DNA from: Candidatus Diapherotrites archaeon CG08_land_8_20_14_0_20_30_16
Lineage (GTDB): Archaea; Iainarchaeota; Iainarchaeia; Iainarchaeales; 0-14-0-20-30-16
DNA length: 16,133 bases
Assembly (NCBI GenBank): GCA_002779075.1
Contig: PEXK01000002.1
Location: 1 to 16,133, forward strand
Reading direction: 5' to 3'
Part shown: piece by piece, positions 1-16,133 of the stretch
How the letters are laid out: every line of letters starts with the position of its first letter
Numbering within the stretch: the stretch's first letter is position 1
Notes under the pieces: model-generated
Databases searched by the model: none
Told to the model about the DNA's origin: nothing
The model's input: only the letters and a program-made list of their open reading frames with translations
Translations under genes and position numbers: made by a program

Positions 1-1500
1 ATAACTATTGTGTACAATAATATTGTTTGCAACAAAGTTATGATTCTCTAGAACTTCTATATCATAAACTTTCTGTTTTTTATTAATTGTTTTTAGCTCT
101 ATAATTTCATCCCATAATATATCACTTTTTGCTAAATTCATCAAATATTCTGATTTCTCTTGTTTGGCAATTTTTTCTAATTTAGTTCTGCTGATTGAAT
201 ATTTTTTTAATTCTTTTGAACTTTTAGAAACTTTGTATCCTAAGGCTTTTCCAATTTCAACCCAAGACGATTTAAATTTGTAGTTATTCCATAATTCTTT
301 TGGTATTGTATCTATGTTTGGGTTAAATTTTGCTTTTTTTTCTTTTTTTAAGGCAAATTTTGCTTTTTTTTCTTTTTCTCCAAAAAATCCAATTTCTTCA
401 ATGAATGTCTTGACAAACTCTCCAGAAATAATTAATTCATATGCTTTGAATATTTTGTTATTATATTTTATTGTTCTATTTCTTAATATTGAAATTACAC
501 CAAATTTTAAAAGCAAGCTTTGAACCTGAGTTATTAATTTTTTCGAAGCCGAACTATAATCAATTTGATAAAACCTGCCATGTTTGTATATTGAACCATC
601 ACAACTAAATAATCTATTTAAAAATATTACCAGTTCTGTTTTTGGTAATTTGTATATTATTTTAGGAATATCTTTTTCTTTTGCAAACTTTCCGAAAGCA
701 GTTACTTTTTTTAACCACTCTTTTAAACTGTTTTGCGGTGTAAATTTTATTCCCTTAGCAAATAAGTTCCCTTTTCTGTTGTTTTTTAAGATTTTTCTTG
801 TAAAATTAGTATTTACTGCTCTTAAAGTTATTCCAATTGGTTTTAATGTGAGATTTTTATCAAATTTTGTTATACAATCACTATACTCTTTAATTATTTT
901 TTTATCTGCATTAGTAAACCAAACCATGTTGTTCATAGTGTGTCCTTCAGCAATCAAATATGCCAAAAGTTTTACTTTGTGTTGTTCTAACTGTTCTTTG
1001 CCAAAGTAAGGCAATATTCTAGGTGTTGCAATTCTTGACCCTTTTTTTAACTTTTGTGCTTCAACCCAACCATTAATAGTATACAGTGGGTGTTTTGGGG
1101 TTAATTCAATTTCTCTTCCGGTTCTTGATTTTAATATTATTGTTTTATTAATAGTTCTCTCATAAAACTGGGTTTTATTGTTTTGTTCTAACTTGAATTT
1201 GGAGTTCATAGCAATAATTTTTTTATTAATTTTTGCCAAATCTTTAATTTTTGCTACAGAACCATCATCTAATTGTATTTCTGTTTCCCCGGTTAGACAT
1301 TTGCCAGAACCCCTTTTCCCTGAAATTAATACAACATGTGGTTTAGCTAAATCAACTAGAATCTTTCTGCCTAAAACTGGATTCTCGCCAGAGCTCATTA
1401 CTACTTTTGCAAGAAGACCAGTTCCTTTCTTGCCATACTTTTTAATATCCTCTTCTGATCTGCCAACAACTACTTCTTCAGAGCTTAGTTCAAATGCCAT
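1..1500 (-). CDS. HerA/DUF87-type (COG0433-like) P-loop NTPase, 5' part only, interrupted by an intein. The gene continues beyond the window start.
   Basis: My own translation of the minus strand from ATG 1500..1498 gives 500 sense codons down to base 1 with no stop. That explains its absence from the ORF track. N-extein (1500..1300): MAFELSSEEVVVGRSEEDIKKYGKKGTGLLAKVVMSSGENPVLGRKILVDLAKPHVVLISGKRGSGK. This ends inside a Walker A loop, and the frame resumes with SY at 6..1 after the intein. A TATA-like ttatatata lies about 27-35 nt upstream of the ATG. Confidence 0.85.
   Translation of the reverse strand, partial: MAFELSSEEVVVGRSEEDIKKYGKKGTGLLAKVVMSSGENPVLGRKILVDLAKPHVVLISGKRGSGKCLTGETEIQLDDGSVAKIKDLAKINKKIIAMNSKFKLEQNNKTQFYERTINKTIILKSRTGREIELTPKHPLYTINGWVEAQKLKKGSRIATPRILPYFGKEQLEQHKVKLLAYLIAEGHTMNNMVWFTNADKKIIKEYSDCITKFDKNLTLKPIGITLRAVNTNFTRKILKNNRKGNLFAKGIKFTPQNSLKEWLKKVTAFGKFAKEKDIPKIIYKLPKTELVIFLNRLFSCDGSIYKHGRFYQIDYSSASKKLITQVQSLLLKFGVISILRNRTIKYNNKIFKAYELIISGEFVKTFIEEIGFFGEKEKKAKFALKKEKKAKFNPNIDTIPKELWNNYKFKSSWVEIGKALGYKVSKSSKELKKYSISRTKLEKIAKQEKSEYLMNLAKSDILWDEIIELKTINKKQKVYDIEVLENHNFVANNIIVHNSY
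7..1299 (-). mobile_element. Intein (431 aa) with LAGLIDADG homing-endonuclease domain, inserted between Lys and Ser of the Walker A motif GKRGSGK|SY
   Basis: Block A is CLTGETEIQLDDGS, starting at Cys codon 1299..1297. Block B is TPKHPLY. The LAGLIDADG motifs are KLLAYLIAEGH and FLNRLFSCDGSIY. Blocks F/G are KVYDIEVLENHNFVANNIIVHN, ending at Asn codon 9..7, followed by the +1 Ser at 6..4. Confidence 0.85.
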
Positions 1501-1547
1501 AATTATCTATATAGTGATGTTAAAAAAGTATATATAATTATCTTATT

Positions 1548-1772
1548 CTAAGGTGATACTAGTATTATTGTATCTCCTCTGATAATAACTTTGCCAAACT
1601 TTTGTGCAACGCTATCATCTTCGTTTAGTTTTTCAGCTTCTTCTAATACCAAGTTCATATGAACATCGAAAGCTTTTAATTTTCCTCTAATTCTTAAGTT
1701 ACCTTTCATTAGTATCAATACATTTTTGTTAATACTGTTGTTTAAAAAATCAAATGGTTTTGTTTCTGTCAT
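1548..1772 (-). CDS. Archaeal Sm-like (LSm/SmAP) RNA-binding protein
   Basis: 74 aa. The Sm1/Sm2 pattern is present: VLILMKGNLRIRGKLKAFDVHMNLVLEEAE ... KFGKVIIRGDTIILVSP. A GGTGA lies 9 nt upstream of the ATG. Confidence 0.9.
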   Translation of the reverse strand: MTETKPFDFLNNSINKNVLILMKGNLRIRGKLKAFDVHMNLVLEEAEKLNEDDSVAQKFGKVIIRGDTIILVSP

Positions 1773-1802
1773 TCTTTTTCACCTCAAAAATATCTTTATT
1801 AA

Positions 1803-1826
1803 ATGACAAACAATATAATTTGTCAT
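1803..1826. promoter_or_regulatory. Perfect 8-bp inverted repeat ATGACAAA-N8-TTTGTCAT whose spacer is TATA-like (caatataa / ttatattg), upstream of the Sm gene
   Basis: Read directly from the sequence. It lies between the MinD stop (1879) and the Sm start (1772), with the TATA-like spacer about 40-46 nt upstream of the Sm ATG. Confidence 0.4.
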
Positions 1827-1878
1827 GCAAGCGCTAGGTTTGATTTGTCTTTTATTAATCATTTGTTTTTCCTAAATC

Positions 1879-2655
1879 TCATTTGCCAAATATACTTTTT
1901 AGCCAAGCAAAGAATCCTTTTTTCTCTGTTTGAATAACAACTTCTTTTCCCAACAATCTCTTAGCAATGTTTTTTATTGCTAAACTTGCAGGAATATTAG
2001 GATTCTTTATTATTATAGGTACAATTTGTTTATAGTAGAAATTTTCTCTAACAACTTCATCAAATGGAATCATCCCATAAGATGGTAATTCCATCATTTT
2101 AACAATATCTTCTTCTTTAATTTCTCCTCTGTAATGTCCCACCATGTTTACAATAATGCCTACAGGTTTTGCATTGATTTTCTGTGCCATTATTTTTGTT
2201 TTCAAGGCATCTGCAATTGATAATGAATATGGATTTATTACTATAAAAACTTCTGTGGCTGCTGCCATTGCTGCTAATGTATCTTCCCCAATCCCTGCTG
2301 CGCAATCCAAAATTATAAAGTTATAGTTATAGGTTAGTTTTTTTACAATCTGTGGAATTTTGCTTAAATCTAAAGCTTGAAAATTCTGCAGTGACAAAGA
2401 AGCAGGAATAACATCCACCCCTCCCGGACCTTTGTAAATAACATCTTCAATATTTGCTTCTCCTCTTAAAACATCATTTATTGTTATGGGCGAGGATTCC
2501 ATACCCAAAATCAAACTCAGGTTTGCCATACTAACATCAGCATCAATCAAAAGTACCTTTTCATTCATTTGCTTTAATGCAATTCCTAGATTTGCAACAA
2601 GGGTGGTTTTCCCTACTCCGCCCTTACCAGAGGCAAATGTTATTATTCTAACCAT
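1879..2655 (-). CDS. minD: MinD/ParA-family ATPase (archaeal MinD type) with a C-terminal amphipathic helix
   Basis: Deviant Walker A SGKGGVGKTT, Walker B-like FIILDCAAG, and the C-terminal tail KKGFFAWLKSIFGK, which resembles a MinD membrane-targeting helix. Confidence 0.92.
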   Translation of the reverse strand: MVRIITFASGKGGVGKTTLVANLGIALKQMNEKVLLIDADVSMANLSLILGMESSPITINDVLRGEANIEDVIYKGPGGVDVIPASLSLQNFQALDLSKIPQIVKKLTYNYNFIILDCAAGIGEDTLAAMAAATEVFIVINPYSLSIADALKTKIMAQKINAKPVGIIVNMVGHYRGEIKEEDIVKMMELPSYGMIPFDEVVRENFYYKQIVPIIIKNPNIPASLAIKNIAKRLLGKEVVIQTEKKGFFAWLKSIFGK

Positions 2656-2737
2656 AAAAAATCACTTTTATTTTTTGTGGTACTGTTGACAATTTTGCAT
2701 ACTTGATAAAAATTGGCAACTGACCATGAATATCACT

Positions 2738-3220
2738 TTAACAAACATCTTTTAATTTTTCAGTTATTATTTCTGGATTTCTGGCATATAATTGTTTTGA
2801 ATTTAGAACATCATGTGTTATTGCATTTATTTCCATATCACTTAACTTAATTTCTTTTTTTGTTACAAAAACAAAACTGTCCCTTTCAAACAAACCAATC
2901 CAAGGATTATCCTCCAATAACATAACTTTTTTTTGCAGGTTTAATTTTATACTATTAAAAAAATCATAGTATTTTAACAATTCTTTTTTGTTTATGTCCT
3001 CTGAAGACAACAAAATATCTTTATTTAAAATAAGTGCAAACTCTAATAAATTGTGTTTCTTTAACAAAGTTTCAATAAATGCTGAAATATTTTGTTTACT
3101 AATTTCTTTTACTATTTGTTTTTGACCAGAATATAAATCCCTTATGAATAGTTCTTGGTCTGATGTTTCTGTATCGTCTATGCCCAAAACGTGTCTTGCA
3201 ATTTTTCTAAAAAAAGCCAT
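2738..3220 (-). CDS. Hypothetical protein, tentatively Roadblock/LC7 (MglB)-like
   Basis: 160-aa ORF, 8 nt downstream of the preceding gene. The segment ETLLKKHNLLEFALILNKDILLSSED followed by a hydrophobic beta-like run resembles the Roadblock pattern. The functional call is weak. Confidence 0.65.
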   Translation of the reverse strand: MAFFRKIARHVLGIDDTETSDQELFIRDLYSGQKQIVKEISKQNISAFIETLLKKHNLLEFALILNKDILLSSEDINKKELLKYYDFFNSIKLNLQKKVMLLEDNPWIGLFERDSFVFVTKKEIKLSDMEINAITHDVLNSKQLYARNPEIITEKLKDVC

Positions 3221-3228
3221 GATCTCAC

Positions 3229-3711
3229 TTATATATTAATATTGCCGAGCCCAATCTTTTTAAACAGATCGTATTTTGATTCATTTTCTCCTTCTGTTGT
3301 GCCTATAATTTCTTCTCTATATTTTGGGGTCACAAATTGACTCAAATATTTGTATTCTTTTATAGGTGTTGTTTTTATTTTTTCGTTAAATGTTAATATT
3401 AATTCTGTTTGTTCCTTTGTAAGTGCATAAACGTCTAAAGTTCCAAATTGAACAACCAGAGTGCTCATGAATAATTTCATTGCATTGTCACCAAAATTTT
3501 CTTTATTTTTGTCTAAAAATGTGTGATATGCTCCTTTTATTATTCCATCTTGAAATACCAAAAAGGAATCTTCATATCCAAATTTGTCTTTTATAGTTAT
3601 GCAGATATAGCCGTTAAATTTTTTTGCAGACAAATCAGAAATCATGTTTTGACAATTCAAATTTTTTAATGCAACATTTTTTATTATTGGTTTGCCTGTA
3701 GGAATATTCAT
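3229..3711 (-). CDS. Hypothetical protein, DUF4388/PATAN-like (archaeal DUF2226-like) N-terminal domain
   Basis: 160 aa. FNGYICITIKDKFGYEDSFLVFQDGIIKGAYH...FGDNAMKLF...GTLDVYAL follows the G-x-L...iyf-x-dG-x-iv-x-A...G-x-x-A pattern of that family. Its start overlaps the upstream stop as ATGA (3708..3711). Confidence 0.7.
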   Translation of the reverse strand: MNIPTGKPIIKNVALKNLNCQNMISDLSAKKFNGYICITIKDKFGYEDSFLVFQDGIIKGAYHTFLDKNKENFGDNAMKLFMSTLVVQFGTLDVYALTKEQTELILTFNEKIKTTPIKEYKYLSQFVTPKYREEIIGTTEGENESKYDLFKKIGLGNINI

Positions 3712-4166
3712 ATTCTCCCTTTTTGCTGTCTATTTAGAATTACAATATAATCTGCACAGTTTTTCAAAGCTGCTGCACTTGATTCATCAACTAAGATTGC
3801 AACAGTTTCTTTGCCAAGGGCTTTTGCTTTTTGTATTGCAGGAATAAAGTCAGAGTCTCTTGTAACAAAACAAATTACATCTATATTTTTGTTGTACGCA
3901 ATTGTTGCTGCTTCAACAGCCATCATAACATCAACATCTCCAACAGAAATTGCAACTTCAAACCCTTGATTAACAACTGCCTCTGAAAGTTTTGTGGGTG
4001 CAAATTGGTTCAAAAAGACCTTTCCTATTTTTATAGTTCCAAATTGAGTTGCAATATCTTTTATCTGTTTTAGATCTACGTTTAATTCTTTTCTAAGCAT
4101 GTTCGGGCCATCGACAAACACAGCTATATTCTTCTTTTTACTGACTAAATTTTTAAACCAAGACAT
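3708..4166 (-). CDS. NYN-domain (LabA/DUF88-like, PIN-like) predicted ribonuclease
   Basis: IAVFVDGPNM ... DVDVMMAVEA ... VICFVTRDSDFIPAIQKAKALGKETVAI matches the NYN/LabA acidic-residue pattern. I prefer ATG 4166 (MSWFKN...), which has AGGTG 6 nt upstream, over the track's GTG at 4175. Confidence 0.85.
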   Translation of the reverse strand: MSWFKNLVSKKKNIAVFVDGPNMLRKELNVDLKQIKDIATQFGTIKIGKVFLNQFAPTKLSEAVVNQGFEVAISVGDVDVMMAVEAATIAYNKNIDVICFVTRDSDFIPAIQKAKALGKETVAILVDESSAAALKNCADYIVILNRQQKGRI

Positions 4167-4317
4167 AAAAAACACCTACTCAAAACCTGCACCAAATTAG
4201 AGCTTCAGCTAGCTTTAGCTCATTAGATATGCTTATTAGAATATAAAAGTAATATATTTAAATACCTTATTATTATATTTATAACTAGGTGAAGTTCTTT
4301 TTTAGGAGGAGTTTAAA

Positions 4318-4605
4318 ATGACAGGGTTAGTTATTTCGAAGGTAAAGTACTTTTCTTTTGCAAAAGTTTTGGCAATTTATGGTTTTTTTATGACTTTAAT
4401 TGCAATGCTTTTCGATTTGATTTACAAATTAGCTAGCGGGCAGAGCTATTTTATGCCTACTGTGGATTGGGGATCTTGGGTATTATATGCAATAATACAG
4501 TTGATTCTGACTCCAATTGTGATGTTTATTTGTGCATATATTTTAGCATTTATTTTAAACATTGCTTTGAAGGCATCAAAAGGTTTAGAATTAGAGACTT
4601 TGTAA
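4318..4605 (+). CDS. Small integral membrane protein (about 3 TM segments), function unknown
   Basis: 95 aa, hydrophobic. A strong GGAGGAG lies 6-7 nt upstream of the ATG. Confidence 0.6.
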   Translation: MTGLVISKVKYFSFAKVLAIYGFFMTLIAMLFDLIYKLASGQSYFMPTVDWGSWVLYAIIQLILTPIVMFICAYILAFILNIALKASKGLELETL

Positions 4606-4621
4606 TTAGGTGGTGTTATGC

Positions 4622-5749
4622 ATGTCTCTACTATTTAGCATTCGGGAGATTAAAATACCTTATTTTAATCTTAAGTTTGGAATAGTAGAGATAGATACTA
4701 CTTTTGTTTTTTTTGTTATTGGTCTGCTAATTGGTTTAATTGCATTTCATAGTTTGAAAAGTCTTTTTGTTGTACTTTTGTTTCTTGCATTTATTGTTTT
4801 TATTCTTCTTCATGATTTTGTTCAGATTCTTATTGCAAAAACTTTTTCTTTGAAGTTAAGGAAATTTATTATTTTCCCTTTTGGCACAAAAAAGTTTTAT
4901 GGCAAAGATTTTGATAATGCAAAACAAGAATTTATTTATGCGTTTGCTGGACTTTTAGTGTATTTTGTTTTAATGTTAGCTTTTGCAATATTAGGATTAA
5001 CAGTTTTCAGTGGAGTTTGGCCAGAAACAATAACTCTGCAAAACACTTTGACAAGCCAAACATTTGATTTTACTTTAATGGATTTTCCTTTGTTTTTCTT
5101 GTTTTGGGTCTCTTTCCTTTTGTTTGCTTTTAACCTTTTTATCTTTGCTATGCCAATGGACGGAGGAAGACTAGTAAAAGCACTTTTGACTATAATTTTT
5201 GGCCAATATTCTGCAAACAAAATAGTACCTTATATCAGCAGAGTAATTACTTTACTTGTAATTTTAGCAGGATTATTTTTCTGGGATATTATAATTATTT
5301 TAATTGGACTTTTTATTTATTATACGACAGTAAAGGAATTGCGAGAGTATGAAATACTTCGAGTACTTGAAGGTAAATCTGTGAAATCTTTTATGAAGCC
5401 TTGTGATTTAATTTTCAATTCTGAACAGACAGTAACAGATTGCTTCAAAGAGATGAAGAAAACTATGATTCCTGATGCTGTAGTGACGTTTGATGAGGGC
5501 GGGTTTGGTGTTATTGATGTTGAAGAAATATCTAAAGTCAGCAAGCTTTATTGGCCAACAACAAAGATAGGTACAGTAGCAAAAATAGTTGATGGTGTTA
5601 GCGAGCGTGAAAATCTTGCTTTTGTTGCTCAATATATGGTTACAAAGGATTTGGAGATAATTCCTGTTGTTGATGCTTGTAAGACCCTTCTAGGTATAAT
5701 TAAAAGAGCAGAATTCTCAGATTATATAAAAATACATAAGATCTTGTAA
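4622..5749 (+). CDS. Site-2 protease (peptidase M50) homologue with a C-terminal CBS pair; the HExxH motif is degenerate (HDFVQ)
   Basis: M50 architecture: multi-TM core, LLHDFVQILIAK where HExxH is expected (4811..4825), NLFIFAMPMDGGR for NxxPxxxxDGG (5132..5167), then two CBS-like repeats. ATG 4622 has AGGTGGTG upstream, and I prefer it to the track's GTG at 4610. Confidence 0.85.
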   Translation: MSLLFSIREIKIPYFNLKFGIVEIDTTFVFFVIGLLIGLIAFHSLKSLFVVLLFLAFIVFILLHDFVQILIAKTFSLKLRKFIIFPFGTKKFYGKDFDNAKQEFIYAFAGLLVYFVLMLAFAILGLTVFSGVWPETITLQNTLTSQTFDFTLMDFPLFFLFWVSFLLFAFNLFIFAMPMDGGRLVKALLTIIFGQYSANKIVPYISRVITLLVILAGLFFWDIIIILIGLFIYYTTVKELREYEILRVLEGKSVKSFMKPCDLIFNSEQTVTDCFKEMKKTMIPDAVVTFDEGGFGVIDVEEISKVSKLYWPTTKIGTVAKIVDGVSERENLAFVAQYMVTKDLEIIPVVDACKTLLGIIKRAEFSDYIKIHKIL

Positions 5750-5822
5750 TCTGCACACTAAACATATTTATATGTTGATTATGTATTGCTAAACCTAAAT
5801 AGTGTTAAAAGGATATGATTAT

Positions 5823-5993
5823 ATGGAAATTGCAGGAGTTCTTTTGATTGTTTTGATGGTTTTTGTTGTAATACTAGTCTTTTTAATCATATTCTTTAAT
5901 TATTTAAATAGTCGTCACAGTTCTTATTTGAGCAAAGAAGAAACAAGAAATAGAAAGAAAGGGAATTCTTTAAAACAACAAAATGTTGTTTAG
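5823..5993 (+). CDS. Small single-pass membrane protein, hypothetical
   Basis: MEIAGVLLIVLMVFVVILVFLIIFFNYL followed by a basic tail. The track starts at GTG 5802; I prefer the ATG at 5823 with AAGGA upstream. Confidence 0.4.
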   Translation: MEIAGVLLIVLMVFVVILVFLIIFFNYLNSRHSSYLSKEETRNRKKGNSLKQQNVV

Positions 5994-6032
5994 AAAAATA
6001 TTAAAGAACATATTTAAGGTGGAGGGGATGGA

Positions 6033-6593
6033 ATGGTATCAAAAGATATGAAAAGAGAATTGTTAAGAATAGCTCGTTTGAGCATAGAATCTAAATTGGA
6101 CTATAAAGATTTTGTTCCGGATTATACTGAATTATCAGATGCTTGCTTTGAAAAGCGTGGTGTTTTTGTTGTTTTGATTCAAGATAATTTTATGAAAAGT
6201 ATGTCTGGTATAACAGAACCAAACAAAGAACTTTATCAATTAGTGCAAGAATGTGCAGTAAACGCAGCATTTTATACAAAGATCAAAGTAACTAAATTAG
6301 ATCTTCCCAAAATTGTAATAGAAATTTCTCTTGTTGGGAACTTGAAAAAATTGGATTATTCTGGAGCTGATGATTTGCAATCAAAAATAAATTCTAAAAT
6401 TGGTCTGGTTTTGAAAGAAGGAATGCATAAACAAGTATTTTTGCCTACTATGTGGAGAATGTATCCTGATAAGCGTGTGTTTTTAGATAAACTATGTTCT
6501 GAAGCAGGTTTGCAAGATGCAACATGGATGAGAAAACCTTTGGATTTACAATATTTCACAACAGAATCCTTTGCTGAAGACGATGAAAAATAA
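6033..6593 (+). CDS. AMMECR1-domain protein (divergent)
   Basis: RGVFVVL..., IEISLV..., GLVLKEGMHKQVFLPTMW..., FLDKLCSEAGL...W follow the AMMECR1 order. The conserved LRGCIG-type motif reads MKSMSG here. GGAGGGG lies just upstream. Confidence 0.8.
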   Translation: MVSKDMKRELLRIARLSIESKLDYKDFVPDYTELSDACFEKRGVFVVLIQDNFMKSMSGITEPNKELYQLVQECAVNAAFYTKIKVTKLDLPKIVIEISLVGNLKKLDYSGADDLQSKINSKIGLVLKEGMHKQVFLPTMWRMYPDKRVFLDKLCSEAGLQDATWMRKPLDLQYFTTESFAEDDEK

Positions 6594-6604
6594 GAGGCGA
6601 AATT

Positions 6605-6772
6605 ATGGATATTAAAACAGTTGTGGTTATAGAAAAAGATTTAGATGGTTATTTTGCTTTTTGTCCAACAATACAGGGTTGCTATTCACAAGGTAACACT
6701 TATGAAGAAGCAATTATAAATATAAAGGATGCACTAAAATTGCATCTAGAAGTACTGCAAGAAGCCATATGA
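6605..6772 (+). CDS. hicB: HicB-family (UPF0150) antitoxin-like protein, N-terminal domain only; below the ORF-track length cutoff
   Basis: My translation: MDIKTVVVIEKDLDGYFAFCPTIQGCYSQGNTYEEAIINIKDALKLHLEVLQEAI (55 aa). AAGAGG lies 7 nt upstream. Confidence 0.75.
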   Translation: MDIKTVVVIEKDLDGYFAFCPTIQGCYSQGNTYEEAIINIKDALKLHLEVLQEAI

Positions 6773-6912
6773 TCTTTAAAAACTCTGAAGGCACAAGAAT
6801 AACTATTCCTTATCATTCAAAAGAAACTTTGCACCCCAAAATTATTAAAAGTATAATAATCGATTGTAAGCTGAATGCAGAGGGGTTTAAAAAACTGCTG
6901 GTAATTTTTTAA
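6769..6912 (+). CDS. hicA: HicA-like toxin, C-terminal two-thirds only from the first ATG (possibly truncated or decaying)
   Basis: MIFKNSEGTRITIPYHSKETLHPKIIKSIIIDCKLNAEGFKKLLVIF (47 aa) matches the HicA ...vtvPvH.gkel..gtlksIlkqagl..eef..ll pattern. Its ATG overlaps the hicB stop (ATATGA). Confidence 0.55.
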   Translation: MIFKNSEGTRITIPYHSKETLHPKIIKSIIIDCKLNAEGFKKLLVIF

Positions 6913-6937
6913 TTTTTTATTTACAAATAATTAATTA

Positions 6938-7453
6938 TTATTCTATTTTTTCAGTATAATATTTTTCGTAAACCTTTTTTGCAATTAAATATAATATAAA
7001 TGCAATCAAAAATCCTGCCAGAACATCTGAAACATAATGCTGTGCCAAAGCAAAACGTGAAATAGATATAAGAATTGCCAAAACAATACCACTAATTCTT
7101 AACACTTTATTCTTTGTCAAAAAGAAAATAAAAAAAGCAGAAATAAATGCAACAAAGGTATGTGTGCTATAAAAAGAATTTTGTGTTAAATTTGTTTTTA
7201 TATCTAAATTCAAAATAGAGTATGGTCTAGCTCTTAAATAAAACAAAGTAATTAATTCTTTTAATCCAAAACCAATTGCGTTACAACCCACATAAAAAGC
7301 AATTAAAACCCAACGCCTTTGTAGAAAAGCAAATAACAGAAATCCAATACACAATATAACATAAGTATTTGTGATTACCCACCAGAATTCTGTTAACCCA
7401 AGATTATTGAAAAAAGAATATATTGCTTGTGTTATTGTTAATTCAAAACCCAT
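6938..7453 (-). CDS. PAP2-family membrane phosphatase (phosphatidic acid / polyprenyl-diphosphate phosphatase type)
   Basis: The three PAP2 motifs appear in order: LKELITLFYLRARP, YSTH, and SRFALAQHYVSDV (SR-x5-H-x3-D). The protein is multi-TM. Confidence 0.8.
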   Translation of the reverse strand: MGFELTITQAIYSFFNNLGLTEFWWVITNTYVILCIGFLLFAFLQRRWVLIAFYVGCNAIGFGLKELITLFYLRARPYSILNLDIKTNLTQNSFYSTHTFVAFISAFFIFFLTKNKVLRISGIVLAILISISRFALAQHYVSDVLAGFLIAFILYLIAKKVYEKYYTEKIE

Positions 7454-7503
7454 ATCTTAAAGAAATACAAAAAGAATATAAACATATTATACATTATATA
7501 TCC

Positions 7504-8694
7504 ATGGCAGATGAGATTGTCATTGACAGCATCAAAAAAATGTTAGAACTTCAAATGTCAGATGATGAAATTATTGGCAGTTTGGTTGATGCAGGCGTTG
7601 ATTATGATTATGCAGCAAAGATGCTGAATTCTGTAAAAAACAATAAACCTGTTCCTAAGACCCAAAAAACTAAAATGCAGGAAAGAGAAGAAGTGTCAGA
7701 ACAAGAAGAAAATTATGAAAAAACAAAAGAAGTATTAAAAGACGTGGATAATACTTCTTTGGGTGTTTGGCAAGAAGGAGTAGTAACAATTATAACTCAA
7801 AAATTAGATGAATTGGATAATAAACAAAAAAGTTTGGACGAGGACATTAAGAACAAAGTAAATGCAATTACTTCACTAGAATTATCTAAAATGAAAGCAG
7901 TAATTGATTCACAGAGAACTCTTTTAGTAAGTAAGTTAGACCTGTCTGTTGCTTCGAAACTGAATGAAATAAAGAAGCAAATGGAAAGCACGTTAAATGT
8001 TTTGCAGGATGTTAATTCAAACACTCAGAAAAAATTGGATGATATAGATACTTTAACAAGAACTCTAACAGATATGAAAAAAACACTGTCGCAACAAATA
8101 GATACTGTGCAAAATGTTAAAGACAGTTTAGGATCAACAATTGAAGATATTAAAAGAAAAAGTAATACGGAATTACAAGATATTTTTGTTCAATACAAAT
8201 CACAGCTTGGAGATATAACAAACAGAACAAACTCAACACTAAACCTAGCCAGCAAGATTTTGGAGAGTTTGGTTAATGCATCAAAAGCGAAGATCGATAA
8301 TTATTGCAATACTAAATTGGATTCTTTTATGAAGGATCTTCAAACTAAAATAAATGTAGGGGACATAAAACTGGCTTTAGACAAACTAAATACAATAAAA
8401 GATTTAGAAGCTAGAATTTCTTCAATGGTTGATACACGAGTTTCTTCAATGCTTTCTGAAAAAGATTTTGAGGATTCAATTACTGATTTGAACAGAAGAA
8501 TTATGGATTTGGAAAAACAATCAAAAGGAAAACAAAATGCAGATTTTGAGGATATAAGTTCGAGACTGGATGAATTAGAAATGTACAAAGAACAAAATTC
8601 GAATCTTATCGCAAAACTATTAAAGGATTCGCGCAATACTTCTTTGAAAGAAGTACCAAGAACAGATATTCCTAAAAAGAACCAAAAGAAATAA
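7504..8694 (+). CDS. Long coiled-coil protein (396 aa) with a small N-terminal helical domain, function unknown
   Basis: It starts MADEIVIDSIKKMLELQMSDDEIIGSLVDAGVDYDYAAKMLNSV, then has an acidic linker and about 300 aa of heptad-like K/D/S/T/N/L-rich sequence. The track's start at 7423 would overlap the divergent PAP2 gene, so I use ATG 7504. Confidence 0.75.
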   Translation: MADEIVIDSIKKMLELQMSDDEIIGSLVDAGVDYDYAAKMLNSVKNNKPVPKTQKTKMQEREEVSEQEENYEKTKEVLKDVDNTSLGVWQEGVVTIITQKLDELDNKQKSLDEDIKNKVNAITSLELSKMKAVIDSQRTLLVSKLDLSVASKLNEIKKQMESTLNVLQDVNSNTQKKLDDIDTLTRTLTDMKKTLSQQIDTVQNVKDSLGSTIEDIKRKSNTELQDIFVQYKSQLGDITNRTNSTLNLASKILESLVNASKAKIDNYCNTKLDSFMKDLQTKINVGDIKLALDKLNTIKDLEARISSMVDTRVSSMLSEKDFEDSITDLNRRIMDLEKQSKGKQNADFEDISSRLDELEMYKEQNSNLIAKLLKDSRNTSLKEVPRTDIPKKNQKK

Positions 8695-8725
8695 TGCTTT
8701 AGTTACTGATATATATAAGTGCCAG

Positions 8726-8772
8726 GTCTAGTGTTACAACCTACCAGTATACAAAATTATACTGTCTAGTGT
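8726..8772 (+). promoter_or_regulatory. Composite operator-like element: GTCTAGTGT (8726..8734), inverted repeat CAGTATA-N6-TATACTG (8745..8764), GTCTAGTGT (8764..8772)
   Basis: Read directly from the sequence. It lies upstream of a TATATAAA box (8786..8793) and the NMD3 ATG (8819). Confidence 0.45.
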
Positions 8773-8818
8773 AATATTCTCGCTGTATATAAAATTGATG
8801 TGTTTAATGTGATATTTT

Positions 8819-9547
8819 ATGCAAACTCTTATTTGTCCTTCTTGTGGCTTAGAAAAAAATAAAAACCTGTTTGAGGATAGTATTTGTAAAGCCTGTTTTA
8901 ATAAAGACAAACTTTTTTTTGATATTAAATTAAAAGATATAATTCTGTGTAAGTCTTGCGGAAGGATAAAAGAGGAGTTTATGTGGAGGCAGTTTGCAGA
9001 AGATTCTTTTGAAGATTTAATAAGAAAGAATATAAAATCAAACTTAGATTTCACATTAAAGAATTTAGACTTAGTTTTTTCAAAGAATAAGTTAAGTGTA
9101 AGTCTGAATCTGCAGGTAGGAAAAGCAATCTGCCATTATAATGTTAGTTTTACTCCCAAGTACCAATATTGCCCAGACTGCTACAAAAAAATAAGTGATT
9201 ATTTTGAAGCTCTAGTTCAAATCAGGGGCTTTGGAACAGATAAGCAAAAAGAAAAAGAAGTTTTGCATTTGTTGGAAAAGATACAAAAAGGGGAATTAAA
9301 AAAAGGAAATTTTGGAGCATATCTTCAGAAATTTGAAAAGGTAAACAATGGTTTTGATTTATACTTAGGGTCAAAAGAACTAGCAAGAGCATTTATTAGA
9401 GAGTTTGCAGAGAAATATGATTTCGAAAAGAAAGAAAGCCCTAAACTGGTTGGTATTCTGCCTGGTGGTAAAAGAAAAACCAGAACTACTTTTTTAGTCA
9501 GAAAGAAAGAAGAAAAAGATTTGAATGATTGTACTACAAATCCTTAA
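8819..9547 (+). CDS. nmd3: Archaeal NMD3-family protein (large ribosomal subunit biogenesis/export factor homologue)
   Basis: Four CxxC pairs (CPSCG, CKAC, CKSCG, CPDC) followed by YFEALVQIRG, the characteristic NMD3 N-terminal domain signature. Confidence 0.85.
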   Translation: MQTLICPSCGLEKNKNLFEDSICKACFNKDKLFFDIKLKDIILCKSCGRIKEEFMWRQFAEDSFEDLIRKNIKSNLDFTLKNLDLVFSKNKLSVSLNLQVGKAICHYNVSFTPKYQYCPDCYKKISDYFEALVQIRGFGTDKQKEKEVLHLLEKIQKGELKKGNFGAYLQKFEKVNNGFDLYLGSKELARAFIREFAEKYDFEKKESPKLVGILPGGKRKTRTTFLVRKKEEKDLNDCTTNP

Positions 9548-10244
9548 CAATAGTTTTTATTTCGTCTTTATTCTTTTGGGTAATGTAAATAGGAATATTT
9601 ACATCTATGTCTTTGTTTATTTCATCTTGAGTTTTTGTTGTCTCCAGAATGAGAATAAAAGGATAGAGATTTGTTGCGAGTTTTAATGATTTCAAAAACA
9701 TGTGTATTAAAAGCGGACTTTGTACATTATTAATATAAAAGATTCTCTTGTTTGTTTTTCCAAAGAGTTTTTGCAGATCGCTTGATTCTAGTTCTGGAAT
9801 GTTCTGTGCATCTAAATATGAAATTCCAAACACTAATTCATTTGGGTTTTTTGTATTTACCTGTGTTAGTTCTTTTAATCCTTCTGTATGTTTTATTTTT
9901 ATTCCTCTTTTAAACTCTTTAGTTTCAAATACTTGCACAGAAGGAATAGTAATCAATTTTCTTATAATCTGACCTTTGTGTTTTAAATCTAGCTCAATAA
10001 GAGTGTTTACAAACCTTTGAACAAGTTTTATTGAGGGGTTGTTTCGTCTGCCGTTTTCATAATCAGATATTGTTGAACAGCTTAGTTTCATTTGTCTAGC
10101 CAAACTAAGTTGTGATATTTCAAAGATATTTTGCCATTTTTTAAAAGCATTTCCTGGATTCTCAGACATTGAAATTTCGCCAGCAATATCTTGCTTGAGC
10201 TTTTGTATTTCTTCTTTGTGTACTGAAATATCGCTTTTTGCCAT
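9534..10244 (-). CDS. XRE-type helix-turn-helix transcriptional regulator with an uncharacterised C-terminal domain (archaeal COG1395-like)
   Basis: WQNIFEISQLSLARQMKLSCSTISDYENGRRNNPSIKLVQRF is a typical HTH_XRE/cro-C1 segment. Confidence 0.8.
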   Translation of the reverse strand: MAKSDISVHKEEIQKLKQDIAGEISMSENPGNAFKKWQNIFEISQLSLARQMKLSCSTISDYENGRRNNPSIKLVQRFVNTLIELDLKHKGQIIRKLITIPSVQVFETKEFKRGIKIKHTEGLKELTQVNTKNPNELVFGISYLDAQNIPELESSDLQKLFGKTNKRIFYINNVQSPLLIHMFLKSLKLATNLYPFILILETTKTQDEINKDIDVNIPIYITQKNKDEIKTIVKDL

Positions 10245-10293
10245 AATTAAGTTATACTATATATTTTTATAAAGAGATTTGTATTATTTTAAT

Positions 10294-10455
10294 ATGTTTT
10301 TTGACCTTGATGTTGAGAATAGACTAGAAAGACTAGAAAACTTAAGTAAAAAATTAAATCGAGATTCAGAAGATTTGTGGTATTTAATTTTAGTTGAAGA
10401 AAGTATGAAAGAAATCTGGGATAATGAAAATGATGAGCGATGGAATAAATATTGA
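10294..10455 (+). CDS. Possible small acidic protein (53 aa) with an antitoxin-like C-terminal WDNE-rich motif; orphan
   Basis: My translation: MFFDLDVENRLERLENLSKKLNRDSEDLWYLILVEESMKEIWDNENDERWNKY. A TATA-like tttttataaa lies about 25 nt upstream, suggesting a leaderless transcript. The competing minus-strand ORF 10284..10475 is S/F/L-rich and looks like an antisense artefact. Confidence 0.3.
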   Translation: MFFDLDVENRLERLENLSKKLNRDSEDLWYLILVEESMKEIWDNENDERWNKY

Positions 10456-10911
10456 TTATTTCTTTCCAAACACATTTTCTTTTAAAGAATTAATTTGTTT
10501 TTTGCTTACTAATGTATCTTCTGTTATATCTTCAACATCCTGATCAGTGTAACTGATTTTGAAACTGCCTAATTGATTTTGTTCTACTTTTATGTTATCT
10601 TTGAATTTTTGTTGTAATGTTTGTTGCAATTTTTTTTGCTTTGCAATCTTCTCTAATTCTATGTTTAAATAGTTCTTTAGGTTCTCTAACTCTAAAATGT
10701 GTGCTTTTACAAGTTCATAAACATTCTCTTGATTCTTTGCATTTAAAGAAATTGGAATTGCATCATGTGTTGCTATTTTTGTACTGTCTTTAATGTCTTG
10801 CATCTTTTGATCTAGGGTGGTTTGTTTTATTTTGAATTTTCCAATCTCTCCGTCAATTTTTGACAAAAGAAATTTATATCTATTTTCTTTTTCATTAATA
10901 TCTTCAGGCAT
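10456..10911 (-). CDS. Coiled-coil protein, function unknown (third gene of a three-gene operon)
   Basis: 151 aa, heptad-rich, starts MPED. It begins 9 nt after the upstream gene's stop. Confidence 0.65.
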   Translation of the reverse strand: MPEDINEKENRYKFLLSKIDGEIGKFKIKQTTLDQKMQDIKDSTKIATHDAIPISLNAKNQENVYELVKAHILELENLKNYLNIELEKIAKQKKLQQTLQQKFKDNIKVEQNQLGSFKISYTDQDVEDITEDTLVSKKQINSLKENVFGKK

Positions 10912-10920
10912 AACAGTCCC

Positions 10921-11307
10921 TTAATTTATTCCAAGACATTTTTCTAAAGCTTTTTTTTCTTGTATTAATCTTGTAAATTCTTCTATTTTCTTTTCTACTT
11001 CCCTTTTTAATGTATTATATCTAGCATTTGCCTCTTGTTTCCATTTCTCTAAATCTTTTGGTGAAAGTTTTTTCCCTGCTTCAACATATGCTCTTCTACT
11101 ACCGCCTACCCAATAAAATAATTTATCTCTTTGTGCATCGGGGTCTTTTTCAAAAGCACTTCTACTTTCTAACCATAGTTTTAATGTGTTTAGTCTTGCA
11201 TTTACTTTTGGTAATCTTTCTTTTGCAATTTCTATTCTGCCTTTTTTAGAAAATCTTCTTGTAATTTTTCTTGCTAATCCAACTTTGGTTTTTGGTTTTT
11301 CTGGCAT
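10921..11307 (-). CDS. Basic helical protein, function unknown (second gene of the operon)
   Basis: 128 aa, K/R-rich N-terminus MPEKPKTKVGLARKITRRFSKKGR. It begins 12 nt after the upstream gene's stop. Confidence 0.65.
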   Translation of the reverse strand: MPEKPKTKVGLARKITRRFSKKGRIEIAKERLPKVNARLNTLKLWLESRSAFEKDPDAQRDKLFYWVGGSRRAYVEAGKKLSPKDLEKWKQEANARYNTLKREVEKKIEEFTRLIQEKKALEKCLGIN

Positions 11308-11319
11308 AAAAATCCTATC

Positions 11320-11880
11320 CTATTTATGATTCTTTATTTCCCAGAATATTTTCTTTTCTGAGATGTCTTCTGGTGTTTTTAAAGTGATTAATATTGCATA
11401 TTCTCCTGGGCTCACATTTCCTATAGTGGAGATATCAAATGAAAAATCTCTTTTTTCATCTATTCCCAGAATGCTAATTTTTGTAGGGTCTGAAGGAATT
11501 ACAGCTATTGACAATTTATCTACCGGGCTTACACTGAGTTCAATGTTCTTCAAATCATAATCGCTTATATTATCAACTGTAACAGTTAGTTTGGTTGTGC
11601 TTGAACCATCTACTAAATATGAAGGATTTGGTATTAATTTTGCGGACAAATAATCTGGTTTGAAACTGAGAAATATAGCATATCCTATAATAATTACTAA
11701 AACAACGCAAAGTATCCATAACAATGTTTTTGTTAACCAAGACGGAAACTCAAAACCTGAACTTTTAGTTAGTTTTTTGTTCTCTTTGTCTTTCAGAGGT
11801 TTTTTATTTGCATTTGCCAGTACTTTACCTATACCTTCATTTTCATGCTGATTAGGCTCATCTTCGTCATAAAGACCCAT
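11320..11880 (-). CDS. Membrane-anchored protein with an extracellular beta-sandwich (CARDB/DUF11-like) domain
   Basis: Charged N-terminus, one TM segment (LLWILCVVLVIIIGYAIFLSF), then TTKLTVTVDNISDYDLKNIELSVSP...GEYAILITLKTP, typical of adhesion-type Ig-like folds. Confidence 0.7.
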   Translation of the reverse strand: MGLYDEDEPNQHENEGIGKVLANANKKPLKDKENKKLTKSSGFEFPSWLTKTLLWILCVVLVIIIGYAIFLSFKPDYLSAKLIPNPSYLVDGSSTTKLTVTVDNISDYDLKNIELSVSPVDKLSIAVIPSDPTKISILGIDEKRDFSFDISTIGNVSPGEYAILITLKTPEDISEKKIFWEIKNHK

Positions 11881-12034
11881 TTAATCACCAAGATAATAAA
11901 TATAGAAATCATTTATATATTTTTGCTTTTTTGATTGTTTCCTTCGTAATTGGCATTACTAATTAACTCAAGAGGTCTTGTAAGTATTTAAATCTTTCGT
12001 ATATTACATATATATAGATCAAAGATATAAAATA

Positions 12035-12043
12035 GTCTAGTGT
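12035..12043 (+). promoter_or_regulatory. Third copy of GTCTAGTGT, between a TATA-like atataaaata and the TrmB-family gene start
   Basis: Exact 9-mer match to 8726..8734 and 8764..8772, on the same strand, 24-32 nt upstream of ATG 12067. Confidence 0.35.
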
Positions 12044-12066
12044 GTAAGTTCTTATAGGTGGTTTTG

Positions 12067-12774
12067 ATGGAAGTAGAGCGCGCAATTGATAGGTTTAAGC
12101 AATTAGGTTTAACAGATTACCAATCTCGTGTTTTATATGCTCTTTTGAAGAAGAAATCATGCAAAATATCTGATATTGCTTCTAATTCAGGAGTACCAAA
12201 TACAAGAGTTTATGATGTTGTCAATCAACTTATTGAAATGAAGTTTGTTATAAAAATTTCTGACAAACCAAAGACTTATAGAGTAAGAAATGTTGATCAG
12301 GTTTTAGATACTTTATTGCAAGAAAAGACTGATGAAATTCAAAAGATAAAAGAAGATGTAAGTGTTATGAAAGACTTTTTCAAATATGAAGACACAATGG
12401 ATGAAACAAAACTTTTGAAAGTTGATAGAGATAAAGATTTAGTTAATTTGCTTATTGAAGAATTTGGCAAAGCAAAAAAAGAAATTATTGGTTTCGGGCA
12501 CAAAGAATTAGAAAATAAAAAGTTACAAGAATCTTTGAAAGAGCTTTCAAATAAAATTAATGTGAAACTTATTGCACATCCTGATTTAGATATTAATTTG
12601 GATTTTGTCAAAGCAAAACATCACGATATGTGCGCTTATGTTGTTGATAACAACAAACTAATTATAGGTTTTGGCGAAGGTTCAAAAGCATATAATTTAG
12701 GAATTTTACATAATCAGGACTCTTTGAAAAGTATGGTAAAAACACACTTTGATAATTTGTGGACTACTCCCTAA
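12067..12774 (+). CDS. TrmB-family winged-helix transcriptional regulator
   Basis: LGLTDYQSRVLYALLKKKSCKISDIASNSGVPNTRVYDVVNQLIEMKFV is the TrmB N-terminal HTH pattern, followed by a coiled-coil and a C-terminal domain. ATG 12067 has AGGTGG upstream, and I prefer it to GTG 12058. Confidence 0.85.
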   Translation: MEVERAIDRFKQLGLTDYQSRVLYALLKKKSCKISDIASNSGVPNTRVYDVVNQLIEMKFVIKISDKPKTYRVRNVDQVLDTLLQEKTDEIQKIKEDVSVMKDFFKYEDTMDETKLLKVDRDKDLVNLLIEEFGKAKKEIIGFGHKELENKKLQESLKELSNKINVKLIAHPDLDINLDFVKAKHHDMCAYVVDNNKLIIGFGEGSKAYNLGILHNQDSLKSMVKTHFDNLWTTP

Positions 12775-12912
12775 ATAATTTGGCATAAAAATCTCTCTTT
12801 TTTATGATACTGTTGTACAATTTCGACTTGTTGGGAGAAATTTACAACTGGGCATAATGCATATCTCTTTTTTTCAAAATGGTGAACCCGATCTTTCTTT
12901 CAAAACATAATG

Positions 12913-12920
12913 TTTATATA
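12913..12920 (+). promoter_or_regulatory. Consensus archaeal TATA box TTTATATA positioned for a plus-strand transcript starting about 12941-12943
   Basis: The octamer ends 20 nt before the first base of the GC-rich island. No CDS lies downstream for about 290 nt on the plus strand, and nothing lies downstream on the minus strand. Confidence 0.45.
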
Positions 12921-12940
12921 GTTTTGTGTTACAATTATAT

Positions 12941-13085
12941 GTGTGGGGCGCGAGGTTAGTTGGTGACAACTTGCATGGTTGGCCTTTCGTGGGTTTCTCT
13001 ATGTTGAAGCGGATTTTATCCTTCTGGCTTCGTTTGAGGGGTACATAAGTTGGTAGCTTCAGATGTGCTTTCTCTTGTTCCACAC
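12941..13085. ncRNA. GC-rich structured RNA gene, strand and identity unresolved: novel plus-strand RNA versus highly divergent 5S-rRNA-like RNA on the minus strand
   Basis: This is the only GC-rich island in the window. My count for the plus strand is G44 U54 C26 A21, which is 48% G+C. The ends pair (12941..12955 with 13085..13071), and the interior forms several hairpins, including AGUUG-GUGA-CAACU at 12958..12971. The minus-strand reading of 13068..13006 resembles the loop A, helix II, helix III and loop C region of 5S rRNA. See the findings entry for detail. Confidence 0.6.
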
Positions 13086-13207
13086 TTATATTAAAAATTA
13101 AGTAAAAATAACAAAAATCTTTTTCTTAGAATTATTATAGGCAATTTTTGTGTAATTTTAGTATGTATAACCAAAAAGCTTTTTTAATTATCTCTTTTTT
13201 ATAAAAT

Positions 13208-13846
13208 ATGCTTGAGCAATATAGGTTAGAAAATAAACTGTTGCGTGAAAGATATGAATCATTAGCAAAAGATTATAATGCTCGACTTCCAGATTATTTG
13301 CCACATCACACAAAAGTGTTACAACCATTTGTAGGATTTCTTAACAAGGATTTTGGCCCTGGTGCAAGAGTTATAGATTTAGGTTGTGGTGTTGGTTTAA
13401 ATTCTTGCATATTGAATAAGCATGGCTTTAATGTAACTGGTTTGGATTATTCAAAAAATAGTATTGAACATGCAAAGCAAAACTGTCCCAATACAAAATT
13501 TTTGCATACTGATTTTCTTGATTGGCAGCCAGAAGAAAAATTTCATGGTTTAGTTGCAGGTTCTTTCTTAGACAAATTTCATCCGGAGCTTCTGCCTGAG
13601 GTTTTCGAAAGACTAGACTCTTTGTTGGTTTACAAAGGATATGGTTTAATGTATGTTCCCACTTCTAAAGAAGAAAGTCAAAAAGTGGACGGATCTTATA
13701 ATAAAAAACAAAAATATAATCCTTACACAGCATTGTTAGAAAGAGATAATTGGCTGCAACACATTTCAAAACACTTCAAAGTATTAGAATATTATCCTGG
13801 TTATGGAAAAAGAGATTTCTTTATCTCTACTTTCCAAAAGCGTTAA
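13208..13846 (+). CDS. Class I SAM-dependent methyltransferase
   Basis: Motif I is VIDLGCGVGLNS. A post-I acidic residue follows (VTGLDYS), then a motif IV-like region LVAGSFLD. Confidence 0.85.
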   Translation: MLEQYRLENKLLRERYESLAKDYNARLPDYLPHHTKVLQPFVGFLNKDFGPGARVIDLGCGVGLNSCILNKHGFNVTGLDYSKNSIEHAKQNCPNTKFLHTDFLDWQPEEKFHGLVAGSFLDKFHPELLPEVFERLDSLLVYKGYGLMYVPTSKEESQKVDGSYNKKQKYNPYTALLERDNWLQHISKHFKVLEYYPGYGKRDFFISTFQKR

Positions 13847-14406
13847 TTAGGTGTAAAAGAACAAATTATCTTGTCTAATGTTGCTTTATTTGAAGAATAG
13901 TTTCCACTTTTATTTCTCATTAGAATCAGATAACCAGTATTATCCTTTGTATATGTGAATATTTCTTGTTTGAGCTGACCTTGATCTGTTTTATATTTTA
14001 TTACAAAGTCTTTTATCTCCGCAATATTAGCAGTTTTCACTGTGGTTTGTTTTTCAATAGTATAATTGCTCAACGGTTTCAAACTGTCCAATAACAAAGC
14101 ATCAGAATCCTTGTTGTAATCTCCTGACCAGATAGAAAAAAATTCATAATCATCATCTTTGTTTATACCAAAGGTGTATGTTCCTTGGGTGTTTCCTGCA
14201 GATAGTTTCACAAAAGGCCAATCTTTTGGCAGATATATTTGATAATCCGGTCCTTTGAATAAACCAAATGTTTCAATTTCTGCTTGTGTTATGCAGTTAT
14301 TTGGGGTTTTTAGGTCTCCTAATTTAGGAATTGAAAAGTAATCATAAGTGTAAAACACAATAAAAACAATTATAACAATAAGAAGTATCCAAGCCATTAA
14401 TTTCAT
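13843..14406 (-). CDS. Membrane-anchored extracytoplasmic protein, function unknown
   Basis: 187 aa with an N-terminal signal-anchor MKLMAWILLIVIIVFIVFYTY, then a mixed beta-rich domain. Its stop overlaps the convergent methyltransferase stop. Confidence 0.7.
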   Translation of the reverse strand: MKLMAWILLIVIIVFIVFYTYDYFSIPKLGDLKTPNNCITQAEIETFGLFKGPDYQIYLPKDWPFVKLSAGNTQGTYTFGINKDDDYEFFSIWSGDYNKDSDALLLDSLKPLSNYTIEKQTTVKTANIAEIKDFVIKYKTDQGQLKQEIFTYTKDNTGYLILMRNKSGNYSSNKATLDKIICSFTPN

Positions 14407-14459
14407 ATAATCACAAAATAAATACTTGTTACAGATATATAAATCTTGCTAATAATAAT

Positions 14460-14903
14460 CTAACTTTTTCTTGTAAATTCCATGTGATTTGTTTTGATTA
14501 TTTTTTTGGCCAATCCAATCATATCATAAACAATAGGATTTTTATCTAGAACTTCTTTGATATCTTCTTTATTTATATTGCCATATTCATGTGCTAACAA
14601 ATTTCTGCGAGATATTAAAAACGCAAAGTCAGTATATGTCTCTTCAGTGATTAATTTATTATCTTTTAATATTGTAAATATTTCAATATATTTATTACTT
14701 GGACCTAATTTTGTTATAAATTTTATATCATCTGCAATGTCTATAGTTGCATTAATTATAGAAAATAATAACATTGCAGAACCATGTAAGCAACTAGCTT
14801 TATTTAATTCTGAATCTTCATCTAAAATCTTGTTAAGTTCTGAAAAAAATCCTTCAATTTCCTCAATTTTTTTAGTTATTCTATCTTTGGCAAGTTCATC
14901 CAT
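14460..14903 (-). CDS. hepT: HEPN-domain (DUF86/HepT-type) toxin
   Basis: The R-x4-6-H motif is present in SRRNLLAHEYG. The protein is about 147 aa and helical. Its start overlaps the upstream MNT gene by 8 nt. Confidence 0.85.
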   Translation of the reverse strand: MDELAKDRITKKIEEIEGFFSELNKILDEDSELNKASCLHGSAMLLFSIINATIDIADDIKFITKLGPSNKYIEIFTILKDNKLITEETYTDFAFLISRRNLLAHEYGNINKEDIKEVLDKNPIVYDMIGLAKKIIKTNHMEFTRKS

Positions 14904-15291
14904 TAATTATCCACTCGTATCTTTTATTTAATATCAATCTTTTATAAAAATCATATTCTCCAATTGTTTTAAACTTTAGTTTGTGTATTTTATAATCATA
15001 TTTTTTTGGCAAATATAATAGTTTTCCTTCAAATAATATGTGATATTGTATATTGGGTGGTAATTTCCAAAAATTGGATGCTTGTACTAAATCTTGATTG
15101 TATTTATAAACATCGTATTTTTCATCTATAGGAATTATACAAATATCAACATCAGATTCCTCTTTTGTTCTTCCTGTTATGTAAGATCCAAATAAATACG
15201 CTGCAACAATATTTTTATCTTTCTTGATTTCTTTTAGGAAATCTTTGAGTTCGGCTTTTGCTTTTGCTTCTGAGAATACAATTTTATACAT
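14896..15291 (-). CDS. mntA: Minimal nucleotidyltransferase (MNT/MntA-type) antitoxin
   Basis: LFGSYITGRTKEESDVDICII matches the GS-x9-10-D-x-D polymerase-beta-type NTase motif. Confidence 0.85.
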   Translation of the reverse strand: MYKIVFSEAKAKAELKDFLKEIKKDKNIVAAYLFGSYITGRTKEESDVDICIIPIDEKYDVYKYNQDLVQASNFWKLPPNIQYHILFEGKLLYLPKKYDYKIHKLKFKTIGEYDFYKRLILNKRYEWIING

Positions 15292-15334
15292 ATATTAGAT
15301 ATACATATCAAAGTTTAAAAATCTACCTTTGAAT

Positions 15335-16133
15335 TCAACCAAAGTATATTACTATCACTAAAGCATTAATTATAAACTGTATAAGCAAGAAAATAGTTAC
15401 TAGCTTTTTTTCGGTACAGGGATATAACCAATGTTCAAATAAATAATAAAGTTTATGCCATTGTATTTTCTTTTTTTGAGGATCAAAATATTGTCTTTCT
15501 AAAATTCCTTTTGAATCAACACAAGATATGCTAGTATCTTTTAGGTTTGTAATCGGTTTGAAAATAAAAATATAAATAAAATACAGCCCAAAATTTATCA
15601 AATACAACAAACATAGGAGAATTGCTAAAGACTCTGCATTGCCAATTATTGCAGCACTAGCAATTACTGCGCCAATGCTTAATGTGCCAACATCACCAGG
15701 AAACACTTTTGCAGGATATTTGTTGAAAATATAAAATGCTATTAATGCAAACAAAAAAGGAATCAATAATGCAATTATAAAAGTATTATTTAGAAGTATT
15801 CCAGCAATAATAAAATAGAATATTGTAATAATGCCCATTCCTGCTTCCAAACCATTATAACCTGCAAGAAAATTAGTCATATTTGCAAAGACGTTAACAA
15901 ATAAAGGTACAAAAACAATTGTATAAACCACCCCCAAATTTAATGAACCAAAAAAAGGTAAAGTAATTGTTGTGTTTCCTAATCTAGTTATAACTAAAGG
16001 AATTGCACAAATAAAAAGTAAAATAATTTTGTTTATTGGTCTTAATTTAAATAAATCATCAAAAATGCCAGTGAATGCTGCCAAGATCACAGTTAATATT
16101 GCTGCTAAAAATAAGTAGTGATATTGTGCTAGA
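15335..16133 (-). CDS. Glycosyltransferase family 4 (MraY/WecA/AglH-like UDP-GlcNAc:polyprenyl-phosphate GlcNAc-1-P transferase); N-terminus lies outside the window
   Basis: Multi-TM with NMTNFLAGYNGLEAG and VFPGDVGTLSIGA motifs. The reading frame stays open upstream of the track's GTG (16090) to the window edge (...LAQYHYLFLAAILT), so the gene is truncated by the window. Confidence 0.85.
   Translation of the reverse strand, partial: LAQYHYLFLAAILTVILAAFTGIFDDLFKLRPINKIILLFICAIPLVITRLGNTTITLPFFGSLNLGVVYTIVFVPLFVNVFANMTNFLAGYNGLEAGMGIITIFYFIIAGILLNNTFIIALLIPFLFALIAFYIFNKYPAKVFPGDVGTLSIGAVIASAAIIGNAESLAILLCLLYLINFGLYFIYIFIFKPITNLKDTSISCVDSKGILERQYFDPQKKKIQWHKLYYLFEHWLYPCTEKKLVTIFLLIQFIINALVIVIYFG

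Follow-up and report, generated by a model that had tools for sequence, protein, structure and literature searches.

A class-1 intein splits the Walker A motif of a HerA-like ATPase gene in a Diapherotrites archaeon

The stretch of DNA analyzed here (the window) is an entire contig of a Diapherotrites MAG, 16133 nucleotides long, and an ATPase gene runs off its end. It is very likely that this is a chromosomal DPANN ATPase gene whose Walker A motif is split between Lys and Ser by a homing class-1 intein, and that the allele is the product of a recent conversion. With less assurance, the data favor an intein invasion still in progress, in which the flank was co-converted from a donor that is synonymous-saturated relative to the recipient and in which two or more unrelated inteins have entered the loop, at positions three residues apart.

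Identification of the interrupted gene

Translation of the minus strand of window 1-1500 gave 500 stop-free codons beginning with MAFELSS. The original prediction had placed an unlisted 500-codon ORF here, from the ATG at 1500 to base 1, next to three plus-strand ORFs as the only listed ones, and both statements were borne out (the latter for 1-1537). The long frame is missing from the list because the ORF lister does not report frames that continue beyond the end of its source sequence. An in-frame stop is located three codons upstream of the ATG, in a stretch that is identical in the window and in the intein-free contig L084, and the orthologues begin at the same Met; therefore, ATG 1500 is taken as the true start. 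The truncated gene product is deposited as 'hypothetical protein COT14_00035, partial'. The neighbors of the gene in the window are LSM and MinD, and neither tRNA genes nor Rfam families were found when the window was searched for them. The intergenic region contains an A/T-rich TATA-like element, ATAATTATATATAC, at about 1527-1540, which might act as promoter. The features of the region are as follows.

1..1500, minus strand: 5' part of the intein-containing HerA-like ATPase gene, 500 codons, truncated by the contig end (protein P0001, 100% identity)
1..6, minus strand: first two C-extein codons, Ser499-Tyr500; this Ser of Walker A also serves as the +1 splicing nucleophile
7..69, minus strand: blocks F/G, VYDIEVLENHNFVANNIIVHN, residues 478-498; D480, H497 and N498 are invariant
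7..1299, minus strand: class-1 intein of 431 aa, Cys68...His497-Asn498, with a nested LAGLIDADG homing endonuclease, assigned by profiles and orthologue alignment
592..624, minus strand: second LAGLIDADG motif, FLNRLFSCDGS, residues 293-303, with catalytic Asp301 (Asp in 118/120 orthologues)
940..969, minus strand: first LAGLIDADG motif, LLAYLIAEGH, residues 178-187, with catalytic Glu185 (Glu in 117/120 orthologues)
1081..1101, minus strand: block B, TPKHPLY, residues 134-140; T134 and H137 are invariant
1276..1299, minus strand: block A, CLTGETEI, residues 68-75; Cys1 is the N-terminal nucleophile (invariant in 120/120 orthologues)
1300-1320, minus strand: Walker A residues G61-K67 (GKRGSGK); intein-free alleles read GKRGxGK-SY
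1300..1336, minus strand: 37-nt divergent flank adjoining the intein, a putative co-conversion tract or recombination breakpoint (17 differences from the intein-free allele)
1300..1500, minus strand: N-extein, residues 1-67, a small beta-rich N-terminal region plus the first seven Walker A residues, from translation and homologues
1501..1547, minus strand: short upstream intergenic region that separates the LSM gene from the ATPase start, from the sequence

Intein anatomy and splicing residues

Every motif quoted in the original prediction was found at its place in the translation, and the intein length of 431 aa is exact (window 7-1299). The N-extein residues 53-67 read ...KPHVVLISGKRGSGK and are followed by Cys68, the first intein residue, encoded at 1299..1297. 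The GC content of the intein is 26.4%, compared with 37-38% for the exteins. The Hint/intein and LAGLIDADG HMM searches gave only matches above the curated cut-offs: Pfam Intein_splicing (PF14890) scored 87.5 bits (cut-off 35.8, E=1e-24), LAGLIDADG_3 (PF14528) scored 76 bits over residues 292-371 (cut-off 22.5, E=2.7e-21), TIGR01445 intein_Nterm scored 40.4 bits over residues 68-141 (cut-off 24.5) and TIGR01443 intein_Cterm scored 29.1 bits over residues 477-499 (cut-off 15.6). Since the Pfam and TIGR scores exceed their cut-offs, the intein is not a chance resemblance. The residues C1, T134, H137, D480, H497, N498 and S+1 do not vary among 120/120 orthologues; the window copy has each of them, as well as both LAGLIDADG catalytic acids. 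Two non-catalytic substitutions in the window intein are unusual, L484 and the block B residue K136, which is Glu in 118/120 orthologues. The nearest solved structures are the DnaB, VMA and CDC21 inteins, with the DnaB mini-inteins as best matches. At the level of sequence, the element is confirmed as a Hint-fold, class-1 intein with a nested endonuclease of the two-motif LAGLIDADG type.

More than 100 full-length orthologues of ~860 aa carry the same GK/C...HN/S site. In 120/120 of the top homologues the junction GK/C...HN/S[YFH] is followed by a C-extein of ~365 aa with a Walker B motif (hhhIDEAHxF) and the block GRQPGLSLxLATQRP, and splicing of these homologues in silico resulted in exteins of ~431 aa. 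The MAG also holds this C-extein, intact, on another of its contigs as COT14_00725 (= P0131), which starts only at V97, and two contigs of the window chromosome without the intein (L001 and L084) have the uninterrupted gene with GKRGAGKSY. The predicted continuation beyond Ser-Tyr as a P-loop ATPase is thus seen in the orthologues, in COT14_00725 and on the intein-free contigs. Likewise, the proposal that Walker A is rebuilt at Lys-Ser upon removal of the intein agrees with the intein-free alleles, which read GKRGxGKSY without a gap. The halves of the one gene, COT14_00035 and COT14_00725, have been deposited as separate hypothetical proteins without a link to each other. An exact protein look-up of COT14_00725 gave no match on record. 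The contig terminus was also sought in metagenome contigs as an exact 42-mer, with no match; no public contig crosses the C-terminal junction of the window allele. The occupied allele of the window chromosome was assembled only once (P0001, 1 member, 1 contig).

The incompleteness of the gene in the window and the unusual K136 and L484 would fit a decaying or pseudogenised fragment that no longer gives a functional ATPase. Such decay is extremely improbable: the genome has a GC content of 30%, yet the frame is open over 500 codons, the catalytic residues are all intact, the truncation coincides with the contig end and the same MAG holds an intact C-extein. No frameshift or stop, which the original prediction had named as a possible sign of a pseudogene, was seen; the gene simply leaves the contig at its end.

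The host protein is a HerA/DUF87-superfamily ATPase

The 69-aa fragment encoded in the window is by itself too short for a DUF87 match, and the host was assigned from its relatives. The spliced orthologue P0002 matched Pfam DUF87 with 26.2 bits (cut-off 23.2), and 24/24 intein-free members matched it at E<=1e-3, the best at 3.6e-12. The best PDB match to the host, both by sequence and by profile, was HerA. An AF2 model of the intein-free member P0121 had a pLDDT of 85.4, and the top 50 PDB structures retrieved with it by Foldseek were all HerA (best E 7e-19, TM 0.58-0.63). In the family alignment G61, K62, R63, G64, G66, K67 and S68 are invariant, as are D307, E308, A309 and H310 and, in a C-terminal block, G332 R333 ... 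T343 Q344 R345 ... S355 Q356. Walker A, Walker B and the GRxxG...TQxP...SQ block of the host align to the HerA structures 8xau/9x1l. Combining profile matches and the model, the assignment of the spliced host as a short (~432 aa) P-loop ATPase of the HerA/DUF87 superfamily is supported, and it is presumably a hexameric nucleic-acid translocase.

The host was also compared with canonical HerA. Canonical HerA has an N-terminal HAS-barrel of ~100 aa before the ATPase core. In the host, only ~55 residues precede Walker A, and the AF2 model has three to four short strands there, possibly a reduced barrel. The NCBIfam HerA equivalog models scored 49-53 bits, compared with cut-offs of 850-970, and a NurA-like neighbor was found neither in L002/L003 nor among the recurrent neighbors at 128 loci. 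One of these recurrent neighbors is a coiled-coil/winged-helix protein of ~162 aa, the other an unknown protein of ~227 aa. Membership in the HerA-NurA end-resection helicases is ruled out by the equivalog scores together with the lack of a conserved NurA neighbor. The predicted label 'HerA/DUF87-type' therefore holds at the superfamily level, from DUF87, the HerA structures and the fold, but not for canonical HerA, given equivalog scores far under the cut-off.

Empty-site alleles and the divergent flank

An exact look-up of the MinD protein had a single match, the 2-kb contig L001, which carries an intein-free allele. L001 has the upstream genes MinD-LSM as in the window, with 1 mismatch in 1347 nt, and is identical to the second intein-free contig, L084, over 978 nt. 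Compared with the window, both are 100% identical up to CDS nt 164, and then 17 of 37 nt differ (46%); in window coordinates, 1337 to 1608 is 100% identical to the intein-free allele. The probability that all 17 mismatches within 309 nt fall by chance into these 37 nt is 2e-16. The changes in the tract are mostly synonymous, with V57I, I59L and S64A as amino-acid changes. The empty site in L084 reads ...AGTGGCAAACGCGGAGCCGGAAAG before and TCATATTCGATTGCT... after the insertion position. The codon of the +1 Ser is AGT in the window and in its nearest intein-bearing relatives, and TCN in intein-free alleles. Apart from the intein, the 37 nt and this Ser codon, the window chromosome is identical to the intein-free versions from two other metagenomes.

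A second, independent pair of alleles was found, consisting of L019, a contiguous 14.6-kb contig with the intein, and the intein-free L104. All 13 differing sites lie within -22 to +114 of the insertion site (P=9e-13), the following 978 nt of the gene are identical, and the overall identity is 99.86% over 4375 nt.

Because the window contig ends 6 nt past the intein without read-through, so that nothing crosses the junction, a chimeric join with the orthologue of a co-occurring relative is possible. The assembler would then have used a shared word near CDS nt 140-164 to join the 5' end of MinD-LSM-ATPase from an intein-free organism to the occupied orthologue from a related DPANN population. 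Indeed, a 23-nt word identical in the L085 lineage adjoins the breakpoint, the occupied version of the window chromosome is known from one assembly only, and a tract divergence of 46% is as expected between different lineages. These 23 nt are, however, the longest exact word that the window shares with any known relative. Metagenome assemblers typically use large final k-mers, and the shared word is below them. The window contains no Ns, and no database protein pairs the window intein with a different N-terminus. In the MAG, the chromosome has a second break on the far side of the site, where COT14_00725 begins at V97, which is unexpected if an intact empty allele were dominant. Moreover, L019/L104, from an unrelated sample, contiguous and with both flanks present, have the same flank-restricted divergence. 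A chimera is therefore considered unlikely.

The polarity of the exchange could also be reversed, with a long-resident intein and the empty alleles L001/L084 derived by recombination with the empty allele of another lineage, as in a loss phase. When compared with ten relatives, the tract of either allele had 23-27 and 23-26 identities of 37, respectively, neither being clearly closer. The dS of the intein to the nearest relative L085 (1.21) is similar to that of the host (1.44), and intein and extein divergence are correlated family-wide (Spearman 0.80). Because the tract is not closer in either allele and the dS values are similar, the intein may have been resident and the empty allele recombinant. 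This order of events is rather doubtful: as established from homing, an endonuclease drives gain by a mechanism much more efficient than precise replacement, and the empty form occurs in two other metagenomes, which suggests that it is the common background. In addition, flank and intein seem to move together, because the AGT codon of the window Ser matches the nearest intein-bearing alleles and not the TCN of the empty ones. A recent gain of the intein by the window allele is preferred.

Selection, distribution and history of the intein

The homing nuclease is under purifying selection, with dN/dS values of 0.07-0.21 for the HEN/linker region in 9 pairs and 0.126 for the window versus L085, and the splicing domain is subject to the same purifying selection as the endonuclease domain. 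Conservation of the intein extends over several DPANN phyla. It was found in 22/76 species-representative genomes, a set outside of which the source MAG lies, so that ~70% of the species are without it. On a host tree of 126 tips, its presence requires at least 27 gains/losses, compared with a mean of 34 for random labels. Since intein and extein divergence correlate strongly, much of the intein history is co-divergence and not long-range transfer. Long-range horizontal transfer as the main mode was rejected, as intein identity was more than 5 points above extein identity in only 2/780 pairs.

The clustered divergence of the flank, the purifying selection on the nuclease and the patchy distribution of the intein together point to a working homing element. 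The original prediction had taken the intact LAGLIDADG motifs to suggest active homing; the acids are present, and activity is backed indirectly by the population data. Judged from these sequence comparisons, the element is probably still moving.

Retention as a post-translational P-loop switch (conditional protein splicing), and not for mobility, would account for the presence of the intein in several DPANN phyla, for its invariant splicing residues and for a divergence that follows that of the host. In the 2015 survey, the clustering of inteins in P-loops is argued to reflect selective retention (PMC4760082). As an explanation of the window intein such domestication is very unlikely: a pure splicing switch has no need of a nuclease domain that is selected and keeps its acids, the +1 residue is Ser and not a redox-type Cys+1, the intein is absent from ~70% of species with a nearly random presence on the host tree, and identical backgrounds occur with both the empty and the occupied allele.

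Proposed mechanism

From standard class-1 chemistry, the precursor would be translated as one ~863-aa chain, in which Cys1 would initiate an N-S acyl shift, the +1 Ser, i.e., the Ser of Walker A, would make the attack and Asn498 would cyclize. Ligation of the exteins would then result in the intact GKRGSGKSY P-loop, and the ATPase precursor is expected to be unable to bind nucleotide as long as it is unspliced. Most likely, the endonuclease cuts intein-free alleles at the Walker A site; when the break is repaired from an occupied copy, the intein would be transferred along with a little of the adjoining extein (co-conversion). Such a co-conversion, in the direction that we infer here, seems to have produced the window allele recently.

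For annotation, these results mean that hundreds of DPANN genes now named 'replicative DNA helicase', 'LAGLIDADG family homing endonuclease' or 'hypothetical protein' are copies, interrupted by an intein, of a single conserved HerA-like ATPase of ~432 aa. For assembly, the locus is an example of why contigs break at intein sites. If the invasion reading is true, natural populations give direct evidence of the uptake of DNA from diverged relatives by DPANN archaea and of its integration through homologous recombination, and the Walker A loop of the conserved HerA-like ATPase is an intein hotspot. If the dimorphism of empty and occupied alleles with flank-restricted divergence is confirmed by reads, it would be evidence of gene flow and recombination between DPANN populations. 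The understanding of inteins as such is unchanged by the intein of the HerA-like ATPase.

Comparison with known P-loop inteins and HerA systems

RadA and VMA are among the ATPases that carry inteins in the Walker A motif of the P-loop. As in the window, the P-loop inteins of other ATPases are inserted between Lys and Ser/Thr, use Ser/Thr as the +1 nucleophile, follow class-1 chemistry (Cys1 ... His-Asn) and carry a nested LAGLIDADG nuclease. The K/S or K/T insertion is the textbook pattern of DnaB site b, MCM site a and RFC-S site a, as given in the 2015 survey (PMC4760082). A DnaB site-b intein (P0273, GRTAAGK/C...HN/S) has 37% identity to the window intein. The difference lies in the host, which here is a DPANN ATPase of the HerA/DUF87 superfamily, whereas the other P-loop inteins reside in replisome or recombination proteins.

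HerA/FtsK had 0 mentions in the main text of the 2015 survey (PMC4760082), and no earlier description of an intein in a HerA-like ATPase was found in the searchable literature. The 2023 survey (PMC10643990) covered only 2 DPANN genomes, with a single intein. The allele is apparently uncatalogued and comes from a lineage hardly represented in intein surveys; with it, the P-loop cluster would gain a widespread allele as well as a second insertion site within this loop. The insertion between K and S is classical, and among such inteins that of the HerA-like ATPase is widespread but unremarkable.

Inteins at the same Walker A position were also found in three larger DUF87 proteins, P0241 (1197 aa), P0246 (1492 aa) and P0247 (1223 aa). 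They are 43-49% identical to the window intein and have an identical junction, GARGxGK/C...HN/S[FY], directly after which the DUF87 profile resumes at position 37. Their hosts are paralogues, much longer and with long N- and C-terminal extensions, and are not orthologous to the 432-aa protein.

The fold of the spliced host is common to HerA (archaeal HerA-NurA, Deinococcus, and the anti-phage HerA-Sir2 and HerA-DUF4297), with a TM of about 0.6. With ~432 aa and Walker A at residue ~61, the host is shorter than the HerA chains of 458-592 aa, and unlike the HerA systems it is without a NurA, Sir2 or DUF4297 partner.

The haloarchaeal polB/MCM inteins, for which homing was shown experimentally (Naor et al., 2011, as cited in PMC10643990), are likewise archaeal chromosomal elements with a LAGLIDADG nuclease, active in their case, and with presence/absence polymorphism among close relatives. 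According to PMC10643990, flanking extein codons are co-converted there upon invasion, as proposed for the window. For the window intein, from an uncultivated DPANN lineage, homing is deduced from metagenomic alleles.

An intein splits the Walker A loop of a HerA-like ATPase

The minus strand of window 1-1500 is stop-free for 500 codons from ATG 1500, as proposed in the original prediction, and its translation gave the following features:

1299..1297, minus strand: Cys68
7-1299, minus strand: intein, residues 68-498, 431 aa
6..1, minus strand: Ser499-Tyr500

The only reason for its absence from the ORF list is that ORFs running off the source end are left out there. The product is identical to the NCBI entry 'hypothetical protein COT14_00035, partial' (Candidatus Diapherotrites MAG, CG08_land_8_20_14...), and since the window is the whole 16,133-bp contig, the ATPase gene breaks off where the contig stops. 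ATG 1500 is a secure start, because orthologues begin at the same Met and an in-frame stop lies three codons 5' of it, read in the upstream sequence of L084 (Ga0066635_10049764, an intein-free allele), which is identical to that of the window.

The predicted intein motifs, beginning with the Cys, were all found at the residues assigned to them. Two Pfam models, Intein_splicing at E=1e-24 and LAGLIDADG_3 at E=2.7e-21, matched above gathering score. The intein N-terminal model TIGR01445 matched residues 68-141 and the intein C-terminal model TIGR01443 residues 477-499, both above cut-off. The nearest solved structures are DnaB mini-inteins and the VMA, CDC21 and RadA inteins. Across 120 aligned inteins from orthologues, no variation occurs at C1, T134, H137, D480, H497, N498 or the +1 Ser, and the catalytic acids of the two LAGLIDADG motifs are retained by 117 and 118 sequences. 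The window intein has all splicing residues and, as predicted, both catalytic acids. Only two of its residues are unusual: K136 in block B (1081-1101, minus strand; Glu in 118/120 orthologues) and Leu at residue 484 (49-51, minus strand; Pro in 107/120), neither a known catalytic residue.

The host gene continues as a P-loop ATPase

The 120 best homologues, mostly ∼860 aa long and from Diapherotrites/Iainarchaeia, Woese-, Micr-, Aenigm- and Nanoarchaeota, all share the junction GK|C...HN|S[YFH], and their inteins are 406-468 aa long. Their C-exteins read SYT...IDTVGIFW...(Walker B) IDEAHMF...GRQPGLSLLLATQRP...SQCDLFISxR, so that the expected ATPase, including Walker B, does follow Ser-Tyr. The C-extein of the window gene was found on another contig of the same MAG as COT14_00725 (P0131, 336 aa), which is deposited as a separate, seemingly complete 'hypothetical protein'. 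Its gene call begins inside the real coding sequence, at the GTG of V97; thus the halves of one gene were annotated as two unrelated proteins. About 27 codons between COT14_00035 and COT14_00725 are missing from the MAG.

The assignment of the host to the HerA/DUF87 type held. P0002, the nearest orthologue, spliced in silico to 433 aa, matched Pfam DUF87 with 26.2 bits (cut-off 23.2); 24/24 intein-free members also hit DUF87 (best 3.6e-12). HerA proteins ranked first in PDB sequence and profile searches, and when one intein-free member was modelled with AlphaFold (pLDDT 85.4), the top 50 Foldseek hits of the model were HerA hexamers only (best 7e-19, TM about 0.6). Judged from this fold, the host may be a hexameric nucleic-acid translocase. 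It is not a canonical HerA, because it scores 49-53 bits against equivalog cut-offs of 850-970, has Walker A at residue ∼61 in a protein of ∼432 aa, and no NurA partner was found near the ATPase gene in the neighbourhoods examined.

Recurrent neighbours were counted across 128 non-redundant loci: a co-directional ∼162-aa coiled-coil/winged-helix protein (56/128), a convergent ∼227-aa unknown protein (43/128) and Alba (28/128). Four contigs with this DPANN-type gene (L020, L044, L048, L076) sit in MAGs labelled Chloroflexi, Falkowbacteria or Thaumarchaeota and are probably mis-binned. In the window, the ATPase gene is surrounded by housekeeping genes of the usual archaeal sort (LSM, MinD/ParA, DUF2226, NYN, M50 protease, AMMECR1, NMD3, TrmB and others). 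Noted in the window were:

1548-4175, minus strand: NYN-domain protein, DUF2226, 160-aa unknown, MinD/ParA and LSM (Sm-like), a co-directional run immediately upstream of the ATPase gene
10456-10911, minus strand: 151-aa coiled-coil ORF without Pfam match
14460-14903, minus strand: HepT-like RNase, overlapping the next gene by 8 nt
14896-15291, minus strand: MNT/Pol-beta nucleotidyltransferase, paired with the HepT-like RNase

The arrangement of the first run is not conserved in other lineages, where the ∼162-aa gene usually precedes the ATPase. The 151-aa ORF, 9 kb from the ATPase gene, resembles by eye a ∼156-aa family whose genes, in 22 other loci, sit on the opposite strand just upstream of the ATPase. 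The pair at 14460-15291 is a typical HepT-MNT toxin-antitoxin module.

Divergence is confined to the flank of the insertion site

L084 was recovered by metagenome search with COT14_00725, to which it is 100% identical, and carries a complete intein-free gene with the P-loop GKRGAGKSY. L001 (Ga0210051_1073940), reached via the MinD neighbour, is identical to L084 over a 978-nt overlap, and its MinD-LSM genes are those of the window, with a single mismatch over 1347 nt. The window is 100% identical to L084/L001 from far upstream through CDS nt 164 (window 1337), whereas the last 37 nt before the intein (1300-1336) contain 17 differences; the chance of all 17 falling within this tract is about 2e-16. 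They change 11/13 codons but only three amino acids, with swaps such as Ser TCA/AGT and Arg AGG/CGC, and the +1 Ser codon is AGT in the window and TCA in L084/L001. From this comparison, the boundary at 1336/1337 is a putative recombination breakpoint rather than the result of point mutation. Homing that co-converts flanking extein would leave such a pattern.

For this contig taken alone, an assembly chimera with an artefactual flank is unlikely. Although the occupied allele of this chromosome was assembled once, the contig stops 6 nt past the intein and none of the public contigs reads through the intein's C-terminal junction, the longest exact word common to the window and any relative is 23 nt and the source MAG has a break on either side of the insertion site. 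Moreover, when L019, a 14.6-kb intein-bearing contig with the whole gene contiguous, is compared with the intein-free L104, there are 13 differing sites, and every one lies within -22 to +114 of the insertion site (P about 9e-13); no difference occurs in the next 978 nt of the gene, and identity is 99.86% over 4375 nt in all. Since this pair repeats the window pattern independently, flank-restricted divergence is a property of the intein family. These alleles provide evidence, at the level of sequence, for current mobility of the intein.

Gain of the intein by homing is favoured for the window event, both for reasons of mechanism and because the nearest intein-bearing alleles also have the AGT Ser codon; that an empty allele replaced a resident intein is less likely. 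In another MAG, JBDRLP01 ('MEGAHIT-group-1.784'), the gene occurs on three contigs, one intein-free (L036) and two intein-bearing (L041 and L045). L045 and L036 share an identical 112-nt upstream sequence, with exteins only ∼89% identical, which could mean that the bin mixes strains or that there is a further recombinant.

Gain and loss across the family

The intein occurs in 22/76 classified species-representative genomes, and its presence changes at least 27 times on a 126-tip host tree, versus a mean of 34 with shuffled labels. Intein and extein identities (means 56 and 64%) are correlated (Spearman 0.80), and the intein is >5 points more similar than its host in only 2/780 pairs. The dN/dS of the nuclease/linker region, 0.07-0.21, is similar to that of the splicing domain. 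Together, patchiness, tree, identities and dN/dS describe what appears to be a functional homing element, cycling by gain and loss mostly between close relatives.

Related inteins and comparison with known systems

Among 1.84 billion representatives searched, 579 proteins matched the window intein at E<=1e-30. The closest non-orthologous inteins (43-49% identity) occupy the same GK|S position in three much larger DUF87 proteins (P0241, P0246, P0247; 1197-1492 aa), giant paralogues with long acidic/coiled extensions. Inteins of 35-39% identity are found at the Walker A K|S of DnaB site b (P0273) and of two other P-loop proteins (P0251, P0288); P0257, a further DnaB relative, has its intein at a different DnaB site. 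This distribution suggests a clade specialised for the Walker A K|S position.

A second intein of 374 aa was found in the Walker A loop of the same host (L008:4579-7008, CAYZSS010000013.1; L089, Ga0268276_1004711), with junctions ...CGKRG|CLVEDT...GIISHN|SGKSY and its own LAGLIDADG motifs, LLGFLLSDGS and FIKALFSCDGY. It is 27% identical to the window intein and matches Intein_splicing (4.9e-19) and LAGLIDADG_3 (6.3e-18). As it lies three residues upstream, inteins occupy two or more sites in the host P-loop.

Both the observation and the interpretation in the original prediction are right; the evidence for current mobility and the unrelated second intein go beyond it. The result is solid and useful for annotation, and unsurprising to a specialist. 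Neither HerA nor FtsK is named in the main text of the paper that describes how inteins cluster in ATPase P-loops (PMC4760082), a 2023 survey of archaeal inteins covered two DPANN genomes only (PMC10643990), and no description of the window allele was found in the searchable literature pairing 'intein' with HerA, DUF87 or DPANN. Homing inteins inserted at Walker A K|S are a well-known kind, to which this widespread element belongs; together with its relatives at P-loop K|S positions, it fits the published clustering (PMC4760082) and the known preference of inteins for P-loops to which the original prediction refers.

Follow-up and report, generated by a model that had tools for sequence, protein, structure and literature searches.

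Introduction

The Hgc RNAs, non-coding RNAs that compositional screens have picked out as GC-rich islands in the genomes of AT-rich archaea, are a natural point of departure for any element that stands out in the same manner, and several of those held in Rfam (where HgcC, HgcE, HgcF and HgcG are listed) proved to be H/ACA guides. The RNA described here resembles them in forming a G+C peak within an AT-rich archaeal genome and in being a stable structured RNA, but the HgcC, HgcE, HgcF and HgcG Rfam models do not match it and guide features are missing from it. Another obvious comparison is 5S rRNA, whose helix II/III and IV/V arms stack end to end in ribosome structures, with their loops far apart. 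The two are alike in being small independent genes of raised G+C content in an AT-rich genome, in having a terminal helix that closes a (here predicted) three-way junction with two arms, and in lying after the 23S rRNA gene, on its strand, in four of the relative lineages; they differ in that the RNA matches 5S neither in sequence nor in structure on either strand, has no loop C or loop E motifs, is polymorphic in length (145, 200 or 300 nt), is unlinked to rRNA genes in the copy analyzed and seems to have its arms joined by an 11-bp bipartite loop-loop pairing that is incompatible with the extended 5S shape.

RNase P RNA in its minimal archaeal form (type T) shares with the RNA a terminal helix made of the two ends, long-range helices that form pseudoknots, an entire domain that is present or absent depending on the lineage and a gene that stands by itself, whereas CR-I, CR-IV and CR-V are missing here, the helix order is unmappable, no model matches and the size is much smaller. 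Purine-type kissing-loop aptamers, and cis-regulatory RNAs at large, likewise show a P1-closed junction with two parallel arms held by loop-loop pairing, a purine-rich core, a position upstream of one gene family and a terminator thereafter; our RNA, however, is about twice the size of the purine-type aptamers, is conserved in its pseudoknot core and not in the junction, has its own promoter as well as an apparent second one for the downstream gene, and is an archaeal (DPANN) RNA with no Rfam family match.

To our knowledge, covariation-supported RNAs with several pseudoknots are rare, the known ones being mostly ribozymes, riboswitches or “ancient” RNP cores, and very few DPANN-specific RNA classes have been described. 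DPANN genomes are tiny, and a conserved non-coding gene of 145-300 nt is unlikely to be idle in them. Literature searches on DPANN, Diapherotrites and Iainarchaeum in connection with RNase P, 5S or structured RNA brought nothing on this RNA to light.

The GC-Rich Island and Its Relatives

Positions 12941-13085 of the window (the whole 16,133-nt stretch of Candidatus Diapherotrites DNA that was analyzed) are 145 nt long, with 48.3% G+C and 67.6% G+U, and rank first in G+C among all segments of that length in the 16 kb (mean 29.1%, sd 4.2), which agrees with the 48% island in AT-rich surroundings and the 68% G+U of the plus strand given in an earlier note on this DNA. The features of the locus are as follows.

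12905-12910 and 12913-12920, plus strand: promoter, an ACATAA element and the TATA box TTTATATA, 21 nt upstream of the first paired base
12941-13085, plus strand: structured RNA, short form (GC island, fold z = -3.0, covariation, leave-one-out covariance-model match)
13120-13124, plus strand: first oligo-T run after the structure, a likely archaeal terminator
13150-13190, plus strand: putative methyltransferase promoter, ATGTATAAC ... AAAAAGCTTTTTTAA, conserved upstream of the ATG in relatives
13208-13846, plus strand: class I SAM-dependent methyltransferase (Pfam Methyltransf_25/23/11), the next gene downstream of the RNA

Homologues were sought on contigs encoding homologues of this methyltransferase and then with a degenerate DNA pattern derived from two conserved blocks, the family sample amounting to 11 distinct sequences, i.e., the window copy and ten from metagenomes and Iainarchaeia MAGs. 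Contigs with an identical methyltransferase carry an identical RNA, and where the methyltransferase homologues are 39-80% identical, a related GC-richer element is found just upstream in all such contigs. The pattern scan of GTDB genomes added two further members (L022 from an uncultured archaeon MAG and L035 from a Candidatus Iainarchaeum MAG), the remaining 31 of the 33 genome-contig matches being bacterial chance matches, and the scan of metagenome contigs returned five matches, all of them copies of variants already known. As far as sampled, the family is confined to Iainarchaeia (Diapherotrites, DPANN).

The sequences fall into two types, the first of which has a TrmB-like (or HEAT-repeat) gene on one side and the methyltransferase on the other and comes in short forms of ~145 nt (the window and L017) and long forms of ~300 nt (L011, L063, L015, L020 and L059), which carry an additional structured domain at the 5' end, while the second (~200 nt) is represented by L018 (whose RNA is identical in L055 and L058), L035, L022 and L060. 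The window copy is evidently the short (145-nt) form of this small RNA family. Accessory domains, as seen in the ~200-nt and ~300-nt forms, have been gained or lost between lineages with the core left untouched; in the 5' domain of the long forms, 11 of the 36 predicted pairs show compensatory changes.

A covariance model (R1), built from the ten other sequences with the window copy left out, matches the window at 12951-13071 on the plus strand only (89.5 bits, E = 2e-16; next best match 12.8 bits) and, over 38 loci, gives a single match (69.9-120 bits) in each of the related ones, with unrelated bacterial loci reaching at most 17 bits. The model is usable for annotating further members of the family.

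Comparative Fold of the RNA

The elements of the fold, as obtained by comparing the 11 variants, are listed below in their order along the window.

12941-12953 / 13073-13085, plus strand: closing helix (duplex -17.9 kcal/mol), homologues having GGG(N)/(N)CCC or GGUAGGUA/UACCUGCC in the corresponding position
12951-12962 / 13021-13032, plus strand: helix e (12 bp), 9-12 of the 12 positions pairing in 11/11 variants whose sequences are completely different
12963-12966, plus strand: unpaired GUGA, invariant in 11/11 variants
12967-12972 (CAACUU) / 13047-13052 (AAGUUG), plus strand: pseudoknot helix d (6 bp), 97% of cells paired
12973-12976 / 13001-13004, plus strand: helix x, closing the variable hairpin H2 (12973-13004), 95.5% paired
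13006-13010 (GAAGC) / 13056-13060 (GCUUC), plus strand: pseudoknot helix a (5 bp), 100% of cells paired
13011-13021, plus strand: hairpin c with the nearly invariant GAUUUUAUC, identical in 10/11 variants (GAUUCUAUC in L060)
13038-13046 / 13063-13071, plus strand: hairpin b (9 bp), 96% paired, compensatory changes in 7 of 9 pairs
13047-13052 (d'), 13053-13055 (GUA), 13056-13060 (a') and 13061-13062 (AG), plus strand: the 16-nt loop of b, with G-N-A and A-G conserved

In the resulting model, the terminal helix closes a three-way junction with two arms, namely e, which encloses a multiloop, and hairpin b. Helices d and a connect two distinct segments of the multiloop within e to the loop of b, and as each of them crosses e and b, and each other, the predicted fold is a double pseudoknot that holds the arms side by side. 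Such a fold differs both from the minimum-free-energy fold and from the sketch in the earlier note. The closing helix of that sketch stands exactly as it was described (15 positions, 12941..12955 / 13085..13071, with 10 Watson-Crick pairs, 4 G-U pairs and 1 mismatch), and so does the base of its second hairpin (12973-13004), which is the conserved helix x (12973-76 / 13001-04), the remainder (H2) being variable. Its GNRA hairpin at 12958-12971, however, although present in the window sequence, has a stem that pairs in only 56% of cells across the 11 homologues, i.e., at the level of shuffles. The 5' strand of this stem (12958-62) belongs to helix e and the 3' strand (12967-71) to helix d; GUGA is, on the evidence of the alignment, an invariant unpaired tetranucleotide and not a tetraloop. 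The double pseudoknot had been missed altogether.

As for the individual helices, the closing duplex compares with -8.1 +/- 2.4 kcal/mol for shuffled tails, and all 12 pairs of helix e are changed on both sides, the register of the latter having been picked by the analyst for best complementarity. Compensatory changes affect 5 of the 6 pairs of helix d, also on the untouched MAFFT alignment (CAACUU/AAGUUG, CAGUUU/AAAUUG, CGACCU/AGGUUG and GGAUAU/AUAUCC being the variants), and 3 of the 5 pairs of helix a, which occurs as GAGAC/GUCUC, GAAGC/GCUUC (the window), GGGGC/GUCCC and GGAAC/GUUCC. Helix x shows an A-U to G-C exchange in L060 and conserved G-U wobbles, and hairpin c is conserved in sequence, not covarying. 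The invariant nucleotides of the family include UGCA and CAGAU; the others (GUGA, GAUUUUAUC, G-N-A, A-G and helix x) flank helices d, a, x and c in the secondary-structure model, and not the three-way junction.

Over the register-adjusted alignment (A2), 93.3% of 418 cells are canonical vs. 74.0% for shuffles, 28 of 38 pairs are changed on both sides and the covariation score is 0.653 vs. 0.264; none of 500 shuffles reached any of these measures, and sliding the 3' partners by 1-3 columns brought the pairing down to 34-45%. Because the register of helix e was the analyst's choice, a control count was made with this helix omitted and on the untouched MAFFT alignment (A3), where 97.3% of the cells are paired and 16 of 27 pairs show double changes (slid controls, 30-51%). 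With 11 sequences, and with many of the double changes separating the two main clades, the independent events are fewer than these cell counts would suggest.

Strand, Promoter and Terminator

The plus strand of the island folds at -49.1 kcal/mol (z = -3.0 vs. dinucleotide shuffles) and the minus strand at -24.3 kcal/mol (z = -1.4). Within the helices of the family, 61 G-U cells are found vs. 3 A-C cells, and the canonical pairing of 93.3% as read on the plus strand becomes 79.4% on the minus strand, where 58 of 390 paired cells are lost. The TATA box that the earlier note had placed at 12913..12920, at the right distance for a start at 12941-12943, is indeed TTTATATA, and every homologue has a matching one (TTTA[AT]A[AT][AT] in 11/11 variants). 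While its distance before GUGA varies with the form (44-50 nt in the short forms, 74-77 nt in type 2 and 195-208 nt in the long forms), the strand of the terminal helix starts 21-22 nt after the 8-nt box (~28-30 nt from its first base) in every form. A T5-T9 run, starting 123-170 nt after GUGA (+157 in the window), is likewise seen in 11/11 variants, in most of them 10-45 nt beyond the end of the structure. No promoter was found on the minus-strand side of the island. The G-U vs. A-C counts, the promoter and the terminator together fix the plus strand.

To judge from the sequences, 12941-13085 is a genuine plus-strand RNA gene, preceded by an archaeal TATA promoter of its own and followed by an oligo-T run. 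The “novel plus-strand RNA” branch of the earlier note has prevailed, given 11 covarying homologues, the G-U statistics, the promoter and terminator on that strand and the silence of Rfam, and we consider it very probable that a plus-strand RNA family is real and absent from Rfam.

Comparison with Known RNA Classes

Rfam 15 (4227 families) gave no match over the whole window at the gathering score, and no 5S, RNase P, SRP or other credible match on either strand of 12800-13250 at E<=10 with permissive filters. RF00001 was silent at E<=10 on both strands of 12800-13250, of L011 7555-7960 and of L058 7085-7600; the Rfam searches covered the short, long and type 2 forms, and what they returned was noise (bxd_2, plant snoRNAs and miRNAs). 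A detectable 5S rRNA is excluded by this lack of an Rfam match on either strand. The cmsearch runs with RF00001 and the full Rfam library, as well as the collection of homologues and the strand-wise covariation check, had been proposed in the earlier note, and the former, run on both strands, spoke against 5S, the latter for the plus-strand fold.

ARAGORN detected no tRNA or tmRNA in the RNA; an intron-containing or split tRNA was considered on account of a D-arm-like start and discarded, there being, by eye, no T arm and no acceptor complement. As to guide RNAs, neither a RUGAUGA/CUGA pair nor a pocket-ACA arrangement could be found, and the RNA has no complementarity of at least 9 nt to the cognate 16S-23S operon of L058 (a length reached by 194 of 200 shuffles); H/ACA, C/D and K-turn readings of GUGA/GNA were dropped for want of proper boxes and rRNA complementarity. 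The RNaseP_arch and RNaseP-T models do not match, and the look-alikes of CR-I (GAGGAAAGUCC) and CR-V (ACAGAA...) differ between clades; mapping e onto P2, and d or a onto P4, was rejected, as neither helix order nor clade conservation fits. The Archaea_SRP model does not match either, and the sole apical hairpin (H2) is variable; in an SRP Alu mapping, the likeness of GUAGUCCCAG.UA to human 7SL was judged to be chance and the helix order misfits. By the tests applied, the RNA is not a 5S rRNA, RNase P RNA, SRP RNA, tRNA or guide RNA. With no Rfam family matching and no description in the literature searched, we rate the family as an RNA class that is new, a housekeeping RNA diverged to an extreme being, in formal terms, an improbable alternative.

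The Adjoining Methyltransferase and the Gene Neighborhood

In every locus for which upstream DNA is available, the methyltransferase gene lies downstream of the RNA, adjacent and co-oriented. Its family is a narrow one (~14 clusters among 5.8 billion proteins), as narrow as that of the RNA, and the NCBI record of the window protein reads “Candidatus Diapherotrites archaeon CG08_land_8_20_14_0_20”. The other neighbors vary: upstream of the RNA, a TrmB or HEAT-repeat gene gives way to 23S rRNA, and downstream of the methyltransferase, a 187-aa ORF gives way to POR genes, the adjacency of the RNA and the methyltransferase having outlasted at least two rearrangements of the surrounding genes. The neighbor genes in the window are archaeal (NMD3, AMMECR1, TrmB-like, NYN and MinD-like), and an exact look-up of the TrmB-like one found it not on record.

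The AlphaFold model of the methyltransferase has a pLDDT of 85.7. Both by sequence and by predicted fold, the protein is like small-molecule enzymes (TehB, NodS, UbiG, ChlM and halide methyltransferases); comparisons with NCBIfam, PDB sequences and Foldseek yielded generic small-molecule class I methyltransferases only, with no likeness to known RNA methyltransferases and no recognizable RNA-binding domain. Between the T-run and the ATG, the element at 13150-13190 shares its extended consensus with the promoter of the RNA, which suggests that the methyltransferase gene may be transcribed separately; the spacing from the RNA to the ATG ranges from ~100 to ~300 nt across loci.

In L055/L058, the order is 16S rRNA, an intron-containing tRNA, 23S rRNA (with a group I intron), the RNA and the methyltransferase, the type 2 RNA being located ~240 nt downstream of the 3' end of 23S rRNA, on the 23S strand and directly upstream of the methyltransferase. 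The RNA directly follows 23S in four lineages (L055/L058, L035, L022 and L060) and is not near rRNA genes in the window, L011, L015, L017, L020, L059 and L063. As to the 5S “instinct” of the earlier note, related genomes do have the RNA in the usual position of 5S, but on the 23S strand. A canonical 5S was not found in the Iainarchaeal DNA analyzed, and as this comes to only ~100 kb, the genomes may well have a normal 5S elsewhere.

Alternative Explanations and a Proposed Role of the RNA

The earlier note had also entertained an aberrant 5S rRNA on the minus strand, the complementary string of which does loosely recall the order of loop A, helix II and loop C; yet RF00001 matches neither strand (E<=10), the minus-strand fold has an unremarkable z of -1.4, the 61 G-U cells of the helices would turn into A-C mismatches and the covariance model recognizes the plus strand only. 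Much the same fate befalls a locus devoid of any RNA, be it a chance GC island or a gene for the 69-aa protein whose ORF covers it (on the minus strand, 12874-13083): the ORF, which had already been deemed implausible, is broken in nearly every homologue whichever frame is read, all frames contain stops in most homologues, none is open throughout the family and the substitutions in the helices are compensatory, and the probability left to these readings is negligible. That the plus-strand RNA would be a functional replacement or an extreme derivative of 5S rRNA, or else an additional lineage-specific RNA of the ribosome or its biogenesis, is a thought invited by its place in the slot after 23S, on the same strand, in four lineages, by the lack of a canonical 5S in the Iainarchaeal DNA analyzed and by a topology of a terminal helix and two arms, as in 5S. 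We hold it to be improbable, however, as RF00001 stays silent for all three forms on both strands at E<=10, loop C and loop E motifs are missing, the two arms are joined in the model by 11 base pairs (d and a), lengths between 145 and 300 nt occur, the RNA is away from rRNA genes in six lineages besides the window and a normal 5S may well sit outside the ~100 kb covered; were it true, the methyltransferase next door would serve specifically in modification or assembly. A drastically reduced housekeeping RNA, either an SRP RNA or an RNase P RNA shrunken beyond the Pyrobaculum type T reduction, would account for the pairing of the 5' and 3' ends in a terminal helix, the long-range pseudoknotted helices, an entire domain that some lineages have and others lack, the independent gene and some weak motif echoes (ACAUAA and CAGAU vs. 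CR-V/CR-IV, GUAGUCCCAG vs. 7SL), but the echoes are not conserved between the two clades, RNaseP_arch, RNaseP-T and Archaea_SRP are silent at E<=10, the succession P1-P2-P3-P4...P2'-P4' is not reproduced by the helices, a length of 145 nt falls well short of every RNase P RNA known to be active and nothing like helix 8 is there for SRP54, all of which makes it very improbable.

A cis-regulatory, riboswitch-like leader, i.e., an aptamer for SAM, SAH or the substrate of the enzyme that would control read-through of the oligo-T run into the methyltransferase gene, deserves to be taken more seriously, though we regard it as unlikely. The RNA is always found immediately upstream of, and co-oriented with, one gene family, a T-run follows it, and the three-way junction, kissing arms and conserved purine-rich core recall known aptamers (the comparison being with the architecture of the purine and TPP riboswitches). 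Speaking against such a leader are the promoter-like element with the consensus of the RNA promoter between terminator and ATG, the RNA-ATG spacing that varies from ~100 to ~300 nt, a three-way junction that is itself not conserved, the coming and going of whole domains (145, 200 and 300 nt), an uncommon trait among aptamers, and the absence of an Rfam riboswitch match.

The best explanation overall, in which we have moderate confidence, is a plus-strand pseudoknotted RNA family that would serve as a trans-acting scaffold linked to the methyltransferase. Working in trans, the RNA may provide a compact and stable scaffold, to whose conserved pseudoknotted core a protein or a small ligand would bind specifically, and the likeliest partner or modifier would be the adjoining lineage-specific SAM-dependent methyltransferase, the one recurrent hint of a partner. 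Taken separately, a methyltransferase-linked trans-acting RNP or substrate is a tentative proposition, somewhat short of an even chance, with its functional part drawn from nothing but the conserved adjacency. Given an enzyme with the appearance of a generic class I methyltransferase for small molecules, a looser reading of the link is called for: it could be regulatory, the RNA could be a substrate, or the link could be merely historical. Three features, namely the pairing with the methyltransferase, the 5S slot after 23S and the modular domains around an invariant core, do lend themselves to testable hypotheses. The position after 23S in four lineages, for its part, would suit a role tied to the ribosome no less than one tied to the methyltransferase.

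Additional 5' Domain of the Long-Form RNAs

The long-form relatives of the RNA gene, recovered from metagenomes and Iainarchaeia genomes, carry an additional structured 5' domain of ~165 nt, which lies between the transcription start and the core at the positions listed here.

Location of the long-form 5' domain
L011, 7588-7755
L063, 131-300
L015, 188-345
L020, 937-1095
L059, 576-730

The strings ACGAAAGGU, GAUGGU and UUUGUGUAAAG are invariant within this domain, and 36 pairs were predicted for it by RNAalifold (11 of them showing compensatory changes), with the 5' AACAGAA having two alternative partners, either the hairpin loop UUCUGUU or the 3' AUCUG; a search of Rfam returned no match to the domain.

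In the window, a long hairpin (GUUGUACAAUUUC...GAAAUUUACAAC, 12805-12875), followed by a T7 run, is located directly past the stop codon of the TrmB-like gene. The start of this hairpin (AUACUGUUGUACAA) is similar to the first hairpin of the relatives' long-form 5' domain, and the structure is possibly a remnant of it; alternatively, it may serve as a terminator of the TrmB-like gene only.

Internal T5 Runs

In the short L017 and the long-form L059, a T5 run lies within the 3' strand of helix e, the 12-bp helix of the core, 69 nt past the invariant GUGA. Because an archaeal polymerase stopping there would produce a truncated RNA in both, termination at these runs appears to be suppressed by structure or context.

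Neighboring Genes and Elements

An element conserved 5' of the methyltransferase gene, ATGTATAAC-N-AAAAGCTTTTTTAA (window 13163-13187), is found at equivalent positions in L011, L015, L017, L020, L059, L063 and L014, and its central palindrome covaries (AAAAGCTTTT, AAGCGAAACGCTT, ATAGCTAT). It could represent a BRE/TATA promoter, a small hairpin or a regulator binding site (the upstream neighbor belongs to the TrmB family). The methyltransferase homologue 3' of the type-2 RNA in L022 (3985-4150) is open for only ~55 codons before stops appear, which may reflect pseudogenization, a frameshift or a chimeric assembly.

Further downstream in the window, adjoining minus-strand genes (14460-15291) encode a 147-aa HepT-like (HEPN) protein and a 131-aa nucleotidyltransferase (MNT), probably a HEPN-MNT toxin-antitoxin pair; L011 lacks it, a glycosyltransferase standing there directly instead.

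In the type-2 organisms, where the RNA follows the 23S rRNA, the rRNA operons are interrupted.

Interrupted rRNA operons
L055, 2572-7604 (L058, 2052-7084)
L022, 1-3296

A group I intron sits in the 23S (94.9 bits), and the match to the spacer tRNA spans 165 nt, thus pointing to a long intron; within the 23S of L022 lies a LAGLIDADG-type ORF (1752-2261).
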